From sequence record PQ306574.1: a stretch of 64,000 nucleotides of DNA, one strand, 5' to 3'. The notes under the pieces are model-generated. The model had not been told where the DNA came from, ran no database searches, and saw only the letters and a program-made list of their open reading frames with translations. Positions 1 through 64,000 of the stretch are shown here, piece after piece. The position numbers and the translations under genes are program-made. The stretch is from Escherichia phage vB_EcoM_PTE-Eco09. The stretch's first letter is position 1. Each line of letters opens with the position of its first letter.

Positions 1-498
1 TCATACTGTCTCACCTTCAATAACTCGCGCTTCCTCGTCTTCGATTTCATCCATTAAATCACTAGGAGAACCCATAAAGACGGTCGCATTCTGGATATTA
101 ACTGGTGCGGCTGGGGTATTATCTTTCTTTTTCTCTCCAGCTTGCTCGGTGATTTTCTTCATATCCTTATGGATGTTCAGCAATTCTTTATTGTTGTTGC
201 TCATTTGCTGCATGAGGCCGTTAAATGCTTGTAGGAACCTCGGAGACTCACTATTTTTTGCAAGTTCAAGATAAATCTTTGCGGCGTCCATCATCATCTG
301 ATTCTGAAAATGAATATTCTGACGTGCCTCATTATAATCTCGTTGTAAGTCAATATTACGATCTTCTGGATGACTTTCGACCGGAGTCAAGACGAGCGGA
401 TCATAGCTCACTCGATCTTCTTCCGCGTCGAATGACCCCGGAAGACCTAGACTTTCGAAATTCATTAATTGCTTCATATCTAAGCCTAGATCTGACAT
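1..498 (-). CDS. 16: Terminase small subunit (T4 gp16-like)
   Basis: 165-aa ORF, ATG at 496-498, stop at 1-3; sequence along its length resembles T4 gp16 as recalled (e.g. NIQNATVFMGSP, LMDEI); lies after gp15 as in T4. Confidence 0.85.
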   Translation of the reverse strand: MSDLGLDMKQLMNFESLGLPGSFDAEEDRVSYDPLVLTPVESHPEDRNIDLQRDYNEARQNIHFQNQMMMDAAKIYLELAKNSESPRFLQAFNGLMQQMSNNNKELLNIHKDMKKITEQAGEKKKDNTPAAPVNIQNATVFMGSPSDLMDEIEDEEARVIEGETV

Positions 499-511
499 AA
501 TAAATTACCTC

Positions 512-1345
512 TTAAAATTCTCTTACACTACGTGGACCCGGTGGAGTCGGTGCAACTGGTATTGGAATATCACTAGAATATGATTCTTTGATAGTTCCGT
601 CCCAATCTTCTTGCTCGACGTCACGTTTAACGACCTCGTGATCCACTGATTCAAAATTACCGCTAGGATTCAATTCACGAGAATTGGCATGAAAATCAAG
701 ATAAATCGTTCTGATTTCCCCCTTAACGTCGGTAGCTGGAGGATATATAAACCCGATAAATTCGAACATAATGGTCCACTCAAGACGACGACGAGAAAAC
801 TTATCTTCGCCTACCTGTTCATCTGGAGTAATAGAACTAATTGTGACCTGAATATCTCGATCAATCCATACATCATTACCGTGTAGTTCTTTAATCTTAC
901 AGTTAAAATGAGGCTGGAAGTAAGGAAGAATCTGTTCAATTATTTGAAACATATCATCTTCGTTACGCGTATAAATCCCTAACTCGAAAGTAAACTTATA
1001 TGGTACAGGATTATATTGTGTTACGCTCCTGATTCCATCAGCCGTATATTTTGGTACTGTCTTATTTGCAATATTGGTTTTAAAGTTCTGGGCGTATGTC
1101 ATATCAATCAAAGAAAGACACATACGCGGTAAAATAGTTTCTACCTTTGCTACGTCTTCCTCACTTGAGATATTGTTATATTTGTCCAGACTCATCATGA
1201 ATTTTTCTTTCTTTGCGTAGGTGATAGGAACTTTAATAAACCGCTCACCGTCACTACGCACCCTTTTAATTTGTACGCCGGAGAATAAATTACCCAGCAA
1301 TACAATATACCGTCTAATTGACGAATTATAGTGCCAACCGAACAT
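512..1345 (-). CDS. 15: Tail sheath stabilizer / completion protein (T4 gp15-like)
   Basis: Resembles T4 gp15 from MFGWHYNSS onward (VPITYAKKEKFMM, YNPVPYKF, DFHANSRELNP); the track start at 1375 is TTG, trimmed to ATG 1343-1345 with AAGGGGG RBS. Confidence 0.85.
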   Translation of the reverse strand: MFGWHYNSSIRRYIVLLGNLFSGVQIKRVRSDGERFIKVPITYAKKEKFMMSLDKYNNISSEEDVAKVETILPRMCLSLIDMTYAQNFKTNIANKTVPKYTADGIRSVTQYNPVPYKFTFELGIYTRNEDDMFQIIEQILPYFQPHFNCKIKELHGNDVWIDRDIQVTISSITPDEQVGEDKFSRRRLEWTIMFEFIGFIYPPATDVKGEIRTIYLDFHANSRELNPSGNFESVDHEVVKRDVEQEDWDGTIKESYSSDIPIPVAPTPPGPRSVREF

Positions 1346-1371
1346 TTGACCCCCTTGTTTATGAGTATTTA

Positions 1372-2112
1372 TCAAAAATCGGCGAAAGGTGAACCCTTGC
1401 CATTAATAGGATCAAACGGATCAATAAAATCTTGTCCTTCGCTTCTGAATTGCTTATCTTCTTTGTACTGATCTAAGTTGATATCTGTTAACCCGTCCAG
1501 ATTAGTGATCGGTGCAAGATCCAGATCCGCAAACTCATCAACATTAATTCCCTCATTGTGTTGTAATTCTGGTCGCAATTCCTCACCGCTATACACGAAT
1601 TTCTCTGCAATAATTTTACGCATGGCATTTTTGCCAGCCTGAAAAAACGGCTGATATGGCTCAACGTAATTAATTTCAAATAAATCATTACTCATCGGAA
1701 TATAAATTAAGTCACCTGATTTTGGCTCTTGATCATCTACTTGATGTTTGAATAGGTTGGGGTTAACCGTAAAAGTTAATTCATCATTAGCTTGATACCC
1801 GAAACTAGAGAAGAAATTACCCGCTCCTTCATACCCATCAAATGAGTTAATATACGCCGCAAATTTCCATGCTTTAGTAAATTTGCTTTGAACATCCTCA
1901 CCAAAGATCATATCTGGCTTGACAAATTCACGAGGGATGTAATATAATTCTACACCTCGCATCTGAATAGCTTCGGCGACCATAACGTCGGCTAACGTCT
2001 GAGTATTTGTATATTTGTGAAAGTTCACATAAGGATTAAGAATCTCTGTTTGTCGTGTATTCTCATAATCCTTTTGCGATTCAAGGCGAGCAAAAAGAGT
2101 GTTGTTAAACAT
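1372..2112 (-). CDS. 14: Neck protein (T4 gp14-like)
   Basis: 246-aa ORF, ATG start; size and position between gp13 and gp15 as in T4 gp14. Confidence 0.85.
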
Positions 2113-2148
2113 ATGTTACTCCAAATGGGGGAATACTCCCCCAATAAA

Positions 2149-3081
2149 TCAAATCATGAGGATGCCGAACGGAGGATCTAATAATTCTAGTTCTTGTCGC
2201 AATTTCTCAATGTCGGCGCGTGCTTCTTCAATGATTCGGATACCATCAACAGTGACACCGCCGAGTAATTGCAGACCTTGATGTTTAGCCATGATAGACC
2301 CCCACACCTCCTTAGTGAAAGCGGTTGCCATGTCTTTAACCCAACGGTTATTATATGCGCCCTGCTTGTTCTCACTGATCGGTCCCATGCCAGCAACAAT
2401 CCCGCTTAAACCAGCAGTTGGATTATCATAAACGGCGCTAATCCCGCCAGCGGTAGAACATCCTCCAGCATGAGCATAACCAGCAACCGCGCCGATCATA
2501 TCAGGAACGTCTACATAGCTTTTAACATATAATTCAACAACAATGAGATCACCTTCTCGGAAGTTTCCTGTTATCTTAAGTTGTCCGTTTGCGCTGTTAT
2601 ACCAATAATCTGGCAGCGGATTGAGCATATTTTGCATAGTGGCTCGATAGCTCATAAGCTGTTCGAAATATCCTAGATCACCACCCATTGCATTTGGACC
2701 ATAAAATTTACTACAGCCAGATCCTAAACCGCCATTTACACCCGCTAAACCCAACAGAAAGTCGGTGAACCACGGATAAACGGCAGTACCATCCATCGTA
2801 GCCGCGCTACCTACGTTTGTTCGAATTATTTTAGTTACTGCAAATACACCAGAATCGCTTAAATCAAATACCCCGTGTTGCGCTTGTTCTGCACTAACAC
2901 GAAATACTTTATATCCTTTATTCACACCATCGAAATGATATTCCCCATAGAGTTCTAGTGCTCTCTGAATACAATCGTAAATCTGGTCTTCTGTTACTTC
3001 TACGTTAATTACTGGTGCGCCTAAACGACGCAGAATAGCGTCTTTTAATTCTCTTGGGTTATTGGTTACATATCCTGACAT
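2149..3081 (-). CDS. 13: Neck protein (T4 gp13-like)
   Basis: 310-aa ORF (T4 gp13 is 309 aa); ATG start; synteny wac-13-14. Confidence 0.85.
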
Positions 3082-3090
3082 AATATCACC

Positions 3091-3120
3091 TATAAACGAA
3101 AAAGGGGCTTAACGCCCCTT
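3091..3120 (-). terminator. Hairpin plus U-run after fibritin gene (minus strand)
   Basis: AAGGGGC-TTAAC-GCCCCTT stem-loop; on the minus strand it is followed by TTTCGTTTATA. Confidence 0.5.
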
Positions 3121-3127
3121 TAATTTC

Positions 3128-4897
3128 TTATACCGGAGAAATCCCAAAGAGGAACTCTTTAATTTGTACTGGCTGTGCTACTGCTTCGGCAGATACACCC
3201 TTAATACGGATGTTAATCTGATCGCCCTTTTCAATATTTAGGAAAGCACTGGTAGAATAGCTGATCAATTCGTCTGTGCCGTAATGACCATTTTTCGCTT
3301 CATGTACCATCTGTCCATTTTTGAAAATCGCAACAATGAATGTTGCATTATGTTGAGCTTGTACAGCACAACGGAATACACAACGGAATAAACCTTTGTC
3401 CTGAACGGTAATAACAGATTCACTTTTCACCATTTGACGCGCATTAACTTCTTCCGCCATGTCGTTAAGCGGAATCTGTTTATAAACATCCTGTTCGTCC
3501 AGTTCAACCGTAATATCTGCGGTATTTTTAAATGCTCCAGCAGCATATGCAACTTGCACCCATTCTCCGCGCTTACGCAGATAATGGAAACCGTCATCAG
3601 GTACATCATCTACTTTGTTTCCGTTAGATGTTTGTAGCTCTTTGACGATTTTAATCACGCCTTTCTGAGTAAATGGATCTTCTGAACCATCATCGCCATA
3701 GATATCACTTGATAGTTTAATAACGCCAGCGGTCAAACCTGATTCGCGATCACCTACAATCTGTTCCATGTCCTGTACGCTTGCTTCTAACCGACCCTGA
3801 GTGTTTTCTACAACTTTAATACGTCCGGCTAGAGTATGTCGATCGCTGTCAGTGCCAATCTCATTGGAAAGTCGAACAACTTCACCGCGCAAACCGTCAG
3901 CACCGCTTACACCAACAACCTGTTTAAGATCTAAAAATTCTCGCTCTGTGTTGGTTAATCGATAATCAATGCTTCCGGCCGATTGAGGCGTTCCGATCTT
4001 ATTCTCGACAGCCAGAAGACGAGGACGAATACCGGAATCTACACCATTAACATCATTGTTTAGACGTTCATAATTAGTTCCCAGCGTAGTGACTTTAGTC
4101 CCGATATCAGGGATTGAATCAAACAAAATTGCTTTCTTGACTTCTAGAACTTCGTTTGATAAGTTAGCAATGTTTCTTGCGTTGGTGCGGAGACGAACAT
4201 ACACATTTTCTTGTGTTGCAAGAGACGTGTCGCCGATCTCACTGCGCATTTTGTTAACTTGTTTTGTTAACTCGCCTACGTCAGAATCTTGCCAGTCGTT
4301 TTCAAGCTGAATGATTCGGCGACCGTGGTCATTTAATGCTGCGGTATTCTGAATAACTCGGTATTTGATGCCAGAACCGGAACTGCCAGCATCAGGGGAA
4401 CCATTGATATTAAAGTTAGGATAAGAACCCATTTCTTGTTTGATGAAAGAAATGTCATCATAGATTGTTCTTGTGCTAGGATCGGCAGCGGGGCGATCAC
4501 CAATCTTGATGTTAAGTTCTGATACAGCGTCTACCGTTGTTTGTAGAGTTCTTGCTGTTTCTCCTAAGTTATCTTCGACGGATTCAACTTTTGCGACAGT
4601 CTGGTTAACCACATCAATGATACTTCCGTCAGAAATTACCCCTAAAGTTGTTTTAATATCGTTAACCGCCGTTACAACCTCGTTAACTTTAGCGACGGTT
4701 GATTTTGCGTTTTCGTTTACGCGTGCAACGTTTTCTTGAATTGCAACCGGGGCGCGGTTAAGCGTCCCGTCATTGCCAGTCTGTGTCGTTGCTGCGCTTA
4801 AACATTCGCCATTCTTGATCCAGTTAATACGGTGCTGTCCTTCGCTTGGTACACCGTCAACATGTGGGATCTCGTGGATGTTTAATTGTTCAATCAT
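3128..4897 (-). CDS. wac: Fibritin (whisker antigen control) with extra C-terminal domain
   Basis: N-terminus (HVDGVPSEGQHRINWIKNGE) matches T4 fibritin (LPFVDGPPAEGQSRISWIKNGE); long coiled-coil region; foldon-like GFHYLRKRGEWVQV followed by about 130 extra residues. Confidence 0.8.
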   Translation of the reverse strand: MIEQLNIHEIPHVDGVPSEGQHRINWIKNGECLSAATTQTGNDGTLNRAPVAIQENVARVNENAKSTVAKVNEVVTAVNDIKTTLGVISDGSIIDVVNQTVAKVESVEDNLGETARTLQTTVDAVSELNIKIGDRPAADPSTRTIYDDISFIKQEMGSYPNFNINGSPDAGSSGSGIKYRVIQNTAALNDHGRRIIQLENDWQDSDVGELTKQVNKMRSEIGDTSLATQENVYVRLRTNARNIANLSNEVLEVKKAILFDSIPDIGTKVTTLGTNYERLNNDVNGVDSGIRPRLLAVENKIGTPQSAGSIDYRLTNTEREFLDLKQVVGVSGADGLRGEVVRLSNEIGTDSDRHTLAGRIKVVENTQGRLEASVQDMEQIVGDRESGLTAGVIKLSSDIYGDDGSEDPFTQKGVIKIVKELQTSNGNKVDDVPDDGFHYLRKRGEWVQVAYAAGAFKNTADITVELDEQDVYKQIPLNDMAEEVNARQMVKSESVITVQDKGLFRCVFRCAVQAQHNATFIVAIFKNGQMVHEAKNGHYGTDELISYSTSAFLNIEKGDQINIRIKGVSAEAVAQPVQIKEFLFGISPV

Positions 4898-6297
4898 TAG
4901 CGCACCCTTATGATATAGTTTAATGCCAGACTCTTGACGCGAGTCTCGTTAGCCGTTCTTACGGATCTTCCTGAGTCAAAGTTAACAGTAGTACCCCAAT
5001 CATCACCACCACCGTTTTTATAGTTCGTGCTCCATTGACCGCGCTGTGCAGTAAATGCTCCACCATACCAACCGCGCCAGCGGTCAGCTACAGGGAATTT
5101 ACCAGTAATTCTCTGCATTGCGTCTTCTTGATAAGAACCAAATCGACGACCTGGATCAAGGTTTCTTCCATGATCGCAACCACGAGCAACTAAACCGCGC
5201 ATATCAGGAAGATTAAAATTGTCACCTGAACCACCAAAGGTATAACCAATCGCAGAAAATAATTGCGGATATTGATTTTTATTCAGTGAACGACCATTAC
5301 AGATCAGAAAGTCACCTCGATCGGCATTGAATCCAGAAAGGATAATACCACCAATTGGCATTGCGTGATTCGCTAATTCATTTTTAGTAACAAACTGGTT
5401 GCCGTCTGAGTTAGAACCTTTATAGACGTTTCCGCTTACCGTACCGCCAGTGCTCGGAAGAACCTTAGCATTTGCTGATAGTGCAGCGTTAGCCTCACTT
5501 CCTACGGTGTCTCGTAGTTTAACAATGCCGTATTGAGACGTTGTTGCCTTAGTGCTTGCAAACTTCTTAGCAGAAACAACTACAGTATCATCTGAACCAG
5601 CATTCATCTGTGACTGGCTGGCGATCTTAACAGTACCCGCCTGATTCTCATTGGCGCGAGCATTTGCAAATGCATAAGGGCTAATTGCAAAACCTTCTCG
5701 AATCTGGCCTTGTAAAACCTGCGCATTAGTTGCTAACTGAACTAAACCCTGTGCGCTTTCGGTTGCTGTGTTTTGATCTGGAATTAATCCCGGCACAATC
5801 TGTGCAATGGCAGTGTGCATCTTTTTCGGTGTTACTGCCATTGTGTCATCGCTGCCAATCTTTGCCGCCTCAAGAGAACATATCTTAATAGTCCCCTGAA
5901 CGCTCTCTGACGCCTTTTTAGTGGTGAAGTAATGGTTTAGTGTGTCTGGACCGATTGCCATGTTCTCGTTGCTCTCTTGCAGCGATTCTTCCATCGTGGC
6001 AAATCGGGTAATGCCTTTTACTTCTTTTGTAGCATCTGGACGTGACATTTTAACAGCTAGTGTTTTTGGAGTCACGATCTTATTGTCTACAGTGCCGTCG
6101 TTTACTTCTTCCTGAGTTGCGATTGCAGCGATCCCGGCTGTATCTTCCGTAGCGTCCGGTAATCCATTTACGGCAAAGCCATTAATAGCGGCTAAAGCCG
6201 CTTGTACGTTGGTAATGCTTTGAGGCCAATCATTTACAGGGTTAAACTTGACGTATTGAGCATCGTCTTTTACATGGTTAATAGTATTGTTTGCCAT
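4897..6297 (-). CDS. 12: Short tail fiber protein (T4 gp12-like)
   Basis: 466 aa; N-terminus MANNTINHV...YVKFNP..VQAALAA resembles T4 gp12 MSNNTYQHV..YVKFDP..VQAAIAA. Confidence 0.85.
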   Translation of the reverse strand: MANNTINHVKDDAQYVKFNPVNDWPQSITNVQAALAAINGFAVNGLPDATEDTAGIAAIATQEEVNDGTVDNKIVTPKTLAVKMSRPDATKEVKGITRFATMEESLQESNENMAIGPDTLNHYFTTKKASESVQGTIKICSLEAAKIGSDDTMAVTPKKMHTAIAQIVPGLIPDQNTATESAQGLVQLATNAQVLQGQIREGFAISPYAFANARANENQAGTVKIASQSQMNAGSDDTVVVSAKKFASTKATTSQYGIVKLRDTVGSEANAALSANAKVLPSTGGTVSGNVYKGSNSDGNQFVTKNELANHAMPIGGIILSGFNADRGDFLICNGRSLNKNQYPQLFSAIGYTFGGSGDNFNLPDMRGLVARGCDHGRNLDPGRRFGSYQEDAMQRITGKFPVADRWRGWYGGAFTAQRGQWSTNYKNGGGDDWGTTVNFDSGRSVRTANETRVKSLALNYIIRVR

Positions 6298-6308
6298 TAT
6301 ACATCACC

Positions 6309-6953
6309 TTATGCAATACGTTTGAAATAATATAGGGTAGTTCCAAATTTCTCTTCTGTACCCATTCGAGACCATGAACCATAACCAACACGAGCAGGAG
6401 AATCAACATTTCCTGTGATTGTAATTCCGTACTTGTTAATATCGGTTGGTGGGTGTTCAAGAGAATCGATATAATGAATTTCTAATTGGTCGTTGCTACT
6501 TCCTTTTCTTTTTACTTCTTTGAACATAATGTTTTTATTCATTAGTTCGGTAAATTTTTCCGTTACTTTCTCACATAGAGAAACGCCGGAAGACCCAACA
6601 TCAACAATAAATGGATAACCCAAAACATCAATTAATACTTTGTTTGCGTCTGGATTATGCTGATTGTTAACAGAACCAGAAAATGACAGAGTTTCAATCT
6701 GTCCTGCGGCTTGTGGTGGAGTTGAGTCGGTTGTAACCAACACATCACCAATTCGGATCATTGACAATGAATAAAGGTCATCAATTGCAGATTGAACGTT
6801 GTTTACATAGGAACCTTTTCTTGATTGATCGACATTAACGCCACCAATTGGACGAGAACCACCGATAACAGGATCTTTCGATCCTGGATCGTATGAAATA
6901 AACGCCGCATCGCTGGAAAATACACTAGCTTTTGAACGTGTTTTAGAAATCAT
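6309..6953 (-). CDS. 11: Baseplate wedge protein (T4 gp11-like)
   Basis: 214 aa (T4 gp11 219 aa); position between gp10 and gp12. Confidence 0.8.
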   Translation of the reverse strand: MISKTRSKASVFSSDAAFISYDPGSKDPVIGGSRPIGGVNVDQSRKGSYVNNVQSAIDDLYSLSMIRIGDVLVTTDSTPPQAAGQIETLSFSGSVNNQHNPDANKVLIDVLGYPFIVDVGSSGVSLCEKVTEKFTELMNKNIMFKEVKRKGSSNDQLEIHYIDSLEHPPTDINKYGITITGNVDSPARVGYGSWSRMGTEEKFGTTLYYFKRIA

Positions 6954-6954
6954 A

Positions 6955-8757
6955 TTAACCTACCCTTAGCCAACGATAGACAGTTCTGTATGGAGGAAGA
7001 ATACCCATCATTGATGGATCGGTATTTCCCTGATTAACTTTAACATTATCTTCTCGATATTTGGTAAACGCTGGACCTACTGCATCAGGGTCTACCTGAC
7101 AACCACCGATAATAATATTTCCGTTATCATCTTTTACAAGAACTCGATCGTTGCTCTGTAATTCAGGAATCATATTTTTCTTGATCTGGTATGCAACATC
7201 ACCACCGTTACCACCTGCGGTGTGTGTAGGTTGACCATGTGTATCAAGATCGTTGTTGTTTAGTGCGAAGTTTTGATCGCTTGCGTCAGAAGACCAACCA
7301 GCCAGAAATTCTCCTTCCGCATAACGTACCCATGTACCAATTCCCATATATGTCGCCGGGTTAGCTGGGTTATGCGCGTTTTCATAAATTGTGCCTATAG
7401 GATGGAAAATATCAAAGATGGAATAGATATCCATCACACGACCTGTATAATCTTCCATTGGGCGTTTAGTTGCTTGGCTTGGATTCTGGAAATCGGTATA
7501 TTCAATTCGATTTGTCAGAGTAACTTCATCTTCGTTATTAAGATAGATTTTATCTGCTTTTTCTTTAATACCGCCTACACCGTCCCATTCCATTAATGTT
7601 CCGATATCATTATTAAACCAGCGAATTGTGATAGTGTCTCTGTTATCTAGTGCTTTAGATAATTTAATACCAGTCACCACGCTGTTTTCGTCAAACATTA
7701 ATGAATAATCTTCACCAGATTCCACCCATTGACCGCCAGCAAGTACGCAGGTTTCTTCCGTTTCACCGTCAGCACCTTCACAAATAAAGGAAGGTAAATC
7801 CGCATCACCCGCTTTAATCATTTGTGTGCCGTTGATCAGCAATTCAAATGAATTTGGGTTAATAAGATCTCGCTTACTTACGCCTAATTCAGCATTAGTA
7901 AACTCTTTCTTATTAGCAAGTTCACCGACCCAAACTTCACCAGGGATGGATTCCAAAGTGGTCATTCCTGTTTCATAAACGCGGATTGTATGAGTAATAT
8001 AGCTTGACCGGAAGGATGCGATACCGTCCATATAAGTGATGATTTGAATGGTATCACCCGCCGAACAAGGGAAGCGTAATTTAATGCTTTTACCGTCAAG
8101 AGGAACAATATCACCGTTTTCACCGATTGAACCATAGTTAGAATCATCGGTTAAATCCTTGCCATAATAAAGCAAGTTACCGCGATAATACACTTCAACA
8201 TTTCGAATATTGTAAGTATTGGAACCAAACACATTAGGGAAGTCTGTTTGTCCTTCGGTTGCAATATAAACTTCCTTAGCGACTGTGCTTAAATCGGAAG
8301 TGGTGATAGTATCTACTCGTTTATTTTCGACATATTCCCAACGTCCGGGCGCACAATAAACCAATTCAACATCCATGAAATCTTTATACAACTCACGGTC
8401 GATTGGAGATCCCTTAATGGTATCACCTTGCGCTGGCTTCAACGTTACGTTATGTGCAGCCCATGAGCGCCAAACATCACGAAGTTTAATTGTTTTATTA
8501 TAATCACTCGCGCTTCCTTTAGGCAATTCAACAGAAACAGCGTTGTTCGTTGTATTAATCGCCCATGCATCACCAAAATTTGGTTTTAATACTGGTTGTG
8601 TGTGAGTTTTCCACGCGCCGGATGCATGAGGGATATCACCATCCCCCAGCTTAGTATAAAGTTCAGAAAAGTTGTCATTAATCTTTTGACCGCCTTTTCT
8701 TAGATAATCACCTGTACCGTCATCAACAACGTTACCGATATTAATTAATTGTTTCAT
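6955..8757 (-). CDS. 10: Baseplate wedge protein (T4 gp10-like)
   Basis: 600 aa (T4 gp10 602 aa); synteny. Confidence 0.85.
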   Translation of the reverse strand: MKQLINIGNVVDDGTGDYLRKGGQKINDNFSELYTKLGDGDIPHASGAWKTHTQPVLKPNFGDAWAINTTNNAVSVELPKGSASDYNKTIKLRDVWRSWAAHNVTLKPAQGDTIKGSPIDRELYKDFMDVELVYCAPGRWEYVENKRVDTITTSDLSTVAKEVYIATEGQTDFPNVFGSNTYNIRNVEVYYRGNLLYYGKDLTDDSNYGSIGENGDIVPLDGKSIKLRFPCSAGDTIQIITYMDGIASFRSSYITHTIRVYETGMTTLESIPGEVWVGELANKKEFTNAELGVSKRDLINPNSFELLINGTQMIKAGDADLPSFICEGADGETEETCVLAGGQWVESGEDYSLMFDENSVVTGIKLSKALDNRDTITIRWFNNDIGTLMEWDGVGGIKEKADKIYLNNEDEVTLTNRIEYTDFQNPSQATKRPMEDYTGRVMDIYSIFDIFHPIGTIYENAHNPANPATYMGIGTWVRYAEGEFLAGWSSDASDQNFALNNNDLDTHGQPTHTAGGNGGDVAYQIKKNMIPELQSNDRVLVKDDNGNIIIGGCQVDPDAVGPAFTKYREDNVKVNQGNTDPSMMGILPPYRTVYRWLRVG

Positions 8758-9608
8758 GTAGCAACCCCGATTTTAATAGTGTCTACGGCTTTAACTGCTA
8801 AACGAATATTTTCGCCAGTAGCCTTATACTCTGCATATACTTTATCGCCGGAACCTATGAAATAACGAACCGTGTATAATTCGTCTTCTGTCTTCTGCAA
8901 AACTGCATATTCCGTCGCATAAACTTTTCCGGCTTTAGAATCAATCATCAGTAGCGTTTCACTTGAACGCATTTTTGAACCGGATGTATTGCTAGCGGTA
9001 GTTAATAATTTGATGGAAACGTATTCTGTTTTTGCGGCAATAGCAACGTTTGTTGCTACTCCAGTTACGTTAACTGTTTTATCTAATGGCGTTGTTGTAT
9101 CGGTAAACATACTTTCGATACCCAATCGCCATGTTGCGCGACTACCTTCAACGGCAGTACACCAAACAGTGACTTTTGAAAATGGTTGTGTTATTGTAGC
9201 ATCACCGGAATAACCGCTAATAGAATCACCTGCTTGAGTTCGAATATTGAGCGGTGTCGTCGTTGAAAAGCTACCGTTACTATTTATGAATACAACACCC
9301 TCACCAACCTTTGCTTTAGGTAGAATAGCAATAAGTGCGCCTTGAGTTGTATCGATATCGTGTAGACTCCCAATCTCAACAGCGGACCCAGAGTAGCTTT
9401 GACGTGGATGTTTCTGATAGTATCCGGTTGCATGAATAACCATTCTTCCTACGCCGTGGTCTACGTCTTTAAACCGTTGATCAGCAAATGCGTCATATAT
9501 TGAATCAAAGTTATCGTTAATTTTATTGCCGCCATCATATAAGATATCGCCAGTCGATGGATTGCCGACAGTACCTGTGTCTATTCTTTTCTTTGGAACT
9601 TGTGCCAT
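8754..9608 (-). CDS. 9: Baseplate wedge / long tail fiber socket protein (T4 gp9-like)
   Basis: 284 aa (T4 gp9 288 aa); overlaps gp10 start by 4 nt; synteny. Confidence 0.8.
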   Translation of the reverse strand: MAQVPKKRIDTGTVGNPSTGDILYDGGNKINDNFDSIYDAFADQRFKDVDHGVGRMVIHATGYYQKHPRQSYSGSAVEIGSLHDIDTTQGALIAILPKAKVGEGVVFINSNGSFSTTTPLNIRTQAGDSISGYSGDATITQPFSKVTVWCTAVEGSRATWRLGIESMFTDTTTPLDKTVNVTGVATNVAIAAKTEYVSIKLLTTASNTSGSKMRSSETLLMIDSKAGKVYATEYAVLQKTEDELYTVRYFIGSGDKVYAEYKATGENIRLAVKAVDTIKIGVAT

Positions 9609-9635
9609 TGTTTAATTCCTCATGTTATGATGTAT

Positions 9636-9643
9636 TATTTATA
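9636..9643 (-). promoter_or_regulatory. T4-type late promoter motif TATAAATA upstream of gp9
   Basis: Plus strand reads TATTTATA (reverse complement TATAAATA) about 28 nt upstream of the gp9 ATG, directly after the cassette terminator. Confidence 0.55.
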
Positions 9644-9652
9644 AAATACATA

Positions 9653-9678
9653 CAAAAAAGCCGCCCACAAGGACGGCT
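9653..9678 (-). terminator. Hairpin plus U-run ending the MTase cassette (minus strand)
   Basis: AGCCGCC-CACAA-GGACGGCT stem (one bulge), then TTTTTT on the minus strand. Confidence 0.55.
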
Positions 9679-9683
9679 TATAA

Positions 9684-10523
9684 TTAAATGTCAAACAAAT
9701 CTGAGAGCGTCCCAGACTCGCTTTCCTGTTTCGGTAAGGTAATCTCCTTACTTTCTTCTATTTGTTCGTTAGGACGTGATTTAGGCGCTTCTACGGCTTC
9801 TTTCTCGTAATACCGAACCTCAACCACTTCTGTTAAAACGTTGGTACTATGCCATTCATCGCGATAGATTGATGTATCGATCCCACATCCGGCGTAAGTC
9901 ACCAAACCAGTTTGTTTGCTCCATTTTAGATATTTATTAGACTTCACTGATTCATCATAATAAGGTCTACCGGAATAAGCAAACCCAGCGGAACTAGCAG
10001 GAACAATAAAATAACCTACATCGGCAAACTTCTGGCCTAACGTCATAACCTTAAATTCAAACTCACCGCCAGTATATTCAAATACATCCTTTGTGTCTGT
10101 AGTATTGATTTTACCGAAAGGTGGATTGCTGATCACCACATCGAATTTTTCGTTTGACTCAAATTCGAATACATCGCTGGTGATCCATTCTGCCTCCGGT
10201 AATAGTCGCTTGCCAATCCGCGCAAATTCTGGATTGAGTTCGACGCATACGATCTTTTCTGGCTTACAACGATGTAACATACAAAAAGATAAGCGACCGA
10301 TCCCCGCACAAAGATCTAATACTTTTCCGGTGCAATATGCATCAATGGTAAAATCCCAGGCAAGCCATTCTGGGGTAAAGAATGCACCGGAACCGCCTAG
10401 ACCATCGCCATGATAGTTATTATAGCAAAATTCTTTTTCTTCATATGTCAATGGGCGATCTGAATTAATCAACTCCATCACCCGATCGTGTAATTTTTGT
10501 TCTTGTTTAGAAAGTCGTGCCAT
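9684..10523 (-). CDS. N6-adenine DNA methyltransferase-like protein (gamma-class motif order)
   Basis: FFTP motif, LDLCAGIG SAM-binding motif and VISNPPFG catalytic motif in that order, then a roughly 140-aa C-terminal region; no T4 counterpart at this position. Confidence 0.65.
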   Translation of the reverse strand: MARLSKQEQKLHDRVMELINSDRPLTYEEKEFCYNNYHGDGLGGSGAFFTPEWLAWDFTIDAYCTGKVLDLCAGIGRLSFCMLHRCKPEKIVCVELNPEFARIGKRLLPEAEWITSDVFEFESNEKFDVVISNPPFGKINTTDTKDVFEYTGGEFEFKVMTLGQKFADVGYFIVPASSAGFAYSGRPYYDESVKSNKYLKWSKQTGLVTYAGCGIDTSIYRDEWHSTNVLTEVVEVRYYEKEAVEAPKSRPNEQIEESKEITLPKQESESGTLSDLFDI

Positions 10524-10855
10524 TATTTAACCTTTGCTGTGACGGTAACGCTATGTCCCAAATAAACATGAGACATAAAGAACACAAAGTTTTTAAATTG
10601 CGGATTCTTACGAATCCATCGTTTCAATTTTCGAATGCAAGTTATACGATGGTCATAATTAGAATAACTAAATTCAATACCCTGTTTCATCATCTCGTGC
10701 ATTTCTTCGTATGTGTGCCATTGGTTATCATGTTTACAAAACCAATGAGTACCATAGAGTTTAGGATCTTGTGCACGTAGACCATAGTAATGCTTTTGCA
10801 TTGGGAACTTAGCTTTATTCATTGTGTAATGCAATTTAATATTTACGCGTGCCAT
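10523..10855 (-). CDS. Hypothetical protein (cassette ORF 2, 110 aa)
   Basis: ATG start; its stop shares one nucleotide with the MTase start codon; His/aromatic-rich; no recognisable motif. Confidence 0.45.
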   Translation of the reverse strand: MARVNIKLHYTMNKAKFPMQKHYYGLRAQDPKLYGTHWFCKHDNQWHTYEEMHEMMKQGIEFSYSNYDHRITCIRKLKRWIRKNPQFKNFVFFMSHVYLGHSVTVTAKVK

Positions 10856-11100
10856 TTTCTATTACCCCACATACCGAAAGTTGGATTATACACAAAATAG
10901 ATAGCTTCGTCGATAGTCTTGAATCGTTTAGTGTCATTCATGAAGTTGATACCCTCCCATAGTTCATCGGTGTAATCGGCTAGTGATGAATGAGTATGAT
11001 CGATGATCTCTCCGATCTTTTCACCGTTCGCGATCACATCCCAACCGCAAGGGGATACCTGAATTGCTTCACAATTATCTGTAAATTTACGACGTGCCAT
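10843..11100 (-). CDS. Hypothetical protein (cassette ORF 1, 85 aa)
   Basis: ATG with GGAGGA RBS; first gene after the cassette promoter; no recognisable motif. Confidence 0.5.
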   Translation of the reverse strand: MARRKFTDNCEAIQVSPCGWDVIANGEKIGEIIDHTHSSLADYTDELWEGINFMNDTKRFKTIDEAIYFVYNPTFGMWGNRKWHA

Positions 11101-11129
11101 AATTTATCCTCCGTTGTTTAGATGTGATC

Positions 11130-11158
11130 ATTATACCTTATCAGACAAGATTGTCAAC
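11130..11158 (-). promoter_or_regulatory. Sigma70-like early promoter driving the inserted cassette
   Basis: Minus strand GGTGTTGACA-N17-TATAAT, same context as the plus-strand early promoter modules at 26-61 kb. Confidence 0.6.
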
Positions 11159-11161
11159 ACC

Positions 11162-11194
11162 CAAAATAGAAAAGCCAACTCTCTCGAATTGGCT
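11162..11194 (-). terminator. Hairpin plus U-run after gp8 (minus strand)
   Basis: AGCCAA-N10-TTGGCT stem followed on the minus strand by TTTCTATTTT. Confidence 0.5.
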
Positions 11195-11208
11195 TTTAAA
11201 TCATACAC

Positions 11209-12204
11209 TTAGAACTCAAACAATACAGAAACAAGTTCTGTTTGATCTAATGACCGAACGATAGGTTGTCGGTTTTCCATGTAGATCATTTCGCCTGAGT
11301 GTGGCTCTAAGTCTTGCGGTCGGTACTTATCTTTGACCGCTTTAACGTCTGGATCGCTAGGGCGTGCTTTCTTTTCCAATGGGTTAAGGATAATGCTTAA
11401 CTGACGGAAACCAGTATTACCCACTAACGCGGTAGTTGGGAATTGCGCAGAGTCCATATAAGCCTGAAAACGCAAAGTTACTACTTTCAGCCGATAAAGC
11501 AGATTATAGTCATTATACCAGGTGGTCACATTGTCATAACCCCAACGCGCCGGATCTTGTCGCAGTTCATCGGGGAACGGTACAACAATATGTTCATTGG
11601 TGCAACGGTTGATCGCCGCATCAGGTGGAATTGTGTACAGATATTCCCAACGATATCCATCACCCATATCAATAGAATCGCCCTTTCCTACAGGTGGCGC
11701 AATTGATTCATGGGTAGGTGTCCACTTTCCGCCCAGCTTCAAACACTCTACTTTAGCGTCAATGCTTGAAATAGAGCAGTAACCGCGATCAGGAACATCG
11801 GTTACACGGTAAACCATCCAGCCGCTACCAACATCTGTACGGTTATATGGTGCTGAGTTTACGACAACAATGTCATTGATAAAGAACGTGCGCGGGTTAT
11901 CCTGTCCGGTATCACCCCAATCTTTACGAGGGATAACCGCATCAAGAAGTGATTTGTTAATCTTAACCGCCCCCATCATATGGGTCCACATGTCAACAAC
12001 ACCAGCCGTTGAATCGGTCGGATAAGGTGGGGCAAAGCCCACCTCTTTTTCGTTTTCTGACCACGGCTCCGAACGTCCAAACGTTCCATAAATTGTAATT
12101 TGATTTGCTCCATCGCCTACAGAATTATAGAAGTTCAGAAGTTTTTCTGTTCTGAATTTGCTAGTAATGATTGAGCGATAGATCACACTATTTTCATTAG
12201 CCAT
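11209..12204 (-). CDS. 8: Baseplate wedge protein (T4 gp8-like)
   Basis: 331 aa; ENSVIYRSIITSKFRTEKLLNFYNS and GFAPPYPTDS resemble T4 gp8 DSSVIYRAIVTSKFRTEKMLNFYNS. Confidence 0.9.
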   Translation of the reverse strand: MANENSVIYRSIITSKFRTEKLLNFYNSVGDGANQITIYGTFGRSEPWSENEKEVGFAPPYPTDSTAGVVDMWTHMMGAVKINKSLLDAVIPRKDWGDTGQDNPRTFFINDIVVVNSAPYNRTDVGSGWMVYRVTDVPDRGYCSISSIDAKVECLKLGGKWTPTHESIAPPVGKGDSIDMGDGYRWEYLYTIPPDAAINRCTNEHIVVPFPDELRQDPARWGYDNVTTWYNDYNLLYRLKVVTLRFQAYMDSAQFPTTALVGNTGFRQLSIILNPLEKKARPSDPDVKAVKDKYRPQDLEPHSGEMIYMENRQPIVRSLDQTELVSVLFEF

Positions 12205-15200
12205 TAATTTTCCTCTGTGTCGGATTCTTCGGATCGCGTGGATTCCCTATATTATCCTTCAACCGTTTATCTACAAGTTCACGGAACATAGAGAATGTTA
12301 CCGCCGACTGGTCAAACAGTGGACTCATTGCAAATCTTCGTTCGCTTGCTTTAAGTCCGTGGAACAATTCGCTGTTCTCCTGATCATATTCAGGAGGAAC
12401 CGGAAATTCTTCACCAATTAAAGGTGAAGTCAAATATAATGCTTTTCCGGTAAGCGGGTCTTTCTTAATGTTTCCGTCAACGTCAAGGTCTGCCACCCGA
12501 TCAGGATACACGCTAGGCAATCCGCTGTCAAACTTATAATTTTTCAGAGATTGAATTATAGTCTCGGTGTGCTTCATGCTTAACCCGCTGTTAATGAACA
12601 TTGTAAGCAGGGTAACACCGATAAACCCAAAGCCGACAGGATGAACGAATCGCATTACATCATTTGCATAGCGCGAAACTGGCAATGCACTTTTAATCTT
12701 CATGGTGTATTGGCTTCGTGAGCGGTTGATATAGTCGATTGAACTACTCAACAACTCTTTACCACGTACACCAACAAGGATCATCCCTTCAAACGCTGTT
12801 TTCTCTGATTTGATCACTTGACCTTCTTCGAACCGCCCGATCAGGTTATGAATGGTTACTCGCCAGCGTAGGCGACCACCTTCATATTCCCTTTCAAGAT
12901 ACGTCACGTTAGCCCGTCCGGTTGGAGTATAAATCGTGCGACCTACGATATCCTCGTCAATGTTCGTTGAACTAACAACAATATCATACTCTAGTCCGGC
13001 TTGTGATTCAACCTCAATTTCCACATCTTCATTATAAAGTAACTTAAACAAGAACTTATAAGAAGCCTCCACGCCCTTAGTGGAATAAAAATCTGATTTG
13101 CGGGATTCAAAGAATCTTACTACCGCATCTCGCTTGTTTTTATCTGCATAGATGTTTCGTTTGTTCATCTCTGACCAAAGATACTCATATGCATCTTTCT
13201 CGCGTGGATATTTGTTTTTAATCAGATTTTTTAGTTTATTATAATATGTTCCTGAACCATCGCTTAAGAATTGCAGATAATATTCAGAGAATTTTCTGAA
13301 ATTTTCGTTCTCAAGTAAAAAGCTATCAGGGGTCATCTTATTCAGTAAAGGCCGCAAATCTGGATCTTGCTCTCGATCGTAGTGAACCGGAACCCAGGGA
13401 ACCTCTCGAACCTGATTTTGCAATTCAGCAACAAATGCTACATTTGTAGGTTTCCAATATACACCAACCTGATCACGAACACGATAATTAAATTGATAGA
13501 ATCCTATGATCTCTCCTGTGTTTTTATGGAACATTACACCGGATGCATATTGTTTGAATCCTTCAAATTTAACATTGTTAAGATAACAGGTCACGGTCCC
13601 TTTATCATAAACTTCTCGGTTGACCCTATTTTGGTCAAGAATGCCAGACGTATCAACTTCTTGAGTATAGATAACCTCTGGATAAACAACCAACGGGCGA
13701 TTATCATTTGTGATCCACACACGGACACCGTTTCGACGCATCCATGTATAATCAGCCTCGTTATAATACGCTTGCGGTCCTAACTCCCAAATACGCAAAT
13801 CATCATAACTTGCTCTGAAAGTAGTTTGATGTATTTTCTTATCAGTTAGATAAGTTGGCTCCTGAGAATATTTTACAGCTTCGCCCAATTCATATTTCTC
13901 GGCAGTTTCTGGATCAGGTAAAATGCTTTCGAAGTGATGATTATAATGGCTTATGAACACCTCATCACCATTGGTTGACATATTACTGAACCCATGCTGA
14001 ATGTATTCCCTTTCCTGCGGAGTGTTGCCAAATACTCTCTGAAAAGACAGACCATCACTCCCTATTAAGTATACACCCGCATCATCTGACGGAACAACGT
14101 TTTCTGGTTTAGTTGGATCTTGATAACGCTGTTTAACTTCACCCGTAACAAATACAAGCAATTTACCGTCGATCACATCCATTTTCTGAATGACAGCTTT
14201 ATCATTTCCTGTTACTCGGATAACATCAGGATCGAATATTTTTTCTCCAAACGTAGGCGAACCCTGTACGGTATCAACAGGAGTATTCTTAAGACGAATC
14301 CGGCGAATAACATCTTTAGCACCAACCCACAAATAGTCATCACTACACGCCATAGCTTCGGCGTATTTTGTGGTATCACCTGTTAATCTGGAAAATACAC
14401 CAAAGACCTCAACGTCAAAGCCTAAATCGTTTTCGTCACCGACCTTTGCAAAAGTGATCGTATCATCACTAAATCGAACATCGTCCGCGCTCCATCGAGT
14501 ATCGCTCGCTTGTCGTCCGTAAAAGATTCGGTCATATCCTAAAACGTAAGTAGTGGTTTTAGACTGATAAACGCATGTACGGGAAACCGGATTGCCTACA
14601 CGGTCATTAAAAGCCTTGTATGCTTTCCATGATTGACCTTTATCATTTGACACTTTCACGATCGGCTGGAACCGTTCGAAAAGGTACAAAACACCGTTCA
14701 TTTCCGCTAACATAGTGCGGTTTATATCAGTACAAACTTTTTCTATATGATCCTGTATTTCATGAAAGTTCTCATCAACTACAATGTAGTTTGAGATATT
14801 TGTCATGTTTGCATATTCAGGACTAAAGACAAAATCTTCCTTCATCAATGATGCTTGAATAAGGTCGGTATTAAACTTGACATACTCTCGATTATCGTAT
14901 GTAAATTTTTCCTTTATAAACTCGTTTGCAAGGTTGAACTCTCGCATCATAGAAAAATTATATGCGTTTGTTTTAAATGTCTGAAACTCTTCTGTCTCAA
15001 CCCATTTACTTTGTTCAAATCCTTCTGCGGCTACTGCTACACGAAACTTGTAATAATATTCTGGAAAAAGGTTTTTATCCTCAAACCAGTTTTGTTCGGC
15101 AGTATATCCCAGGTTTACCCAGCTTAACTCATCGACGGGGATGATCTCCCCGTCTCGTGTTCTGGTTTCGGCTAACTCCACAAAATAAAAGAAGTTTTCG

Positions 15201-15283
15201 CCTACGTCATCCCATGTGATATACGCCTGATTAGCAGACAATTTTTCTATTGTCAAGCTAGTTACACTAGGCGCTTTAATCAT
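12197..15283 (-). CDS. 7: Baseplate wedge initiator (T4 gp7-like)
   Basis: 1028 aa (T4 gp7 1032 aa); synteny between gp6 and gp8. Confidence 0.85.
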   Translation of the reverse strand: MIKAPSVTSLTIEKLSANQAYITWDDVGENFFYFVELAETRTRDGEIIPVDELSWVNLGYTAEQNWFEDKNLFPEYYYKFRVAVAAEGFEQSKWVETEEFQTFKTNAYNFSMMREFNLANEFIKEKFTYDNREYVKFNTDLIQASLMKEDFVFSPEYANMTNISNYIVVDENFHEIQDHIEKVCTDINRTMLAEMNGVLYLFERFQPIVKVSNDKGQSWKAYKAFNDRVGNPVSRTCVYQSKTTTYVLGYDRIFYGRQASDTRWSADDVRFSDDTITFAKVGDENDLGFDVEVFGVFSRLTGDTTKYAEAMACSDDYLWVGAKDVIRRIRLKNTPVDTVQGSPTFGEKIFDPDVIRVTGNDKAVIQKMDVIDGKLLVFVTGEVKQRYQDPTKPENVVPSDDAGVYLIGSDGLSFQRVFGNTPQEREYIQHGFSNMSTNGDEVFISHYNHHFESILPDPETAEKYELGEAVKYSQEPTYLTDKKIHQTTFRASYDDLRIWELGPQAYYNEADYTWMRRNGVRVWITNDNRPLVVYPEVIYTQEVDTSGILDQNRVNREVYDKGTVTCYLNNVKFEGFKQYASGVMFHKNTGEIIGFYQFNYRVRDQVGVYWKPTNVAFVAELQNQVREVPWVPVHYDREQDPDLRPLLNKMTPDSFLLENENFRKFSEYYLQFLSDGSGTYYNKLKNLIKNKYPREKDAYEYLWSEMNKRNIYADKNKRDAVVRFFESRKSDFYSTKGVEASYKFLFKLLYNEDVEIEVESQAGLEYDIVVSSTNIDEDIVGRTIYTPTGRANVTYLEREYEGGRLRWRVTIHNLIGRFEEGQVIKSEKTAFEGMILVGVRGKELLSSSIDYINRSRSQYTMKIKSALPVSRYANDVMRFVHPVGFGFIGVTLLTMFINSGLSMKHTETIIQSLKNYKFDSGLPSVYPDRVADLDVDGNIKKDPLTGKALYLTSPLIGEEFPVPPEYDQENSELFHGLKASERRFAMSPLFDQSAVTFSMFRELVDKRLKDNIGNPRDPKNPTQRKING

Positions 15284-17184
15284 TGAGCAATTGCCTCCAG
15301 ACTAATAGTTGTGTACTGAGGACGGAGATCGTTTTCAAACACGATCAAAGAACCGTCTTTAGTAAAGATGTTATCAGCAATCGGTTTAGCTGTCAACTCA
15401 ATATATGAACCAGTAAAGCGATCGCTATTGATATTCAGTTTACCCAGATCCCATGAAATAAGGTCGTCATAATGCTGAACCTCTCCAACCTCAAAGTATA
15501 GGTCCGCCCCGTCAATAACCTCTTTATCAAAATCAGTGCCGGAATAGTGCGGTAAAGCGATTGTAGAATCAACAGGGAAAGGTCCAACCAGCAATTTAGC
15601 TAAACCGGATTCTTTGTTCATTTCTGTACTTACATAATGGATTGGATATTGCTTGTCGTCCTTTTCGAAGTTGAATGAACTAGACTTGATTCCGCTCTTA
15701 TACTGGTTTAAAAACTTGATTCCAGCCATCGGTGCTTTATAGAAGTTGTCGATCTCTCGCACCATCTCGATTTCTGCACTAGAACCTATCACTGATACAT
15801 CAGCTTTGTCAATACGCGCAAGCATTTTAGACTTACTAAAGGTCTGGTTAAAAATTTCCACTTCGTCGGTATAATATGCATCAATCTGATCAATAACCGC
15901 ACCGCGCAACCACTGCTCTGATTCTGACAAGTCGTTGATTGAATAGGAAACTTTAATATTCTGTTTAATATACAGATAGTTAGGGTCAATGATGCTCGGC
16001 GTGATAGGGGCAAGGTTATATTTTGCCAGATAATCCCGCATATCTTCTTTTTGAACGGTTGTCAAGCGCAAGCCAGATTTAGGCTTAACAGCAACAAAAG
16101 CATAACCCGGTTTTTCTCGGTCGGTGAAACATTGTACCGCCTGAACAATACTACCAAAACGGCTAGACACAAAAGCCTCATAGTCGGAAGCAGTCACACA
16201 ACGACGCTGAGATTCACGCATTACCGGAGCAAGTTCACGGATACGTTCGATTGATTCAGGATCACCACCACCATCTGCACCGACATAATCACGATCATTT
16301 GTCGGATTCTCAATAATTTTAACAATAGAGATAGATGCCAATGTATCCGCGTATGTGAAATTGACAGATCCGTTAGCTTCCGCGCCTTTAGTGCTGATAT
16401 ATTCGATAACAATATTAGCACCAGTTGACGGCTTAAGTCCACCAATATAATTTGCTTCCAGTGCACCGCCAGCAGCAGATAAAGTTGATTCACCTTCACC
16501 AAAGAAGATTTCTGTATGACCGTCTACGGTTTCACGCATATAGAAAATATTACTAGCGCCAGTTGCATTAACAATGCTTTCTCGCGTCCAGTCTTTCCAT
16601 TCAGCACCGTCTACCCACAATTTAACCTGAGCGCGGTCAATATCAGGATCGCGGATCAGAATTTGTTTCTTCGGATCAAATAACATTTCTGTACGAACAA
16701 TACGACCTTGTGCGACTTTAAGCATAGGCGTATATAAACCATTTGAACCTAAAACACTCACAACGTCTTCTGTAGTCACAAACGGATAAGACGTCTGGCG
16801 ATCCACACTTGCAATAAATTTAGTTCCTCGTGGGATTCGAATACTTGCCGGATTTCGCGGATGTGTTACGTGCAACATAATTGTAGTCGATGCACTAGTT
16901 TTACTTGCTGGCAAATATCCTAAATCTTGCGCGGCTTGAACAACTGAACTACGCTTAATTGCCGTTCTGATAAAAGATTCATATAGCGCGGCGTTAGCGA
17001 ATTGCTGAATATAAAGGGTATTATATGCGAGCAAGTCCATCAATACGTTAATACCAGCACCATTAAAATCAAAATCTTTAAATTCTTCCTGGTTTCTCAT
17101 CCAGTCTGTTAATGCGCTTTTAATTTCATCAAACGTAGCAGCATTAAAAATATCAGGAATTTGTGTAATCTTTTGCTTTGTCAT
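15280..17184 (-). CDS. 6: Baseplate wedge protein (T4 gp6-like)
   Basis: 634 aa (T4 gp6 660 aa); synteny. Confidence 0.85.
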
Positions 17185-17474
17185 TTTATGAATACCTTCG
17201 GTGATGCCATAGCGACGGTATCGCCACAGCTAATACGATCTGCCATTTGAATTGCTTTCTTTCCGGTAACAAATACTTTCGGGGTACTGGCGACCGTAGT
17301 TCCCCCGTGTGTATCATAAGGCTTTGTTGTTTTTGTATGTGGTGTAATTGGGTCTCCTTCGACTAATACAGGGATACCCTCAACAAATACCTTAGATTGA
17401 GTTGCATTAATTACCGTAGGTGGGTAGTTTCCGTGCCCTGTAGTTTTAGCTTTATCGTAGGATAATCCAGCCAT
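17181..17474 (-). CDS. 5.4: PAAR-repeat baseplate spike tip protein (T4 gp5.4-like)
   Basis: 97 aa, the same length as T4 gp5.4; lies between gp5 and gp6. Confidence 0.75.
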
Positions 17475-18040
17475 TAAACACCCCTATGTACATAATCTCT
17501 TAACTGTTTACTCCACACATCCCAATTTCCAAAAACGGTTTGAGTATAAACTTTCTCTATTGTGTGTTCTGTTACTACCGGAGGCGGATTAGTTTCACCA
17601 GCACCCTCTCGGCTATTGGAACCACCACTATTTCCTTCACCAGAACCGCCAGAAGACTCTGAAACAGATTGGATATAGGTTAGGGTTACTTTATAAGTAT
17701 AAACCTCCTGTAGACGTGTAGGAGCGTTAAAATAATATAGATCTGCGGTAGTTGGATCTGGTAAATCATCAAAACTTCCGGCAGATTTTTTAATTCTATC
17801 TTTCGTTATATATTTAAGAGAATCCGCGCCAAGCGAAAAACTATCCCGATACTCACCAGATATTTTAGTTTCTTCAACGGTAACGCCCTTATTAGGGCGA
17901 TACTCGCTGATCTTAAACTCTTTAATCGTGTATGTGGTATTTGCATCCGGTGGCGTTGCTTTATAAGAGAACACCACCTCAAAGATTTCTCGCTCGCTGA
18001 TATCCTCCAATTTTGAACTCATCGGAAGAATTTCAACCAT
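17474..18040 (-). CDS. Hypothetical protein in the gp5.1 position
   Basis: 188-aa ORF, ATG start, Gly/Ser-rich C-terminal segment; positional analog of T4 5.1. Confidence 0.5.
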
Positions 18041-18048
18041 TAGTTACC

Positions 18049-19848
18049 TCACCCAAGATCAATACGGCTACCATCAATTTTAACTGTACCAGATGCAATA
18101 TCTTTAACGCTTGCACCACAATTACGGGACCAGTCACCATTAACCTGATCTGATTTAGTGCCATTGACTGTCATATTAAAATTACCCTCAACGGTTAAAT
18201 CATAGTTACCTTTAATTGTTTCGGTAGTGTTACCATCGATCATTAATTCAGCATTACCCTTGACGTTAGCCGTCAAATTAGCGTCAAGCTGTGCGATAAC
18301 ATCACCAACAACATGCATGTTAGCAGCACCTTCAACGGTCTGATTAACATTGCCACGAATAAATTCAGTGACGTTACCATCAACGGTTTGCATCACATTA
18401 CCCATATAATAAACTTGCGCGTCACCTTCAACAACAACTTGCAAATTACCCTTGACGTTTACTTTCCGGCCTTGTTTAACGATCAGATAATCATCACCTT
18501 CAATCTTTTCTACCCTCGTTCCGTCCGGTCTGGTTTCTTCAAATGTACCAGAAGGATGTTTACGATGATATCGCTCATGAGAAGGAGTATCATCAATCTC
18601 GATAATATGACCGCTCTCTGACTCGTACACATGGTTATATGGATACCTTGCAGAATACGAACTCTTAGGCTCTTTAAACATGATTCGTGTGTCTTGTGGG
18701 GTAAACGGTGCTTCTGGGTCTTCTTCTGCTCTCTGCGTCTTATAGGCAGCAATACGGGCATTTCTCAAACGTGCTCGCGGATCATCCGAAATTGATTCCT
18801 CTTTCTTTGGAGCAATTACGCCATATGATTCTAAGTTACCAGTTAAAATAATTTTAGAAACACGGCTGGAGCGTCCTGGAGTTTGGTTAGCCCATACCGA
18901 TTGACGTAATCCATCATAGGCTTGTTTCCATTCTTCCGCTAACATCGCAGCAAGACTATTCTTAAATTTACCCAATCCTCCAACACCCATTTGAAACGCC
19001 ATATTTTCTAATGCCATACGACGTGAGGCATTACATTTATTATAGACAGGTGCAATTCGTGGATGTTTGCGCATATCACGACGAGTCTTTTCTATATCGT
19101 CGGCAAATACTTTACTAACTTCTTCGGCGGTAAGTCTTCCGTTTGTAACTTCACGCCCTACCAGCTTAGAAAGTTCATTATTGATAATACCAAGATCACT
19201 GGTTTTCTTATAAATGATCAAATGCCCGATGCCTATTGTCGGATATCCTTCTGAATCAAGATACCATTTCTCGCGATATCCCTCATCGCCCCGCAGCATT
19301 TTTTCTATTGTAAAATCAGGATTATCATCAACCGGAATTTGGTCTAATGGCTCGTCGTCTGGATTTACTGCAACTCCAGTGTTTTCATCTCTAATATAGA
19401 CACTATCAGGTTTTGTTGTTTGTCCGGTTTCTGGGTTAATACCGCCACGAGCAAGAATATTAACATCATTACCAATATAACGAGGATATGCACCAGAAGG
19501 GTCACAAAAACCCTCTGTAGTGAGTGGTTTCTCTGTATATTGTCCGGCAATAGTACCCAGAATAACGCAGTTTAAATAACGTTCATCTAAAGCCAAACCA
19601 AATACCATTGAACCTTCAACAATACCAGTAGGGCTTTGACCTATACCGGAGATCGCCGCGCTTGTAATATCTTGTACTGGCGTAATCCATAATAGATCTT
19701 CGGTTGGAAGACCTTGAATGTCACCGTGTGCGGATAGCGAGGGATGTATACCATGAATCCTAACCTGAACACGCCCCAGCATTAATGGGTCTTCCCTGTT
19801 TTCTACAATTCCGGTAAACCATTTAACGGAGTTATTAAACATTAGCAT
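18049..19848 (-). CDS. 5: Baseplate central spike with lysozyme domain (T4 gp5-like)
   Basis: 599 aa; central lysozyme-like segment (DSEGYPTIGIGHLI) and C-terminal beta-helix repeats (VxGN..). Confidence 0.9.
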   Translation of the reverse strand: MLMFNNSVKWFTGIVENREDPLMLGRVQVRIHGIHPSLSAHGDIQGLPTEDLLWITPVQDITSAAISGIGQSPTGIVEGSMVFGLALDERYLNCVILGTIAGQYTEKPLTTEGFCDPSGAYPRYIGNDVNILARGGINPETGQTTKPDSVYIRDENTGVAVNPDDEPLDQIPVDDNPDFTIEKMLRGDEGYREKWYLDSEGYPTIGIGHLIIYKKTSDLGIINNELSKLVGREVTNGRLTAEEVSKVFADDIEKTRRDMRKHPRIAPVYNKCNASRRMALENMAFQMGVGGLGKFKNSLAAMLAEEWKQAYDGLRQSVWANQTPGRSSRVSKIILTGNLESYGVIAPKKEESISDDPRARLRNARIAAYKTQRAEEDPEAPFTPQDTRIMFKEPKSSYSARYPYNHVYESESGHIIEIDDTPSHERYHRKHPSGTFEETRPDGTRVEKIEGDDYLIVKQGRKVNVKGNLQVVVEGDAQVYYMGNVMQTVDGNVTEFIRGNVNQTVEGAANMHVVGDVIAQLDANLTANVKGNAELMIDGNTTETIKGNYDLTVEGNFNMTVNGTKSDQVNGDWSRNCGASVKDIASGTVKIDGSRIDLG

Positions 19849-19859
19849 AATTAATCACC

Positions 19860-20414
19860 TTACACATCAGCCTTTTCCATTTCTCGAATGAATGCGTTAA
19901 TAAATTGTTTAATTTGTGTAGGATCTATGATCTTGATCTTGCGTCGTTCCTCATTACGGAGGATCGCATCTTCCAGTGTGTCTACTGCCGATAGTGCACC
20001 TTGAAACTGCAAATGACGATGATGAATATCCCCTTTATCATACCAATTGCTTGATCCTTTCGGATATTCGGTAAGATTCCAATACTTGTTTCCGTCAATA
20101 TCAACGTGGTATAATACTTGATTTCCTCCTACATTTGCATATCGCTGTTCGGCTGATTCATATGCTGTCTCTTGATCGGTGATCCAGTCATGGAATGGAT
20201 CGTATACGTCATTAATCATCAGCAAGATCCAGTAAAGTTGTTGGTTTCCGTATACTTCATATGCAACTTGTTCCGGTCGTGGACTACCTTGAATGTAATA
20301 TGTTTGTATGTTATAATCAGAAATTATTGCGTTGAAATATGCGCGGTAATTGCGCACAATGTCAGTAATCATCTTGCCGTTGTATTCAATGGCAGGGAAG
20401 AAAGAAAAGAGCAT
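19860..20414 (-). CDS. 53: Baseplate wedge protein (T4 gp53-like)
   Basis: 184 aa; YYIQGSPRPE..NQQLYWILLMINDVYDP resembles T4 gp53 YYIKGSPRPE..NPQLYWVLLMCNDNYDP. Confidence 0.85.
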   Translation of the reverse strand: MLFSFFPAIEYNGKMITDIVRNYRAYFNAIISDYNIQTYYIQGSPRPEQVAYEVYGNQQLYWILLMINDVYDPFHDWITDQETAYESAEQRYANVGGNQVLYHVDIDGNKYWNLTEYPKGSSNWYDKGDIHHRHLQFQGALSAVDTLEDAILRNEERRKIKIIDPTQIKQFINAFIREMEKADV

Positions 20415-20446
20415 TTTAGCACCCTCAATTGATAAATAGTATTATG

Positions 20447-20454
20447 TATTTATA
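20447..20454 (-). promoter_or_regulatory. T4-type late promoter motif TATAAATA upstream of gp53
   Basis: Plus strand TATTTATA about 33 nt upstream of the gp53 ATG, inside the inverted repeat GCACCCT..AGGGTGC (20419-20465). Confidence 0.55.
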
Positions 20455-20469
20455 ATAAAGGGTGCTAAA

Positions 20470-21165
20470 ATGGACTATCAAAAACAATATGAACGATTAA
20501 TTGAACGCGCAAAGCATAGAACGCTTGAAGGATATAAAGAAAAACATCATATTATTCCTCGTTGTATGGGAGGCGATGATAGTCCAGAAAATATAGTTGA
20601 GTTAACGGGGTCTGAACATTTTGTTGCTCATCAACTTTTAGCAAAAATGCATCCAACACATCACGGAATTGTACATGCGGCGAAAATATTGATGGGGTCT
20701 ACCAACTATAACAATAAACAATTTGAGTGGGTAAGAAAACTTGCGGTTGAGACTTCAAGAAAATTTCATACAGGAAGAAAAAGATCCGAAGAGACTAGAC
20801 GCAGAATATCAGAAGCAACTAAAGGAAAGAGAAAAGGAATTAAATTATCTGAGGAACATCGACAGAAATTATCTGCTTCATTAAAAGGTAGAGTGTTTAC
20901 AGAAGAACATAAAAGAAATATTGCGTCAAGAGAAATTACACAAGAATGGAGAGACAACATCTCTAAAGCGGGTAAGGGTAGAAAGTTGTCACAAGAAAAC
21001 GTAGAGAAATGGAAACGTATTCATAACACGCCAGAAATGAAACAAAAATATAGTGAATTGTCAAAGTCTCGTCCGTATTTCACCTGTCCTCATTGTGGAA
21101 AAACAGCCAATCAGGGAAATTATGTTAGATGGCATGGTGACAACTGCAAGAAGAAGGTGGTATAA
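20470..21165 (+). CDS. HNH homing endonuclease with NUMOD3-like repeats
   Basis: HHIIPRCMGG..N..EL..EH HNH motif, then repeated basic S/T-E-E-x-R-x-K motifs (GRKRSEETRRRISEATKG, KLSEEHRQKLSASLKG); inserted upstream of gp4. Confidence 0.8.
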   Translation: MDYQKQYERLIERAKHRTLEGYKEKHHIIPRCMGGDDSPENIVELTGSEHFVAHQLLAKMHPTHHGIVHAAKILMGSTNYNNKQFEWVRKLAVETSRKFHTGRKRSEETRRRISEATKGKRKGIKLSEEHRQKLSASLKGRVFTEEHKRNIASREITQEWRDNISKAGKGRKLSQENVEKWKRIHNTPEMKQKYSELSKSRPYFTCPHCGKTANQGNYVRWHGDNCKKKVV

Positions 21166-21638
21166 TGGGTAATTGCAACACATATAGGGGTAAATATAGA
21201 CCTGAAAACCCGGAGAAGTATAAAGGCGACCTGAAAAAAATCGTCTACAGGTCAAGTTGGGAATTACATATAATGAAATTTTTAGACCGCAATCCTAGAG
21301 TTGCAAAATGGGGATCTGAGACCGTAGTAATTCCTTATGAGTCATCAACAGACGGAAAAAGACACAGATACTTTATGGATTTTTACGTTAAGTTTGATGA
21401 TGGCAAGGAGCATTTATGGGAAGTTAAACCAGCTAAAGAGACAAGGCCACCGGAAAAGCCAAAAAGAATGACCGCAAAGACAAAGCAACGATATATGCAT
21501 GAAGTGTGGACGTACACAAAAAATACTGAAAAATGGTTAGCTGCCGTGAAATTATGCCAAAAGCATAACATGGAGTTTAAGATCATCACCGAACATGCAT
21601 TAAAGAAAGTGTTTGGCTTTAAAGGGCTTAACAAATAG
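21165..21638 (+). CDS. 4: Head completion protein (gp4-like), PD-(D/E)xK-like motif
   Basis: 157 aa (T4 gp4 about 150 aa); D..E.K motif (MDFYVKF..EHLWEVKP); position before gp2. Confidence 0.55.
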   Translation: MGNCNTYRGKYRPENPEKYKGDLKKIVYRSSWELHIMKFLDRNPRVAKWGSETVVIPYESSTDGKRHRYFMDFYVKFDDGKEHLWEVKPAKETRPPEKPKRMTAKTKQRYMHEVWTYTKNTEKWLAAVKLCQKHNMEFKIITEHALKKVFGFKGLNK

Positions 21639-21649
21639 AGGATAATATT

Positions 21650-22471
21650 ATGAGCGTATTTGAAATAATCACAGAAGACGAAAAGCCGTCTCCCCAAAAA
21701 CGAAAGTCTAAACAGTGGGTCGAATTGGGTGTAGAATTTGCGAAAGCAAAAGCCAAAGGAATGACAGCTAAAGCATTTGCAGATTCTAAGGGAATAGCCT
21801 ATGCGACTTTCACTAAAAGTATGTCTCGTTATGCAAGCGAAATTAAAACAGCAATAGAAGTTGAAAAACTAAAAGGGAAAGGCGCAAAGGGTCTCAATAA
21901 GCAGCAACGCGCAATGATGATGATTAATGATTTTCGTGCGTCTATGCGTGCTGTATCAAAGAGTCGTCCTAAAGAAAAATCACAGGAGTGGTTTATGAAG
22001 ACCATCAAGGATGGTGTAAAAGGTCATCAGGTAGTAAAACCACAAGTGGGACGGATCTATACTTATGCGTATAACCCAAAATATCGGGATTCTTTGCCAT
22101 TCTTTGACCGATACCCCTTGATTATCTGTCTAGGATTTGGTACATCTAAAGCGGGAAACGAGATTATGCTAGGTTTGAACTTGCACTATGCGCCACCTAA
22201 AGCTCGCCAGCAGTTCTTAGAAGCGTTGTTGCGACAATACGCGAGTACACCTACTCTTAGTAATAAAACTCGTTTAAAAATTAAATGGAGTGATGTTAAA
22301 GGTATGAGAGGCGCAGACCACATGATCAAAGCATATTTGCCTGGACACATCCAAACAAAACTGATTGAGATCGCACCAAAAGATTGGAGCACGGTTGTGT
22401 ATCTTCCGACCTACCAGTTTATGAGCAAAGACAAGAAATATGATGCTCGTAAGGTGTGGAAATTGTTTTAA
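21650..22471 (+). CDS. 2: DNA end protector protein (gp2-like)
   Basis: 273 aa (T4 gp2 274 aa); basic N-terminal region; called on size and synteny only. Confidence 0.5.
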   Translation: MSVFEIITEDEKPSPQKRKSKQWVELGVEFAKAKAKGMTAKAFADSKGIAYATFTKSMSRYASEIKTAIEVEKLKGKGAKGLNKQQRAMMMINDFRASMRAVSKSRPKEKSQEWFMKTIKDGVKGHQVVKPQVGRIYTYAYNPKYRDSLPFFDRYPLIICLGFGTSKAGNEIMLGLNLHYAPPKARQQFLEALLRQYASTPTLSNKTRLKIKWSDVKGMRGADHMIKAYLPGHIQTKLIEIAPKDWSTVVYLPTYQFMSKDKKYDARKVWKLF

Positions 22472-22527
22472 TGATTATAAAAATAGCGCCGCTGGTGACG
22501 GCGCTTTAATTTACAGGATATAAAAAT

Positions 22528-23670
22528 ATGACTAAAGAAAGAAAACCTAATTCAGTTCCTAGACCGTTCGGTGTATATCTAGAGAAGGTAAAAGAACATA
22601 TCCCATGTGGTTATGAATGGTATGGTCTAGTCGGAGAATACACCAACGCAAAGGATACTAGATTTAAGTTAAAATGTGATAAAGGACATACGTCAACTAT
22701 ATTTAGTTTAGATACTCTTAGACTGGGTGTAAAATGTCATGAATGCACTGGTCGCTTACGCTGGACCAAAGAAAGAATAGATGATGCATTAAAGACAATA
22801 TGCGGAAAATACACATTGATCGATATTCCTAAAGGATATACAGGTCAAATGACAGAATTACTAATGCATTGTCCTGATTGCAACAAAAACTTTACTAAGA
22901 AATTTATATATCTTTATCAAGGTCATGGTTGTCTCTGCGTTAAGGGTAAACGCTGGAATAGCGAAGAGTTGCTAACAGAGATGAGGAATAACCAAAAAGA
23001 CCACGAAGTCATTGGCTATGTGTCTGATTATAAAGATTTTTATGAAAGAAATATCTTAGTTAAATGCCCTAATGGACATGAATATACTGCATCCGGTCAC
23101 TCGTTTTTAGTTAATGGATCTAGATGTAAACTATGTTCAGGTAAAAACAAGAAGTCAACTGAGCAAGTAGTAAAGGAAATAACAGATAAGGCGATTGATA
23201 AAGGTGATACATTTGTTGATTTTGTTGGCGGTGAGTATAGAGGAATGCTAAAAACAAAATTGGTAATGCGTTGTAGTAGCGGACATGAATTTACGCCAAA
23301 CTTAGGAGACTACGTATCAAAAAATAGCGGTTGCCCTATGTGTAGCAATCATGGATTTAAGAGGAATAAACCTGCATACATTTATGTACAAACTTTATAC
23401 AAAGAAGATGTTGCGGTTGCTATAAAATTTGGTATAACCAACAACAGATTAATAAAAAGAATACAAAACCAATCTTCAAAATCTATATTTCGTCATGAGT
23501 TGACATTTTATAAAAAATACGATAACGGTGATGATGCTCTTTCTATGGAATGTGCAATAAAGAAAAAGTATAAAGGTTTCTATGTTAGTAAAGAAGATAT
23601 GCCCGATGGATATACAGAAACGCTATCCATATCAGAGCTACAAAACGTCATTGATATGATCAATAGTTAA
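22528..23670 (+). CDS. Zinc-ribbon repeat protein with C-terminal GIY-YIG-like (T5orf172-type) domain
   Basis: Four CxxGHE[FY]..G..CxxC repeats; C-terminal KPAYIYVQ..IKFGIT..R..E resembles a GIY-YIG/T5orf172 fold; splits the gp2-gp3 pair. Confidence 0.5.
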   Translation: MTKERKPNSVPRPFGVYLEKVKEHIPCGYEWYGLVGEYTNAKDTRFKLKCDKGHTSTIFSLDTLRLGVKCHECTGRLRWTKERIDDALKTICGKYTLIDIPKGYTGQMTELLMHCPDCNKNFTKKFIYLYQGHGCLCVKGKRWNSEELLTEMRNNQKDHEVIGYVSDYKDFYERNILVKCPNGHEYTASGHSFLVNGSRCKLCSGKNKKSTEQVVKEITDKAIDKGDTFVDFVGGEYRGMLKTKLVMRCSSGHEFTPNLGDYVSKNSGCPMCSNHGFKRNKPAYIYVQTLYKEDVAVAIKFGITNNRLIKRIQNQSSKSIFRHELTFYKKYDNGDDALSMECAIKKKYKGFYVSKEDMPDGYTETLSISELQNVIDMINS

Positions 23671-23674
23671 GATT

Positions 23675-23700
23675 AAGCCCGTCAATGACGGGCTTTTTTT
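23675..23700 (+). terminator. Rho-independent terminator
   Basis: AAGCCCGTCAATGACGGGCTT hairpin followed by TTTTTTT. Confidence 0.6.
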
Positions 23701-23701
23701 A

Positions 23702-23956
23702 TTATAGATCGATAGCATGAGCATAACCATGTAAGAAGTCTTTTAATTCTTCCTTATTGGTAACACGCTGTAAAATCTCTAATGCCTTGTCGCGATCACG
23801 TAATGCACCTGAAAGGGATTTTATTTGATCATCCCTTTCTGCAATCTGCTTAAGCAGATCTGTATTGCATTTAGACAAATAGAGAACTTCACCCCGCAAT
23901 GTTGCTAATTCGTTATCCAGACGATCATAGAGTTTTAACAAAATGTCTTCTGTCAT
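23702..23956 (-). CDS. Hypothetical coiled-coil protein, antisense to the surrounding plus-strand genes
   Basis: 84-aa ORF, ATG with GAGGA RBS; heptad-like Leu pattern; lone minus-strand gene in a plus block. Confidence 0.35.
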   Translation of the reverse strand: MTEDILLKLYDRLDNELATLRGEVLYLSKCNTDLLKQIAERDDQIKSLSGALRDRDKALEILQRVTNKEELKDFLHGYAHAIDL

Positions 23957-24145
23957 AAGAAGTCCTCGTATAGTACCCGTTTTATTTATTACTGTATAAA
24001 AATATAGTTATTGGTTAAAACATAACCAAAACGAAGAAAGATCTTTAGAATAATAAAAATTTGTTTCGGTTAAAAAGTAGTCAGTGCCTACGGCACGTCG
24101 CAAAGCGACAATTGTTAATAAATATTTTCATTTGAGGAATCAGTA

Positions 24146-24736
24146 ATGTCTAATCTCTTTAACTATGCTAACCCTAGCAACTGGCAGATTGCCATTCCAG
24201 ATGGTCAACTAACAAAAGGCTTTACTTTAAACTGTCAAGGTGTTACACTTCCGGCTATAACCATTCCACCGACTAAGCAAGTTGCTGGTCAATATGGTTT
24301 GGCGGTCGCTGATTATCCGTCTAGTCATGTGGAGTTTGACCCGTTGGTAGTCCGGTTTATCGTTGATGAGCATTTGGAAAGCTATCTAAACCTTTACACA
24401 TGGATGCTTTCTATAGTAGACTACAATAACGGTAACTCCACAGCGTGGAAGGATTCAATGCCGGAAGCCGTTCAAGTTCACATGATGGACAACGAACGAC
24501 GTAACATTGTGTGCACTTTTAACTTTTATGGTTGTTGGTGTTCACAATTGGGGGAACTTGAGTTAACATACACCGATGATATGCATGAATCTCTGGTGTG
24601 TACTGCAATTCTTCCCTTTAAAACAATGAGCATTGAACGTGATGGTCAACTGATCGTTCCTCGCCCAGCAATTCAGGCGGCGGATCGTCAGAGGGTGGAA
24701 GGTATTAAAGCTATGCACCCTGCTTTTAGAAAGTAA
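24146..24736 (+). CDS. 3: Tail completion / sheath stabilizer (gp3-like)
   Basis: 196 aa; GAGGA RBS; position between gp2 and gp1 as in the T4 order 4-2-3-1. Confidence 0.5.
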   Translation: MSNLFNYANPSNWQIAIPDGQLTKGFTLNCQGVTLPAITIPPTKQVAGQYGLAVADYPSSHVEFDPLVVRFIVDEHLESYLNLYTWMLSIVDYNNGNSTAWKDSMPEAVQVHMMDNERRNIVCTFNFYGCWCSQLGELELTYTDDMHESLVCTAILPFKTMSIERDGQLIVPRPAIQAADRQRVEGIKAMHPAFRK

Positions 24737-24751
24737 TAAGAGGCTTATATA

Positions 24752-25408
24752 ATGAAATTGATTGCACTTTGTGGTAAAAAGCGAGTAGGAAAAGACACTG
24801 CCGCGTTAATCATTGATGGACATAGTTATCAACTGGCAGCACCGATCAAAGAAATATTGTGCGAATGTCAACCAGACTTAGGTCTGACTTATCTTGACTT
24901 TGACGGGTTAGGGCGTGACAGAGAAGCCGATCTAGGTATTGATACCTATACCGCGCATAAGTGGTTTATTCAGTGTCTGCTTATGCTAGATTCGAAGTAT
25001 GGCGGTAGTTCCTTTACTTGTGATCGTCTGGCTGAGATTTACAAGGTCGTTAATGAGATTGGCGAAAAACATAATAACGTCTGGTCTATTCGTCTCATGT
25101 TAACCACTCTCGGTACTGATATAATGGTTAACTTGATCAATCCGCTTTATTGGTGTAATCTCTTCGTGAATGAGTTTATGAAGCGAAAAAATGAAGAAGG
25201 GTATTTTGTAGTGGTTGATGTGCGTCAGCCTATTGAAATTGCTCTTATGCGTGCTATGGGTGCTAAGGTGTTGCATATTCAGCGTGATACTGGTATTGTA
25301 TCGACTCACTCCACCGAAAAAGGAATTTTGCCTATTGACGGTGAAACCATTATCATAAATAATGGTACATTAGAAGAATTTGAAAGCGCGATTCTCGCGA
25401 ACATTTAA
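24752..25408 (+). CDS. 1: Deoxynucleoside monophosphate kinase (T4 gp1-like)
   Basis: MKLIALCGKKRVGKDT P-loop; LAAPIKE, TTLGTDIMVN, YWCNLF, AMGAKVLHI resemble T4 gp1. Confidence 0.85.
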   Translation: MKLIALCGKKRVGKDTAALIIDGHSYQLAAPIKEILCECQPDLGLTYLDFDGLGRDREADLGIDTYTAHKWFIQCLLMLDSKYGGSSFTCDRLAEIYKVVNEIGEKHNNVWSIRLMLTTLGTDIMVNLINPLYWCNLFVNEFMKRKNEEGYFVVVDVRQPIEIALMRAMGAKVLHIQRDTGIVSTHSTEKGILPIDGETIIINNGTLEEFESAILANI

Positions 25409-25440
25409 TAAAAAGTTATCAACAAATAGGAGATGTGAAT

Positions 25441-25701
25441 ATGTCCAATCAGCATGAACAAATGATTAATGTCCTGAAAGTACGTCTGTTTGACACTCAA
25501 GAAAAGGCCGCATTCTTAGAAGGCCAACTGAAAGATCGTGAGCGTGTATTGATGGAACTGGTACGCATTCTGGGTATTCAGCCAGACGAAAACGGGACTG
25601 TTTCCCTTGATGCTATTGTCGAAGAAGTGAAAGCACTTCTCCCTAAAGACGAAGCAGCGGAAGACGCAGAAGAGGAAGTAGAACTGATCACGGAGGCTTG
25701 A
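25441..25701 (+). CDS. 57A: Tail fiber assembly chaperone (gp57A-like)
   Basis: 86 aa, coiled-coil with acidic C-terminus; the track start is GTG, moved to ATG 25441 with TAGGAGA RBS; position after gp1. Confidence 0.5.
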   Translation: MSNQHEQMINVLKVRLFDTQEKAAFLEGQLKDRERVLMELVRILGIQPDENGTVSLDAIVEEVKALLPKDEAAEDAEEEVELITEA

Positions 25702-25703
25702 TT

Positions 25704-26168
25704 ATGACCCCGTTTAGAGAATCCGTTAAAGGTACATATGCGGCGGTTAAATTCACTGAGGATACACTAGACCGCATTGAAAAATTGCAGGAGTTCTACG
25801 ATCTGCCTAATGCCGTTCCTCGTGATAAACTGCATAGCACTATCTTATATTCTCGTGTCTATGTTCCGTTTATACCAGAAGAAGGTGAAAAGTTTTTAGG
25901 CTCTCTATGCCATCTGAAAGTGTTTGAAACTCAATCCGGTACTAATGCGCTTGTGTTGGCATTTGAAAGCGACTACATGCAATTCAGACACGATATAGGC
26001 ACTGCTTTAGGCGCGACGTGGGATTATCCTGAATATGTACCGCATATCACGCTTTCTTATGATGTTGGTGCGCGTAAATTTGGCACTGACCTAGAGTTCG
26101 ATTTAGAGATTGTCCGATCTCATGAGTATGTCGAAGATCTAGACCTGGAGTGGACGACCAAACTGTAA
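25704..26168 (+). CDS. 57B: 2H phosphoesterase-like protein (57B-like)
   Basis: Two H-x-T/S-x motifs (LHSTILYS and PHITLSY) typical of the 2H/LigT family; position after 57A. Confidence 0.55.
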   Translation: MTPFRESVKGTYAAVKFTEDTLDRIEKLQEFYDLPNAVPRDKLHSTILYSRVYVPFIPEEGEKFLGSLCHLKVFETQSGTNALVLAFESDYMQFRHDIGTALGATWDYPEYVPHITLSYDVGARKFGTDLEFDLEIVRSHEYVEDLDLEWTTKL

Positions 26169-26175
26169 TTCTATG

Positions 26176-26206
26176 CCCCGAAATTTTTTCGGGGTTTTTT
26201 GTTTTT
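26176..26206 (+). terminator. Rho-independent terminator
   Basis: CCCCGAAATTTTTTCGGGG hairpin followed by TTTTTTGTTTTT. Confidence 0.7.
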
Positions 26207-26211
26207 AGGTG

Positions 26212-26240
26212 TTGACAACCATAAACGACTATAGCATAAT
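26212..26240 (+). promoter_or_regulatory. Early promoter module (TTGACA-N17-CATAAT), conserved-leader type
   Basis: GGTGTTGACA, 17-bp spacer, TAGCATAAT, then conserved leader ATCGAAACGAAACAC..AGGAGAATCAAAATG. Confidence 0.65.
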
Positions 26241-26277
26241 GCACATATCGAAACGAAACACACTTAGGAGAATCAAA

Positions 26278-26655
26278 ATGATGATGATGTTTAAAGATAA
26301 ATTCGAATGTCACTACACCCGTAACTTTGACTTAGTATCCCGCTACTACATTCATAAAGAAACTGGCACGCAAGTAGTTCTTGAATCTCACAGCGAAGTA
26401 GGATTCGATTCAACAAAAGTAGCAATTAGTGCTCGCTTCTGGGATAACGGCAAATTTGCTTATATCGCTTGGAACGACGACGAAAATGTAATTACAGTAG
26501 CTTTCGGTGATGACTACTACACTAAAAAGACTTTCGATAGTAAGCCATCAAATGAATACCTGAAAGCGTATGTGCAGCACATGTTCCAACGTGTTCTGAC
26601 CGGAATGGAAATCAATGTCATGAAAGACATTGTAGACGAAGTAAAATTTTCTTAA
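26278..26655 (+). CDS. Hypothetical protein
   Basis: ORF trimmed to the first ATG after the promoter and AGGAGA RBS (the track N-terminus ran through the promoter). Confidence 0.55.
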   Translation: MMMMFKDKFECHYTRNFDLVSRYYIHKETGTQVVLESHSEVGFDSTKVAISARFWDNGKFAYIAWNDDENVITVAFGDDYYTKKTFDSKPSNEYLKAYVQHMFQRVLTGMEINVMKDIVDEVKFS

Positions 26656-26661
26656 AAACAG

Positions 26662-26690
26662 TTGACAACATGAAACGGGGGTAGTAAGAT
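26662..26690 (+). promoter_or_regulatory. Early promoter module with stem-loop over the -10 box
   Basis: TTGACA-N17-TAAGAT; inverted repeat GGGGGTA/TACCCCC (26677-26696) spans spacer and -10. Confidence 0.6.
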
Positions 26691-26721
26691 ACCCCCACAA
26701 ACAAACGAAAGGAGAATCAAG

Positions 26722-26880
26722 ATGAAATTTATCGGTAAAACTTTTATGTTCGTAGCTGGTACTCTGTTTACTGCAACTCTGTTAGCTGGTGGCTTAGATA
26801 TCTTTACTGCATTTGAAACTTTCGGGTATACTGTAGCATCGGGTGCTCTCTTCGGATTGGGTTTAGCGATTAGCAAATAA
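26722..26880 (+). CDS. Small hydrophobic protein (52 aa)
   Basis: ATG after AAGGAGA RBS; MKFIGKTFMFVAGTLFTATLLAGGLDIFT..; not in the ORF track (under 60 aa). Confidence 0.5.
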   Translation: MKFIGKTFMFVAGTLFTATLLAGGLDIFTAFETFGYTVASGALFGLGLAISK

Positions 26881-26889
26881 GGTGATAAT

Positions 26890-27084
26890 ATGGAATTGGA
26901 TATGGTTAAAGCAAAATTTATGGGTAAGGATAAGAGCGGTAAAACATTTGTTATTAATAGAACATTGTTTCGCTCTGACCTTAAGTGGGTAACACAACAA
27001 TTTGCGGAAGTCAACGAGGCAGTTGTGACATGCTTCGTTGATGATAAAAAAGTTTTTGAAATTGATCGTCGTGGGGGTGTCTAA
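26890..27084 (+). CDS. Hypothetical protein (64 aa)
   Basis: ATG with AAGGTGA RBS. Confidence 0.5.
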   Translation: MELDMVKAKFMGKDKSGKTFVINRTLFRSDLKWVTQQFAEVNEAVVTCFVDDKKVFEIDRRGGV

Positions 27085-27281
27085 TGATCACTAAACTGTT
27101 TAGCAATACTTTGTTTCTGATTGCATTTGTTTTCTTTCTGTGTCTGATGATCGGTGTTGTTACAGTAGGTAGCTATTCCGGTGTTACCTTAGATGATTTT
27201 TGCCAACTTGTTTTAGTCTCGTTTATACCTAGTATTCTGCTCGCTTTATGTGGTGCTTTCAGATGGCTCTGTGATCTATGA
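27084..27281 (+). CDS. Small membrane protein (65 aa)
   Basis: Hydrophobic N-terminal stretch, GGGGGTG RBS. Confidence 0.5.
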   Translation: MITKLFSNTLFLIAFVFFLCLMIGVVTVGSYSGVTLDDFCQLVLVSFIPSILLALCGAFRWLCDL

Positions 27282-27384
27282 ATGAACAGGAACGAATGAT
27301 GTTGATAGGTGGACCGGAGTTCACTAAATTTGATGCAATTCTTATTGCGTTGGGTTTTCTTATGATCTGTTGTATGGTGGCGCT

Positions 27385-27609
27385 ATGAGTAGCATAAAAT
27401 ATTTTGCTTTCTTGTGTTTTATGATGTTCTTTACATTCTTAGCATGTGTTTTCTTTACATGGCTTGCTCATGTTGATAATGCAACCGGACCGTTTTACTT
27501 CTTCTGTGTGTTGTCTGTGTTGACTGGTGCTCTTGTTACGTGGATGATTCGAGATTGTTACGTAATGTATAAGTTTGAAAAGACTCGACCGAAATGGGGC
27601 AAACGATGA
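27385..27609 (+). CDS. Small membrane protein (74 aa)
   Basis: ATG with GGTGG RBS (the track start at 27370 is TTG); two hydrophobic segments. Confidence 0.45.
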   Translation: MSSIKYFAFLCFMMFFTFLACVFFTWLAHVDNATGPFYFFCVLSVLTGALVTWMIRDCYVMYKFEKTRPKWGKR

Positions 27610-27788
27610 AATTATTTGCGTGGCTAATTATTTTAAATGTAATTGTTAAGACCGTTCTCGCTGGTTTACTGATGATACATAGCACGAAACCAGAAGAAGC
27701 ATTAACGTATTTTGTTGCTTATGTGCTGGGATTCTTGCTTACTGCGTGGATGTGTGATGAATATCGAAGAATTGAGGTAAAACCATGA
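27606..27788 (+). CDS. Small membrane protein (60 aa)
   Basis: ATGA start/stop overlap with the upstream ORF; hydrophobic. Confidence 0.45.
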   Translation: MKLFAWLIILNVIVKTVLAGLLMIHSTKPEEALTYFVAYVLGFLLTAWMCDEYRRIEVKP

Positions 27789-28003
27789 AAATGACTTTTT
27801 ATATCTTAGCAAGTATCATGCTTGTGATCTCTTCTGCACTATTTGCATTTCTTACCGTTTGGGGGATCTGTACTGATGCGAAGCCGTGGGATATCGTAGA
27901 AAATACGGTTATGTTCATTATCAGTGTCATGTGTCTTTTTGATGCGTTTAACTCTATCAAGGAAGAAGATCAAAAACGTCGCGAGAGAAAGCGATATAAA
28001 TAA
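27785..28003 (+). CDS. Small membrane protein (72 aa)
   Basis: GAGGTAA RBS; hydrophobic core and basic C-terminus (KRRERKRYK). Confidence 0.5.
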   Translation: MKMTFYILASIMLVISSALFAFLTVWGICTDAKPWDIVENTVMFIISVMCLFDAFNSIKEEDQKRRERKRYK

Positions 28004-28152
28004 TAGTGAACTAAAGACAGCGCGGTTAGAATGATTTGGACGTCACCTAGCCGCATTTATTACAGCGTATGGGGTGACCCGGTACGCTAAAGCATTCACT
28101 TGCTAGGCCGCTAGCAGGTTGGAGACAAGGAAGATTCGCTACCTTCCCTATA
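28004..28152 (+). ncRNA. Candidate structured non-coding RNA
   Basis: About 150 nt with no ORF on either strand and several inverted repeats (GTCACC/GGTGAC, CTAGGCCGCTAG, GGAAG..CTTCC), ending at the terminator at 28153. Confidence 0.25.
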
Positions 28153-28178
28153 AGCCACTCTTCGGAGTGGCTTTTTTA
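28153..28178 (+). terminator. Rho-independent terminator
   Basis: AGCCACTCTTCGGAGTGGCT hairpin followed by TTTTTT. Confidence 0.65.
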
Positions 28179-28204
28179 TTGCCTAAAATTTTTTAAAAAA
28201 GTTG

Positions 28205-28233
28205 TTGACACCAGATCACGCCTATAGCATAAT
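28205..28233 (+). promoter_or_regulatory. Early promoter module (TTGACA-N17-CATAAT), conserved-leader type
   Basis: GTTGTTGACA..TAGCATAAT..ATCGAAACGAAACAC leader. Confidence 0.65.
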
Positions 28234-28279
28234 ACACCCATCGAAACGAAACACACTTTCTTAAACGGAGAATCAAATT

Positions 28280-28465
28280 ATGGCACGTCGCATCACTAAA
28301 GCACTGAAAGCAGTAAGCAAAGAAAACGTAGTAGCTATTCTGGTCATCTGGGGTTATAACGAAGAATCCGCTAAACAGAAAGTTGAAGCAGGGTTTGAAC
28401 TGGCGGTAAAAGCAATGCCGAATGATGACTCTGTAGGACTGGCAAACTATATTGCATATTTCTGA
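28280..28465 (+). CDS. Hypothetical protein (61 aa)
   Basis: ATG after the promoter and ACGGAGAA RBS. Confidence 0.5.
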   Translation: MARRITKALKAVSKENVVAILVIWGYNEESAKQKVEAGFELAVKAMPNDDSVGLANYIAYF

Positions 28466-28473
28466 TAAAAGTG

Positions 28474-28502
28474 TTGACAGGGGAGGATAACTCCCCTACA
28501 AT
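28474..28502 (+). promoter_or_regulatory. Early promoter module with spacer stem-loop
   Basis: TTGACA-N17-TACAAT; spacer palindrome GGGGAGGATAACTCCCC. Confidence 0.55.
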
Positions 28503-28531
28503 ACAACCATCAACGAAACGGGAGGACCAAA

Positions 28532-28759
28532 ATGATTAACTTTAAAGACGCAGCAAAAGAAATTATCGACTTTGAGCGTGAAATGTTTGAGATGGAACCG
28601 CAGATGGGTAAAATGGAACTGGCTAACCAGATCTGGGCTACTAGACTGAATCCGGCTGATCGCTTAGAGATCATGAACATTGTAGGAGCAAGCGACATGA
28701 AAGGTAGTGCTATGGCTAAACTCCGTAAATGCACCGCATACATTGCAGAACAACTTTAA
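28532..28759 (+). CDS. Hypothetical protein (75 aa)
   Basis: ATG with GGGAGGA RBS. Confidence 0.5.
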   Translation: MINFKDAAKEIIDFEREMFEMEPQMGKMELANQIWATRLNPADRLEIMNIVGASDMKGSAMAKLRKCTAYIAEQL

Positions 28760-28771
28760 TTGGAGGGTGTT

Positions 28772-28960
28772 ATGGGAGAGAAACCATTAACGCAACTGAG
28801 AGTACGCTATTATCAGATCTTAGCATTGCTTAACGCTGAGGGCGTAGATCCATCGGACCGCGAGGCTGTAAAAGCGTGCTTATCTGATACGGTACAGCCA
28901 AAACAAAATTATGCTTGCTATATGTACTTTCAAAATCGTTTGAATAGTGTTAAGTGTTGA
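28772..28960 (+). CDS. Hypothetical protein (62 aa)
   Basis: ATG with GGAGGG RBS (the track start is TTG). Confidence 0.45.
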   Translation: MGEKPLTQLRVRYYQILALLNAEGVDPSDREAVKACLSDTVQPKQNYACYMYFQNRLNSVKC

Positions 28961-28969
28961 GGTGATACT

Positions 28970-29158
28970 ATGGAAGACCAAATTGAACAATTACGCGAAT
29001 CCGCTAAAGAGCATGGTATGAGCGAAGCGTTTGTAGAATGGTTTATCTCTAAAAAGGTTGATTCCTGCGGGTGCTTTAACTTCCTTACTATGTCCATTAT
29101 GTGGGAAGGTTGGAAAGGTGCTGTAGAAACTGCTCTAGAAATTATGAAAAAAGACTAA
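28970..29158 (+). CDS. Hypothetical protein (62 aa)
   Basis: ATG with GAGGTGA RBS. Confidence 0.5.
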   Translation: MEDQIEQLRESAKEHGMSEAFVEWFISKKVDSCGCFNFLTMSIMWEGWKGAVETALEIMKKD

Positions 29159-29166
29159 AAAAGTTG

Positions 29167-29195
29167 TTGACACGCGAGAGGGTGTATAGCATAAT
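29167..29195 (+). promoter_or_regulatory. Early promoter module (TTGACA-N17-CATAAT), conserved-leader type
   Basis: AGTTGTTGACA..TAGCATAAT..ATCGAAACGAAACAC. Confidence 0.65.
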
Positions 29196-29237
29196 ACACC
29201 CATCGAAACGAAACACGAACTACTAAGGAGTATCAAA

Positions 29238-29564
29238 ATGAAACCAGTATCTGTTAAAGTTATCTTCTCTGAATCTTCTGTATTCGCTAACGCAAACGAA
29301 GTATTCCACTTCGAAGACTTCGAGCGTAAAGCACAGGACGCGGCAGCAAAAGCCTATGAAAGCGAATATGACAAAACTCAAATCGAGGTTACTTTCGAAA
29401 ACGGCACTACTTACGCTTGCCGCCTTGACCTGGGTGATCGTCTGTCTGGCTTCCGTCACCATGTAGAGAAGACAATCGCTTTCTCTAAAACCGAAAAAGG
29501 AAAACACTACTTTTCTGTTTTCGGTACTGAAAATCTGGATTTCTTGAAAACTGTTTCTTTCTAA
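29238..29564 (+). CDS. Hypothetical protein (108 aa)
   Basis: ATG after the promoter and AAGGAG RBS. Confidence 0.55.
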   Translation: MKPVSVKVIFSESSVFANANEVFHFEDFERKAQDAAAKAYESEYDKTQIEVTFENGTTYACRLDLGDRLSGFRHHVEKTIAFSKTEKGKHYFSVFGTENLDFLKTVSF

Positions 29565-29572
29565 GGTATATT

Positions 29573-29755
29573 ATGAAAAAGATTAATTGGTTAGCGAACA
29601 TAGGCGCGGTCTGCGCCTTTAACATCCTCGGATGGATAATGTTACATTTTGATGAGCGAGTTTCAAAATGTGAGGGTGTATTGATTCTCGGATCTGCTAG
29701 CATATTCATTATGCTGTATGCAATTGCTGTTGACTTAAGCCGCGATGGTTGTTAA
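29573..29755 (+). CDS. Small membrane protein (60 aa)
   Basis: TAAGGT RBS; two hydrophobic segments. Confidence 0.5.
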   Translation: MKKINWLANIGAVCAFNILGWIMLHFDERVSKCEGVLILGSASIFIMLYAIAVDLSRDGC

Positions 29756-29808
29756 TATGACGCTCAAGAATATGTTTTTTTAACTTCGTAGGTGCTTCCA
29801 TTCTTTCA

Positions 29809-29955
29809 ATGCTATATCTTGTGATTGTATGGATGGGCGACTATGAATTAACTAACGATGAAAATTTGACAGTGTTTACTGTCTTGACGATGATCATTTA
29901 CACTGTCTTTCTTGTCTTGGATTTTATTGTGTTTCTTTACAAAACGGTGACTTGA
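29809..29955 (+). CDS. Possible small hydrophobic protein (48 aa)
   Basis: ATG ORF filling the gap between neighbours; weak RBS. Confidence 0.3.
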   Translation: MLYLVIVWMGDYELTNDENLTVFTVLTMIIYTVFLVLDFIVFLYKTVT

Positions 29956-30152
29956 TGACGATTAGTAAAAATGATATTGGTTTTGTTGCGGGTATCGCTA
30001 GCGTCTTTACTGTTGTTATTTTGCTAATGCTTTTACCCGGTGTATTCTCTGACCAGATTGAATTGTATGTAGCTTTTATCTGTTGCATTTATACTTGGTT
30101 TGCAATGTTTGTGATTAGTCTAATTATGCAATTCGTCGTTAACAAATTTTAG
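29955..30152 (+). CDS. Small membrane protein (65 aa)
   Basis: ATG with ACGGTGA RBS (the track start is TTG). Confidence 0.45.
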   Translation: MTISKNDIGFVAGIASVFTVVILLMLLPGVFSDQIELYVAFICCIYTWFAMFVISLIMQFVVNKF

Positions 30153-30173
30153 ATTTAATGTGAGGATTATATT

Positions 30174-30494
30174 ATGAGCAAACTGTTTGAAACTCCGCGT
30201 GAAATTCTAATTGATAAGCTGAAAGAACGTGGTTTTAAAATCAAAGATGCAACCAAATACAGCCGAATTGATGAAATTAAGTTGCATTCTCTTGATGAAC
30301 TGGTAGAATATGTTGCGGCGGTTGCTGATCCGCAGTTTGATGTGATTGTAGGTGACGTTGAATATCTCGATAATGTATATTCATTCTTCACTTATGGTAA
30401 AATTGTGTCTGTGAAAATTTCATTCTGTGAAAATGTGGAGGTGCTTGCTAGTGAACCAGAAAAACCAACTGACAACGGTCCTTCGGCAGCGTAA
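30174..30494 (+). CDS. Hypothetical protein (106 aa)
   Basis: ATG with TGAGGATTATATT leader. Confidence 0.55.
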   Translation: MSKLFETPREILIDKLKERGFKIKDATKYSRIDEIKLHSLDELVEYVAAVADPQFDVIVGDVEYLDNVYSFFTYGKIVSVKISFCENVEVLASEPEKPTDNGPSAA

Positions 30495-30765
30495 CAAGGA
30501 AGACCGTCTGATTTATGCGCTGGCGGTTATCCTTGAAAAAGAATTACCGGATCTTGAGGTAGTTTTTACTGACCGACCAGTAGGCCAACGTTACGGCGGA
30601 TATGATAGCCTAGTTTATCCATCATATAGCCTTGAAATGTGGGTAGAAGATTTTAAAAACTTGGCCGATACATCTAAACCGCTTTATTTGTGGGATGTTG
30701 AGTATAATTGCGATCCTAACTGGCCTGGCATTAATGTTTATGCGTCTATGACTTTAAAGGTGTGA
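30451..30765 (+). CDS. Hypothetical protein (about 104 aa)
   Basis: GTG start with GGAGGTG RBS; overlaps the upstream ORF by 44 nt; start uncertain. Confidence 0.4.
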   Translation: MNQKNQLTTVLRQRNKEDRLIYALAVILEKELPDLEVVFTDRPVGQRYGGYDSLVYPSYSLEMWVEDFKNLADTSKPLYLWDVEYNCDPNWPGINVYASMTLKV

Positions 30766-30767
30766 TA

Positions 30768-30926
30768 ATGGTTGAACAAATGTTAACTTCAATGGTAATG
30801 GCTTTCTGTATGGTTGTTGTTATGATTGCAATGATCCCTAAAGAGAGAATGAATCTTCTTGTAGCTGTCTGTATGGGCGTTGTTTGTGGATGGTTTGGGA
30901 TCGCGCTAGAAGAAGCTCTGCGTTGA
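30768..30926 (+). CDS. Small membrane protein (52 aa)
   Basis: ATG with AAAGGTG RBS; MVEQMLTSMVMAFCMVVVMIAMIP..; not in the ORF track. Confidence 0.45.
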   Translation: MVEQMLTSMVMAFCMVVVMIAMIPKERMNLLVAVCMGVVCGWFGIALEEALR

Positions 30927-30934
30927 TTAACAAA

Positions 30935-30970
30935 GCGGGTAGTACATTCCACTACCCGCACTAATTTATC
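30935..30970 (+). terminator. Hairpin (possible terminator or RNA stability element)
   Basis: GCGGGTAGT-ACATTCC-ACTACCCGC 9-bp stem; weak U-run. Confidence 0.35.
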
Positions 30971-30987
30971 TCGCTGGAGGGCTTTCT

Positions 30988-31176
30988 ATGGCGTTTTGTC
31001 TATGGTTGCTTATAGTATGCTTTGTAATGGGTTTATGCTTCTATACTGGCGTATTCTGTTTTGTCGCCTGGATAGACGGCGGTTTCTCTAATATCATTTT
31101 GCTTGCCGGATCAATTGCCTCGTTTCTGTTGATATGGCTTTTTTCTTATTTGTTTGGTGAATGGGATTTATTATGA
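30988..31176 (+). CDS. Small membrane protein (62 aa)
   Basis: TGGAGGG RBS; hydrophobic. Confidence 0.5.
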   Translation: MAFCLWLLIVCFVMGLCFYTGVFCFVAWIDGGFSNIILLAGSIASFLLIWLFSYLFGEWDLL

Positions 31177-31352
31177 ACAAATATATGTTTTGGGCGACCC
31201 TTGCCTATGTTGTGATTGCGGTAGTATGGGGATTCTGTGTTATTGTCGCTTCTCTGATCTGGTGGGAATCACTTGGCGCGGGTTGTCTTATTAGCGGCGC
31301 ATCATGTCTTATCACTGGCGTGATTGTTGGTTTTCTTGTGTCGGAGGATTGA
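31173..31352 (+). CDS. Small membrane protein (59 aa)
   Basis: ATGA overlap with the upstream ORF; hydrophobic. Confidence 0.45.
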   Translation: MNKYMFWATLAYVVIAVVWGFCVIVASLIWWESLGAGCLISGASCLITGVIVGFLVSED

Positions 31353-31354
31353 CA

Positions 31355-31570
31355 ATGGTTTTCTTCGGTCTTATTATAATGGTGCTTAATGTCATTTGTG
31401 GCGTTGCTATGTTAGCTATGGCCTTTACTGTTCCTATGTCTGTTGACAGCGCCGCGTCAGTAGGTGTGTTGGGAATTGTAAACCTGTTTACTGCCATAGC
31501 ATGTTGGATCACCGGACGCGATGAGGTAATGTATTACTTTTATAAACGTAAACAGAGAAAAGGAAAATAA
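31355..31570 (+). CDS. Small membrane protein (71 aa)
   Basis: ATG with GGAGGA RBS; hydrophobic. Confidence 0.5.
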   Translation: MVFFGLIIMVLNVICGVAMLAMAFTVPMSVDSAASVGVLGIVNLFTAIACWITGRDEVMYYFYKRKQRKGK

Positions 31571-31571
31571 T

Positions 31572-31763
31572 ATGAAATTTGCATTTGGTTTTACCGTGAT
31601 GTTGATTATTGCTCTGAGTATGTGTACCGGAATGCTTGTCTTTGGCTTAACAAACGGATTTAGCATTTATAATAATCCGTGGGTTGATTGTGGAATGGTT
31701 GTCGTTAATGCTATCCTTATTGGTGCTAATACAAGAACTCTATGCAGGATCGCCGGAATCTAA
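31572..31763 (+). CDS. Small membrane protein (63 aa)
   Basis: ATG; hydrophobic; directly upstream of the endolysin. Confidence 0.5.
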   Translation: MKFAFGFTVMLIIALSMCTGMLVFGLTNGFSIYNNPWVDCGMVVVNAILIGANTRTLCRIAGI

Positions 31764-31791
31764 ATATTATCACTCACAAAGGGGGTGAATA

Positions 31792-32181
31792 ATGTTTAAA
31801 TTATCTCAAAGAAGCAAAGATCGGCTTGTTGGTGTACATCCAGACCTGGTAAAAGTCGTTCATCGTGCGTTAGAACTGACTCCGGTCGATTTTGGTATTA
31901 CGGAAGGTGTGCGTAGTCTAGAAACGCAAAAGAAATATGTTGCGGAAGGTAAATCTAAGACTATGAAATCTCGTCATCTTCACGGTTTCGCGGTTGATGT
32001 TGTAGCGTATCCGAAAGATAAAGATACATGGAACATGAAATATTACCGCATGATCGCTGATGCGTTTAAACAAGCTGGTCGAGAATTGGGTGTTCCTGTT
32101 ATCTGCGGTGTTGATTGGGTTACTTTTAAAGACGGACCGCATATGGAACTCGATAAAAAGGTATATCCAGACCCGGTATAA
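31792..32181 (+). CDS. Endolysin, L-alanyl-D-glutamate peptidase (M15 family, T5 Lys-like)
   Basis: RALELTPVDFGITEGVRS, SRHLHGFAVD, AFKQAGRELGV, GPHMELD resemble T5 endolysin as recalled; H-x6-D and H zinc ligands. Confidence 0.8.
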   Translation: MFKLSQRSKDRLVGVHPDLVKVVHRALELTPVDFGITEGVRSLETQKKYVAEGKSKTMKSRHLHGFAVDVVAYPKDKDTWNMKYYRMIADAFKQAGRELGVPVICGVDWVTFKDGPHMELDKKVYPDPV

Positions 32182-32190
32182 CTAAAATAA

Positions 32191-32213
32191 AGCCAGCTTA
32201 GTCTCTGGCTTTG
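32191..32213 (+). terminator. Hairpin after the endolysin (weak terminator)
   Basis: AGCCAG-CTTAGTCT-CTGGCT stem; short U-run. Confidence 0.35.
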
Positions 32214-32226
32214 TGAGGATTATAAA

Positions 32227-32802
32227 ATGGCTTTTAAATATTGGGATGAATCCCTACAAAACGAGATAAAACTTAGATATGCTCATATAGAGGGTATCTT
32301 ATATTATAGAGTCGATAGTAAAGCTATCAAAGGACGACCATTAGGGAGTAGATATAAACACGGCGATTTAGTTAAAGTCAGAACAAATAAAGATGGTCAT
32401 CTTAGATTTTGGCATAGTAGAGATGACGGTCTTCCTAGAGTTCATCTATTCGTGCATAGGGTTGTTTGGTTTCTAGAACATGGGACGCAAGTTAGATTAA
32501 TTGATCATATTGACGGTAATCCTGCGAATAACAATCCTCCAAATCTTAGGGAGGCAACCGACGCGCAAAATCAACATAATAGAAAGAAGAAGTCTAAAAA
32601 GTTTTCTAGTGTGTATAAGGGTGTTAGTAAGTGTAACAGGAAGGATTTGCGTAAGAAATGGAGAGCTAGTATAATGGTCAACCTACAAAGACATGTTCTT
32701 GGACAATATGACACAGAAATCGAAGCTGCAATCGCTTATGATAATGCAGCTAGGAAATTTTATGGAGAATATGCTCTATTGAATTTCCCAGATCCAAAAT
32801 GA
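32227..32802 (+). CDS. HNH homing endonuclease with AP2 DNA-binding domain
   Basis: HIDGNPANNNPPNLREATDAQNQHN HNH motif plus AP2-like YKGVS..WRASI..YDTEIEAAIAYDNAARKFYGE. Confidence 0.75.
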   Translation: MAFKYWDESLQNEIKLRYAHIEGILYYRVDSKAIKGRPLGSRYKHGDLVKVRTNKDGHLRFWHSRDDGLPRVHLFVHRVVWFLEHGTQVRLIDHIDGNPANNNPPNLREATDAQNQHNRKKKSKKFSSVYKGVSKCNRKDLRKKWRASIMVNLQRHVLGQYDTEIEAAIAYDNAARKFYGEYALLNFPDPK

Positions 32803-32864
32803 AATATTAACCATCAACGGGGAGACAATCTAAGGATCTCTCCCCGTTCACTGGAGACTTGACA

Positions 32865-33350
32865 ATGAATATTGATGTAAAATTAGAAAGTAAAGATTTG
32901 ATTTATGCTGCGTGTGTTTCTGCCGTAGATGGCATCATAGAACGCCGTAAGCGACGCAATTTTGCTGATGACCTAGATTCCATTGTCTCAATCAATTTAG
33001 GCCGTCAGACAGGGCATACAGACGCTACAATCAAGTTATATGACCATTATACGAGAAAAGGCTATAGTGTCTTTATCGTTTCAACGACGCGGGAACATGC
33101 CAAAACGATCCGAGATCGCGGTCGCGGTGAAAATGTAAATATTTCAAATGTAGATTGTACGTCGATCCGAACTTTCCTGAATCCGATCACATGGCGAGGT
33201 CGTAGTCTTGACAAAACAATTTTTATCCTAGATACTACCATGCGCGGATTTACTGACAGCGTATTGCAGTTTTTAGAATTGAATCGACTTAGTGTTGGGA
33301 TGGGTAATGTAGAAGACCAACCTATTTTCATTGGCTTAGGTATCAACTAA
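32865..33350 (+). CDS. Hypothetical protein (161 aa)
   Basis: ATG with CTGGAGA RBS (the track start is TTG). Confidence 0.5.
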   Translation: MNIDVKLESKDLIYAACVSAVDGIIERRKRRNFADDLDSIVSINLGRQTGHTDATIKLYDHYTRKGYSVFIVSTTREHAKTIRDRGRGENVNISNVDCTSIRTFLNPITWRGRSLDKTIFILDTTMRGFTDSVLQFLELNRLSVGMGNVEDQPIFIGLGIN

Positions 33351-33475
33351 TGAAAAATAAAGATAGCGTAGCTCGTCGATTTCGTGCTACAATTAAAAAG
33401 AATCGTAAAGTCCAACCTGATAAACTCTATGGTGTTTTGGTTGGTAAAATTAATGACGAACGTCCTGATCTATAA
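33350..33475 (+). CDS. Possible small basic protein (41 aa)
   Basis: ATG overlapping the upstream stop; MKNKDSVARRFRATIKKNRK..; speculative. Confidence 0.25.
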   Translation: MKNKDSVARRFRATIKKNRKVQPDKLYGVLVGKINDERPDL

Positions 33476-33485
33476 GAGGTGATTT

Positions 33486-33902
33486 ATGGAATTTAAAGCA
33501 ATTCAAATCATGAAAGGTGAGCATAAAGGTACTATTATCGGTGGACATTTCGCGCCTATGATTCTGGTATCCGAACCGAAAGCCCTGATCGGCGCTAAAG
33601 TAATTGTTAGTAAAACTTTCGCAGAAGACCATGTGATCACCGCAGAAGACGTCGATTCGCTGGCACTGCACACAACTAGCTTCCGTCCGGTGATTGTAGA
33701 TAATGGTGCTCCGGTTGTCGAAGGTGGTCAGCATTTGAATGTTAACGTATTGTTACGAGAAATGTTGCTGGACGCTGTTGAACATCCTGAGAAGTACCCG
33801 CAGCTTACAATTCGCGTTTCTGGTTACGCAGTGCGCTTCAATAGTCTGACTCCAGACCAGCAGCGTGACGTTATCGCTCGTACCTTTACCGAATCTCTCT
33901 AA
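33486..33902 (+). CDS. grcA: Autonomous glycyl radical cofactor (GrcA/YfiD-like)
   Basis: C-terminal [49 protein letters not shown] is near-identical to E. coli GrcA as recalled. Confidence 0.85.
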
Positions 33903-33912
33903 TTTTTCATCA

Positions 33913-33946
33913 AGCCAATCCGAAAAGGGTTGGCTTTTTCTTTTTA
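33913..33946 (+). terminator. Rho-independent terminator
   Basis: AGCCAATCCGAAAAGGGTTGGCT hairpin followed by TTTTTCTTTTT. Confidence 0.65.
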
Positions 33947-33988
33947 TGATGTTATGATGTAATCTCTTAATCAATTGAGGGTTTAATT

Positions 33989-34687
33989 ATGCATACAATG
34001 GTTAAAATGGTCTTCGGATCTCACTTATACGGCCTTGATACTGAAAACTCCGATAAAGATTATCGTGGTATCTTTGTTCCGACTGCGAAAGAAATTATCT
34101 TAGGATCGATGAAAGAACACTATGATCAAAGCACTAGCGGTCAAGGGATCAAGAACACCAAAGACGACATTGACGTTAATATGTTCAGTCTAAAACGGTT
34201 TATCAATCTGGCATGTAAAGGCGATATCGGCGCTATTGACATGGTGCACGCTCCTAGTAACATGTTGATTGAATCCTCCAGAGAATGGGAATACATCCGA
34301 ACACATCGCGATAAATTCTATCATGTTGGGATGTGTGGTTTGTCTGGTTATCTCAAAAAGCAGGTAGCAAAATCTGAAAAGTATTTCAGTAACTGGAAAG
34401 ATCTTTCTCATGCTCTGCGTGTTGGTTATCAGCTACTTGAAATCTATCAGACAGGTGATTTACAATTCCCGCTCGCGCGACGTTCTTCTATTTTAGCGTG
34501 TAAGTTAGGAGAAAGAACCTTTGATAATGTGCGGGAAGAATTGAAAGATCTCTACGAGCGTGTTAAACTCGCTCGTGAAGAGGCAAAGAAAAACGGTATG
34601 CCGGAAGAACCAGATGTTGACTTTTGGAAAGATCTATTAGAATATATTCATCTGACAGTTGTTCTGGAACACTATACCCGTGGTTAG
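33989..34687 (+). CDS. Pol-beta-superfamily nucleotidyltransferase-like protein
   Basis: N-terminal GSHLYGLDTENSDKDYRGIF matches the GS-x(9-11)-DxD nucleotidyltransferase signature; helical C-terminal half. Confidence 0.55.
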   Translation: MHTMVKMVFGSHLYGLDTENSDKDYRGIFVPTAKEIILGSMKEHYDQSTSGQGIKNTKDDIDVNMFSLKRFINLACKGDIGAIDMVHAPSNMLIESSREWEYIRTHRDKFYHVGMCGLSGYLKKQVAKSEKYFSNWKDLSHALRVGYQLLEIYQTGDLQFPLARRSSILACKLGERTFDNVREELKDLYERVKLAREEAKKNGMPEEPDVDFWKDLLEYIHLTVVLEHYTRG

Positions 34688-34708
34688 TTAATATAGGAGA
34701 TTAAGAAA

Positions 34709-34903
34709 ATGAAAGTTTATACCAATAGTAATAAAGGACAAGATATTACGCCCGGAAAGATGTATGATTTTACCCCGACACGAGACGACGAAAATCCACC
34801 GACAATCGGTTACATCAAAGATGATATAGGTTATCGTATTACGATCCTTCTTGATGGTGGATGTTCTCATCTTCGCGGTGATCGTTGGGAGTTAGTACCA
34901 TGA
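34709..34903 (+). CDS. Small paralog family member A (64 aa)
   Basis: TAGGAGA RBS; motif IGYIKDDIGYRITILLDGGCSHLRGDRWEL shared with the next two ORFs. Confidence 0.5.
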   Translation: MKVYTNSNKGQDITPGKMYDFTPTRDDENPPTIGYIKDDIGYRITILLDGGCSHLRGDRWELVP

Positions 34904-35145
34904 TGTATGTGATGACACCTTATAGTAACCGCAGGTATATTACACCAAATACACTGTATGAATATACACCACATGAAAGATTTGCGAATAGTGGTTATAT
35001 CCGTGATGATAAGGGACACCAGATTTTTATTTGTCTTAAAAATTGTGCACACTTAGACGGTCGAACATGGACACTAATCGAAGAACCAAAACAACCTGAG
35101 AATAAAGGTCTTTGGAACGCAATTAAAAAAATCTTGAAAAAGTAG
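34900..35145 (+). CDS. Small paralog family member B (81 aa)
   Basis: ATGA overlap; GYIRDDKGHQIFICLKNCAHLDGRTWTL. Confidence 0.5.
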   Translation: MMYVMTPYSNRRYITPNTLYEYTPHERFANSGYIRDDKGHQIFICLKNCAHLDGRTWTLIEEPKQPENKGLWNAIKKILKK

Positions 35146-35173
35146 TTGACACAACAAAACGGGGGTAGTAATA
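35146..35173 (+). promoter_or_regulatory. Early promoter module with stem-loop over the -10 box
   Basis: TTGACA-N16-TAATAT; inverted repeat GGGGGTA/TACCCCC (35161-35180). Confidence 0.55.
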
Positions 35174-35202
35174 TACCCCCATCGAAACAAAGGAGTATTA
35201 AA

Positions 35203-35538
35203 ATGAGTATTAAAGAAGTGTTTGTTTATACCGACTATGACGGGTGCGCCTATCTCACTGCTGGAAAACTTTACCGTTGTGAGATTATTCATGGTACGCT
35301 AGGTCGAATTATGTGCGATCCTATTACAAAATTGTGGAAAAATAATCCTAGTGAGCGAGAAACTCTTATTAACCTAGATCCAGACGGTTGTTCACATTTG
35401 GACTATAGAAAATGGCATATCGTGACACATGATGCTTATGGTATTCATCTTGCTACTAAAGAATTAACTATAGAGAAATTCAAGTTTAAAGAAATCCCGT
35501 TTGTATACTGGCTTCGCAATTTGTTTAAGAAAGGATAA
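35203..35538 (+). CDS. Small paralog family member C (111 aa)
   Basis: ATG after the promoter and AAGGAG RBS; DPDGCSHLDYRKWHIV motif. Confidence 0.5.
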   Translation: MSIKEVFVYTDYDGCAYLTAGKLYRCEIIHGTLGRIMCDPITKLWKNNPSERETLINLDPDGCSHLDYRKWHIVTHDAYGIHLATKELTIEKFKFKEIPFVYWLRNLFKKG

Positions 35539-35542
35539 TAAA

Positions 35543-35965
35543 ATGGAAACAATTAACGTACATGTTCGCCGTAGTAAGCTGCGTAGATTCTTCGAAACCG
35601 AAATGCGCAAAACCAATGCGCAGATCAAAGAAAAGTGCTTGAATGATGGTTATGGTGAGTATATTTTCATTCGCTTTAGTCCGCATATGATCGACCGTCT
35701 AACCGATCGTCATATCGATGAACATAAGACAATGGAACTATTCAATAAGATAGAAACTCGTTTGCCGGAGATCTTCGACTTCCTGAAAATGGAAGACCGA
35801 CCTAATCGATTAGAAATTACTGACGGTAACATGTGGATCGGGATGACAGTAGACCTAATTGAAGACGGTAAGCCATATCACGGTCTATGCTGCCGAATGA
35901 TTATAGAGAATCCAAAACGACTGGCGGGTAAAATGTCGGCTGTTGTTTTGAAAGTTGACCAATAA
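35543..35965 (+). CDS. Hypothetical protein (140 aa)
   Basis: ATG with AGAAAGGA RBS. Confidence 0.5.
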   Translation: METINVHVRRSKLRRFFETEMRKTNAQIKEKCLNDGYGEYIFIRFSPHMIDRLTDRHIDEHKTMELFNKIETRLPEIFDFLKMEDRPNRLEITDGNMWIGMTVDLIEDGKPYHGLCCRMIIENPKRLAGKMSAVVLKVDQ

Positions 35966-36050
35966 TGGAGATTGGTTAAAATAATGCTTGACTTTCTGGT
36001 GATATGGCTATATTATGGAATCAGAAAGTTAAGCCAAACAGGAGAAATTA

Positions 36051-36641
36051 ATGTTAAAAGTTCTAAAAGCGATAGTATTGAGTCTGTCACTAGCCGTTGG
36101 TGCTACACACGCATCGACTAGCGCACCGATCAAAAAAGCGCCGATAGACAACTTTACAGCACACCAACTAGATAATTTACATTTCGCCTATCAATACGGC
36201 GAACAATTCGAGAAAAGCGGTAAGTTGAAAAAGGACCATCCGAATATTCGCTATAACGGAAAGGGTTTAGGTCACATCCTGGCGGGTATCGCATGGCAAG
36301 AATCAAGCGCGGGTGCAAACTTAGCACCAAAGAAAAATCATCATGCTTATGGATTATTTCAAAATTACCTTAAAACGGTGAAAGCGAAAAATGCAAAGCG
36401 CGGTGTTAAAATGAGTGATCGCCAGACTATCAACTTTATCATGAATCGCGAGGTTTCTGCATTCTACGCGATGGATGAGTTAGCATACTGGCTGGATGTT
36501 CGAAACGGTAATATCCGACTCGCGCTAGCTTCTTACAATGCTGGATGGAACTATAAAGCCGGATTAGGTTATGCTGATGACGTACTAAAAAAGGCTAACC
36601 ATCTAAAGAGTAAAGGCATTCTTAAGACTAAACGCTATTGA
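36051..36641 (+). CDS. Secreted lytic transglycosylase (SLT domain) with signal peptide
   Basis: N-terminal signal peptide (MLKVLKAIVLSLSLAVGATHA); SLT motifs GIAWQESS, YGLFQ, YNAG. Confidence 0.65.
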   Translation: MLKVLKAIVLSLSLAVGATHASTSAPIKKAPIDNFTAHQLDNLHFAYQYGEQFEKSGKLKKDHPNIRYNGKGLGHILAGIAWQESSAGANLAPKKNHHAYGLFQNYLKTVKAKNAKRGVKMSDRQTINFIMNREVSAFYAMDELAYWLDVRNGNIRLALASYNAGWNYKAGLGYADDVLKKANHLKSKGILKTKRY

Positions 36642-36648
36642 GGAATAT

Positions 36649-37008
36649 ATGAAAAAGTTGACAATAGTTGCTATGATTGCTATGATGTTCTCGGCTGGTG
36701 CGCTTGCTAGTAATGAGCGCCCTTATCCAAAGTTCGAATACAAAGGATTTGAGATCAACAAAAAGATCATTAAAACCTTCTGTGATGATGATAACATGTG
36801 TAGCGATTTTATCGCACTTGAACTTGACGAGGCATACAAACAAGGTCGAGACGAAAAACGAAAAAATCGAGCGTGGGATCTGAGTATTGCCAGCTTTGCT
36901 AAAACAAAACGTAACCTGTGTGATACTGCCCCTGATAAGCAATTATGCTTTGCTTATCGCGACACACTGTTAAGCCGTTTTATGGCTGGGTTGTCTTCCC
37001 GTGACTAA
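36649..37008 (+). CDS. Secreted Cys-containing protein of unknown function
   Basis: Signal peptide (MKKLTIVAMIAMMFSAGALA); four Cys; 8 nt after the SLT gene. Confidence 0.5.
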   Translation: MKKLTIVAMIAMMFSAGALASNERPYPKFEYKGFEINKKIIKTFCDDDNMCSDFIALELDEAYKQGRDEKRKNRAWDLSIASFAKTKRNLCDTAPDKQLCFAYRDTLLSRFMAGLSSRD

Positions 37009-37023
37009 TTAGAGGTTTATAAT

Positions 37024-37479
37024 ATGATTATTGATACTGTAAAGGGCGATCTCATCGCCCTGTTTAAACAAGGAAACGGTCATTTAATTCATGGTTGTAA
37101 TTGTTTTCATACTATGGGCGCTGGTATTGCTGCGGATATCGCGAAAGAGTTCCCGCAAGCGTTAGAGATTGACAAGCAAACTTCTCGCGGTAAGGTAGAA
37201 AAGTTGGGTGGGTTTAGTGTCTGGACGCATCAAGTTAATGGTTATAACTGGTGCGTGGTGAATCTCTATACCCAATTCCGACCGGGTCCAAATGCTGAAT
37301 ATGGTGCTATCCTGAAAGGATTTGAGACTCTCAATGATGTTTTTGAAGGTGCTATACAGCCTTTCTATATCCCTAAAATCGGTTGCGGTATCGGTGGCCT
37401 TGAGTGGGAATGTGTAGAAGAAATCATTAATATTGCTACTCCAGACATTAACATTGTGGTGGTGGAATATGACAAATAA
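37024..37479 (+). CDS. Macro-domain-like protein (possible ADP-ribose binding/hydrolase)
   Basis: HGCNCFHTMGAGIAADI and IPKIGCGIGGL resemble the two glycine-rich macro-domain motifs. Confidence 0.45.
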   Translation: MIIDTVKGDLIALFKQGNGHLIHGCNCFHTMGAGIAADIAKEFPQALEIDKQTSRGKVEKLGGFSVWTHQVNGYNWCVVNLYTQFRPGPNAEYGAILKGFETLNDVFEGAIQPFYIPKIGCGIGGLEWECVEEIINIATPDINIVVVEYDK

Positions 37480-37663
37480 AAATGACCTCTATTCCGGTTA
37501 TTGGGTGAAACGTCAGTCTGTGGAAAACGTAACTTGTTTTCGTTGTTTCACCGAATACAATATAAAAACCGCTCCTGTTAGTGTTCCAAAGACAGACGGG
37601 TATTATATTAAAGAACCGCATTGCCCTAAATGTAAATGTCGATTATATTGGAGTCATCTATGA
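37469..37663 (+). CDS. Small zinc-ribbon-like protein (64 aa)
   Basis: CFRC..CPKCKC cysteine pairs; GGTGGTGG RBS. Confidence 0.4.
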   Translation: MTNKNDLYSGYWVKRQSVENVTCFRCFTEYNIKTAPVSVPKTDGYYIKEPHCPKCKCRLYWSHL

Positions 37664-37878
37664 AGAAGCCTAATACCGCTCACATGAAGGAAAACTGCCG
37701 ATGTGTTAGATGTGGTTGGCCTATTGTCTTCACTTGCTGTAACGACGATATGCAGCGTTTACCGTGGGGAATGTGGGATTGGTGGATGTATTGTAGCAAT
37801 AAAGGATGCATCCACCACGAAGGCGAAGGAGTATTTCAGGAAACGCCTGATTGGGTGGAGGTGATAGAAAATGCTTGA
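37660..37878 (+). CDS. Small Cys/Trp-rich protein (72 aa)
   Basis: CRCVRCGW..CCNDD..C..C; TTGGAG RBS. Confidence 0.4.
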   Translation: MKKPNTAHMKENCRCVRCGWPIVFTCCNDDMQRLPWGMWDWWMYCSNKGCIHHEGEGVFQETPDWVEVIENA

Positions 37879-38164
37879 GACTACCATTAACCTTGTTATG
37901 TGGACTTTCAATTTCGTTATTGTTATTATGGCGGGTATTGAGATTGTCAAGCAATATCTGTTACAATCCAGAAATAAACATGTTGTAATTGATATGGACT
38001 CTCAAGGAAATAAGCTGATCCGGTTAGAAGATGGTCGGGAATATTGGGTAGGTTATCCAAAGACACTACGCGGATTTATCTTTGCTATGGGGGTTTGCTT
38101 CTTTTTCCTTTGTATCTGGACTTATATCGGTTTAGGCCTTGTTGGATTTTTGGAGATTAATTAA
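37871..38164 (+). CDS. Small membrane protein (97 aa)
   Basis: Two hydrophobic segments; overlaps neighbours by a few nt. Confidence 0.5.
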   Translation: MLETTINLVMWTFNFVIVIMAGIEIVKQYLLQSRNKHVVIDMDSQGNKLIRLEDGREYWVGYPKTLRGFIFAMGVCFFFLCIWTYIGLGLVGFLEIN

Positions 38165-38760
38165 TGGCGCAATTATATTTCTACTATGCATCTATGAACG
38201 CTGGCAAATCAACTTCTCTGTTACAAAGTGCTTATAACTATACCGAACGTGATATGCGAGTATTAATTCTTAAGCCAGCGATTGATAATCGAGATTCAGA
38301 AAGTGAAGTTGTTTCCCGAATTGGTCTAAGTGCTCCAGCGATCACCTTCACTAAATCGGATGATCTTTTCGATTTGGTTTATCGTGAATCATTAGGTAAG
38401 CGTAGACCGGATCGCTGGCGTCCTGATGCTGTATTTGTAGATGAAGCCCAATTTATGACTAAAGAGCATGTTTTAGGCTTGTGTGCGCTTGTTGATGATG
38501 CAAATATCCCTGTACTGTGCTATGGCCTTCGCACCGACTTTCAGGGCAATCTATTTGAAGGATCTGCGGCATTAATGGCATTTGCTGATAAACTGGTCGA
38601 AATGAAGGGTATTTGTCATTGTGGCAAGAAAGCAACAATGGTCCTTCGTGTAGATAAAGAGGGTAATGTTATTCGCGATGGTGCTCAAATAGAAGTTGGT
38701 GCAGAGGATAAATATGTCTCTGTGTGCCGTAAACATTTTATTGACGGTACTACCAAATAA
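38164..38760 (+). CDS. tk: Thymidine kinase
   Basis: YASMNAGKSTSLLQ P-loop, VFVDEAQF, YGLRTDFQGNLFEGS, CHCGKKA resemble T4 Tk. Confidence 0.9.
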   Translation: MAQLYFYYASMNAGKSTSLLQSAYNYTERDMRVLILKPAIDNRDSESEVVSRIGLSAPAITFTKSDDLFDLVYRESLGKRRPDRWRPDAVFVDEAQFMTKEHVLGLCALVDDANIPVLCYGLRTDFQGNLFEGSAALMAFADKLVEMKGICHCGKKATMVLRVDKEGNVIRDGAQIEVGAEDKYVSVCRKHFIDGTTK

Positions 38761-38779
38761 GAGTTAATCATAAATAAAG

Positions 38780-38819
38780 CCCCAGATTATAAATATAACT
38801 GAATATTTTTAATCTGGGG
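38780..38819 (+). promoter_or_regulatory. Long hairpin carrying a TATAAATA late-promoter motif in its loop
   Basis: CCCCAGATT..(22-nt loop containing TATAAATA at 38788-38795)..AATCTGGGG, about 33 nt upstream of the ATG at 38829. Confidence 0.35.
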
Positions 38820-38828
38820 GAATGACTT

Positions 38829-39131
38829 ATGTCATTTATTCGTAAAACTCTAACAGCGGCAATATGCTTGACTGCGGTCGGAAGTGTCAGTGCTGATCAA
38901 TATGATCCAACTGGTGACTTTACTGATTATTTCGACGGTGCAATGATAGTATATGTAAACAAAATATCTCCTTCCATTGAAACCAGCCAGAAATTTCATG
39001 CCCATATTATGAAGATGTATGCTCGTAGTAAATGTATGGATTCTAAGCAGTGTTTTATTATGGGGGAATATGCCGCACAACAGTTTGTTATGTTGCATAA
39101 TATGGAGAATCGAGAACATGAAATTCAGTGA
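38829..39131 (+). CDS. Secreted protein of unknown function (100 aa)
   Basis: Signal peptide MSFIRKTLTAAICLTAVGSVSA; GGGGGAA RBS. Confidence 0.5.
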   Translation: MSFIRKTLTAAICLTAVGSVSADQYDPTGDFTDYFDGAMIVYVNKISPSIETSQKFHAHIMKMYARSKCMDSKQCFIMGEYAAQQFVMLHNMENREHEIQ

Positions 39132-39516
39132 TTTTCGAAAGACGTCCGAAGATGGGAAAGCTAATAAAGTTGACCGCTTTATCGGTGAATGTCTGATGAG
39201 TGTTACTTATATGCATTCTGCGCATTTTGGAGTAACTGGTCCTGGATCTTATGCAAAACATAAGGCTCTAGAAGAGTTCTATCTTGAAATGCAAGAATTG
39301 GTTGATGATTTCACTGAAACCAATATTGGGATCACTGGTCGTTATCAGCCAACGTTGGTCGTCCGCAAGGAGATGAGCGAAATTGCCTATTTGCAAGAGT
39401 TAACGCAAATGGCTAGTGAGATTTATAATGATGTTGATAGCTCGTTACAGAGCGTTTTAGACGATATCAAAGCTCTATGCTTTAAAACAATTTATAAACT
39501 CACTCGATTGGCTTAA
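39118..39516 (+). CDS. Hypothetical protein (132 aa)
   Basis: First ATG with a weak RBS in a long track ORF; start uncertain. Confidence 0.45.
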   Translation: MKFSDFRKTSEDGKANKVDRFIGECLMSVTYMHSAHFGVTGPGSYAKHKALEEFYLEMQELVDDFTETNIGITGRYQPTLVVRKEMSEIAYLQELTQMASEIYNDVDSSLQSVLDDIKALCFKTIYKLTRLA

Positions 39517-39750
39517 TGTTAGTCACATTGGGATACATACCAGAAGTAAAAGAATACTAGCATCAACACAACTATTTGTCTTCCTCATACTTTCGCGTGT
39601 TCAATTACTGCCGAATCGGAAGACCCGTCTAAGACGAGGAAGGGTTATCATTGGAAAGGGATGGTGAATTGGTTACTATGTTTAACTAGTTTAGCAAAGG
39701 TCGATTCAAACACTACTATACAAATGGACGTGAATAAAATATAATCAAAA

Positions 39751-39780
39751 AGCCATCCGAAAGGGTGGCTTTTTCGTTTT
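39751..39780 (+). terminator. Rho-independent terminator
   Basis: AGCCATCCGAAAGGGTGGCT hairpin followed by TTTTTCGTTTT. Confidence 0.65.
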
Positions 39781-39786
39781 TAGGTG

Positions 39787-39815
39787 TTGACAACCGGAAT
39801 AGGGTATAGCATAAT
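39787..39815 (+). promoter_or_regulatory. Early promoter module (TTGACA-N17-CATAAT)
   Basis: GGTGTTGACA..TAGCATAAT. Confidence 0.65.
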
Positions 39816-39844
39816 GCACACATTGACAACAAAGGAGAATCAAA

Positions 39845-40054
39845 ATGATTAATCCAGTAGCCGCAGCACTTGCTTCCGAAGAAACTTTGAAGTATATGGT
39901 AGAACATGCAGCAAAGAAAGGAGAAATTGTTACTGCCGATGAGATCGTAGAAACCATGCTCCGCGATCCGAAGGGTAACACTGCAAAGTTTTTCGGTGAT
40001 CATCTTAAGCTGGCTTACAAAACAATTATGGAGACCGTGAAGAATGCAAAATGA
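39845..40054 (+). CDS. Hypothetical protein (69 aa)
   Basis: AAGGAGAATCAAAATG leader. Confidence 0.55.
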   Translation: MINPVAAALASEETLKYMVEHAAKKGEIVTADEIVETMLRDPKGNTAKFFGDHLKLAYKTIMETVKNAK

Positions 40055-40382
40055 TGTGATTGAAATTATTATGAATCAATACCGAAACCGGATTTGGTCT
40101 GGACGTATCAAAGAAGAAAAGGCAAAACGGATCATCGAAAAATATGCTGAAAAGACTAAGCAAGCGCCAACGGCTAACAGAGTTATGATTCTTAAATGTC
40201 TGGTGCTTTCCGGTGACGATATGCCTATTGATGCAGAGACAGCCACCGATTTTCATAAGACCTATCGCCAGTGTGATGTAATTTTTACTTCTGGCTTCGG
40301 TAGTTATGACTCTATTATGTGGAATTTAATGCACCTTGACTCAACGATCTGGGATGTGCTTTCAGAGGAGGGTTACAAATGA
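40044..40382 (+). CDS. Hypothetical protein (112 aa)
   Basis: ATG overlapping the upstream ORF end. Confidence 0.5.
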   Translation: MQNDVIEIIMNQYRNRIWSGRIKEEKAKRIIEKYAEKTKQAPTANRVMILKCLVLSGDDMPIDAETATDFHKTYRQCDVIFTSGFGSYDSIMWNLMHLDSTIWDVLSEEGYK

Positions 40383-40729
40383 ACATTGACATTCAACGAC
40401 TAATTGATCATCTTCATGCGGGAATACCTTATCATGGCGACGTTACCCGCGATATTCTTGATGTGTTGGAATATACCCAGCAAGTGATCAACGAAAAGCA
40501 AGCATTAGAATCACGGATCGACGAGGCAATAGGAAACATTGCAACCGAAGATGAATTAGATAATCACTTTGGACCTGTTCTTGATGCTCTTATGGCTGCG
40601 CGTGATACCAAACTGAAACAGGATAAACAAGAATTTATCCTTGATGGTTTAGCTCGTTATCACAATGCAATCGATATTATGAATAACCAGCATGATTATG
40701 CTATTAGTGTTTTGCGAGGTCTGGCATGA
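40379..40729 (+). CDS. Hypothetical protein (116 aa)
   Basis: GAGGAGGG RBS; ATGA overlap. Confidence 0.5.
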   Translation: MNIDIQRLIDHLHAGIPYHGDVTRDILDVLEYTQQVINEKQALESRIDEAIGNIATEDELDNHFGPVLDALMAARDTKLKQDKQEFILDGLARYHNAIDIMNNQHDYAISVLRGLA

Positions 40730-41010
40730 AAGACACAAACGAATTTAACGGTATTCAGGTAAGCCCGAATTTTATTGTTCCATCACTGGTGACTAAGCTG
40801 AATGGTCATATGGTCGCTTTGTCTTCCACACCGCCAGAATCAGGAAAGTTTATTACTATCGTAGTTTATGCGGGGCAAATTTTCTCTCATGATTGCTGCA
40901 TGAAAAATGGTCAGTTGATGGTTGCAAATTATGACTACGGCGACCTTGAATGGGAAGTTTTAGGTCTGGCTAAAGGTGCTGAAATTCTGGGCTACATTCG
41001 ATTAGTTTAA
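40726..41010 (+). CDS. Hypothetical protein (94 aa)
   Basis: GCGAGGT RBS; ATGA overlap. Confidence 0.5.
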   Translation: MKDTNEFNGIQVSPNFIVPSLVTKLNGHMVALSSTPPESGKFITIVVYAGQIFSHDCCMKNGQLMVANYDYGDLEWEVLGLAKGAEILGYIRLV

Positions 41011-41028
41011 AATTTTTCTTAGAAAGTG

Positions 41029-41057
41029 TTGACAGCGTTCCGGTGTTATTGCATAAT
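41029..41057 (+). promoter_or_regulatory. Early promoter module (TTGACA-N17-CATAAT), conserved-leader type
   Basis: AGTGTTGACA..TTGCATAAT..ATCGAAACGAGATAC..AGGAGAATCAAAATG. Confidence 0.65.
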
Positions 41058-41097
41058 ACACACATCGAAACGAGATACACTTTCTAGGAGAATCAAA

Positions 41098-41319
41098 ATG
41101 GCAACTGTTAAAATTATCAAATCTTCCGCTGGTTTCGGTTTCATGCGTGGCGCTAAGTACCCGATGATTATTGAAAACGTTGCCATCGAAGATGGTATGG
41201 CTAAAGTAACCAGCCGTCAATTGTTCGAAGCTGGTGTTAAAACCGCTGAATCATGGGCGCTTCGCTATCCTAACAAAACATGGTCTTTCTTCCTGGATGG
41301 TGAAGCAGAGGTCATCTAA
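41098..41319 (+). CDS. Hypothetical protein (73 aa)
   Basis: ATG after the promoter and AGGAGA RBS. Confidence 0.55.
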   Translation: MATVKIIKSSAGFGFMRGAKYPMIIENVAIEDGMAKVTSRQLFEAGVKTAESWALRYPNKTWSFFLDGEAEVI

Positions 41320-41337
41320 GTAATATTATCAATCAAT

Positions 41338-41360
41338 GCCCCTTAATTGGGGCTTTTCTT
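41338..41360 (+). terminator. Rho-independent terminator
   Basis: GCCCCTTAATTGGGGC hairpin followed by TTTTCTT. Confidence 0.6.
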
Positions 41361-41373
41361 GTGAGGAAATTTT

Positions 41374-42150
41374 ATGGCAATATCTTCTGGATGGGTAGGA
41401 TCATCTGCGGTGTCCGAGACTGGTCAACGGTGGATGAGCGCCGCAATGCAAGCTGTACGCTTAGGTCGTCCGGCGTATATGTCGGCAATGGTCGGACGCT
41501 CTAAAGAGATTCATTATAGCATTGGTGCTAGTAACTCTTACAATAAAGACACTCTTATTAACTGGATGAAAGCACAAGGATCTACTCCTGTAGTAATTAC
41601 TATCACGGGTGATATTGTTTCCCAATCTACTGGAGTTCCTTGTCTTGACTTCCCTAGCTCGTTAACAAACGAATATGTAACATTGATCATTAACTCCGGT
41701 GTGACTGTCTACGGACGTGGGGGTAATGGTGGTAGTAACGCTGCTGGCGCTGCTGGTGGAAACGCAATCAATAACGCTATCGGTACACGTCTACGAATTA
41801 CAAATAACGGTGCTATCGCTGGTGGCGGCGGTGGCGGCGGTGGCGGTAACAGGGGTAAACTATCATTTGGTGGTGGCGGTGGTCGCCCATTCGGTGCTGC
41901 CGGGTCTTCCTCTAATATGGGTTCTGGTGCAACCGCTGGCTCCATTTCCGCTCCGGGTAAAGGATCTGTTGGTTCGGGGTCTCTTAGTGCATATACAGGC
42001 GGTGCGGGCGGTAACGTTGGTGCTGCTGGAGGAAGATGTAATACTCATGGGAACTGTACAGAATATAACGGTGGTGCTGCTGGTAAAGCCGTTACTGGTA
42101 ATGCTCCACGCTGGGATAAAGTAGGCACGATCTACGGCGATCGCGTGTAA
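41374..42150 (+). CDS. Glycine-rich receptor-binding adhesin-like protein (T2/T6-type gp38-like), orphan
   Basis: N-terminal GWVGSSAVSETGQRWMSAAMQAVRLG..ITITGDIV resembles the gp37-binding domain of T2-type gp38 as recalled; C-terminal poly-Gly motifs (GGGGGGGGGN, FGGGGGRPFGAAG) alternating with variable segments. Confidence 0.55.
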   Translation: MAISSGWVGSSAVSETGQRWMSAAMQAVRLGRPAYMSAMVGRSKEIHYSIGASNSYNKDTLINWMKAQGSTPVVITITGDIVSQSTGVPCLDFPSSLTNEYVTLIINSGVTVYGRGGNGGSNAAGAAGGNAINNAIGTRLRITNNGAIAGGGGGGGGGNRGKLSFGGGGGRPFGAAGSSSNMGSGATAGSISAPGKGSVGSGSLSAYTGGAGGNVGAAGGRCNTHGNCTEYNGGAAGKAVTGNAPRWDKVGTIYGDRV

Positions 42151-42157
42151 TTTTATG

Positions 42158-42190
42158 GGCTATCCTTCGGGATAGCCTTTTTTTGTTTTT
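42158..42190 (+). terminator. Rho-independent terminator
   Basis: GGCTATCCTTCGGGATAGCC hairpin followed by TTTTTTTGTTTTT. Confidence 0.7.
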
Positions 42191-42195
42191 GGGTG

Positions 42196-42223
42196 TTGAC
42201 AAAGATAATCACAATGCTATAAT
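42196..42223 (+). promoter_or_regulatory. Early promoter module (TTGACA-N16-TATAAT)
   Basis: GGGTGTTGACA..GCTATAAT. Confidence 0.65.
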
Positions 42224-42252
42224 GCACGCATACCAACTAAGGAGAATCAAAG

Positions 42253-42543
42253 ATGACCACTGAACAATTAATCAAGCATACCCGAAACATCATCTGGGAT
42301 CTGTCTGGAGATAAAGAGGAACAAGCTGAACGCATTTTGGCTAAACTCTATAAGCGCCGTGACCGTGGAGTATCAGCAAAGAAAGTAGAAACTTTCAAAG
42401 AATTGTCTTTCATCGAAGCTAAAAAGGATGGATTAATTTATCAGTTGACAGATGGTTATTGGTGCTATGATAATACTCGCTATGACACCGCGACCGATGC
42501 ATTAAAAGCATGTAATGACCATCTTCGCAAAACTACAATTTGA
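42253..42543 (+). CDS. Hypothetical protein (96 aa)
   Basis: AAGGAGAATCAAAGATG leader. Confidence 0.55.
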   Translation: MTTEQLIKHTRNIIWDLSGDKEEQAERILAKLYKRRDRGVSAKKVETFKELSFIEAKKDGLIYQLTDGYWCYDNTRYDTATDALKACNDHLRKTTI

Positions 42544-42553
42544 GGATTATATT

Positions 42554-42751
42554 ATGAAGGTTAAAACATTGGCTGATATGGATGAGATCGAGACTCAAGT
42601 ACATGCGGCGCTAGTCGGTTATGAGTTCGGGCGATTCCTTAATAAGTTCCATGATTATAAATGCTTAAATTGTGGTGCTCATAACGTAATTGGTGCTTGC
42701 TGTATTAATCCGGTTATAGTACCATATAAAAGAAATGAAACAGAAGAGTGA
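42554..42751 (+). CDS. Small Cys-containing protein (65 aa)
   Basis: TGAGGATTATATTATG leader; CLNCGAHNVIGACC. Confidence 0.5.
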   Translation: MKVKTLADMDEIETQVHAALVGYEFGRFLNKFHDYKCLNCGAHNVIGACCINPVIVPYKRNETEE

Positions 42752-42761
42752 GGAATATAGA

Positions 42762-43196
42762 ATGAAAAAGTTGATGGCGACCTTTCATGATATGCGAGAT
42801 CTACCAGGTTTAGCACATGTCGATTTTCCTGTTACTATGGAAGTGTCGGAATATGACGGTTATCATGATATTCTGTTTATTAAAAACACTGAGTTTATCC
42901 GCTTAGGCGCTAAACCTGCTGTGCTATACCCAGAAGGAAACCGGACAGCGGTCAGAAAAACAAATTCTGTTAAATTGGCATTTAGTTCAGATGTTGGCTT
43001 GGAACCCGCTTTCGGATATACTCCGGTCGAGATCACAAAATCGAATACTTCTTTCGTGAAAGTTGGAGAGAAAACGCATATTTCAACTATGCCGAACGGT
43101 GCACAATATCTATGGTCCGATTTCTGCCAGCGTTATGAGCGTTTATCATGGGCTACCCGCTTATGGTGTGTTGAGTATAAGGAGATCACAAAATGA
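42762..43196 (+). CDS. Hypothetical protein (144 aa)
   Basis: GAGGAA RBS. Confidence 0.5.
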   Translation: MKKLMATFHDMRDLPGLAHVDFPVTMEVSEYDGYHDILFIKNTEFIRLGAKPAVLYPEGNRTAVRKTNSVKLAFSSDVGLEPAFGYTPVEITKSNTSFVKVGEKTHISTMPNGAQYLWSDFCQRYERLSWATRLWCVEYKEITK

Positions 43197-43447
43197 TCAC
43201 CGGATATATTCCATATTCAACGACAAAACACATTATCGGATTCGAAGACATAGAAAAGTCTTGCTTTCCTCTCAAGGTTGAAGTAGACTTTATTACAGCG
43301 AACGGGTGGGCTTATATTACCGTAGAAGAAATGAAGCGAGTGGGGTGGGAAAACTGCATACACCTACCGCATCTTATCCTAGATGTTCGCGCTGGTGAAA
43401 TTGATATTGCTGGAAAGATCTATGGAGATAATGTAAATGAAAATTGA
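43193..43447 (+). CDS. Hypothetical protein (84 aa)
   Basis: AAGGAGA RBS; ATGA overlap. Confidence 0.5.
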   Translation: MITGYIPYSTTKHIIGFEDIEKSCFPLKVEVDFITANGWAYITVEEMKRVGWENCIHLPHLILDVRAGEIDIAGKIYGDNVNEN

Positions 43448-43694
43448 AATTATTGACCGTGCTGGGTATACTTTCATGGAAAAAGTTAAACTTCCTATCA
43501 TTGTTGAAGGTCGCCCCTTATGTCAAGGATTCATGATAAAGACCAGAGAACTACGAAATGCGGGTGTTCCTGTTGAATCATGTTTCAGTGATGATTATGA
43601 ATGGTGTTTCAGTGGTTTACGTGCACATAAAGTAAAAGAAGCACGAAAAGCATCATGGTTTACTCGCTTGAATAACTGGTTGAGGAAACTGTGA
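43437..43694 (+). CDS. Hypothetical protein (85 aa)
   Basis: TGGAGATA RBS; N-terminal AGYTF motif shared with the next ORF. Confidence 0.5.
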   Translation: MKIEIIDRAGYTFMEKVKLPIIVEGRPLCQGFMIKTRELRNAGVPVESCFSDDYEWCFSGLRAHKVKEARKASWFTRLNNWLRKL

Positions 43695-44032
43695 TGTGTG
43701 AAATGAAAAAGTATATGATTCTAAGTGATTCAGGATACACCTTCTTACAAGGTATTGATAGTGACTCGCGTCCTATTGTATATGGCAAGGAACATCCGAC
43801 CATTCCTGGGATCATTCTTGTTACGACAACATCACTTCGTAGAGTGTCAGAAAGTCCATACCTACAAAACGTAAAGCAGGACCGAGAATGGGCTTTCGAG
43901 TTAGGTAAAGACCTTGTTGAATGGGTAAACTGTGAAGACAAGAACCAACGAAATCATGAAGGGAAGATTTCACGAATTGTACTGAGAGGAAAACTTGATG
44001 AAATCAAAAACAGGATTCTACAATCAATGTAA
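43694..44032 (+). CDS. Hypothetical protein (112 aa)
   Basis: ATG (the track start is GTG); SGYTF motif. Confidence 0.5.
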   Translation: MCEMKKYMILSDSGYTFLQGIDSDSRPIVYGKEHPTIPGIILVTTTSLRRVSESPYLQNVKQDREWAFELGKDLVEWVNCEDKNQRNHEGKISRIVLRGKLDEIKNRILQSM

Positions 44033-44252
44033 CAGGGTATTCATTGTCCTGCTGGATTCGGAAAACTATCCAGAACTCTCTAAAACGCGTTTTCCGTGCG
44101 TTGTTGAAGCACGCAAGGCATATGCACCAGATAAACAGTTTATAGTGTTAGCGAGCGAAATAGAGCGGTTAGGGGCGATTCCTAAACATGATGAATATGT
44201 GTTTTGTAAGGCGTTCTCTGTGCCTCATTTTGGTGTAGAGTTAATTCACTAA
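43998..44252 (+). CDS. Hypothetical protein (84 aa)
   Basis: ATG with GAGAGGA RBS (the track start is TTG). Confidence 0.45.
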   Translation: MKSKTGFYNQCNRVFIVLLDSENYPELSKTRFPCVVEARKAYAPDKQFIVLASEIERLGAIPKHDEYVFCKAFSVPHFGVELIH

Positions 44253-44268
44253 AATCATAAAAAAGTTG

Positions 44269-44297
44269 TTGACAGGGGATCGGTGATCCCCTATACT
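44269..44297 (+). promoter_or_regulatory. Early promoter module with spacer stem-loop
   Basis: TTGACA-N17-TATACT; spacer palindrome GGGGATCGGTGATCCCC; conserved leader ATCAAAACGAAACAC. Confidence 0.6.
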
Positions 44298-44339
44298 ACA
44301 CACATCAAAACGAAACACACTTTCTTAAGGAGAATCAAA

Positions 44340-44618
44340 ATGAGCAACCTGTCTTTCGCTAAAGTAGAAATTTCTAAAACTCGCGGTGGCTTTAAAATCA
44401 AAACTTCCAACATCACTTCCTGTCGTGGTTGCGTCCGGTTTGCGTTCGACTTGGCAGCGAAGCTGGGTATTAAAACCTTTACCGTTGAGAGCGGATCTAC
44501 CTGGACCACTCTGATTGTTACTGCCGCTTGGATCAATGGCGAGTATGTAGAAAAAGCATACTTTGACATTTTCTATGACTACGAAGAAAAATGCTTTTAT
44601 GCACTGCAAGACATGTAA
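44340..44618 (+). CDS. Hypothetical protein (92 aa)
   Basis: ATG after the promoter and AAGGAGAATCAAAATG leader. Confidence 0.55.
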   Translation: MSNLSFAKVEISKTRGGFKIKTSNITSCRGCVRFAFDLAAKLGIKTFTVESGSTWTTLIVTAAWINGEYVEKAYFDIFYDYEEKCFYALQDM

Positions 44619-44628
44619 GGAGGACAAT

Positions 44629-44937
44629 TTGACAACACAAGATATTGTTAATGTACTTTATATCTGGATTACTGGTGCAATGATCTCGTATCTAGTATTC
44701 TGCTTGTATGCCAGATTCGACAAGGACACCAAAGAGGTCGATACAGGAGCATATGCCATTTGTTCTATTGTATGGCCTTTAACGTGGGTAGTTGTGATCA
44801 TCGCTTACTCATACAAACTTCTTAAATGGCTTGGACTATCGATCGCGGGGAAACCGGAAGCGAAGCCGCGCACGCATAAAGGATTTACTCCAAAACAAGA
44901 AGACGACGGTCGATATAAACCGGAAGAAGATTTTTAA
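44629..44937 (+). CDS. Membrane protein (about 102 aa), TTG start
   Basis: AGGAGGA RBS 5 nt before TTG; two hydrophobic segments; start uncertain. Confidence 0.4.
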   Translation: MTTQDIVNVLYIWITGAMISYLVFCLYARFDKDTKEVDTGAYAICSIVWPLTWVVVIIAYSYKLLKWLGLSIAGKPEAKPRTHKGFTPKQEDDGRYKPEEDF

Positions 44938-44943
44938 AAACTG

Positions 44944-44972
44944 TTGACATGAAAATGCGGTTATCATATAAT
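44944..44972 (+). promoter_or_regulatory. Early promoter module with stem-loop over the -10 box
   Basis: TTGACA-N17-TATAAT; inverted repeat GCGGTTA/TAACCGC (44957-44978) encloses the -10. Confidence 0.6.
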
Positions 44973-45006
44973 AACCGCATCAAATGAACGATGTGAGGAT
45001 TATATT

Positions 45007-45315
45007 ATGTTTATCTCTTCTGCTACTCCAGTTAAAGTTTACGGCGAAACTGTGTATCTTCCGGCTGGCTATCGCTATGTTATCGTTGACCGTCACGGTG
45101 TAGTGTATGCTTTTAAAGGCCGTCCGGTTGAGATTGATTCTGAATACGGTACATGGGGATATAAAGCCGCATACATGGATATTCCTGATTTGGGAGTACG
45201 TTTAGGAAGATTTGATAATGATGTTAAACCATGCTTGATTAAGTATGCATCCTATGGTAAAACTGTTAAACCAAATAGCGTCGGCTGGATTGATAACGGC
45301 GTTAACGTGAAATAA
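45007..45315 (+). CDS. Hypothetical protein (102 aa)
   Basis: TGAGGATTATATTATG leader. Confidence 0.55.
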   Translation: MFISSATPVKVYGETVYLPAGYRYVIVDRHGVVYAFKGRPVEIDSEYGTWGYKAAYMDIPDLGVRLGRFDNDVKPCLIKYASYGKTVKPNSVGWIDNGVNVK

Positions 45316-45329
45316 TGTGAGGTGAATTT

Positions 45330-45623
45330 ATGCTGTCTACTCGTAAAATGGTTGTTGGTGTCGCTGAAAATGCTTTAGAAATCGCTGATGAGGCTTTGAC
45401 CGTAGCTTATGTTCGACGTGAAGAATTGCTATTGAAACACGCGGATCTATTGGTTGAACGGAAAGAGACTATGAAAGCTGGTAAAAGCACGCTCGCGATT
45501 GCCATTAAACTATCTGATAGTGAAGATGAGATCGTGGAGATCCACACTAAGATCAAGGAAGTAGAAAAATACTCTGAAATGCTGCGACATAATCTTGATG
45601 AATTAGGGGTAAATCATGGCTAA
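45330..45623 (+). CDS. Hypothetical protein (97 aa)
   Basis: TGAGGTGA RBS. Confidence 0.5.
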   Translation: MLSTRKMVVGVAENALEIADEALTVAYVRREELLLKHADLLVERKETMKAGKSTLAIAIKLSDSEDEIVEIHTKIKEVEKYSEMLRHNLDELGVNHG

Positions 45624-45837
45624 GTTACGATCTGGGCGAGTTTTAACGCTGGCTGAACTGAAAGAAAAAGGTTTAGACCCTGATTCTGTAGGTATTAGAC
45701 CTATTAATTACATTCTGTTTCTAGAGGGTAAACTCTTTACTAATGCTCATCCAGCATTAAATGCACCACATTTTTATAAGTGTAATGACTTTAACGGTTA
45801 TATCGTTCCAGAATATTTCTTAGAATTTGATGATTAG
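45616..45837 (+). CDS. Hypothetical protein (73 aa)
   Basis: AGGGGTAAA RBS. Confidence 0.5.
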   Translation: MAKLRSGRVLTLAELKEKGLDPDSVGIRPINYILFLEGKLFTNAHPALNAPHFYKCNDFNGYIVPEYFLEFDD

Positions 45838-46123
45838 TATAAAACACTCACCGACCGGAAAGGGGTCGGTGATCTTCAATGATGATAAACCGTTAATCTT
45901 AATTCGAAATGGTGACTGGACATTACATGATACCCGTGTTACTATCCATTCACCGCCTAAAGAGATTCAACGGGAATTGGTTAGGATCGCCCTAACCGAT
46001 AAGCATAAAGAGGCGGTAGGCTATTCTCTTTTGAAGTTGGGTGTTGACTTTCCTTTCGAGTATACGCTAACATTCAGAGAGCAGTCAGTGAAGCTAACAG
46101 AGATTCTATTCTCTGAGATATGA
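45830..46123 (+). CDS. Hypothetical protein (97 aa)
   Basis: ATG (the track start is TTG); weak RBS. Confidence 0.45.
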   Translation: MISIKHSPTGKGSVIFNDDKPLILIRNGDWTLHDTRVTIHSPPKEIQRELVRIALTDKHKEAVGYSLLKLGVDFPFEYTLTFREQSVKLTEILFSEI

Positions 46124-46133
46124 GGATTATATA

Positions 46134-46565
46134 ATGGTTTATCCAACCCCTAGTAAGATTTACATTGACGATACTCATTTTCTTGTTGAAATTATGGGTA
46201 TCAAGTTTAGTGGTAATGTTAAAATTGTAGAATGGGAATTGCACGGTCAATCTGTAACCGATCATGACCATTATATCCCTTTCGGTGGCGATGATAACTT
46301 TGTTTCATTCGACCATGAAGGTTACATGAACTTTGAGCAAGACGATGTACCTTTGTATCTGGCAATGATGGATATTCCTACTAAAACAGAATATACAGAG
46401 GGTGATTGCGATTGTTGCGGATACTACAGCGTAACAGATATTAAGCTGCTATCCGGTAAAGAACTTTACAAAGAGGATCATTTCGGAAACTGCAATTTTC
46501 CGTGTGATTGGCAAGAATTTTTCGAACTGGTAGAGATTGAGCGAACTTATGTGAGGAAGGGATAA
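46134..46565 (+). CDS. Hypothetical Cys-rich protein (143 aa)
   Basis: TGAGGATTATATAATG leader; CDCCGYY and CNFPCDW motifs. Confidence 0.5.
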   Translation: MVYPTPSKIYIDDTHFLVEIMGIKFSGNVKIVEWELHGQSVTDHDHYIPFGGDDNFVSFDHEGYMNFEQDDVPLYLAMMDIPTKTEYTEGDCDCCGYYSVTDIKLLSGKELYKEDHFGNCNFPCDWQEFFELVEIERTYVRKG

Positions 46566-47377
46566 TGAAGAAAGCATTAGGTTTAATTCCCTATACTGGC
46601 AATAAGGAAAAGTTATTGCCGGGTGTTAGTAAGTATTTCCCTAAGCACTATAACCGCTTTGTTGATGCCTTTTGTGGCGGCTTGAGCGTGTCTCTGTACG
46701 TAGAAGGGGATGTGCTGGCTAATGACTATGATCACCGCTTAATTGAAGCGTACAAAGCGATTGACGAGTGTCCTGATCCGGTTTCTACGATCAAGCGGAT
46801 TATTGCCGAGAATGATTTGTCTCGTGATGATAAAGATGCTTACATGGCATTCCGTAAGAAGTATAATGAGAATCCAGATCCGCTATCTCTGTTTGTTCTG
46901 ATTCAGCACAGTTTTAGCAACATTAACCGTCATAACAGGAAGGGCGAATTTAATGCTAATTTTGGTCGCCGGACTTTTAACGAAAACGCGGTAGAGCGTG
47001 TCCTGAATTTTAAGGAAGAAAACAAAGACGGTCGAATCAGTTTTACGTCTGGTCGTTATGACGAGATCGAGATCTTGCCAGGTGATTTCGTTTATTTGGA
47101 CCCGCCGTACCTTATCACTTCTGCGGAATATAATAAGTTCTGGAGTGACGAGGAAGAGATTAAATTCTATCAGTGGGTAGAATCTATTATGGCGCGTGGT
47201 TTTCAGTTTGGTATAAGTAATGTCACGCATCATAAGGGAAAGGCAAATGATCATCTTCTTGACTTTATCAAGCGGAATGATTTAAACTGCGTCTTGTTGA
47301 ATAAGACCTATTGCCTAGATCGTTCAGGTGGCAAGTCTTCTGATACGCAAGAAGTTTATGTAACTAACGTAGATTGA
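46565..47377 (+). CDS. dam: DNA adenine methyltransferase (T4 Dam-like)
   Basis: YTGNK, FVDAFCGGLSVSL, LAND, DPPYLITSAEYNKFWSDEEE resemble T4 Dam. Confidence 0.9.
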   Translation: MKKALGLIPYTGNKEKLLPGVSKYFPKHYNRFVDAFCGGLSVSLYVEGDVLANDYDHRLIEAYKAIDECPDPVSTIKRIIAENDLSRDDKDAYMAFRKKYNENPDPLSLFVLIQHSFSNINRHNRKGEFNANFGRRTFNENAVERVLNFKEENKDGRISFTSGRYDEIEILPGDFVYLDPPYLITSAEYNKFWSDEEEIKFYQWVESIMARGFQFGISNVTHHKGKANDHLLDFIKRNDLNCVLLNKTYCLDRSGGKSSDTQEVYVTNVD

Positions 47378-47385
47378 GGTATAAC

Positions 47386-47667
47386 ATGGTAGAAATTTTT
47401 GGTTTTGAAGGTTACAACTGTAAGTATTGCCAGAATGCAAAGCGCCTTTGTGAAGCGCGTAAGATCCCTTACATCTACATTCCGGTTAATGATGGTGTGG
47501 ACGAAAACGGTCGCCCGGTAAAGATTGATTCTATCATTGCCGATATTCAGGATCGCGCAGGGGTAGAAGTTATTGCCACCATGCCGCAGATTTTCTATGA
47601 TGGTGATTATATCGGTGGCTTTGATGAGTTCCGATCCTTTGTAGTCAAAAACAAGATTAATGGTTAA
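47386..47667 (+). CDS. nrdC: Thioredoxin/glutaredoxin (T4 NrdC-like)
   Basis: CKYCQNAKRL, TMPQIF, IGGFDEF resemble T4 NrdC CVYCDNAKRL, TMPQVF, IGGFDQL; the track start is TTG, moved to ATG. Confidence 0.8.
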   Translation: MVEIFGFEGYNCKYCQNAKRLCEARKIPYIYIPVNDGVDENGRPVKIDSIIADIQDRAGVEVIATMPQIFYDGDYIGGFDEFRSFVVKNKING

Positions 47668-47691
47668 ATACCTTCTTTGGAGGGTGAATTT

Positions 47692-48165
47692 ATGTTACTG
47701 ACTGCTAAGAGTGCTAAAGAGTACAAACAAGAACTATTCGAAAAACAGGGGGGCATTTGCCCCCTTTGTCAATTGCCACTTTTTGAGGATATGAGCAAAA
47801 ACCATCTTGACCACGACCACGATCTAGATGGGAAAGGGCAAGGCCGCGTAAGGGGATTGCTTCATTCGTGTTGCAACCGCCTAGAAGGATCGTTGACCGG
47901 AGACTTTAAACGGTTTGGTGTTGGTGCTTTAGGTGCTGATTTCGTTGTTTGGGCTACAAACTATGTTAATTACATCAAAGGAGACTACACCAACAATCAT
48001 TTACATCCTCAATATGCTGTTGATAAAGTAAAACGATTTTCACGCTTGACACGCGCGGAGATGGTTGATATTATGGACGCAGAAGGTTTCGATTACTGCG
48101 ACGCTGATACAAGAGAAGAGATCACGAAGAAGTATAAGAAACAATTTATACAAAGATTAAGATAG
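47692..48165 (+). CDS. 49: Endonuclease VII, Holliday junction resolvase (T4 gp49-like)
   Basis: MLLTAK.., HLDHDHDLDGKGQGRVRGLL, NYIKGDYTNNHLHP resemble T4 endo VII. Confidence 0.85.
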   Translation: MLLTAKSAKEYKQELFEKQGGICPLCQLPLFEDMSKNHLDHDHDLDGKGQGRVRGLLHSCCNRLEGSLTGDFKRFGVGALGADFVVWATNYVNYIKGDYTNNHLHPQYAVDKVKRFSRLTRAEMVDIMDAEGFDYCDADTREEITKKYKKQFIQRLR

Positions 48166-48168
48166 TAG

Positions 48169-48197
48169 TTGACAATAAGAAATGGGAGTAGTAAAAT
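48169..48197 (+). promoter_or_regulatory. Early promoter module with stem-loop over the -10 box
   Basis: TTGACA-N17-TAAAAT; inverted repeat GGGAGTA/TACTCCC (48184-48203). Confidence 0.6.
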
Positions 48198-48228
48198 ACT
48201 CCCATCTAATCAAGAAGGAGAATCAACA

Positions 48229-48501
48229 ATGCGTAAGATGTTTAAATCCGGTGTTGCCTATGTTTTTAAATCTGAGCAAGCACATAAAGACTTCTTAGAT
48301 GATGAATACGAAGGGGTGAAAGATACCTACGAAGTCATCAAGAATGGGTTTACTGTTCTTAAAGTGTCACCTGTTGGTTATGTAAGTGAAATCTCGGTTG
48401 ATGGGAAAACATACACCGCTAAAGACTTTGATCCGCGTTGGGAATTTATGCTGCTTCCGTGTGAGCGCATTCTGTTCCGTGCTGTTCAATTAGTGAAATG
48501 A
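48229..48501 (+). CDS. Modular family protein, short form (90 aa)
   Basis: AAGGAGAATCAACAATG leader; a K/E..GF.VLKV.. module also present in the next two ORFs. Confidence 0.5.
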   Translation: MRKMFKSGVAYVFKSEQAHKDFLDDEYEGVKDTYEVIKNGFTVLKVSPVGYVSEISVDGKTYTAKDFDPRWEFMLLPCERILFRAVQLVK

Positions 48502-48515
48502 TAGAGGATTATATT

Positions 48516-49082
48516 ATGGTACAGAAAACGTATAAATTGTATCCGGCTAAGTCTTCAAATGATGCTGTTTTTGAACGAGGTCGTTATTACACTTTCCGTA
48601 ATGCTGAGTCCGCAGAGGAATTTGTTAAACGCTACCAACAACATAACAAGTTCCTGTATGGTGTGCTTCACAGGGGCTTTAAAGTTCTTACGGTTAATGT
48701 TATGGGTAAAGTGTATTTGGTAGAAACTCATGATTATGAGGGTGCGTCAATCATGATTGATGCAAGCGAGCGCAAATACTTTAAACGCATCACTAAAAAG
48801 CAGTTTGAAGAAATGAAACCAGTTAAGAAAGAAGAATCTCTGGAAGATCTGATTAACTTGTTTGGTAAAGTTCGCTCTATCTCCTTTGCGATTGAAGATG
48901 ACATTACCGACAATAAAATCTTTATCAAGAACGCGGAAGACCTGAAAGAGTTCCTTATTGAAAATAGATCTCGGCTGGAAACCTTTCTTGAAAGTGAAAT
49001 TATTCGACATGATACCTACGCTAAATTCAGCGCCGATAAAGTAGCTGAACTGAAAGAGATCCAAAAGTCATTTAACGCTTGA
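48516..49082 (+). CDS. Modular family protein (188 aa)
   Basis: AGAGGATTATATTATG leader; shares NERKYFKRI(T/S)K and a C-terminal LFG..xxLKxFLI module with 49139..50317. Confidence 0.5.
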   Translation: MVQKTYKLYPAKSSNDAVFERGRYYTFRNAESAEEFVKRYQQHNKFLYGVLHRGFKVLTVNVMGKVYLVETHDYEGASIMIDASERKYFKRITKKQFEEMKPVKKEESLEDLINLFGKVRSISFAIEDDITDNKIFIKNAEDLKEFLIENRSRLETFLESEIIRHDTYAKFSADKVAELKEIQKSFNA

Positions 49083-49107
49083 CATGATGAAACGGGAGTA
49101 GTAAGAT
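49079..49107 (+). promoter_or_regulatory. Early promoter module with stem-loop over the -10 box
   Basis: TTGACA-N17-TAAGAT; inverted repeat GGGAGTA/TACTCCC; the -35 overlaps the upstream stop codon. Confidence 0.6.
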
Positions 49108-49138
49108 ACTCCCGTCTAAACAACGAGAGGATTATATT

Positions 49139-50317
49139 ATGGCTAAATTCTTTGAAGGTCATTACTATGCATTCCGTGAAGGCGGTAAAGATGAGTTTCT
49201 AGACTTTTCTCGCTATTCAATTATTCTGACCGATGCTTCGCGCCGTGGTCATATTCGGGTTGCTGAAATCGTAGAAAAGGGCTTTAAAGTATTAGAAAAA
49301 GATGACCACGGTCATGTTATTACTATTGAAGCTGGAGATGTAGTTTATTCCGCTGAGGATATCGTTTATTATTGGTCTACTATGATTATGCACAATGAGC
49401 GCAAATACTTTAAACGTATCTCAAAAGAGGCATACGAAGCGATGAACAAGAAAGAGGATGCAATGCCGACTTACTTTGAAAAAGGTAAATGTTATTCGTT
49501 TACCCCAGAAGGTTTGCAAGAATTTAAGCGATTCTGGGGAGAGCATGACCCAGAGCACAAAGAAGCCATGAAACTTGTTGATTTTGTCGAATATGGCTTT
49601 TTAGTTGAAGAAGAATTGCACGGATCAGCTACCATGATCACCGCGAAAGGTGAAACCGTCAAGGCGGACCGTTTTTGTGACCAATGGAATTGCTTGTTTG
49701 ACGGTAGCGAATTTGAATACTTCGCGGAAATCACGAAACAACAATTTCATTCTATGCAAGCGGATGGTCAGAGATTTAAAGTAGGTGAACGCTACAAACC
49801 AAATCAGCATAATTTGCCATATTGGTTTACCGCTGAAACTGTATCAAGTCATGTTGTTGAAATTGTTCAAAAGCTGGGACAAGGATTTAAGGTAACTAAA
49901 GTAGATGATTATGGAAGTGTTGACGCGGTTGAAATTGATGGTGTAGAATATACACCGAAATCTTTCGGTCTTTGCTGGTATCACTTGATCAGCAATGATG
50001 AACGTTATAACTTTGTTGAACTGCCATCTGAACCGGAAGAAGCACTAGAAGATCATGATCATCTGTCTGAACTGGTTAAGCTGTTTGGTGATCTGCCGGA
50101 TGGTGTAGGCGTGGCGGTAATGGGTGAAGGTGCTGTTATCCGAAACCTGAAAGACTTTAAAAAGTTCTTGATTGACATGCTGCCTAAACTTGATGATAAT
50201 CTAGATACAGATATTCAGAATCGCAAAGAAATTGTTAAAGAGACTGAAAAAGAGATCGAAGAGATTCGAGCAATTCGCCAGAAGGTGAAAGCAGTAAAGA
50301 AAAAAGTTAGTGCTTGA
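49139..50317 (+). CDS. Modular family protein, long form (392 aa)
   Basis: AGAGGATTATATTATG leader; internal repeats of the module seen in the two preceding ORFs. Confidence 0.55.
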   Translation: MAKFFEGHYYAFREGGKDEFLDFSRYSIILTDASRRGHIRVAEIVEKGFKVLEKDDHGHVITIEAGDVVYSAEDIVYYWSTMIMHNERKYFKRISKEAYEAMNKKEDAMPTYFEKGKCYSFTPEGLQEFKRFWGEHDPEHKEAMKLVDFVEYGFLVEEELHGSATMITAKGETVKADRFCDQWNCLFDGSEFEYFAEITKQQFHSMQADGQRFKVGERYKPNQHNLPYWFTAETVSSHVVEIVQKLGQGFKVTKVDDYGSVDAVEIDGVEYTPKSFGLCWYHLISNDERYNFVELPSEPEEALEDHDHLSELVKLFGDLPDGVGVAVMGEGAVIRNLKDFKKFLIDMLPKLDDNLDTDIQNRKEIVKETEKEIEEIRAIRQKVKAVKKKVSA

Positions 50318-50341
50318 CATGCGAAGGGAGTATGCTATAAT
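50314..50341 (+). promoter_or_regulatory. Early promoter module with stem-loop over the -10 box
   Basis: TTGACA-N16-TATAAT; inverted repeat GGGAGTA/TACTCCC (50326-50347). Confidence 0.6.
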
Positions 50342-50371
50342 ACTCCCACTTAACAACGAGAGGATTATATT

Positions 50372-50866
50372 ATGTGGGTACAAGATGTTTGGTATACTGT
50401 AACTAAAGAAAACCTTGACGCATTCAGCGACCAATCTTGCGCTAATAGCTCAATTGCTGGTATACTTACTGATGTGTTTGGTGGTGTAGATAAAATTCGT
50501 TTTAAAGTTGTTGTTAGTTCGCTGGGTCAGGTGAAAGATCTTTACACCGAAGATAAAGACCTTGATCTTGAACTTCGTCTTCGTATTGATAATGCAAGTC
50601 TAGGTTATTGGTTTGAAGATAACGAATATGAATACTTCACGCCAGCAATTAAAGTTTTTGCGACTAAACTGGAAGCTGTACTGAATCTCCGACCAATTAA
50701 TGTTGACGGATACATTATCAAAAATATTCAGGATTGGGAGTTGTATCTAGATCAGGTTATCCGAAATAGTAAGCAGGAAGCCGCTAATAAGAAGCGACAA
50801 GAGATTAAACAGCTTAAAGCTGAACTAGAAGCTAAAGAAAAAGAATTAGCAGAACTGGTAAAATAA
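50372..50866 (+). CDS. Hypothetical protein with C-terminal coiled coil (164 aa)
   Basis: AGAGGATTATATTATG leader; KKRQEIKQLKAELEAKEKELAELVK. Confidence 0.55.
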   Translation: MWVQDVWYTVTKENLDAFSDQSCANSSIAGILTDVFGGVDKIRFKVVVSSLGQVKDLYTEDKDLDLELRLRIDNASLGYWFEDNEYEYFTPAIKVFATKLEAVLNLRPINVDGYIIKNIQDWELYLDQVIRNSKQEAANKKRQEIKQLKAELEAKEKELAELVK

Positions 50867-50875
50867 CTATCAACG

Positions 50876-50898
50876 AGCGGGAGAAATCCCGCTTTTTC
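50876..50898 (+). terminator. Rho-independent terminator
   Basis: AGCGGGAGAAATCCCGCT hairpin followed by TTTTT. Confidence 0.6.
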
Positions 50899-50910
50899 AT
50901 AGGTGATACA

Positions 50911-52773
50911 ATGGAAAAACTAATCAAAGACATTACAGAGATCGCAACGGGTAAAGAAAACGAAGTAAGCAAAGAGAACGCGAACAAAGACGCGCGAACA
51001 TTCCCGACACGTCGAGATCTGATTGCTGGCGCTGTGTCTAAACAGATTGCTAAAACCGTGTTACCTGAGCACATCTATAAAGCGCATGTAGACGGTGATA
51101 TTCATTATCATGATATGGATTATGCACCAGCTATGCCGTTTACTAACTGCTGTCTTGTTAATCTCAAAGACATGTTAGAGAATGGTTTTAAATTGGGTAG
51201 CGCACAAATCGAAAGTCCGAAATCAATCGGCGTTGCTTGTGCTGTAACCGCTCAAATTATCGCACAGGTGGCAAGTCATCAATATGGCGGGACCACAATT
51301 GCAAACATCGATCAGGTTTTAGCGCCATACGTTGAGAAAACATATCATAAACACCTTGCTGATGCCGAAACCTACGGAATCAAAGCTGATACTCTCTATG
51401 CACAAGAGAAGACAGAAAAAGAAACTTTAGACGGGTATCAAGCGTTGGAATATGAAATCAACACTTTGTTCTCCACCAACGGTCAAACGCCTTTTGTGAC
51501 TTTAACCTTTGGTATGGGTACTAGCTGGGAAGAAAAACTGATTCAGAAAGCGATCCTGAACGTTCGAACTAAAGGTTTAGGTAAAGATGGTATCACTCCG
51601 GTGTTTCCTAAGCTGGTGATGTTCTTAGAAGAAGGATTAAACCTTAAACCGGAAGATCCGAACTACGACATTAAGCAACTTGCATTGGAATGTTCGAGTA
51701 AGCGTCTTTACCCTGATTATATCTCTGCGAAGAATAACCGTAGCATCACTGGATCTAGTGTTCCGGTTAGCCCGATGGGTTGTCGTAGCTTCCTGGGTGT
51801 GTGGCATAATGAGAAAGGCGAAGAAGTATTAGACGGACGTAATAACTTAGGTGTTGTGACTCTGAATCTTCCGCGTATTGCCCTTATTGCCGCGCGTCGT
51901 GCTGGTAAAGCGTCTGTAATGCGCAGAATTGAGCTATTCGAACAAGAGCTAGCTAATCGTATGCCTATTTGTTTTGATGCGCTCATGAGTCGCGTAGACG
52001 CTTTAAAAGGCGCTAAAGCCAATGTTGCTCCTGTACTATATACCGAAGGTGCATTTTTCCGTATTCATCAAAACGATGAAATTTTGGAAGTGTTGAAAGA
52101 TGGTCGCGCTAGTATCTCTCTTGGATATATTGGTTTACATGAGGTATTGAGCGTCCTGTTTGATGTTCATCCGTTTGATTCGGAAGATGCGCAGCGATAC
52201 GGTAAACATATTCTTAAGATCTTGCGTCATTATACTGAAAAATGGAAGGACGAAACCGGACTTGGGTTTAGTCTTTACGGTACTCCAGCCGAGAGCCTTT
52301 GCTATCGATTTAATCGACTGGACCGAGAGCAATTTGGTATTGTTAAGGGTGCTACCGATAAAGACTGGTACACCAACTCATTCCACCTTGACGTAGACCG
52401 GAAAGTCACTCCATTTGAGAAAATTGACTTTGAGAAAGATTATCACTGGCTGGCGTCCGGTGGCATGATCTCTTATGTTGAGTTCCCAGACATGAAAAAC
52501 AACCTGAAAGGTCTTGAAACTGTAGTAGACTATGCAATGGATAAATTGCACTACTTCGGTGTTAATACTCCTTCTGATGTATGTCATGTATGCGGATCTA
52601 CTAAGGAAATGAGAGCGACCGAGTCTGGTTTTGTTTGTCCTGATTGCGGTAATGACAATCTGGAAAAGATGAATGTTATCCGTCGCGTTAGTGGATATCT
52701 TGGATCTGTTGATCTGCGTCCATTCAACCACGGGAAACACTCCGAGATGGTAAACCGCGTTAAGCACATGTAA
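50911..52773 (+). CDS. nrdD: Anaerobic ribonucleoside-triphosphate reductase
   Basis: 620 aa; long stretches resemble T4 NrdD (NANKDARTFPTRRDL, PFTNCCLVNLKDMLENGFKLGSAQIE, C-terminal glycyl-radical RRVSGYLG); no intron. Confidence 0.9.
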   Translation: MEKLIKDITEIATGKENEVSKENANKDARTFPTRRDLIAGAVSKQIAKTVLPEHIYKAHVDGDIHYHDMDYAPAMPFTNCCLVNLKDMLENGFKLGSAQIESPKSIGVACAVTAQIIAQVASHQYGGTTIANIDQVLAPYVEKTYHKHLADAETYGIKADTLYAQEKTEKETLDGYQALEYEINTLFSTNGQTPFVTLTFGMGTSWEEKLIQKAILNVRTKGLGKDGITPVFPKLVMFLEEGLNLKPEDPNYDIKQLALECSSKRLYPDYISAKNNRSITGSSVPVSPMGCRSFLGVWHNEKGEEVLDGRNNLGVVTLNLPRIALIAARRAGKASVMRRIELFEQELANRMPICFDALMSRVDALKGAKANVAPVLYTEGAFFRIHQNDEILEVLKDGRASISLGYIGLHEVLSVLFDVHPFDSEDAQRYGKHILKILRHYTEKWKDETGLGFSLYGTPAESLCYRFNRLDREQFGIVKGATDKDWYTNSFHLDVDRKVTPFEKIDFEKDYHWLASGGMISYVEFPDMKNNLKGLETVVDYAMDKLHYFGVNTPSDVCHVCGSTKEMRATESGFVCPDCGNDNLEKMNVIRRVSGYLGSVDLRPFNHGKHSEMVNRVKHM

Positions 52774-52778
52774 ATTTC

Positions 52779-52810
52779 AGCCGATCCGAAAGGGTCGGCT
52801 TTTTCGTTTT
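52779..52810 (+). terminator. Rho-independent terminator
   Basis: AGCCGATCCGAAAGGGTCGGCT hairpin followed by TTTTTCGTTTT. Confidence 0.7.
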
Positions 52811-52816
52811 GGGGTG

Positions 52817-52844
52817 TTGACAACATGATTAGCTAATGTATAAT
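52817..52844 (+). promoter_or_regulatory. Early promoter module (TTGACA-N16-TATAAT)
   Basis: GGGGTGTTGACA..TGTATAAT. Confidence 0.65.
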
Positions 52845-52873
52845 GCTCACATCGAAAACAACGAGAGGACAAC

Positions 52874-53413
52874 ATGATGATGTTTTGTGTACTGAACAAA
52901 GAAGTTAAACTTCGTAAACTGGAAATTGGCGATGGTGTTGTTGTTAAAATGCACGCTAGCACATTGACTAGTTTTAATTTAAAGGAAAGTTTTTTTATTA
53001 GAGGAACGGTGGTTAATATCTGCTGGAGTCAAGGCGAAGGAATCCGTAGCTTTTGCGTAATTGACGATGATAATAACCTGTATGTGATTCGCTATCATAA
53101 TAATTCTGTATTGGTCTATACCGACAATTCACGAGAATTGTATACTCTTGAATTTGTTAAGCGTACTGATTGCGATCGATTTGTTCGTGCTTATGAAGAA
53201 GATGGCTGTTTTGCGACTGAAACAGAAACAAATGAATATGTTCCTATGGAAGTAGGGGCAGAAATTAAACACAAGATCACGGATCGTATTTTTAAGGTTG
53301 TGGCGGTTGCTCATACTCAATTTGTAGCGCAAGCGCCGGATGAAGAATTTATTATCTACAATATTGGTAATGCAAGTTCTCATTTTCATAATGTACTATA
53401 TCGCGACCTTTGA
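52874..53413 (+). CDS. Hypothetical protein (179 aa)
   Basis: ATG after the promoter; GAGAGGA RBS. Confidence 0.55.
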   Translation: MMMFCVLNKEVKLRKLEIGDGVVVKMHASTLTSFNLKESFFIRGTVVNICWSQGEGIRSFCVIDDDNNLYVIRYHNNSVLVYTDNSRELYTLEFVKRTDCDRFVRAYEEDGCFATETETNEYVPMEVGAEIKHKITDRIFKVVAVAHTQFVAQAPDEEFIIYNIGNASSHFHNVLYRDL

Positions 53414-53430
53414 TAATGTGTGAGGTGAAT

Positions 53431-53958
53431 ATGAAATCATTAAACCGTAAGCGTAAAGCACAACGACACAAAGAACGAGCTAAAAAGATTGCTATTGAAC
53501 TTGTAGAGCGAGAAGATAACTATTTGTCTACGGGTCGTTTGTATACATTCCATGCATTGATTGATGGTAAGCCAGTGTTGCATAATCATGATTGCTTAGC
53601 ACTGTTTCACGAGATCGAACCAATCCATCGTGAATGGGATGACAACAAAGCAAAAGGACAATATTTCCTTACTTGTTCGTGTGGTCATGCTGGATGTGCT
53701 GGATATTGGGAACCTGTTACGATCCGTGAGAAAACTGATACTATTCAATGGGTCGCCAGTACCCGCGATGGTTATGATAAAGGGGTTGATGGTACTGGTG
53801 ATAACGTAGTTTACTTTAATCGTGATTGGTATTGTATGGCGCGATGTATGATCCTGTTTTATCTTGACTCGATGCCGTATGAATATTTCAGTTTCCAGAA
53901 CGGGTCCGAAATGACAGGGAAGGAATGGTCTGAATACATTCGAAAAAATTTAAAATAA
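53431..53958 (+). CDS. Hypothetical protein (175 aa)
   Basis: ATG with GAGGTGA RBS (the track start is TTG); basic N-terminus; CSCGHAGCAGYW. Confidence 0.5.
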   Translation: MKSLNRKRKAQRHKERAKKIAIELVEREDNYLSTGRLYTFHALIDGKPVLHNHDCLALFHEIEPIHREWDDNKAKGQYFLTCSCGHAGCAGYWEPVTIREKTDTIQWVASTRDGYDKGVDGTGDNVVYFNRDWYCMARCMILFYLDSMPYEYFSFQNGSEMTGKEWSEYIRKNLK

Positions 53959-53962
53959 ATGC

Positions 53963-53991
53963 TTGACGGGGATCGCGAGATCCCCTATACT
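53963..53991 (+). promoter_or_regulatory. Early promoter module with spacer stem-loop
   Basis: TTGACG-N17-TATACT; spacer palindrome GGGGATCGCGAGATCCCC. Confidence 0.55.
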
Positions 53992-54033
53992 ATATTCATC
54001 AAGACGAGATACAACTTTACAGGAGAATCAAAT

Positions 54034-54186
54034 ATGTGGACTTTACTGATTTGGGAAACTGAAAACGCACAAGTAGAAATCCGTGAATACGAATACCTAA
54101 GCCCAGCTTATCTATTAGCATCTCGCGGTGGTTACTATAAAGCGCAGATTGTAAACGAGTTCGGGGTAATTGAATATGAGTTCTGA
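54034..54186 (+). CDS. Small protein (50 aa)
   Basis: ATG after the promoter and CAGGAGAATCAAATATG leader. Confidence 0.45.
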   Translation: MWTLLIWETENAQVEIREYEYLSPAYLLASRGGYYKAQIVNEFGVIEYEF

Positions 54187-54679
54187 TACATACGGCAAGC
54201 TACGCTATGCCGATATTAAAGATTGTGATATGGTGAACGGTGAGGGAGTGAGAGTCTCCCTTTACGTTACCGGATGTTCACACGCATGTGATGGTTGCTT
54301 TAATGCTAGCCTACTCAATCCTAAGAACGGGGAACCATTCACCGATGATACAATGGGATTGATTCTGGATCTGCTTAGACCTGATTTTATTCAGGGGCTA
54401 ACATTCTTAGGTGGCGATCCATTGTATAAACGCAATTTAAAGGGTGTACAGCGGATCATCGATGAAGTAAAATCATGGATGCCAAATAAAGATATTTGGC
54501 TATGGTCTGGTTATACCCTTGACCAATTGAATGATGAGCAAAGAAAAATTGTAGAATCAGTTGACATGTTCATCGATGGGCGTTATATTAAAGATATGCC
54601 AACGAAGAAGCCGTGGCGGGGGTCTGACAATCAAGTACAATACAAGATTGTTAATAGTATTCCAGTGAAAATTATTTGA
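54176..54679 (+). CDS. nrdG: Anaerobic ribonucleotide reductase activating protein (radical SAM)
   Basis: YVTGCSHACDGCFN CxxxCxxC cluster; 167 aa; adjacent to nrdD. Confidence 0.8.
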   Translation: MSSDTYGKLRYADIKDCDMVNGEGVRVSLYVTGCSHACDGCFNASLLNPKNGEPFTDDTMGLILDLLRPDFIQGLTFLGGDPLYKRNLKGVQRIIDEVKSWMPNKDIWLWSGYTLDQLNDEQRKIVESVDMFIDGRYIKDMPTKKPWRGSDNQVQYKIVNSIPVKII

Positions 54680-54689
54680 GGTGATTATT

Positions 54690-55217
54690 ATGGAATGGGA
54701 AGTTGGTAAAACTTACAAGATTGAATGCGAAGCGTCGAAAGCCGAACTGACTAAATTTTCGTCGTCTATTAACAGATGTATTGTTGACTTGTTGGCTGGT
54801 CGCCCGTTTAGGGTAGAAGACCTTGACGATGATGGTGATGTTAGAGAAATTACTATTATTGGTAGTAATTTCGACTCTATGACGTTAAAAGAATCCCCTA
54901 TTGGCTGTTCCGGTGTGTGGTTTTGGTCGGGTGAGCGTCGTTTCTTTACCGAAGTTACTATTGAACCTAAGATTCCAGAATCGGAAGAAAAAGAAGAAGA
55001 CCTAACTTTAGAACGTCTGGGTCTGCTTATGGAAGCCTACGACATTCAGTTGATCGATAAGATGGGGTTACATAATAGCATTGCCAAAATTACTACCATA
55101 GAAGGTATTAAGAGCGTACTGGATGGTATGCCTAGCCGGATCGGTGCTATCCGCGAATACAAGCAAACGCGCGACCGTATGATCCAATTAGAATCACGTA
55201 TCAAAAATGAGAGATGA
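54690..55217 (+). CDS. Repeat-module family protein 1 (WEVGKTY module)
   Basis: MEWEVGKTYK..WFWSGERRFFTEV; GAGGTGA RBS. Confidence 0.5.
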   Translation: MEWEVGKTYKIECEASKAELTKFSSSINRCIVDLLAGRPFRVEDLDDDGDVREITIIGSNFDSMTLKESPIGCSGVWFWSGERRFFTEVTIEPKIPESEEKEEDLTLERLGLLMEAYDIQLIDKMGLHNSIAKITTIEGIKSVLDGMPSRIGAIREYKQTRDRMIQLESRIKNER

Positions 55218-55221
55218 TATT

Positions 55222-55707
55222 ATGAAATGGGAAGAAGGGAAGACATATAAGTTGGTTGGTGAGGACGAAAAGCGCATTTTGCGTGATTGTTGGCGTTACG
55301 AACAAAAACCTAATATTGATGGTGTGTTTACATATCTAGATAAACCATTTACTGTCGCTACGGTAGACCGTTGGGGTAATGTACGTTCAATCTATAATCA
55401 CGAAGGGGATTATATTAGTTCTATCGATGTTGGTGATAATATATGGTTTTCCGATGGCGACCGAGCGTGCTTCAAAGAAGTTTTATTGCCTGGTCATGAA
55501 TATGATCTAATAGACCTTCTCAAATTGGCGATGGATAATTATAAAATTCGCTTTGAATGCAAATCACATGCGGCTATCGGTGCTAATGCCTTGCGTCATA
55601 TCTCCAGTTTTGAAGAGTTGAAAGATTTTCTTGACAAAATGCCGGAAAGAGTGCAAGCTATACAGGAAGCAGAGAAAGCATTAAACGAACTTGATAAAAT
55701 CGGTTAA
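55222..55707 (+). CDS. Repeat-module family protein 2
   Basis: MKWEEGKTYK..WFSDGDRACFKEV; C-terminal helical tail similar to protein 1. Confidence 0.5.
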   Translation: MKWEEGKTYKLVGEDEKRILRDCWRYEQKPNIDGVFTYLDKPFTVATVDRWGNVRSIYNHEGDYISSIDVGDNIWFSDGDRACFKEVLLPGHEYDLIDLLKLAMDNYKIRFECKSHAAIGANALRHISSFEELKDFLDKMPERVQAIQEAEKALNELDKIG

Positions 55708-55719
55708 GGGGAATATATT

Positions 55720-56286
55720 ATGAAATGGGAAATTGGTAAAACTTACACCTGGAAAGATGAAAACGCTAAAACTGAGTTTATTACTAACGGAGAAGGTGTT
55801 CTTTCTCCACTTAACAGCGATATTAGTGCAGCTATTGGTGACAAGCCATTTACCATCATCGAGATCGATGGTAACGGTTGGATTGATGCAATAGAGCTAG
55901 ACGGTGTTTATCATACGGCGAAAACTGCTACAGGAAAAGACATTTGGACTGCAACATATTTCTTTAGTCCATTCGATCGAAAATTCTTTCGTGAAGTTGA
56001 AGAAGTTCCCCAGAAATGGGAAGTTGGTAAAACTTATACTTGGAAAGATGCGAATGCTATGACCGACTTCTGTCATTATGCTGAAAACGTATCTAATCTT
56101 AATTATGTTATTGCACGAGCAATAAATTATAGACCTTTTACTGTTAAAAATGTTCGTCCATGTGGGCAAATTGATGTAATTGAAATTGATGGTAAAGACC
56201 ATACTCTAATGAGCGCAACCGAAGATAGAGACCATAAGGAACTAGCTGGTTTATTGATTCTGATAGAAAATTCTTTCGTGAAGTAG
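55720..56286 (+). CDS. Repeat-module family protein 3 (two tandem modules; second module frameshifted at its end)
   Basis: MKWEIGKTYTWKDENA..FDRKFFREVEEV then KWEVGKTYTWKDANA..; the reading frame loses the module end about 56235-56250. Confidence 0.45.
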   Translation: MKWEIGKTYTWKDENAKTEFITNGEGVLSPLNSDISAAIGDKPFTIIEIDGNGWIDAIELDGVYHTAKTATGKDIWTATYFFSPFDRKFFREVEEVPQKWEVGKTYTWKDANAMTDFCHYAENVSNLNYVIARAINYRPFTVKNVRPCGQIDVIEIDGKDHTLMSATEDRDHKELAGLLILIENSFVK

Positions 56287-56291
56287 AAGAA

Positions 56292-56543
56292 TTGGAAGTT
56301 ATAACCACTGATTCTAAGATCGTTGGACAGTTGAAACGTCTGTTTAGTAGTCGTTACGGCCTGACAATGGTTAAATTTGGCGAAGCAAATGAAGGTAAAA
56401 CCTTTGAACGTTTCGATGATTTCATTGCGGCACTTGACAAGATGGATGAAATCATGCAAGATCGCCAGAAGATTAAAGACCTTCAAGAAGACATTAAACG
56501 TCGTGAAGTTGAATTTTTGATTGGTAAAGAGCGAGGTTGGTAA
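56292..56543 (+). pseudogene. Frame-shifted continuation of repeat-module protein 3 (probable disrupted gene segment)
   Basis: In the -1 frame from 56238 the DNA encodes GTSWFIDSDRKFFREVEEL.., homologous to the module end and continuing to 56543; there is no ATG start (the track start is TTG). Confidence 0.4.
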
Positions 56544-56544
56544 T

Positions 56545-57021
56545 ATGTTTGTTGTTGGTATGACCTATCAGTGGAAAAACGAACAAGCGCGTAAAGCATT
56601 TGCAACCAGTGATGCGAATCGTGTGATCTCCGAGTTTATCGGGGACCGTGCGTTTAAAGTCTTAGCTATTGATTCATCTAGTATACCTGAGTATGTTTCT
56701 GTGATTGAAATCGATGGTAAGGCTTACCAGTGTCCAGACAATGAAAAGGTTTATCTTTATGCTTGTAATTGGTTTTCGCCTACAGAAGATCAATATTTTA
56801 AAGTGGTATCAGCAGAGCTATCATCCGAAGCAATGATGCAACAATTCTTCAATAACTACGAAGTTTCTGTGCGTCGCTATGGCGAAGAAGAAGTGTTTAA
56901 AATCGATGATTACAATCAGTTTAAACGAGTATTCGCCACTAAGTTACAGCGTGACTTTGAACGTGACCAACGGATCAAGGAACTGGAAGAAGAACTAGAA
57001 AGATTAAAGGCTGAGAAATGA
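56545..57021 (+). CDS. Repeat-module family protein 4
   Basis: MFVVGMTYQWKNEQA..WFSPTEDQYFKVV; CGAGGTTGG RBS. Confidence 0.5.
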   Translation: MFVVGMTYQWKNEQARKAFATSDANRVISEFIGDRAFKVLAIDSSSIPEYVSVIEIDGKAYQCPDNEKVYLYACNWFSPTEDQYFKVVSAELSSEAMMQQFFNNYEVSVRRYGEEEVFKIDDYNQFKRVFATKLQRDFERDQRIKELEEELERLKAEK

Positions 57022-57287
57022 TCGAGATATACGGTATACCGAAAGAGGCTTATCATTGTTATGGTTGTATTAGTGCAATGAAGCTACTGGATGATCTGGG
57101 TATTCCGTATACACTTAAACCAGTATTCAAGCAGGTCGGGGTTGACATTATTCCCGACCGTGATATGATTGAAGAACTGGCGGGGAGGCTAAACTCAAAG
57201 AGCCTCCGGTTTGTATACCCCCAGATATTCATTGACAACGAGCACATTGGAGGCTATAAAGAACTGAGGGCGATTTATGATTATTGA
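57018..57287 (+). CDS. nrdH: Glutaredoxin-like protein (NrdH-like)
   Basis: CYGC redox motif near the N-terminus; IGGYKEL near the C-terminus; ATGA overlap with the upstream gene. Confidence 0.6.
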   Translation: MIEIYGIPKEAYHCYGCISAMKLLDDLGIPYTLKPVFKQVGVDIIPDRDMIEELAGRLNSKSLRFVYPQIFIDNEHIGGYKELRAIYDY

Positions 57288-57435
57288 GAATTTAGTTTCG
57301 GTGTTCATTATTGCTTTATTTGCTATAATGGCTTTACCGTTGAAGAAGTGTAAACACTGTAACGGAACAGGATTGCGTGGTGATGGGTGTTGCGCTCATT
57401 GTCACGGATCTGGTAAAGTAAGTATCATTAAGTAA
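57277..57435 (+). CDS. Small membrane-anchored DnaJ-type zinc-finger protein (52 aa)
   Basis: Hydrophobic N-terminus then CKHCNGTG..CAHCHGSG (two CxxCxGxG motifs); overlaps the nrdH stop; not in the ORF track. Confidence 0.4.
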   Translation: MIIENLVSVFIIALFAIMALPLKKCKHCNGTGLRGDGCCAHCHGSGKVSIIK

Positions 57436-57456
57436 TTCTTGAGTGAGGAATATATT

Positions 57457-57744
57457 ATGTTAGTACACAATGCAATCGCACACATGGTTTATTCTCGATT
57501 TGGGCGCATGGAAGAAATCAATATTACCGACGCGGATTTAGATCTGATGCAAGTCGAAGGCCAGACATATCTGAAAAATAACGGCGTGAATATCGGTAAA
57601 GCGCGTGTGCGTGAATTGTTGGTTGAATATATTCTCTCTGAATTTGGCATTAGTGCTTTCGGTGTGAAAGAGATTGCACCTAAGCGCGAAATTTCTGATA
57701 AAATGATCAAGAAATGCCAGAAAGCACGACGTAAGGGTTTCTAA
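57457..57744 (+). CDS. Hypothetical protein (95 aa)
   Basis: GTGAGGAATATATTATG leader. Confidence 0.5.
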   Translation: MLVHNAIAHMVYSRFGRMEEINITDADLDLMQVEGQTYLKNNGVNIGKARVRELLVEYILSEFGISAFGVKEIAPKREISDKMIKKCQKARRKGF

Positions 57745-59213
57745 TGAAGATTGAAACATTAATCGCATTGCCAGCGGCGGGGAAAACTGATGCTATACTT
57801 TCCCACGTCCTAGAGACAAAAGAAAAAGCGGTTATTGCTTCGCCATCTCGTGTTTTAAGTGAACAATCTTACAATAAGTTTAAAAGAATGGGCGGTCGTG
57901 CTGTCTTGATTGATAGCACAAGACTAAGAAGCCTTAAGACAGTGCAAGCGTCGATAATGCAATCAGTTAAAGACGGTGCTGATGTGATATTCATTACACA
58001 TACAGCGTTATCTAATATGGAACGTTCAAAAATGTTTGGTGATTATGCTCTTTACATTGATGAAGTTCCTCAACTGGTTGAATTTAATGAGTATCCGTTT
58101 AAGTCTAATCTTGAACTTATCACGAAGCATTGCGAACCAATCGCCGACGAATCGGAATGCCTACAGAACTTAGTTCTAAAAGACTCTGAGAAGGCCGCTA
58201 TCAAAGAAAAGATAGAAAGTGCGAAGGATGGTACTGATATGATCGATTCTTCTCTTAGAGGGCTTTATGAGGCGTTATTAGAGAAGAAAATCAACGTTAT
58301 GGTAAAACATAACGAAGGACACCGGAAGAATGGGTCGAAAATTGTTTTCTTGAACGATAACAAACACGGTACGTGGGGAGACTTTAAAAAGGTTACGATA
58401 GCATGTGCAAATCTCTTTGATACATATAGTGGGAAGTATCTACGATACTATGCAAATTGCGATTTTGTTCCGAGTGCGCTAGAATCCAGACTATATTTCA
58501 AAGAGTATAAAAATACAGATAGAGTTAATATCATCCTTATGACGGACTCTGAACGATGGTCGCGTCACCAGTCAGAAACAAACAATACCTTTGAACGTCT
58601 TGTTGATATGGTTAAAAATGAATGTGGCGATGACTTCATTTATACCGTGAATCGGGACCGAGAAGCGTGTACAAATGGTATTGGTGAGCGGATACCTTAC
58701 GGATCTTATGGTCTTAACTCTTACATTCATCATAAAAATGTTGCTGTGATGTTCAGCTTTAACCCTCAACGATGGGAGATTGATATTTTAAAAGGTCTTG
58801 CTAATAGTTGTGATCTCCCGACAAATGAGTTTTTGAAAGCGCGTCATGTGTCTGATTATCTGGAACCAGCATTTCAATTATGTTTGCGTTGTAACCTGAG
58901 AGACAACGAGAGCAAGGAGAATGTTAATCTATATGTTCCTGATTGGGCGTTGGTGGATTATCTAAAAACGTTTCTACCTAATGCCAATGTAATAACAGAC
59001 CGAATGATTCCGCTAGAATGTGGTGAGCGTAAAGGGCGAAAATCATTTAAAAAGATGTTCGACTTTAACGAGCAAGAGAATGCAAGATTTAACGGATTTA
59101 AGTACCGCATGAAGAAAAAAGGAAAAACTCTTGATCCGTCTGACGGTGAATCAGTAGAGATGGTTAGAGTGTGGATAACTAAGCAAAGAAAGTATAATGG
59201 TAATGGGGAATAG
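57744..59213 (+). CDS. P-loop NTPase (helicase/translocase-like) of unknown function
   Basis: Walker A-like ALPAAGKTDA, then VIASPSRVL and Walker B-like YIDEVPQ; 489 aa. Confidence 0.5.
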   Translation: MKIETLIALPAAGKTDAILSHVLETKEKAVIASPSRVLSEQSYNKFKRMGGRAVLIDSTRLRSLKTVQASIMQSVKDGADVIFITHTALSNMERSKMFGDYALYIDEVPQLVEFNEYPFKSNLELITKHCEPIADESECLQNLVLKDSEKAAIKEKIESAKDGTDMIDSSLRGLYEALLEKKINVMVKHNEGHRKNGSKIVFLNDNKHGTWGDFKKVTIACANLFDTYSGKYLRYYANCDFVPSALESRLYFKEYKNTDRVNIILMTDSERWSRHQSETNNTFERLVDMVKNECGDDFIYTVNRDREACTNGIGERIPYGSYGLNSYIHHKNVAVMFSFNPQRWEIDILKGLANSCDLPTNEFLKARHVSDYLEPAFQLCLRCNLRDNESKENVNLYVPDWALVDYLKTFLPNANVITDRMIPLECGERKGRKSFKKMFDFNEQENARFNGFKYRMKKKGKTLDPSDGESVEMVRVWITKQRKYNGNGE

Positions 59214-59253
59214 CCCGAAAGGGTTATTTCCTAAATAATAGCGAGGGTGCGAA

Positions 59254-59787
59254 GTGTCTGATTATGTAAACAATAAAGAGCTTTACGAAGAAATTTGCCG
59301 TTGGAAACAACGAATTGCAGCAGAAGGTCGGCAAGTTCCAATGAGCGATCAAATCGGCCTAGCAATTATGCAAATCTCTAAAAATCTATCACGTCGTTTT
59401 AACTTTTCTGGTTATAGTCAAACATGGCGCGAAGAAATGATCGACGACGGAATCGAAGCGGCGGTCAAGGGTTTGATTAATTTTGACGAGACAAAGTATA
59501 AAAATCCTCATGCTTACATCACGCAAGCGTGCTTTAATGCTTTTGTACAGCGCATTAAAAAAGAGAGAACAGCGACAGCCGCAAAATACAAATATTTTGT
59601 GCATCATGTATATGACGAACGCGACGCTGATATGTGCCAGATTGCTGATGAGGCATTCATACAGGACATTTACGATAAAATCAACAACTACGAGGAATCG
59701 GTCAATAAACCGAAAGCGCCAAAGGTTGAAGATGTATTGGCCGAGGAATTGCCTAGCTTGGACCAATTTTATGAGATTGAAAATTAA
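59254..59787 (+). CDS. 55: Late-transcription sigma factor (T4 gp55-like)
   Basis: YVNNKEL, GLAIM.I...[39 protein letters not shown] resemble T4 gp55; GTG start after GAGGGTG. Confidence 0.9.
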
Positions 59788-60004
59788 CATTTCCCGTTTG
59801 CTGGAAGAAGCAGAGTTTGAAACTGACCTTGTGCCGTATTTCGCCAAATTATTTTTGAGAGATTGCGGCGTTCCGGTGATTATCGATCCGTGCAATATCA
59901 AATCACCGGATCTTGAGGTCTTTACGGGTACAATCTCACATAGCTATAATGTATCAGAAGATGAATTTTCTTTAATAATTGATTATATCCCAGAGGTAAA
60001 ATAA
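59771..60004 (+). CDS. Hypothetical protein (77 aa)
   Basis: ATG ORF overlapping the gp55 end by 17 nt; start uncertain. Confidence 0.4.
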
Positions 60005-60005
60005 T

Positions 60006-60293
60006 ATGACTTGCAATGAACAGCATGACCAGATTGCAGTGAATGAAGTAGACAAAGTACAAGCAGAACTAGAGGCTAAAGCCGCTAAGAAAGCGGAAAA
60101 GATCTTGCGTAAGAACTCGCGAGAGATTGCACGCCTTAAGCGGTGGGCTGAACAAGCTATCATCGATGATAACCGTGATGCGTATATCTACGCTATCGGA
60201 AAGTTACGTGATATCTACAAACAGCCACACACGCCAGAACTGCTTTCTGCTATGTGGATTAGTACACGGCAAACGGTATTAAGTATGCTGTAA
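60006..60293 (+). CDS. Hypothetical protein (95 aa)
   Basis: CAGAGGTAAA RBS; Lys/Ala-rich coiled-coil N-terminus. Confidence 0.5.
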   Translation: MTCNEQHDQIAVNEVDKVQAELEAKAAKKAEKILRKNSREIARLKRWAEQAIIDDNRDAYIYAIGKLRDIYKQPHTPELLSAMWISTRQTVLSML

Positions 60294-60315
60294 TGGCTTT
60301 ATAAGGGAGACTCTG

Positions 60316-60340
60316 AAAGGGGTTTCCCTTTTTATTTTTC
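60316..60340 (+). terminator. Hairpin plus U-run
   Basis: AAGGGG-TTT-CCCTTT followed by TTTATTTTTC. Confidence 0.4.
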
Positions 60341-60383
60341 TGTGATATAGTGAGAGCATCGAAAACGAAGAGAGGAAGAGACT

Positions 60384-61409
60384 ATGAAAATTTTGCTTTT
60401 AGGTGATCTGCATACTGGTATCGGTGGCGATGATCCGTGGGTGCATGAGTATATTCTTGATACCATCAAGAAGGCGGTTGAATACTCCAAAGAGCATAAT
60501 ATTAAGACATGGATTCAAACAGGGGATTGGTTTGATTGCCGAAAAGCAATTACCCATGAAACCATGAAATTTAACCGTACTAAGGTCATCCCATTACTGG
60601 AAGAGGCTGGAATTACTTGTTATATCACGGTCGGGAACCATGATATGTTTAAACGAAACAAGATCCAGCCTAACGCACCGCGTGAAGTGTTAAGCCAGTA
60701 TGATTGCATTAAGGTTATCGATAAACCGGAAACAGTTACCTTTGATGGTGTATCATTTGATCTGTTCCCGTGGTTTTGTGATGACAATAAATCAGAGATT
60801 TTAGAGTTTATTCAAAACTCATTCAGCGAATATTGTGTAGGCCATTGGGAATTGTCCGGTTACTATTTCTATAAAGGGCTAAAATCCGAAGGTTATAGCG
60901 CGGACTTCCTCAAGAAATACCGTGAAGTGTTTTCCGGTCATTTTCATACTATCAGCGATGGCGGTAATGTAACGTATATCGGTACACCATACACACTAAC
61001 GGCGGGTGACGAAAACGATCCGCGTGGGTTTTGGGTATTCGATACCGATACACACAAAAAAGAGTTTATCCAGAATGACAAAACTTATCATGTGCGTATC
61101 ACTTACCCGTCAGATGATAAAATCGATGTAGAACGCTTTAAGGGGCTTAGTGTGCGTCTTATTGCAACGGTTGCTGATAATGGGTTAACTAAGTTAGAAA
61201 GCGCGTTAGAGGCCGTTGTACACAAGCTAAAAGTGGTCCATAAACTGGAGAGTAGCGCATCACAGGAGACAGGTGTTATTGAAGTTAAAAGCACTATTCA
61301 GATGGTATATGAATATCTGGAAGAACAAAACCTAGAACCGGAAGAACTTGCGGCGGTCAAGCGTATTTCTGATGAACTTTTAGCCGAGGTAAATAGCGCA
61401 AAAAGTTAG
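60384..61409 (+). CDS. 47: Recombination endonuclease subunit (Mre11-like, T4 gp47-like)
   Basis: MKILLLGDLH, TWIQTGDWFDCRKAITHETM, VGNHD, CVGHWELSGYYFYKG, SGHFHT, GTPYTLTAGDENDPRGFWVFD resemble T4 gp47. Confidence 0.9.
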   Translation: MKILLLGDLHTGIGGDDPWVHEYILDTIKKAVEYSKEHNIKTWIQTGDWFDCRKAITHETMKFNRTKVIPLLEEAGITCYITVGNHDMFKRNKIQPNAPREVLSQYDCIKVIDKPETVTFDGVSFDLFPWFCDDNKSEILEFIQNSFSEYCVGHWELSGYYFYKGLKSEGYSADFLKKYREVFSGHFHTISDGGNVTYIGTPYTLTAGDENDPRGFWVFDTDTHKKEFIQNDKTYHVRITYPSDDKIDVERFKGLSVRLIATVADNGLTKLESALEAVVHKLKVVHKLESSASQETGVIEVKSTIQMVYEYLEEQNLEPEELAAVKRISDELLAEVNSAKS

Positions 61410-61438
61410 TTGACGCGGGGAGAAATCCCCGTTATACT
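61410..61438 (+). promoter_or_regulatory. Early promoter module with spacer stem-loop
   Basis: TTGACG-N17-TATACT; spacer palindrome CGGGGAGAAATCCCCG. Confidence 0.55.
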
Positions 61439-61463
61439 CTCTAAAAATTGATTGGAGGTTGTT

Positions 61464-61715
61464 ATGATTACTAATGCATTGAAAGAAATCAACGAAGGTT
61501 TATCGAAATTCACTAAGATCCATGTATTTGAGGTTGTGCGAGATGGTCAGTATATGCTATCATTTCGATCTAACTATGGTTTGTGGACTCATGACGAAAT
61601 CCCATTTGATCGTGAAAATATCACCAAAGAGGGGCTAACAAACATCGTATCCCGTAAGGTTGCTGATATTACCCAGAATGTTATTGCGCGTGGATCTATG
61701 GGGTCTGTACGATGA
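61464..61715 (+). CDS. Hypothetical protein (83 aa)
   Basis: ATG with TTGGAGG RBS. Confidence 0.5.
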   Translation: MITNALKEINEGLSKFTKIHVFEVVRDGQYMLSFRSNYGLWTHDEIPFDRENITKEGLTNIVSRKVADITQNVIARGSMGSVR

Positions 61716-62029
61716 AAACACTTGCACAAAAGGTAATGGAATTTAATGAGGCATTGCCTATGTTTGCTCGACGTAAGGGGATCTCCGTTGATGTATGGTA
61801 TTCCAAAGAGCATGAAGAAGTTCGGATGATGGTCGAAAAGCGACTCACTGATACTACCGTTAAGTGTAAGTTTCGCTCTATTCCTCGCGCGGAAATAGAA
61901 TTTGATGAAAGCTATTACTTTACGCTGCGTCATGTACTGAAACAAGCAGTGGATGAACTTTTAGAAGACCTGAAACAATATGAGATTGAACGAGGAACAT
62001 ATTATGAATACGACTATGGTCGCGGCTGA
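61712..62029 (+). CDS. Hypothetical protein (105 aa)
   Basis: ATGA overlap with the upstream ORF. Confidence 0.5.
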   Translation: MKTLAQKVMEFNEALPMFARRKGISVDVWYSKEHEEVRMMVEKRLTDTTVKCKFRSIPRAEIEFDESYYFTLRHVLKQAVDELLEDLKQYEIERGTYYEYDYGRG

Positions 62030-62576
62030 TTCTGATTTGTTGGTAATGGAACATTTTATTAAATTGGTGCACACATACACACTAAAACAATCACATTGCA
62101 AGAATCCGATCTATGGCTATCTGAAAGCGAGTATTGCTAAAATGTGGGGTCAGCCAGTGGTTAAGATGTGGTATGATGACGGTTATCGTCGTTACCTTAA
62201 AGTGATTCATCCACAGGATTTGATGGTAACTATGGACATTGGCGACTTTGTAAAAGACAAAGTAGAATCCATTATTAAGAGTGTGGTTGGTGAATATAAT
62301 CCGATTGTATATGGTGCTTTCGTACAGTGGAAACAATCCAGCAAGTATTATTTTCCGAATACTCCATTGACGTTAACAGGTTGGATCTCTGTCATGCATA
62401 GTGGGGTATTCCTGGAAGCGTCAGAGACAATGTATAAAGGGTATATTCTCCCGCATCGACTGGTGAAATGTGATTACCGCTTGACTGTAGGTGAATTTCG
62501 CGATATTCTGGAACAGCAAGCGGAAGACCTGCAAGGTGAAATTGAAGAATTTTTAGAGGAACATAAACTAAAATGA
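62004..62576 (+). CDS. Hypothetical protein (190 aa)
   Basis: ATG with GAGGAA RBS; overlaps the upstream ORF by 26 nt. Confidence 0.5.
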   Translation: MNTTMVAADSDLLVMEHFIKLVHTYTLKQSHCKNPIYGYLKASIAKMWGQPVVKMWYDDGYRRYLKVIHPQDLMVTMDIGDFVKDKVESIIKSVVGEYNPIVYGAFVQWKQSSKYYFPNTPLTLTGWISVMHSGVFLEASETMYKGYILPHRLVKCDYRLTVGEFRDILEQQAEDLQGEIEEFLEEHKLK

Positions 62577-62836
62577 TTCTATCGATGACCTACCTTAGAC
62601 ACAGGGTTATAGAAGGTCTTCGCGAATATCTGGCATTGAATAAAGGGATTTATGTTGATCCCTTTATGACATATGATCCTGCGACACTGGATTATGTGAT
62701 CATGTTGCCAGATCGCAGAGACACATTAGTTAAAGTGAAGGCGGCAAGTGTTTACAACATTGATGAAGATGTGTTAGCATTTAATATTATGGAATGTGTG
62801 ATTGCGGAGTGGATTAATGGCAAAGTTAAATTTTAA
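62573..62836 (+). CDS. Hypothetical protein (87 aa)
   Basis: ATGA overlap. Confidence 0.5.
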   Translation: MILSMTYLRHRVIEGLREYLALNKGIYVDPFMTYDPATLDYVIMLPDRRDTLVKVKAASVYNIDEDVLAFNIMECVIAEWINGKVKF

Positions 62837-64000
62837 AACCTTGCGCTATCAAAATATAATGAGCGTGGGTGCTGAACCTGTAGAGATTCAGCTAGACGGA
62901 TTCAAAAAGACACTAATCACTGGTGTTAACGGTGCTGGTAAATCAACAATGATCGAGGCGCTTTGCTTTGTGTTGTTCGGTAAACCGTTTCGTAGTATCA
63001 AGAAAGGCCAATTGATTAACAGCGTCAACAAAAAGAAACTGTTAGTCGAAGTCTGGTTTGAACTGGACGGGAAAGAGTTTTATATCAAACGTGGTCAAAA
63101 ACCGGAAGTATTCGAAGTGCATCGCGACGGTCAAAAGATCGACGAGAGCGCAAGCACCAAAGACTTTCAGGAATATTTTGAAGGTATCATAGGAATGAAC
63201 CTAGCCAGCTTTAAACAGATCGTTGTTTTAGGCACTGCTGGTTATGTTCCGTTTATGAGTCTTCCGGCAGCGGGTCGCCGTAAACTGGTCGAGGATTTGC
63301 TTGATATTGCTACGCTAGGCGAAATGGATAAACTGAATAAAGCGTATGTGCGCGAGATTACCCAGAATATCCAAATGCAGGAAATGAAAGCTAATCACGT
63401 TCAGCAACAAATCAACACTCATAAAAAGTACATAGAAGACGCTAGCAAGGCGAGTGCCGAGAATCTACAGCGTTTGCAGAATATGTACGAGAAAGAAGTA
63501 GAATCAGCTAAAGCGTTTAAAGCCGAAGAAACGCGCTTGACCGATGAGCTATTGGCTGTTGTTATGCCGGAAGATCCTAGCGCAGCATTGGCTAAAATTA
63601 ATACTGCTATCGCACAGATTGGTGCGCAGATCCAGAACTTTGACCGTGTTATCCATATGCACGAGAAAGGCGGGATCTGTCCTACGTGCACACAACCGAT
63701 CATTCAGGGTAATGATCAGGCTGTACGCGAACAAAAAGCACAAGCCGAACATAAACTGTCTCTTATTGACGAGAAACGCGTAGAATACGCAGAGAAAGCC
63801 AATTCTTTCCAGACAGCACAAACTAAGGTCTTGGAAATTAAACGCGCTATAGAGTCACAGAGAGCGAATTTAACGGCATCTGTAGGTCGGGCTAAACAGA
63901 TCCAGAAAGCAATTCAGGAATTACAAAAAGAAAGGGTTGACAATTCCGAAGAACTTGCTAAACTGGAACACGAACTGGTAGAGATTACTAATGAAAAATC
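62817..64000 (+). CDS. 46: Recombination endonuclease ATPase subunit (Rad50-like, T4 gp46-like), 5' partial
   Basis: MAKLNFKTLRYQNIMSVGAEPVEIQLDGFKKTLITGVNGAGKSTMIEALCFVLFGKPFR resembles the T4 gp46 N-terminus; the ORF runs off the window end. Confidence 0.9.
   Translation, partial: MAKLNFKTLRYQNIMSVGAEPVEIQLDGFKKTLITGVNGAGKSTMIEALCFVLFGKPFRSIKKGQLINSVNKKKLLVEVWFELDGKEFYIKRGQKPEVFEVHRDGQKIDESASTKDFQEYFEGIIGMNLASFKQIVVLGTAGYVPFMSLPAAGRRKLVEDLLDIATLGEMDKLNKAYVREITQNIQMQEMKANHVQQQINTHKKYIEDASKASAENLQRLQNMYEKEVESAKAFKAEETRLTDELLAVVMPEDPSAALAKINTAIAQIGAQIQNFDRVIHMHEKGGICPTCTQPIIQGNDQAVREQKAQAEHKLSLIDEKRVEYAEKANSFQTAQTKVLEIKRAIESQRANLTASVGRAKQIQKAIQELQKERVDNSEELAKLEHELVEITNEK

Follow-up and report, generated by a model that had tools for sequence, protein, structure and literature searches.

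An exported lytic transglycosylase and a four-cysteine neighbour predicted at the vs.1-vs locus of an RB49-like phage

The window, by which we mean the whole 64-kb stretch of DNA analysed, derives from an RB49-like Krischvirus and is 97.6-99% identical at the DNA level to RB49-group phages. Two adjacent ORFs encode products that are 98% and 97% identical to the annotated RB49 proteins Vs.1 and Vs respectively, so that the RB49 gene names apply (Table 1). The gene order regB-vs.1-vs-tk.4-...-tk-rI is common to the window, RB49 and T2/T4. Judged by sequence and gene order, the locus is the RB49-type copy of the T4-like early cassette vs.1-vs. The three genes of interest were thus already known as vs.1, vs and rI, the pair being an ordinary one for T4-like phages, and since vs.1 and vs are already annotated, their sighting adds nothing on its own. 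The first-pass annotation of this DNA had considered exported murein-active enzymes unusual for an early or accessory phage region. This view was not borne out: the pair is the standard T4-like cassette, syntenic with RB49 and T2, and homologues of Vs.1 were found in 2033 phage records, with two types of Vs numbering 796 and 354.

Table 1. Features of the vs.1-vs locus and of rI, in window coordinates
Feature	Position	Strand	Details
Sigma-70-like match, TTGACC-16-TAAAAT	35955-35982	+	regB-vs.1 intergenic
Sigma-70-like match, TTGACT-17-TATTAT	35988-36016	+	regB-vs.1 intergenic
vs.1, exported SLT-domain lytic transglycosylase precursor (predicted)	36051..36641	+	196 aa; RBS AGGAG 36040-36044
Vs.1 signal peptide, predicted	36051..36113	+	about aa 1-21, MLKVLKAIVLSLSLAVGATHA/STS (...GATHA/STS); cleavage site approximate
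Glu84 codon, predicted catalytic acid/base (AWQES)	36300..36302	+	invariance and Slt70 alignment
vs, exported four-helix protein precursor (predicted)	36649..37008	+	119 aa; RBS GAGGA 36640-36644
Vs signal peptide, predicted	36649..36708	+	about aa 1-20, MKKLTIVAMIAMMFSAGALA/SNE (...GALA/SNE)
Span of the four invariant Vs Cys codons	36781..36948	+	family alignment
Vs Cys codons	C45 36781-83, C51 36799-01, C91 36919-21, C100 36946-48	+	
rI, antiholin	38829..39131	+	PF24205, phrog_1246, RB49 annotation

Two sigma-70-like matches were present between regB and vs.1. Because the number of promoter-like sites in this region showed no excess over shuffled expectation, a promoter for vs.1-vs was argued from position only; the two matches (35955..36016, + strand) are the probable early promoter of the pair. 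In the T4 record X04567, potential -35 and -10 sequences are noted directly 5' of the vs.1 ORF and none is annotated for vs. The two ORFs are separated by 7 nt (36642-36648), and not by 8 nt as originally proposed, and the GAGGA of the vs RBS overlaps the vs.1 stop codon. At the corresponding junction the two genes overlap by 8 nt in T2/T4 and by 4 nt in Acinetobacter phage 133, and they lie 3 nt apart in Proteus phage SJ_PmiM and Serratia phage Muldoon, vs following within a few nucleotides of vs.1 in five genera. Within T4-like genomes, such adjacency is often simply inherited synteny.

Signal peptides were assigned by one fixed n/h/c-region rule, which is a heuristic and not SignalP, requiring a basic n-region, an uncharged hydrophobic h-region of 10-18 residues and small residues at -3/-1. 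Only 3 of the 113 ATG-initiated ORFs of at least 80 aa in the window passed, and these were exactly Vs.1, Vs and RI, the same three ORFs that the first-pass annotation had singled out as secreted. The rule was also passed by 21/22 Vs.1 relatives, the sole failure being N-terminally truncated, and by 15/15 Vs relatives. The sequence of the Vs.1 signal peptide is not conserved, its n/h/c character being kept in 21/22 relatives; likewise, all 15 Vs members keep a basic-hydrophobic-AXA N-terminus though its sequence is not conserved, and one Vs homologue (P0034) carries a lipobox, LSGC. Signal peptides also begin the Vs.1 homologues of Felixounavirus, Kuttervirus, Slopekvirus, RB43 and an Aeromonas phage. 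These N-termini indicate that Vs.1 and Vs carry Sec-type (type I) signal peptides, with translocation and cleavage as predicted steps.

The third ORF had been grouped with the pair as a further secreted protein. Its export-type N-terminus stood, and its identity proved to be a different one: its product matched PF24205 with 82.8 bits (cut-off 27, E 1.6e-23), phrog_1246 with E 3.7e-26 and the solved T4 antiholin 6psk with E 0.009 (0.0092), and the RB49 counterpart is annotated rI. RI is the well-studied periplasmic lysis-inhibition antiholin, and is separate from the vs.1-vs unit. Like T4 RI, the window member has an N-terminal export/anchor segment and a Cx5C pair, and rI, a gene of the lysis-inhibition system, lies 1.8 kb downstream. 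A candidate relationship of Vs as an RI paralogue via the common Cx5C was rejected (hhalign P 0.33).

The enzymatic character of Vs.1 was assessed by profile, motif and model comparisons. Vs.1 matched Pfam SLT (PF01464) with 26.1 bits, above the gathering cut-off of 21.3 (E 6.6e-6), and it matched phrog_600 with E 6e-60; of its relatives, 21/22 also matched SLT (best E 1.3e-7). The motifs GIAWQESS, YGLFQ and SYNAG are all present. Such matches greatly exceed what chance would give, and the first-pass description of a signal peptide followed by SLT motifs was confirmed. In an alignment of 22 homologues, E84, S86, Y100-G-x-F-Q-N and S161-Y-x-A-G165 are invariant, and N163 is retained in at least 90%. 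Alignment by hhalign placed AWQES...YGLFQ of Vs.1 on ARQES...SGLMQ of Slt70, and thereby Glu84 on residue 505 of the E. coli Slt precursor, that is, the mature catalytic Glu478. Since the pairwise P of Vs.1 against Slt70 alone was only 0.039, this register rests on the motifs. Family-1 lytic transglycosylases (LTs) have motifs II (G-L-M-Q) and III (A-Y-N-x-G), to which Y100-G-L-F-Q-N105 and S161-Y-N-A-G165 of Vs.1 correspond.

In the AF2 model of Vs.1 (pLDDT 83.6), the signal peptide forms an N-terminal helix of low confidence, behind which comes a disordered linker. Foldseek comparison of this model with the PDB returned LTs for all of the top 15 matches (MltD, Slt, LtgA, Cj0843c, Slt70), with probability 0.80-1.00, a best E of 3.5e-3 and TM-scores of only 0.41-0.50 (TMq 0.40-0.50). 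Support for a goose-lysozyme-like all-helical fold is therefore best described as moderate. Sequence searches of the PDB, whether with the Vs.1 profile or with the SLT core alone, found no LT match, so that the case for Vs.1 relies on Pfam, Foldseek and direct hhalign comparison with Slt70; none of Vs.1, Vs and RI is represented by an NCBIfam model. The SLT match is remote, and Vs.1 is predicted to be a divergent, phage-restricted LT of the SLT family (family 1, GH23-type) with family-1 motifs. Its SLT similarity was published by Nolan et al. 2006, citing earlier PSI-BLAST work (PMC1524935).

Comparison with known proteins places Vs.1 more precisely. Its orthologue in T4 and RB49 (T4 ORF 61.4, phrog_600) occupies the same position between regB and vs and has the same signal peptide/SLT layout; window Vs.1 is 49% identical to T2 Vs.1, and the RB49 type differs from the T4 type in carrying about 12 additional residues after the signal peptide and ahead of the first conserved helix. 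Slt70, MltD and LtgA have in common with Vs.1 the E-S catalytic Glu, GLMQ-like and AYNAG-like motifs and, by prediction, a helical lysozyme-like fold. Unlike these bacterial family-1 enzymes, Vs.1 has a conserved N-terminal helix, F-x3-Q-x-D-N-L-x-F-A-Y-x-x-G, outside the Pfam domain. After the signal peptide there is one domain of about 175 aa, an architecture similar to that of the small 'specialised' LTs exported by Sec in secretion and conjugation systems (VirB1, P19, EtgA). The vs.1 gene sits in the early region of a virulent phage, however, and not in a secretion-system operon or a lysis cassette. A tblastn search of Vs.1 against 72,556 plasmids found no relatives, so no link to conjugation-type LTs was made by sequence.

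The second ORF of the pair matched phrog_1256 with E 2.9e-33, close relatives of its product have a precomputed PF26829 match, and its position between vs.1 and tk.4 is that of vs in RB49 and T2. By profile, gene order and conserved cysteines, it encodes the orthologue of T4 Vs, which has borne the name 'valyl-tRNA synthetase modifier' for fifty years. That annotation had gone unrecognised in the first-pass description, which reported a signal-peptide protein with four cysteines; both of these features were recovered, the cysteines being Cys45, 51, 91 and 100. Window Vs shares only 29% identity with T2 Vs, all four Cys being kept, and the four are invariant in two family alignments, of 15 and of 17 sequences. 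They form two pairs, Cx5C and Cx8C, located at helix boundaries in the AF2 model (pLDDT 79.4, four helices), and are presumed to make two disulfides. Two further candidates from these searches were discarded: a 395-aa match with five 'Vs-like' stretches (P0041) was an unrelated tandem-repeat translation, and an apparent Vs.1-Vs fusion ORF in Klebsiella phage vB_Kpn_AM_K4 was a truncated Vs remnant with unrelated repeats in a messy record.

A signal peptide and four invariant Cys fit export of Vs and conflict with its label as a cytoplasmic modifier of valyl-tRNA synthetase (ValRS). The ValRS-binding role is known only from T4 biochemistry and is hard to reconcile with an export signal conserved throughout the family. 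If the annotation is right nonetheless, Vs would be a cytoplasmic 'tau' factor binding ValRS, its adjacency to vs.1 would be without functional link, the vs.1 phenotype would reflect polarity, and the hydrophobic N-terminus of Vs would not be a working export signal, or the pool would be only partly exported. Mutants of vs were selected on valS-ts hosts, implying an effect in vivo, which counts in favour of this reading, as does the fact that Vs.1 functions without Vs in many phages. According to the literature summaries in PMC8076793, T4 Vs is said to bind host ValRS and alter its properties (Muller & Marchin 1975/1977). The same source reports that His-tagged T4 Vs was insoluble on cytoplasmic expression, an observation that speaks for export.

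Fitness data for T4 bear on the matter. In the HIDEN-SEQ transposon study (bioRxiv 10.1101/2025.11.20.689424), vs and vs.1 are both non-essential on LB plates; in the LB liquid control, mean reads per site were 26.6 for vs and 22.6 for vs.1, flanking non-essential genes giving 179-767. Values in M9Glc were -2.19 for vs (q ~0), the strongest minimal-medium fitness gene in this genome-wide T4 screen, and -0.87 for vs.1 (p 0.0055, q 0.16); on the clinical strain CFE299 they were -1.20 for vs.1 (q 0.015) and -1.04 for vs. The authors of that study explain the M9 phenotype by ValRS binding or alteration. The two genes share fitness defects of the same direction, which speaks for an enzyme-modulator pairing, and polarity of vs.1 insertions on vs may account for the common phenotype.

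These data can be read in favour of the ValRS annotation, since loss of vs is harmful specifically in minimal medium, a condition under which aminoacylation could be important, and since the larger M9 defect of vs than of vs.1 is what partial polarity predicts. Depletion of vs.1 on CFE299, however, was at least equal to that of vs. Also at odds with the annotation are the export-type N-terminus of all 15 Vs members, one with a lipobox, and the two invariant Cys pairs, which are typical of periplasmic disulfide proteins; the original T4 record, moreover, gives vs only as an unnamed ORF, 60.9. We consider it rather unlikely that the annotation is right in this form. Somewhat less doubtful, and held here as a tentative reading, is that Vs is exported to the periplasm, is disulfide-bonded and either acts together with Vs.1 or holds it in check, that the M9 defect reflects an envelope or murein function, and that the ValRS effect is secondary. 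Such a secondary effect may arise, for example, from association when compartments mix at cell breakage, from moonlighting or from misassignment of the vs locus to this ORF.

Whether Vs might govern Vs.1 directly was considered in the light of known inhibitors. Ivy, which inhibits MltB, is a bacterial periplasmic protein inhibitor of an LT. By analogy with Ivy-MltB and with Spackle-gp5 of T4, Vs would be a proteinaceous inhibitor or governor of Vs.1, preventing early lysis. The tight translational coupling predicted in five genera, with the enzyme gene first, agrees with such a role, as does the M9 result, in which loss of vs is worse than loss of vs.1, as if the unrestrained enzyme were harmful. 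Spackle provides a precedent as a small, early, Sec-exported periplasmic T4 protein that inhibits a murein-cleaving enzyme, the gp5 lysozyme (PMC7677548). Vs may be likened to it in size, early expression, predicted export and helical/disulfide character, binding of Vs to Vs.1 being hypothetical. Comparison of Vs with periplasmic lysozyme and LT inhibitors (Spackle, Ivy, MliC/PliC, PliG) found no sequence or fold similarity.

The distribution of the two genes also bears on this point. Vs.1 occurs without an adjoining Vs in five lineages (RB43, Slopekvirus, Felixounavirus, Kuttervirus and Aeromonas phage AS-szw), which argues against obligate pairing and, together with the record counts, shows that Vs is not required for Vs.1 function in general. 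Vs.1 proteins with no Vs neighbour have 2-4 Cys of their own, whereas those linked to Vs have 0-1. This difference, compatible with an inhibitor, suggests that the enzyme may be stabilised or regulated differently in the two groups. Taken as a whole, we find the specific role of inhibitor unlikely.

Alternatively, the pair could confer superinfection exclusion or resistance to lysis from without, an altered sacculus or periplasm defeating incoming tail-tip lysozymes. Early expression and periplasmic location would be shared with T4 Imm and Spackle, and the fitness gain, absent on plates, is seen in liquid mass culture, a setting in which secondary adsorption occurs often. Yet cleavage of glycan strands should favour an incoming phage, not impede it, and the literature searched ascribes no exclusion phenotype to vs or vs.1. 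We regard exclusion as very improbable indeed.

The small protein CP12, a redox switch with two Cys pairs, clamps GAPDH and PRK. If Vs were a remote relative of CP12, it would clamp a host enzyme in a disulfide-dependent manner, the obvious candidate being ValRS. CP12 and Vs are of similar size, their two Cys pairs come in the same order, and they appear to have in common a C-terminal loop, C-D-x-x-P-D-x-x-x-C-x-x-Y. In a search of the PDB with the Vs profile, 4/6 weak matches were CP12, nearly full-length and including the loop (as C-D-x-x-P-D/E-x-x-x-C-x-x-Y), and CP12 (PF02672) was the only Pfam family matched by more than one Vs member (2/15, best E 0.065, far below gathering). Direct hhalign comparison put the four Cys in register (P 5e-4, probability 31%), the family having been chosen post hoc. 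The Vs-CP12 score of 25.5 compared with 10.9 +/- 2.3 (maximum 19.8) for column shuffles with fixed Cys, 0/212 of which reached it (Gumbel P 2e-4). The cp12 gene is indeed present in T4-like cyanophages (PMC3037559 and others); a tblastn search of the phage collection with a cyanobacterial CP12 found no match, which left no locus at which to compare the synteny of cyanophage cp12 and vs.

Window Vs, on the other hand, gave no match to the Pfam CP12 model even to E 10, and structural comparison of the Vs model found no CP12 fold match. Unlike CP12, Vs has a signal peptide, and it is predicted to be folded whereas CP12 is disordered. The CP12-like resemblance of the Vs sequence is suggestive and not significant database-wide, and a CP12-type clamp appears quite improbable.

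Overall, we think it probable that vs.1-vs is a T4-like early cassette whose products are both exported, Vs.1 as a murein-cleaving enzyme and Vs as its periplasmic partner or regulator. In this scheme, vs.1 and vs would be made early from the promoter in the regB-vs.1 gap and would be translationally coupled. Sec would export and process both proteins, and the periplasm would oxidise Vs to two disulfides. Glu84 of Vs.1 would cleave MurNAc-GlcNAc bonds, giving 1,6-anhydro-MurNAc ends and local remodelling of the sacculus in the infected cell, while Vs would also act in the periplasm, its simplest role being that of a partner or regulator of Vs.1. The module is dispensable on rich plates; in T4 it raises phage fitness in liquid culture, with a larger effect in minimal medium and with a clinical strain as host.

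Few uncharacterised accessory genes of large virulent phages are as widespread as vs.1, whose records extend across Straboviridae, Felixounavirus and Kuttervirus and whose product keeps its export signal and catalytic glutamate throughout. It poses the puzzle of a virulent phage that sends a predicted murein-cutting enzyme to the periplasm early in infection, next to a protein whose accepted mechanism, action on ValRS, fits awkwardly with its sequence. If the explanation proposed here is true, a new periplasmic enzyme-partner module would replace a textbook annotation, and would bear on phage growth on slow-growing hosts.

The DNA under study belongs to an RB49-like phage (Krischvirus, Straboviridae), sharing 97.6-99.1% identity across 35400-39300 with FL37, W115, RB49 and others. 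RB49 is annotated in the order regB, vs.1, vs, tk.4, three small ORFs, tk, rI and rI.-1, and T2 has the same gene order. The first-pass annotation had proposed a secreted SLT lytic transglycosylase followed by a secreted protein with four cysteines, and both ORFs were found exactly where it had placed them. ORF1 shares 98% identity with RB49 Vs.1 and 49% with T2 Vs.1. For ORF2 the figures are 97% with RB49 Vs and 29% with T2 Vs, and its four cysteines (C45, C51, C91 and C100) are all kept. ORF1 matched Pfam SLT at 26.1 bits (cut-off 21.3) and phrog_600 (E 6e-60), and ORF2 matched phrog_1256 'valyl tRNA synthetase modifier' (E 2.9e-33). A third ORF, previously noted only as a secreted protein, matched Pfam 'T4-like virus antiholin' (E 1.6e-23) and the solved T4 antiholin 6psk, and is therefore RI, the periplasmic lysis-inhibition regulator. 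In every membership test that could be applied, Vs.1 fell within the SLT family and the Vs.1 orthologous group, Vs within the Vs family and RI within the antiholin family; the gene identities are established. The SLT similarity of vs.1 was published for six T4-like phages by Nolan et al. 2006, who cite earlier PSI-BLAST results for T4 (PMC1524935). The first reading of the sequence was correct, but the genes it describes already have names and are conserved.

Features of the vs.1-vs region and of related loci (locus handles precede coordinates outside the window)
Feature	Coordinates	Strand	Description
Three tandem paralogues	34709-34903, 34885-35145, 35203-35538	+	small; between nrdC.11 and regB; phrog_6261 / phrog_15978
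ORF1, vs.1	36051-36641	+	196 aa; AGGAG six bases 5' of ATG
ORF2, vs	36649-37008	+	119 aa; GAGGA overlapping ORF1 stop
Sigma-70-like match	36658-36686	+	TTGACA-17-TATGAT, 11/12, extended -10 TG
tk.4 orthologue	37024-37479	+	macrodomain protein directly after vs; Pfam Macro E 4.5e-7, NCBIfam antitoxin DarG E 1.4e-14
Two overlapping small ORFs	37433-37663, 37636-37878	+	between tk.4 and tk; phrog_4864 and phrog_2306
97-aa ORF	37871-38164	+	just 5' of tk; phrog_16027, E 2e-61
rI	38829-39131		RI antiholin
rI.-1 orthologue	39118-39516	+	3' of rI, overlapping its end; phrog_858 'starvation-inducible transcriptional regulator', E 1e-43
Post-vs gene, Acinetobacter phage 133	L003 2270-2689		not tk.4 macrodomain
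Post-vs gene, Proteus phage SJ_PmiM	L010 2279-2719		not tk.4 macrodomain
Locus with truncated Vs remnant, Klebsiella phage vB_Kpn_AM_K4	L009, PP355766.1 272912-277115		remnant fused in frame to unrelated sequence

The N-terminus of each product combines two lysines with a hydrophobic core that bears no charge and a small-x-small site; cleavage is predicted between GATHA and STS in ORF1 and between GALA and SNE in ORF2. Signal peptides were called by one fixed, home-written n/h/c-region rule, used in place of SignalP, on all ATG-ORFs of at least 80 aa on both strands of the whole 64-kb window. Only 3 of 113 ORFs passed, namely vs.1, vs and rI, the same three for which export had been claimed. 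The expected SLT motifs were likewise present in ORF1 (GIAWQESS, YGLFQ and SYNAG). The pattern of ORFs, motifs and signal peptides is real and not due to chance.

The SLT catalytic motif set of Vs.1 is intact. Eleven positions were invariant among 22 homologues (E84, S86, Y100, G101, F103, Q104, N105, S161, Y162, A164 and G165), 21 of which matched Pfam SLT. An AlphaFold model derived from the same alignment reached a mean pLDDT of 83.6; in it an N-terminal helix has low confidence and a linker is disordered. Its best 15 Foldseek matches in the PDB were all lytic transglycosylases (MltD, Slt, LtgA, Cj0843c and Slt70), with probabilities of 0.80-1.00 and TM-scores of only 0.40-0.50. Alignment with E. 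coli slt by hhalign placed AWQES...YGLFQ of Vs.1 on ARQES...SGLMQ of Slt70, and Glu84 on Slt precursor residue 505, which we take to be mature Glu478, the catalytic residue of Slt70. Sequence searches returned no Vs.1 match in the PDB, and no relatives were found on plasmids. By tblastn, Vs.1 was present in 2033 phage records, including Felixounavirus, Kuttervirus (Ackermannviridae), Slopekvirus, the RB43 group and a 230-kb Aeromonas phage; each homologue translated from these lineages starts with a signal peptide and retains the E-S, G-x-F/W-Q and Y-N-A-G motifs. On its sequence, Vs.1 is best described as a very divergent, phage-restricted clade of family-1 lytic transglycosylases.

vs.1 and vs are tightly coupled. 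The ORF1 stop and ORF2 start are 7 nt apart in the window; the genes overlap by 8 nt in T2/T4 and by 4 nt in Acinetobacter phage 133, and are separated by 3 nt in a Proteus Bragavirus (SJ_PmiM) and in Serratia phage Muldoon. In T4 record X04567 a promoter is marked upstream of vs.1 but not of vs, and the regB-vs.1 gap of the window holds two sigma-70-like sites. Vs.1 lies directly upstream of Vs in every lineage whose Vs gene was examined, with the exception of a truncated Vs remnant in a messy record (Klebsiella phage vB_Kpn_AM_K4). Conversely, no Vs-like neighbour of Vs.1 was found in RB43, Slopekvirus, Felixounavirus, Kuttervirus or Aeromonas phage AS-szw; in Felixounavirus the gene adjoins rIIA/rIIB and pnk. 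Record counts were 2033 for Vs.1 versus 796 (T4-type) plus 354 (RB49-type) for Vs. Vs accordingly appears to be an optional accessory of Vs.1, rather than Vs.1 of Vs. These occurrences and counts argue against an obligate link, as does the general conservation of gene order among T4-like genomes.

Several further features of these loci were recorded. The region's best sigma-70-like match falls within the first vs codons; it would yield transcripts lacking vs.1 and the vs start and running into tk.4, or may be a mere by-product of signal-peptide codons. Vs.1 has 2-4 cysteines where no Vs adjoins it (RB43, Felixounavirus, Aeromonas AS-szw, Kuttervirus and Slopekvirus; L004-L008) and 0-1 where Vs is linked (window, L002, L003, L010 and L011), a comparison of five sequences with five in which some cysteines lie within signal peptides. 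The post-vs genes of Acinetobacter phage 133 and Proteus phage SJ_PmiM encode proteins of ~140 aa with a signal-peptide or lipoprotein-like N-terminus (MKYLVLLLALLSPVAFA..., MKYLLACLVFFSSCSF...), so that three predicted exported-type proteins would follow in a run. The Klebsiella remnant sits in a 289-kb 'Straboviridae' record that contains internal duplications of protein segments and appears to be an artefact of assembly or rearrangement.

The T4 orthologue of tk.4 was recently named AdfM and counters the DarTG2 defence system (bioRxiv 10.1101/2025.11.20.689424). The paralogues upstream of regB share the motif V-x-T...Y...T...I-x-L...C-x-H-L...W. CxxC-type clusters in the two overlapping ORFs (CPKCKC; CRCVRCGW ... 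C-x-N-K-G-C) suggest zinc-binding mini-proteins, the 97-aa product, strongly hydrophobic at aa ~15-26 and 70-90, is probably a small inner-membrane protein, and the rI.-1 orthologue looks Dps-like.

The Vs family is small: 1.84 billion proteins yield 16 representatives at 50% identity, of which the genuine ones all look phage-derived. Among 15 aligned members, the four cysteines, Y63, G66 and G114 never vary. All 15 passed the signal-peptide rule and have a hydrophobic N-terminus, though the sequence there is unconserved; one carries a lipobox, L-S-G-C. Export-type N-termini are thus conserved in both families. In the AlphaFold model (pLDDT 79.4), a four-helix protein, C45 and C51 flank the helix 1-helix 2 turn and C91 and C100 the loop preceding the last helix, a geometry that suits two local disulfides. 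These modelled and sequence features say 'exported periplasmic protein'. The main rival, the textbook reading in which Vs acts on cytoplasmic ValRS and its neighbour vs.1 is irrelevant, conflicts with this exported look; we consider it rather unlikely, though well short of negligible. The original T4 record X04567 lists vs only as 'ORF 60.9'. In the E. coli cytoplasm, T4 Vs carrying a His tag proved insoluble (PMC8076793), an outcome at least consistent with export and disulfide bonding.

No similarity of Vs to known lysozyme or LT inhibitors was found. Among weak PDB matches of the Vs profile, 4/6 were CP12 (E 1-3.7), aligned almost full length and including the loop C-D-x-x-P-D/E-x-x-x-C-x-x-Y; CP12 was also the sole Pfam family matched by more than one Vs member (2/15, best E 0.065). 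Against a separate CP12 alignment of 23 sequences, hhalign brought all four cysteines into register (probability 31%, P 5e-4). The score of 25.5 compared with 10.7 +/- 2.2 in 43 full column shuffles and 10.9 +/- 2.3 with Cys columns fixed (max 19.8; 0/212 reached it; Gumbel P ~2e-4), and the resemblance therefore exceeds cysteine spacing, but CP12 was chosen post hoc out of tens of thousands of families. Structure searches gave no support, the window Vs did not match the CP12 Pfam model, and no such connection was found in the literature searched. CP12 is also cytosolic, whereas Vs carries an export-type N-terminus. Relatedness to CP12 is a lead with a slim chance of proving right.

Fitness data for T4 came from the supplementary tables of a 2025 transposon-sequencing preprint (bioRxiv 10.1101/2025.11.20.689424). 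On LB plates both genes score as 'non-essential'. One round in LB liquid left 26.6 reads per site for vs and 22.6 for vs.1, against 179, 290, 652 and 767 for the flanking non-essential genes regB, tk.4, vs.3 and tk.3. In M9-glucose, vs lost another 2.19 log2 units, making it the top hit of that screen, and vs.1 lost 0.87 (p 0.0055, q 0.16). On clinical E. coli CFE299, vs.1 was among 11 significantly depleted genes (log2FC -1.20, q 0.015; Extended Data Table 6), and vs was similar (-1.04); vs.1 is not taken up in the preprint's main text. These data speak for a link between the two genes; against an obligate one, vs.1 insertions may have polar effects on vs.

We propose that vs.1 and vs would be transcribed together early, and that their products would be exported by Sec and processed, with Vs oxidised in the periplasm. 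Vs.1, using Glu84 as acid/base, would cut glycan strands to remodel the infected cell's sacculus, and Vs would serve as partner or governor in the same compartment. In T4 the module would confer a quantitative fitness benefit, larger in poor medium. That both proteins work in the periplasm is the reading we favour, with some reserve; within it, a direct functional interaction between them is possible, though we would not count on it. What remains of interest is the conflict between the annotation of Vs and its exported look, and the role of Vs.1, a transglycosylase found very widely in phages and predicted to act early in the periplasm.

What the first reader, a model, noticed from the sequence alone, without database searches (positions are those of the whole stretch)
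37024..37479. Macro-domain-like protein in the early region (candidate ADP-ribose processing or anti-defense factor)
The 151-aa protein has two glycine-rich motifs (HGCNCFHTMGAGIAADI and IPKIGCGIGGL) spaced as in macro domains, which bind or hydrolyse ADP-ribose derivatives. T4-type phages encode ADP-ribosyltransferases, and host defenses use ADP-ribosylation or NAD-derived signals, so a phage macro domain could reverse host modification or degrade a defense signal. The assignment is motif-based and tentative.
Basis: inference. Interest (0 to 1): 0.55.

Follow-up and report, generated by a model that had tools for sequence, protein, structure and literature searches.

The report
Phage macrodomain Tk.4/AdfM, anti-DarT2 factor

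Summary
The 151-aa ORF at 37024-37479 (+) is real and has both glycine-rich motifs as described. It is a macrodomain: Pfam Macro scores above its gathering cut-off, PHROG 335 matches at E=1e-62, and the AlphaFold2 model (pLDDT 96) superposes on TARG1 and DarG macrodomains (TM 0.77-0.84). The window is a Krischvirus (RB49-like). The gene is the ortholog of T4 tk.4: 44% identity over the full length, and the same regB-vs.1-vs-tk.4-...-tk-rI gene order. A November 2025 preprint found tk.4 to be the only T4 gene needed to resist DarTG2, and renamed it adfM.

One detail is not stated in the papers I read. The catalytic lysine of DarG (K80), TARG1 (K84) and PhiKZ AdfM is a glutamine here (Q84), in 251 of 254 homologs. 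That matches Streptomyces SCO6735, which uses Gln85 to cleave ADP-ribosyl-thymidine. The protein has no DarT-binding domain and no adjacent darT, so it is an orphan antitoxin-like enzyme.

No biochemical test of any Tk.4-type protein was found, and no Krischvirus has been tested against DarTG2. Verdict: already known; low-to-moderate interest.

The parts
37024..37479 (+). tk.4 / adfM ortholog: 151-aa stand-alone macrodomain protein (stop codon included)
   Evidence: ORF; Pfam Macro, PHROG 335, PADLOC DarG and NCBIfam DarG partial matches; 44% identity to T4 Tk.4, E=2e-45; AF2 pLDDT 96; Foldseek matches to TARG1 and DarG
37011..37015 (+). Shine-Dalgarno-like AGAGG, 8 nt upstream of the ATG
   Evidence: Read directly from the sequence
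37090..37140 (+). Motif 1 (residues 23-39, HGCNCFHTMGAGIAADI): His23, Gly24, Asn26 and the Gly-rich loop 1. It aligns with SCO6735 H24-V25-C26-N27...G33-K34-G35 and with Poa1p H23...S30.
   Evidence: Alignments. Among 254 homologs N26 is kept in 253, G24 in 251, G34 in 252 and H23 in 238.
37273..37275 (+). Codon CAA = Gln84, at the position of the catalytic Lys of DarG (K80), TARG1 (K84) and PhiKZ gp104, and of Gln85 in SCO6735
   Evidence: HMMER and MAFFT alignments. Q in 251 of 254 homologs. The role of SCO6735 Gln85 is from PMC9411070.
37369..37401 (+). Motif 2 (residues 116-126, IPKIGCGIGGL): phosphate-binding loop. G120 and G122 correspond to SCO6735 G126 and G128.
   Evidence: G120 and G122 in 252 of 254. 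The G128E effect in SCO6735 is from PMC9411070.
37469..37663 (+). Downstream 64-aa Cys-rich ORF. Its ATG overlaps the end of tk.4 by 11 nt (ATGACAAATAA), suggesting translational coupling. Context only, not part of the macrodomain.
   Evidence: Sequence; annotated as a CDS in phage W115; no similarity to T4 tk.1-tk.3
36649..37008 (+). Upstream neighbour vs (valyl-tRNA synthetase modifier ortholog), the synteny anchor
   Evidence: Annotation of W115; blastp to T4 Vs E=5e-7
38164..38760 (+). Downstream synteny anchor tk (thymidine kinase)
   Evidence: W115 annotation; 52.5% identity to T4 Tk

Best explanation
The ORF encodes the Krischvirus ortholog of T4 Tk.4 (AdfM). It is a stand-alone macrodomain of the ALC1/TARG1-like class that acts as an orphan, antitoxin-like ADP-ribosylglycohydrolase. 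The proposed mechanism is as follows. It is made from the pre-replicative regB-vs-tk gene block. It binds the ADP-ribose that the host toxin DarT2 attaches to thymidine in single-stranded phage DNA (TNTC motifs) and hydrolyses the ribose-thymine bond. This restores a template that can be replicated and packaged, so DarTG2 defence is neutralised. The chemistry is probably the lysine-independent, SCO6735-type mechanism, not the DarG/TARG1 lysine mechanism. In that mechanism Gln84, held in place by Asn26, positions the distal ribose, the two Gly-rich loops hold the diphosphate, and a water molecule acts as the proton donor. Shown here: the fold, the orthology, the synteny and the conservation of the active-site residues. 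Taken from the literature: the T4 genetics and the SCO6735 and PhiKZ biochemistry. Inferred: that this Krischvirus protein has the same activity and role.
For: Macro fold: Pfam above its cut-off; AF2 pLDDT 96, pTM 0.90; Foldseek top hits TARG1 (E=8e-11, TM 0.77-0.84), Taq and Mtb DarG macrodomains, Poa1p, BT1257 and SCO6735. Orthology to T4 Tk.4: 44% identity over 153 columns, E=2e-45; same gene order regB-vs.1-vs-tk.4-...-tk-rI-rI.-1; RB49, JSE and Phi1 records name the gene tk.4. Function of the ortholog: tk.4 was the only T4 HIDEN-SEQ hit on DarTG2, and a clean knockout was sensitised. Similarity to DarG: PADLOC DarG E=7.7e-16 and NCBIfam antitoxin_DarG E=1.4e-14, both over the macrodomain part only. 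Active site: Q84, N26, G120 and G122 are kept in at least 251 of 254 homologs. They align with SCO6735 Q85, N27, G126 and G128, whose mutation abolishes or strongly reduces ADPr-thymidine hydrolysis; SCO6735 also rescues cells from DarT (PMC9411070). A different phage macrodomain, PhiKZ gp104, removes DarT2-made ADP-ribose from DNA in vitro (PMC13309987), so this strategy is used by phages. Purifying selection.
Against: No Tk.4-type protein has been assayed biochemically in any paper found. The T4 evidence is genetic and comes from a preprint, with no catalytic mutant. No Krischvirus has been tested on DarTG2. Identity to T4 Tk.4 is only 44%. Several SCO6735 features that its authors linked to DNA handling are absent here: K34 is A33, V25 is G24, and the 'mobile loop' carrying K89 is several residues shorter. 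The family is about as similar to the ADP-ribose-1''-phosphate phosphatase Poa1p as to DarG (profile E=2.8e-12 against 4.6e-13), so sequence alone does not fix the substrate.
Confidence: 0.7

Rival explanations
1. The protein neutralises DarT2 mainly by binding it or its product (interaction-inhibition or sequestration) and not by hydrolysis. It would then be a stoichiometric inhibitor built on a macro scaffold.
For: Catalytically dead SCO6735 Q85A still inhibits DarT in vitro, more strongly than DarG K80A or TARG1 K84A (PMC9411070). The DarG/TARG1 catalytic lysine is absent here. ICP1 AdfB counters DarT by direct binding (PMC11481870).
Against: The residues needed for SCO6735 catalysis (Q85, N27, G128 equivalents) are almost invariant across 254 homologs, which fits an enzyme. 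The protein lacks the DarG C-terminal DarT-binding domain. PhiKZ AdfM acts enzymatically.
Confidence: 0.1
2. Its main substrate is not ADPr-thymidine DNA but another ADP-ribose conjugate or metabolite. Candidates are ADP-ribose-1''-phosphate (the 'phosphatase' of RefSeq and PHROGs), O-acetyl-ADP-ribose, ADP-ribosylated proteins (for example reversal or tuning of phage Alt/ModA/ModB marks), ADPr-uracil in RNA, or an NAD-derived defence signal (Thoeris-type).
For: PHROG 335 and RefSeq call it 'phosphatase'. The N-terminal HxCNC motif is shared with yeast Poa1p (H23 and N26 kept; S30 is T30 here), and Poa1p is a fold hit. SCO6735 and TARG1 also act on proteins and on U-ADPr RNA. [quoted passage not shown]
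Against: In T4, tk.4 showed reduced read counts specifically on the DarTG2 host and was the only significant hit there. The Poa1p fold match is poorer (rmsd 4.6-4.9 A, TM 0.62-0.71) than the TARG1 and DarG matches. The 'phosphatase' label comes from T4's generic 'A1pp phosphatase motif' note, not from an assay. No Thoeris or other NAD-signal evidence was found.
Confidence: 0.15
3. The ORF is a chance open frame or a decayed, non-functional remnant.
For: None found.
Against: Full-length conservation in about 2,740 phage records and 5,354 cluster representatives. Invariant active-site residues. pN much lower than pS. A Shine-Dalgarno sequence and coupled downstream ORFs. A confident fold.
Confidence: 0.01

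Closest known systems
T4 Tk.4 = AdfM (anti-DarT factor Macrodomain; NP_049723; bioRxiv 10.1101/2025.11.20.689424)
   Same: Full-length homolog (44% identity, E=2e-45). Same position between vs and tk. Same HGCNCFHTMG, NLYTQF and IG(C/A)GIG motifs, including Gln84. Same size, with no extra domain.
   Different: Only 44% identical. The Krischvirus protein is closer (66-68%) to the Vequintavirus macro protein. The three small genes downstream are unrelated to T4 tk.1-tk.3. The anti-DarTG2 role has been shown only for T4.
Streptomyces coelicolor SCO6735 (PDB 5E3B) and Bacteroides BT1257 (2FG1/2AFC): Gln-type ALC1/TARG1-like macrodomains
   Same: Best profile-to-PDB sequence hits (E=4e-16 to 4e-15). 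Gln at the catalytic-lysine position, plus the His, Asn and Gly-x-Gly equivalents. Stand-alone proteins not encoded next to darT. SCO6735 cleaves ADPr-thymidine and protects against DarT.
   Different: About 24-26% identity. This protein lacks SCO6735 K34 (A33 here), V25 (G24 here) and the longer mobile loop with K89. It has family-specific invariant D50, N80-x-Y82-T83. SCO6735 is a cellular, DNA-damage-induced protein, not a phage one.
DarG antitoxin macrodomain (M. tuberculosis 5M3I, T. aquaticus 5M31/5M3E; NCBIfam NF048014; PADLOC DarG)
   Same: Best single-sequence PDB hit (5M3I, E=2e-8). DarG HMMs match at E about 1e-14 to 1e-15. Fold TM 0.74-0.79. Same proposed substrate (ADPr-thymidine made by DarT2).
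   Different: No C-terminal DarT-binding domain: the match covers profile positions 2-141 of 338, at 54 bits against a 250-bit cut-off. Catalytic K80 is replaced by Gln. No adjacent darT.
PhiKZ gp104, also named AdfM (anti-darT factor macro; PMC13309987)
   Same: A phage-encoded stand-alone macrodomain that counters DarTG2. ADP-ribose removal from DarT2-modified DNA was shown in vitro. Conserved Asn (N23 in gp104, N26 here).
   Different: Only 26% identity (E=4e-7; hhalign probability 97%). It is Lys-type ('FPTKD') like DarG. It is imported into the phage nucleus. It belongs to a different subfamily despite the shared name.
Human TARG1/OARD1 (PDB 4J5R/4J5S)
   Same: Top Foldseek hit (E=8e-11, TM 0.77-0.84, 28-29% identity). 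Also cleaves ADPr-thymidine.
   Different: Both residues of the TARG1 catalytic dyad, K84 and D125, are absent here (Q84 and G124).
Yeast Poa1p, ADP-ribose-1''-phosphate phosphatase (PDB 6LFQ-6LFU)
   Same: Shares the N-terminal VKGD...(I/L)IH(G/S)CNC...G(A/G)GIA block. Profile E=2.8e-12. This similarity is the likely source of the 'A1pp phosphatase' label.
   Different: Weaker structural fit (rmsd 4.6-4.9 A). Poa1p is about 30 residues longer. It reads 'LFTSS' where this family reads 'LYTQF'.

Membership tests
Macro domain superfamily (Pfam PF01661) | Sequence match to the family model above the curated gathering score | tested here: met
   30.3 bits against a cut-off of 22, E=4.5e-7, model positions 1-118 of 118
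Macro domain superfamily (Pfam PF01661) | Macro fold (mixed beta-sheet between helices) superposable on solved macrodomains | tested here: met
   AF2 pLDDT 96, pTM 0.90. 195 PDB chains match at E<=0.001; the best 50 are macrodomains or macro-scaffold designs, and the best TM is 0.77-0.84.
Macro domain superfamily (Pfam PF01661) | Conserved Asn plus two Gly-rich ADP-ribose/phosphate-binding loops | tested here: met
   Among 254 homologs N26 is kept in 253, G34 in 252, and G120 and G122 in 252 each
Macro domain superfamily (Pfam PF01661) | Binds ADP-ribose | not testable with these tools
   Needs ITC, a thermal-shift assay or a co-crystal
T4 Tk.4 / AdfM orthologous group | Full-length sequence homology to T4 Tk.4 | tested here: met
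   44% identity, 65% positives, E=2e-45 over 153 columns
T4 Tk.4 / AdfM orthologous group | Conserved genomic position between vs and tk in the regB...rI block | tested here: met
   RB49, JSE and Phi1 records label the gene tk.4.
T4 Tk.4 / AdfM orthologous group | Required for phage growth on a DarTG2-expressing host | not testable with these tools
   Shown for T4 only. No Krischvirus data found.
SCO6735-type (Gln) thymidine-ADPr hydrolases of the ALC1/TARG1-like class | Gln at the position of the DarG/TARG1 catalytic Lys, supported by the conserved Asn and the loop-2 Gly | tested here: met
   Q84, N26 and G122 align with Q85, N27 and G128. Q is kept in 251 of 254 homologs.
SCO6735-type (Gln) thymidine-ADPr hydrolases of the ALC1/TARG1-like class | SCO6735-specific Val25/Ile, DNA-binding Lys34 and Lys89, and the extended mobile loop | tested here: not met
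   G24 (invariant), A33, and a loop several residues shorter. These features are as described in PMC9411070.
SCO6735-type (Gln) thymidine-ADPr hydrolases of the ALC1/TARG1-like class | Hydrolysis of ADP-ribosyl-thymidine in ssDNA | not testable with these tools
   Needs an enzyme assay on a DarT2-modified oligonucleotide
DarG type II/IV antitoxin (NCBIfam NF048014 equivalog) | Whole-protein score at or above the curated cut-off | tested here: not met
   54.1 bits against 250
DarG type II/IV antitoxin (NCBIfam NF048014 equivalog) | C-terminal DarT-interacting domain | tested here: not met
   The protein is 151 aa. The match covers profile positions 2-141 of 338 and 3-141 of 329 only.
DarG type II/IV antitoxin (NCBIfam NF048014 equivalog) | Catalytic Lys80 | tested here: not met
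   Gln84 at the aligned position
DarG type II/IV antitoxin (NCBIfam NF048014 equivalog) | Encoded next to a darT toxin gene | tested here: not met
   The neighbours are vs, small ORFs and tk. A chromosomal bacterial homolog also lacks darT nearby.
TARG1/OARD1 | Lys84-Asp125 catalytic dyad | tested here: not met
   Q84 and G124 at the aligned positions
PhiKZ gp104-type AdfM | Close homology and the DarG-like 'PTK' lysine | tested here: not met
   26% identity. gp104 reads FPTKD where this protein reads LYTQF.
ADP-ribose-1''-phosphate phosphatase (Poa1p-like) | Overall similarity to Poa1p and retention of the residues at Poa1p H23 and S30 | tested here: inconclusive
   H23 is kept and S30 is T30 here. 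Profile E=2.8e-12, but the structural fit is poorer. Phosphatase activity cannot be tested here.

The most novel reading that the evidence does not exclude
The Tk.4/AdfM family may be a mechanistically distinct, lysine-independent branch of phage DNA de-ADP-ribosylases. It is Gln-type and has its own invariant residues (H23, G24, D50, N80, Y82, T83) with no counterpart in DarG or TARG1. Like SCO6735 and TARG1, it might act on more than ADPr-thymidine DNA, for example on ADPr-uracil in RNA or on ADP-ribosylated proteins. If so, one small orphan macrodomain carried by thousands of myoviruses would blunt several ADP-ribosyltransferase-based defences, or tune the phage's own Alt/Mod marks, and would not simply be a DarG copy.
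Probability: 0.2. Interest if true: 0.5.

Novelty: already known. Interest (0 to 1): 0.25.

Why it matters
It confirms that Krischvirus (RB49-group) phages carry the same anti-DarTG2 macrodomain that was recently identified genetically in T4. This is relevant for predicting the host range of therapeutic T4-like phages on DarTG2-bearing E. coli. One modest point goes beyond the papers I read. T4-type AdfM is not a simple DarG mimic: the catalytic lysine is a glutamine, as in SCO6735. Catalytic-dead controls should therefore target Q84 and N26, not a lysine. The widespread database label 'phosphatase' is also probably misleading.

Tried and rejected
(1) Looked for biochemical tests of any T4-type Tk.4 protein in recent hydrolase-specificity papers (PMC11833690, PMC12879935, PMC13036486) and by full-text search. 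None was found.

(2) Looked for Krischvirus/RB49 tests on DarTG. None was found. In the paper that mentions them, Bas46 and Bas47 are RB69 relatives.

(3) Asked whether ICP1 AdfB is the same kind of protein. It is not: it counters DarT by binding it directly.

(4) Checked whether a chromosomal bacterial homolog (Pelagimonas, P0102) sits next to darT. It does not, so there is no direct clue to a toxin-antitoxin origin.

(5) Promoter and terminator scan of 34000-39500: 23 promoter-like sites against 17.3 +/- 4.7 in shuffles. That is not significant, so I make no claim about transcription.

(6) Considered a DarG-type lysine mechanism. Rejected, because Q84 occupies that position in 251 of 254 homologs.

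(7) Considered membership in the PhiKZ AdfM subfamily. Rejected: 26% identity, and gp104 is Lys-type.

(8) The predicted model's coordinates could not be read, so the spatial position of the invariant D50 and Y82 relative to the ADP-ribose pocket was not examined.

(9) The paper behind the Poa1p structures is not in the library, so I make no claim about what the H23A and S30A mutants do.

Full report
OBSERVATION. An AGAGG Shine-Dalgarno-like sequence lies at 37011-37015, 8 nt upstream. The stop codon of the preceding gene is at 37006-37008. Both quoted motifs are present: HGCNCFHTMGAGIAADI is residues 23-39 and IPKIGCGIGGL is residues 116-126. The end of the ORF overlaps the ATG of the next ORF (ATGACAAATAA, 37469), and the following ORFs also overlap start-to-stop, so this is a tightly packed, co-oriented gene block.

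IS IT A MACRO DOMAIN? Yes.
- Pfam Macro (PF01661) matches over the whole model at 30.3 bits (gathering score 22, E=4.5e-7).
- PHROG 335 matches at E=1e-62.
- Single-sequence search of the PDB finds only macrodomains with significant scores: M. tuberculosis DarG macrodomain 5M3I (E=2e-8), TARG1/OARD1, SCO6735, BT1257 and Poa1p (entry identities).
- A 92-sequence family profile raises these to E=4e-16 (BT1257), 4e-15 (SCO6735), 1e-14 (TARG1), 5e-13 (Mtb DarG) and 3e-12 (Poa1p).
- The AlphaFold2 model built from that alignment is very confident (pLDDT 96, pTM 0.90).
- Foldseek against the PDB ranks TARG1 first (E=8e-11, TM 0.77-0.84, rmsd 2.5-2.7 A), followed by Poa1p, the T. aquaticus and M. tuberculosis DarG macrodomains, BT1257 and SCO6735.

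WHAT GENOME, WHAT GENE? The region is 98-99% identical at the DNA level to Krischvirus phages (W115, RB49 and relatives). In W115 the gene is annotated 'macro domain protein'. In RB49, JSE and Phi1 it is named tk.4, and RefSeq calls it 'phosphatase'. T4's own tk.4 (NP_049723, 'contains A1pp phosphatase motif') lies between vs and tk.3, within the order regB, vs.1, vs, tk.4, tk.3-tk.1, tk, rI.1, rI, rI.-1. The window has the same order of regB, vs.1, vs, this ORF, tk, rI and rI.-1, and each of those is a blastp match to its T4 counterpart. The protein is 44% identical to T4 Tk.4 over the full length (E=2e-45). I therefore treat it as the tk.4 ortholog. Homologs occur in about 2,740 of 50,697 phage records. 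An exhaustive HMMER scan finds 5,354 50%-identity cluster representatives at E<=1e-3 and 1,655 at E<=1e-10. Selection is purifying: pN 0.21 against pS 0.81 versus the Vequintavirus copy, and dN 0.51 against dS about 1.6 versus T4.

WHAT IS KNOWN ABOUT THE ORTHOLOG? A bioRxiv preprint of November 2025 (10.1101/2025.11.20.689424) screened a T4 transposon library on a DarTG2-expressing host. [quoted passage not shown] A clean tk.4 knockout was sensitised to DarTG2. The authors noted structural similarity to the M. tuberculosis DarG macrodomain, renamed the gene adfM, and proposed that it removes ADP-ribose from DNA. This fits earlier work showing that T4 lacking both adfA and adfN stays resistant to DarTG2, which implied a further factor (PMC11825919). 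The preprint reports no biochemistry and no catalytic mutant. I found no other paper that assays a Tk.4-type protein and no test of a Krischvirus on DarTG2. Separately, a 2026 Cell Reports paper gave the same name, AdfM, to PhiKZ gp104. That protein does remove DarT2-made ADP-ribose from an oligonucleotide in vitro and rescues cells from DarT2 toxicity, and mutating a conserved Asn lowers its activity (PMC13309987).

MECHANISM: WHAT THE SEQUENCE ADDS. The DarG HMMs of PADLOC and NCBIfam both match, at E=7.7e-16 and 1.4e-14. They match only over their first ~141 positions of 329 and 338, and the NCBIfam score (54 bits) is far below the 250-bit equivalog cut-off. The protein is therefore a bare macrodomain without DarG's DarT-binding C-terminal domain. 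No darT gene is nearby. This is the 'orphan antitoxin' pattern already described for the NADAR protein AdfN.

The catalytic lysine is missing. In HMMER and MAFFT alignments the residue at the position of DarG K80, TARG1 K84 and the Lys in PhiKZ gp104's 'FPTKD' is Gln84 (codon CAA, 37273-37275). T4 Tk.4 has the same 'NLYTQF'. TARG1's partner Asp125 aligns with Gly124. Across 254 homologs, Gln is present in 251, N26 in 253, G120 and G122 in 252 each, H23 in 238 and G24 in 251. D50, N80 and Y82 are each present in 252.

The same Lys-to-Gln difference defines SCO6735 and BT1257 ('NMIGQHG'). For SCO6735 it has been shown that the enzyme cleaves ADP-ribosyl-thymidine on DNA and rescues cells from DarT. 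Q85A/E abolishes its activity, N27S almost abolishes it, and G128E substantially reduces it. Its authors proposed a water-mediated, lysine-independent mechanism in which Gln85, held by Asn27, positions the distal ribose (PMC9411070). The equivalents here (Q84, N26, G122) are essentially invariant. The most economical reading is therefore that Tk.4-type AdfM proteins are SCO6735-like in chemistry while doing DarG's job.

The differences from SCO6735 are real. V25 is an invariant Gly here, the DNA-binding K34 is Ala, and the lysine-bearing 'mobile loop' is shorter. The family also has its own invariant D50 and Y82, whose role I could not examine because the model coordinates are not readable. 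PhiKZ gp104 is only 26% identical (E=4e-7; hhalign probability 97%) and is Lys-type. The two 'AdfM' proteins are thus different subfamilies of one macrodomain class.

RIVALS.
(a) Inhibition of DarT2 by binding, not hydrolysis. Inactive SCO6735 Q85A still inhibits DarT in vitro, so this is possible as a contribution. The near-invariance of the catalytic-site residues argues for an enzyme.
(b) Another substrate. The database label 'phosphatase' goes back to the generic A1pp motif. The family does share the 'IH(G/S)CNC...G(A/G)GIA' block with yeast Poa1p, with H23 and N26 kept and S30 as T30. However, the structural fit to Poa1p is worse than to TARG1 and DarG, and the only phenotype reported in T4 is on DarTG2. 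SCO6735 and TARG1 also act on U-ADPr RNA and on proteins, so a broader range is not excluded. A 2022 survey had argued that phage macro domains mostly target small ADPr derivatives. The T4 and PhiKZ results now point to DNA for at least these two groups.
(c) A chance ORF. This is excluded by conservation.

COMPARISON AND NOVELTY. The protein works like DarG's macrodomain but fails four defining DarG features: full-length score, C-terminal domain, K80 and an adjacent darT. It is a member of the Tk.4/AdfM orthologous group by sequence and synteny, and it has SCO6735-type active-site residues. The fold assignment is already in GenBank for near-identical phages, and the function of the T4 ortholog is already reported. 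I therefore rate the finding 'already known'. The one point not stated in the papers I read is the Gln-type active site of T4-type AdfM, with the practical consequence that catalytic-dead controls should be Q84A or N26A.

VERDICT. Observation confirmed and interpretation supported. Confidence is about 0.97 that it is a macrodomain, about 0.9 that it is the tk.4/adfM ortholog, and about 0.7 that it protects this phage from DarT2 by removing ADP-ribose from thymidine in DNA. Interest 0.25.

Noticed in passing
window 37469-38164 (+): ORFs 37469-37663, 37660-37878, 37871-38164: The three small overlapping ORFs between tk.4 and tk have no blastp similarity to T4 tk.1, tk.2 or tk.3, although all flanking genes are orthologous. 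Two are Cys-rich (CxxC...CxxC, zinc-ribbon-like) and the third has two hydrophobic, membrane-like segments. This looks like a variable cassette inside a conserved backbone, translationally coupled to the macrodomain gene.
   Followed up: partly
window 36649-37008 (+) (vs) and L002 5387-5734 (-) (T4 vs): The 'valyl-tRNA synthetase modifier' Vs starts with a Sec-signal-peptide-like segment both here (MKKLTIVAMIAMMFSAGALA/SNE) and in T4 (MTKILVLCIGLISFSASASA/DTS). That is odd for a protein said to modify a cytoplasmic enzyme. The HIDEN-SEQ preprint reports vs as the gene most strongly depleted in minimal medium.
   Followed up: partly
window 37024-37479 versus L006 3001-3459 (phage Murica) and P0006 (Bas59): The Krischvirus macrodomain is 66-68% identical to the one in Vequintavirus (rV5-like) phages but only 44-49% identical to Tequatrovirus Tk.4. 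This suggests gene exchange between unrelated myovirus groups and not purely vertical descent within T4-like phages.
   Followed up: partly
window 36658-36686 (+): The best sigma-70-like match in the region (TTGACA, 17 nt, TG-TATGAT; 11 of 12) lies just inside the 5' end of vs, about 340 nt upstream of tk.4. The overall number of promoter-like sites is not above the shuffled expectation, so it may be chance.
   Followed up: no
window 37024-37479, residues D50, N80, Y82, T83, H23, G24: These residues are invariant or nearly invariant in 254 homologs. D50 and Y82 have no counterpart in DarG, TARG1 or SCO6735. Their place in the active site is unknown.
   Followed up: partly
Literature and databases (T4 NP_049723; PhiKZ gp104): Two naming problems. 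First, 'AdfM' has been given independently to T4 Tk.4 (Gln-type) and to PhiKZ gp104 (Lys-type, 26% identical). Second, RefSeq and PHROG 335 propagate 'phosphatase' for this family, based only on the generic A1pp motif.
   Followed up: yes
L004 6001-6459 (Pelagimonas phthalicica chromosome): A bacterial chromosomal member of the same Gln-type family (about 44% identical) stands alone between a peptidase M23 gene and a tryptophan halogenase gene, with no darT nearby. It is a possible cellular 'orphan' protector, like SCO6735.
   Followed up: partly

Follow-up and report, generated by a model that had tools for sequence, protein, structure and literature searches.

A predicted gp55-type late promoter lies in a hairpin that probably hides the rI (antiholin) ribosome-binding site in an RB49-like Escherichia phage

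In bacteriophage T4, the leader of the lysozyme gene e carries late promoters within a hairpin that sequesters the ribosome-binding site (McPheeters et al., 1986, as described in PMC3014915). Early transcripts of e are translated about 100-fold less, and the same device has been ascribed to T4 e, soc, 49 and I-TevI (PMC3014915); mobE of phage Aeh1 also falls into this class. A second point of reference is the T4 rI.1-rI-rI.-1 operon, for which two promoters are described, a late one between tk and rI.1 and an early one 3.3 kb upstream, and which is reported to be expressed from early and late promoters (PMC2962797). The T4 sequence shows TATAAATA between tk and rI.1. Small stem-loops joined to promoters are also known from T4-like phages as PeSLs, repeated composite motifs that combine a terminator with an early sigma-70 promoter (PMC4122927).

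Here, a locus between tk and rI is compared with these systems in a window of 64,000 nucleotides of Escherichia phage vB_EcoM_PTE-Eco09 (PQ306574.1). The window comes from a Krischvirus, RB49 and 57 other records of this genus sharing 97-99% identity with the region. Its features are as follows.

38164..38760, + strand: tk, thymidine kinase, an ORF annotated as tk in RB49 and 57 other Krischvirus records
38780..38796, + strand: 5' arm of the hairpin, CCCCAGATTATAAATAT, with the late promoter and, pairing with the Shine-Dalgarno (SD) sequence, a CCCC run
38788..38795, + strand: TATAAATA at -13 to -6, from which the rI-rI.-1 operon is predicted to be transcribed late and gp55-dependently
38797..38802, + strand: hairpin loop AACTGA, holding the predicted late start G38801 (+/- 1-2 nt)
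38803..38819, + strand: 3' arm of the hairpin, ATATTTTTAATCTGGGG, expected in early and late RNA alike
38816..38820, + strand: SD sequence of rI, GGGGG, 8 nt before the ATG and annotated as ribosome-binding site in the record of phage Makalu_003
38820..38837, + strand: small start-codon hairpin GAAUGAC-UUAU-GUCAUUU, whose loop contains A and U of the rI AUG and whose 3' arm begins with the G
38829..39131, + strand: rI, the RI antiholin (lysis-inhibition regulator); 100 aa, N-terminal signal or SAR-like segment
39118..39516, + strand: rI.-1 (DUF5856), second gene of the operon, overlapping the end of rI by 14 nt
39747..39784, + strand: canonical intrinsic terminator closing the rI operon, matching the RB49 TransTerm terminator 47750-47767
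39787-39815, + strand: sigma-70-like early promoter after the operon terminator, matching RB49 Pe:47746

Protein comparison identifies the ORF at 38829-39131 as the RI antiholin. Its product matches Pfam PF24205 over residues 4-97 with 82.8 bits (cut-off 27; E 1.6e-23) and PHROG 1246 'lysis inhibition' with E 3.7e-26, both Cys residues are conserved in the alignment to T4 RI, and the gene is likewise annotated as rI in RB49, whose annotation of rI.-1 agrees too. A reading made earlier from the letters of the window (the sequence-only reading) had called this a secreted-protein gene, which is broadly correct; with PF24205 and PHROG 1246 it can be specified as RI, a well-known regulator of lysis timing. 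Upstream, tk ends a string of early-type genes that would be the source of the proposed read-through RNA. Downstream, the 230 nt between the rI.-1 stop and the operon terminator (39517-39746, +) hold no ORF of at least 30 aa and fold no better than their shuffles (z = -1.85).

The copy of TATAAATA at 38788-38795 was confirmed, its last base lying 33 nt before the ATG at 38829. The motif by itself is not enriched: four copies were observed in the window against 6.4 expected, and at least four occurred in 88 of 100 shuffles. The counterpart site in RB49 is the late promoter Pl:48756, one of 17 predicted in that genome (Nolan et al., 2006; PMC1524935, Additional File 5), with a late-promoter HMM score of 10.5 (Nolan et al., PMC1524935). 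Pl:48756 spans RB49 48714-48756 on the - strand, where the window coordinate equals 87519 minus the RB49 coordinate. The late promoter between tk and rI.1 of T4 occupies the same site 3' of tk, with the same motif and the same operon. Of 14 lineages, each sampled by a genus-level representative, 12 have TATAAATA upstream of their rI operon, and only Acj61 and Aes508 lack it; the motif is invariant in 11 Krischvirus, and the consensus scan reported no sigma-70-like promoter overlapping it. Since T4, RB49 and these 12 lineages agree and the downstream gene matches RI, a T4-type late promoter giving late expression of an exported protein, as the sequence-only reading had supposed, is well supported, and it is not new. 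The accompanying claim that this is the sole exact + strand consensus after 20.4 kb fails, a second TATAAATA being present at 27995-28002 (+).

Between the tk stop at 38760 and the ATG at 38829 lies a 68-nt intergenic region that contains the inverted repeat. The 9-nt arms described earlier, CCCCAGATT (38780-38788) and AATCTGGGG (38811-38819) with a gap of 22 nt, have correct coordinates. Nevertheless, most of that 22-nt 'loop' is itself paired, the full arms being 17 nt long (38780-38796 and 38803-38819; 16 of 17 pairs, 94% complementary) around a loop of 6 nt, so TATAAATA sits in the 5' arm and not, as had been stated, in the loop. The sole mismatch in the stem, T38790 against T38809, makes TATAAATA readable on the + strand only, because the - strand copy is TAAAAATA; this fits a directional design.

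The structure is unusually stable. The 90-nt region around it has a minimum free energy of -28.7 kcal/mol (z = -6.9), equalled or bettered by none of 200 shuffles, and the hairpin by itself reaches -18.7 kcal/mol, ranking 8th among ~32,000 windows of 44 nt on both strands of the 64-kb window. At gathering score, Rfam 15 gave no match anywhere in the window, and the tRNA scan found nothing. Although the hairpin resembles a PeSL in being a small intergenic stem-loop joined to a promoter in a T4-like genome, it differs in being single-copy in the window, in carrying a late promoter and in lacking a sigma-70-like match. Membership of a PeSL-like repeat family was ruled out, the arm sequence having no second locus in the 64 kb and the hairpin no sigma-70-like site.

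The 3' arm ends in GGGG, so that, of the five G residues in the SD sequence, four are paired with C38780-38783 when the RNA reads through. By partition function, opening the rI SD sequence costs 14.4 kcal/mol in read-through RNA and 3.0 kcal/mol in late RNA from 38801; with a 6-nt SD window, the values are 15.0 and 4.3 kcal/mol. In the read-through RNA, each of the four stem-paired G residues has a probability of 0.00-0.006 of being unpaired, and G38820 has one of 0.106. The -13/-6 rule for late promoters (PMC1524935) predicts the late start at 38801, within the 6-nt loop, so that late RNA would contain the 3' arm and none of the 5' arm.

These calculations suggest that the hairpin probably hides the rI ribosome-binding site on early read-through RNA and leaves it accessible on late RNA. 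Transcripts that start upstream and read through tk would carry both arms and would fold the hairpin of about -18.7 kcal/mol, in which CCCC at 38780-38783 pairs with the G-run of the rI SD sequence; with that sequence paired, we propose that rI is poorly translated from early RNA. Late transcripts beginning at about 38801, in the loop, would have the 3' arm only, and without its 5' partner the SD sequence would be free and RI made late. The gene rI.-1 would be on the same late transcript, where its 14-nt overlap with rI may couple the translation of the two. We consider it rather probable that TATAAATA serves the rI-rI.-1 operon as its gp55-type late promoter and that the hairpin around it is a translational gate at the RNA level. 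The earlier suggestion of a 'regulatory structure' thus gains support, in the sharper form of SD sequestration (14.4 versus 3.0 kcal/mol to open).

Compared with T4 e, the arrangement is very similar. In both, TATAAATA lies in the 5' strand of a hairpin and the SD sequence in its 3' strand, RNA begun upstream would fold it, late RNA would lack the 5' strand, a gene for lysis timing is controlled, and the SD opening cost is nearly identical, the same calculation giving 13.7 kcal/mol for the gene e hairpin versus 3.9 and 0.5 kcal/mol for RNA from late promoters P1 and P2. The differences are that rI encodes an antiholin and not an endolysin, that the phage belongs to another genus, and that there is one promoter where T4 e has two. 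The rI stem is longer and AT-rich, and the AUG is not part of the main helix but sits in another, small hairpin. Whereas the T4 e mechanism was validated experimentally, the rI gate is predicted from sequence. A literature search for a described rI leader hairpin found nothing relevant, nor did one for transcript mapping or expression data in RB49 or Krischvirus; the role of the hairpin in rI control appears to be previously undescribed, whereas the promoter itself had already been predicted.

The same geometry recurs within the genome. Gene 53, which encodes a baseplate wedge subunit (PHROG 232), has its SD sequence and AUG in the 3' arm of a long hairpin, and its late promoter TATAAATA, at 20454-20447 (-), in the 5' arm. 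Opening of the gene 53 SD sequence costs 13.9 kcal/mol in read-through RNA versus 4.4 kcal/mol in late RNA, and RB49 has the same arrangement (10.4 versus 1.7 kcal/mol); since gene 53 of the window and of RB49 are alike, the device recurs in the genus.

In T4, rI.1 stands between promoter and rI, and there is no SD-sequestering hairpin (opening cost 1.5 versus 2.2 kcal/mol). No difference in SD opening between read-through and late RNA was found in the rI operons of PS2, PG7, Rgz1 and T4, and that of Matisse was small (4.3 versus 0.0 kcal/mol). As other genera lack the difference and T4 apparently expresses rI early, the proposed gate is specific to the Krischvirus lineage and dispensable for RI biology. 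Stable hairpins likewise occur at the rI-operon late promoters of Karamvirus PG7, Slopekvirus Matisse, Pseudotevenvirus Cronuts and Moonvirus Moon. These are GC-rich, are followed by a T-run and lie wholly upstream of TATAAATA, whereas the Krischvirus hairpin spans both promoter and SD sequence. The former apparently insulate rI from upstream transcription, while the latter would act on translation; the terminator-abutting layout is a transcriptional answer to the same insulation problem.

This comparison bears on the view, also raised by the sequence-only reading, that the hairpin serves tk. Under it, the hairpin would be mainly a + strand terminator or 3'-end stabiliser for tk, and the late promoter would restart transcription for rI. 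The terminator hairpins that abut the rI-operon TATAAATA in PG7, Matisse, Cronuts and Moon show that insulating rI from upstream transcription recurs, and the record of phage G2494 annotates the very same hairpin as a + strand terminator (ARNOLD prediction). However, the + strand tail, GAAUGACUUAUG, has no U tract, so the hairpin is not a canonical + strand terminator; neither the consensus scan nor the RB49 TransTerm list includes it, and the promoter is placed within the stem and not after it, unlike at the terminator-then-promoter loci. We regard this view as unlikely. More generally, no canonical + strand terminator was found between tk and rI by the consensus scan or, in RB49, by TransTerm; the upstream genes are tightly packed, and T4 sets a precedent for upstream transcription of the rI operon. 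Against the translational gate itself, in RB49 a TransTerm terminator lies inside the start of tk.4, which could lower the read-through that the gate presupposes, and late RNA keeps the start-codon hairpin together with a residual 3-4 kcal/mol of SD pairing.

Conservation bears on a further alternative, in which the late promoter is real and the palindrome has no RNA-level function, being neutral or acting at the DNA level, e.g. as a recombination or replication relic, so that rI is translated equally from all transcripts. Comparison sequences were GenBank phage records, as IMG/VR single-protein scans gave 1-5 near-identical loci each. Among 11 Krischvirus, the outer stem, promoter and SD sequence are invariant, 14 of the 16 pairs never vary, one A-to-G change in the 5' arm leaves a G-U pair, and 7 of the 10 distinct sequences lack pairing at 38789/38810. 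Compensatory changes are absent from these 11, no pair being altered on both sides; covariation therefore cannot prove the structure within the genus, and the evidence is conservation only. The best evidence of constraint comes from the alignment with the divergent JK32, where the 5' arm is 100% and the 3' arm 94% identical and the SD sequence with the start-codon hairpin is 100% identical, compared with 47% for the spacer just upstream of the hairpin, 67% for the loop and 77% for the rI coding sequence.

The promoter (8 nt) and the SD sequence (4-5 nt) could by themselves account for much of what is conserved in the arms. This, together with the lack of covariation and of such a hairpin in other genera, speaks for a palindrome without RNA-level function. 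On the other hand, the stem outside promoter and SD sequence (CCCCAGAT and AATCT) is also 100% kept in JK32, against 47% in the spacer and 77% in the coding sequence, the stability is extreme for the genome (z = -6.9; rank 8th), and the geometry of SD in arm and start in loop is that of a validated mechanism and is seen again at gene 53. A palindrome without an RNA-level role has, in our judgement, a small chance of being correct, no larger than that of the tk terminator.

Two other readings are weaker still. That the hairpin terminates antisense transcription entering tk on the - strand is very improbable: a U-rich tail, CUUUAUUUAU, does follow the stem on that strand and the record of phage TB34 annotates a - strand terminator here, but every gene of the region is on the + strand, no - strand TATAAATA lies downstream in the window, and the consensus scan is silent on both strands. 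Two public records (OX001802 and MK327935) thus bear automated terminator calls on this hairpin on opposite strands, with the late promoter and the pairing of the ribosome-binding site unmentioned. A site for RNase III or other processing that separates the tk and rI mRNAs and sets their stabilities is equally remote: the stem does have considerable length and hardly a flaw (16 of 17 pairs), and T4-type phages use host RNases widely (PMC3014915), yet no specific evidence was found and the placement of the start in the loop would go unexplained. The length of the stem also bears on a processing site. Typical RNase III substrates are longer than this stem, which counts against processing.

With these alternatives weighed, the hairpin is best read as a translational gate of the T4 gene-e type on the antiholin gene. 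The start-codon hairpin at 38820-38837 is the second most stable among the initiation regions of 94 SD-bearing ORFs in the window. Of 15 rI loci sampled across Straboviridae, about 10 have a hairpin of this kind (among them the rI start regions of loci L004, L006, L008, L029-L031, L033 and L034); PG7, Acj61, Matisse and Cronuts have none. The stems have five different sequences (GGCC/GGCC, GGGAC/GUCCC, GGGC/GCCC, GUCC/GGAC and AAUGAC/GUCAUU), and recurrence with such different sequences suggests that the antiholin gene has a translational element that is conserved. A bolder proposal, which we hold as possible if on the doubtful side, is that RB49-like phages make RI strictly late through the promoter-embedding palindrome, a device shared with gene 53, and that the start-codon hairpin is a possibly undescribed conserved translational operator setting the antiholin dose.

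Some rI starts deserve separate mention. In Skers (locus L012, about 385-400), 12 nt are missing around the rI start (TATGTCATTTAT), which leaves it without a start-codon hairpin; the remaining ATG is only 2 nt past the G-run, and a damaged rI start or an assembly error is possible. In Aes508 (locus L010, 855-880) and Aeromonas phage 25 (locus L027), a strong SD sequence and a GGGCC-AAU-GGCCC hairpin accompany an AUG that lies 16 nt upstream of the annotated rI start and out of frame. Possible reasons are mis-annotation of the start, a frameshift or an upstream ORF of short length.

Other sites of TATAAATA in the window have surroundings of their own. The palindrome of gene 53 (20408-20483) has as its arms the ribosome-binding regions (AGGGTGCTAAAATG) of divergent genes at 20414 (-) and 20470-21165 (+), and contains GATAAATA on the + strand. 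The divergent partner of gene 53 is a homing endonuclease of 231 aa (PHROG 655). RB49 lacks it and has gene 4 in its place, which there provides the palindrome arm. The copy at 27995-28002 (+), which is not among the late promoters of Nolan et al. (PMC1524935), overlaps the stop codon of ORF 27785-28003 and is followed by a structured non-coding stretch of ~170 nt, which ends in a terminator at about 28151-28178, and then by an early-type promoter. The 276-nt region 28004-28279 has z = -3.8, and 27995-28280 is kept in 58 of 58 Krischvirus records, with no Rfam match above gathering score; it may encode a late-expressed small RNA on the + strand. The third gene-proximal copy, at 9643-9636 (-) in the region of about 9636-9680, lies upstream of a 284-aa ORF and has a canonical terminator, AAGCCGUCC-UUGU-GGGCGGCUUUUUU, directly upstream, a layout as at rI in other genera.

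The rI hairpin thus probably adds a case to what is known from the T4 lysozyme gene, and the device of a late promoter within a hairpin that sequesters the ribosome-binding site would be extended to rI and 53. RB49 is listed without an apparent gene e (PMC3014915), the classic example of this device. Public records annotate the hairpin inconsistently; the practical consequence is modest, namely better annotation. The RI antiholin sets when and whether T4-type phages delay lysis, and if RB49-like phages block early translation of RI, the supply of antiholin would be tied to the late programme. If the gate is true, a different lysis-inhibition behaviour would be predicted in a genus that is common in phage-therapy collections.
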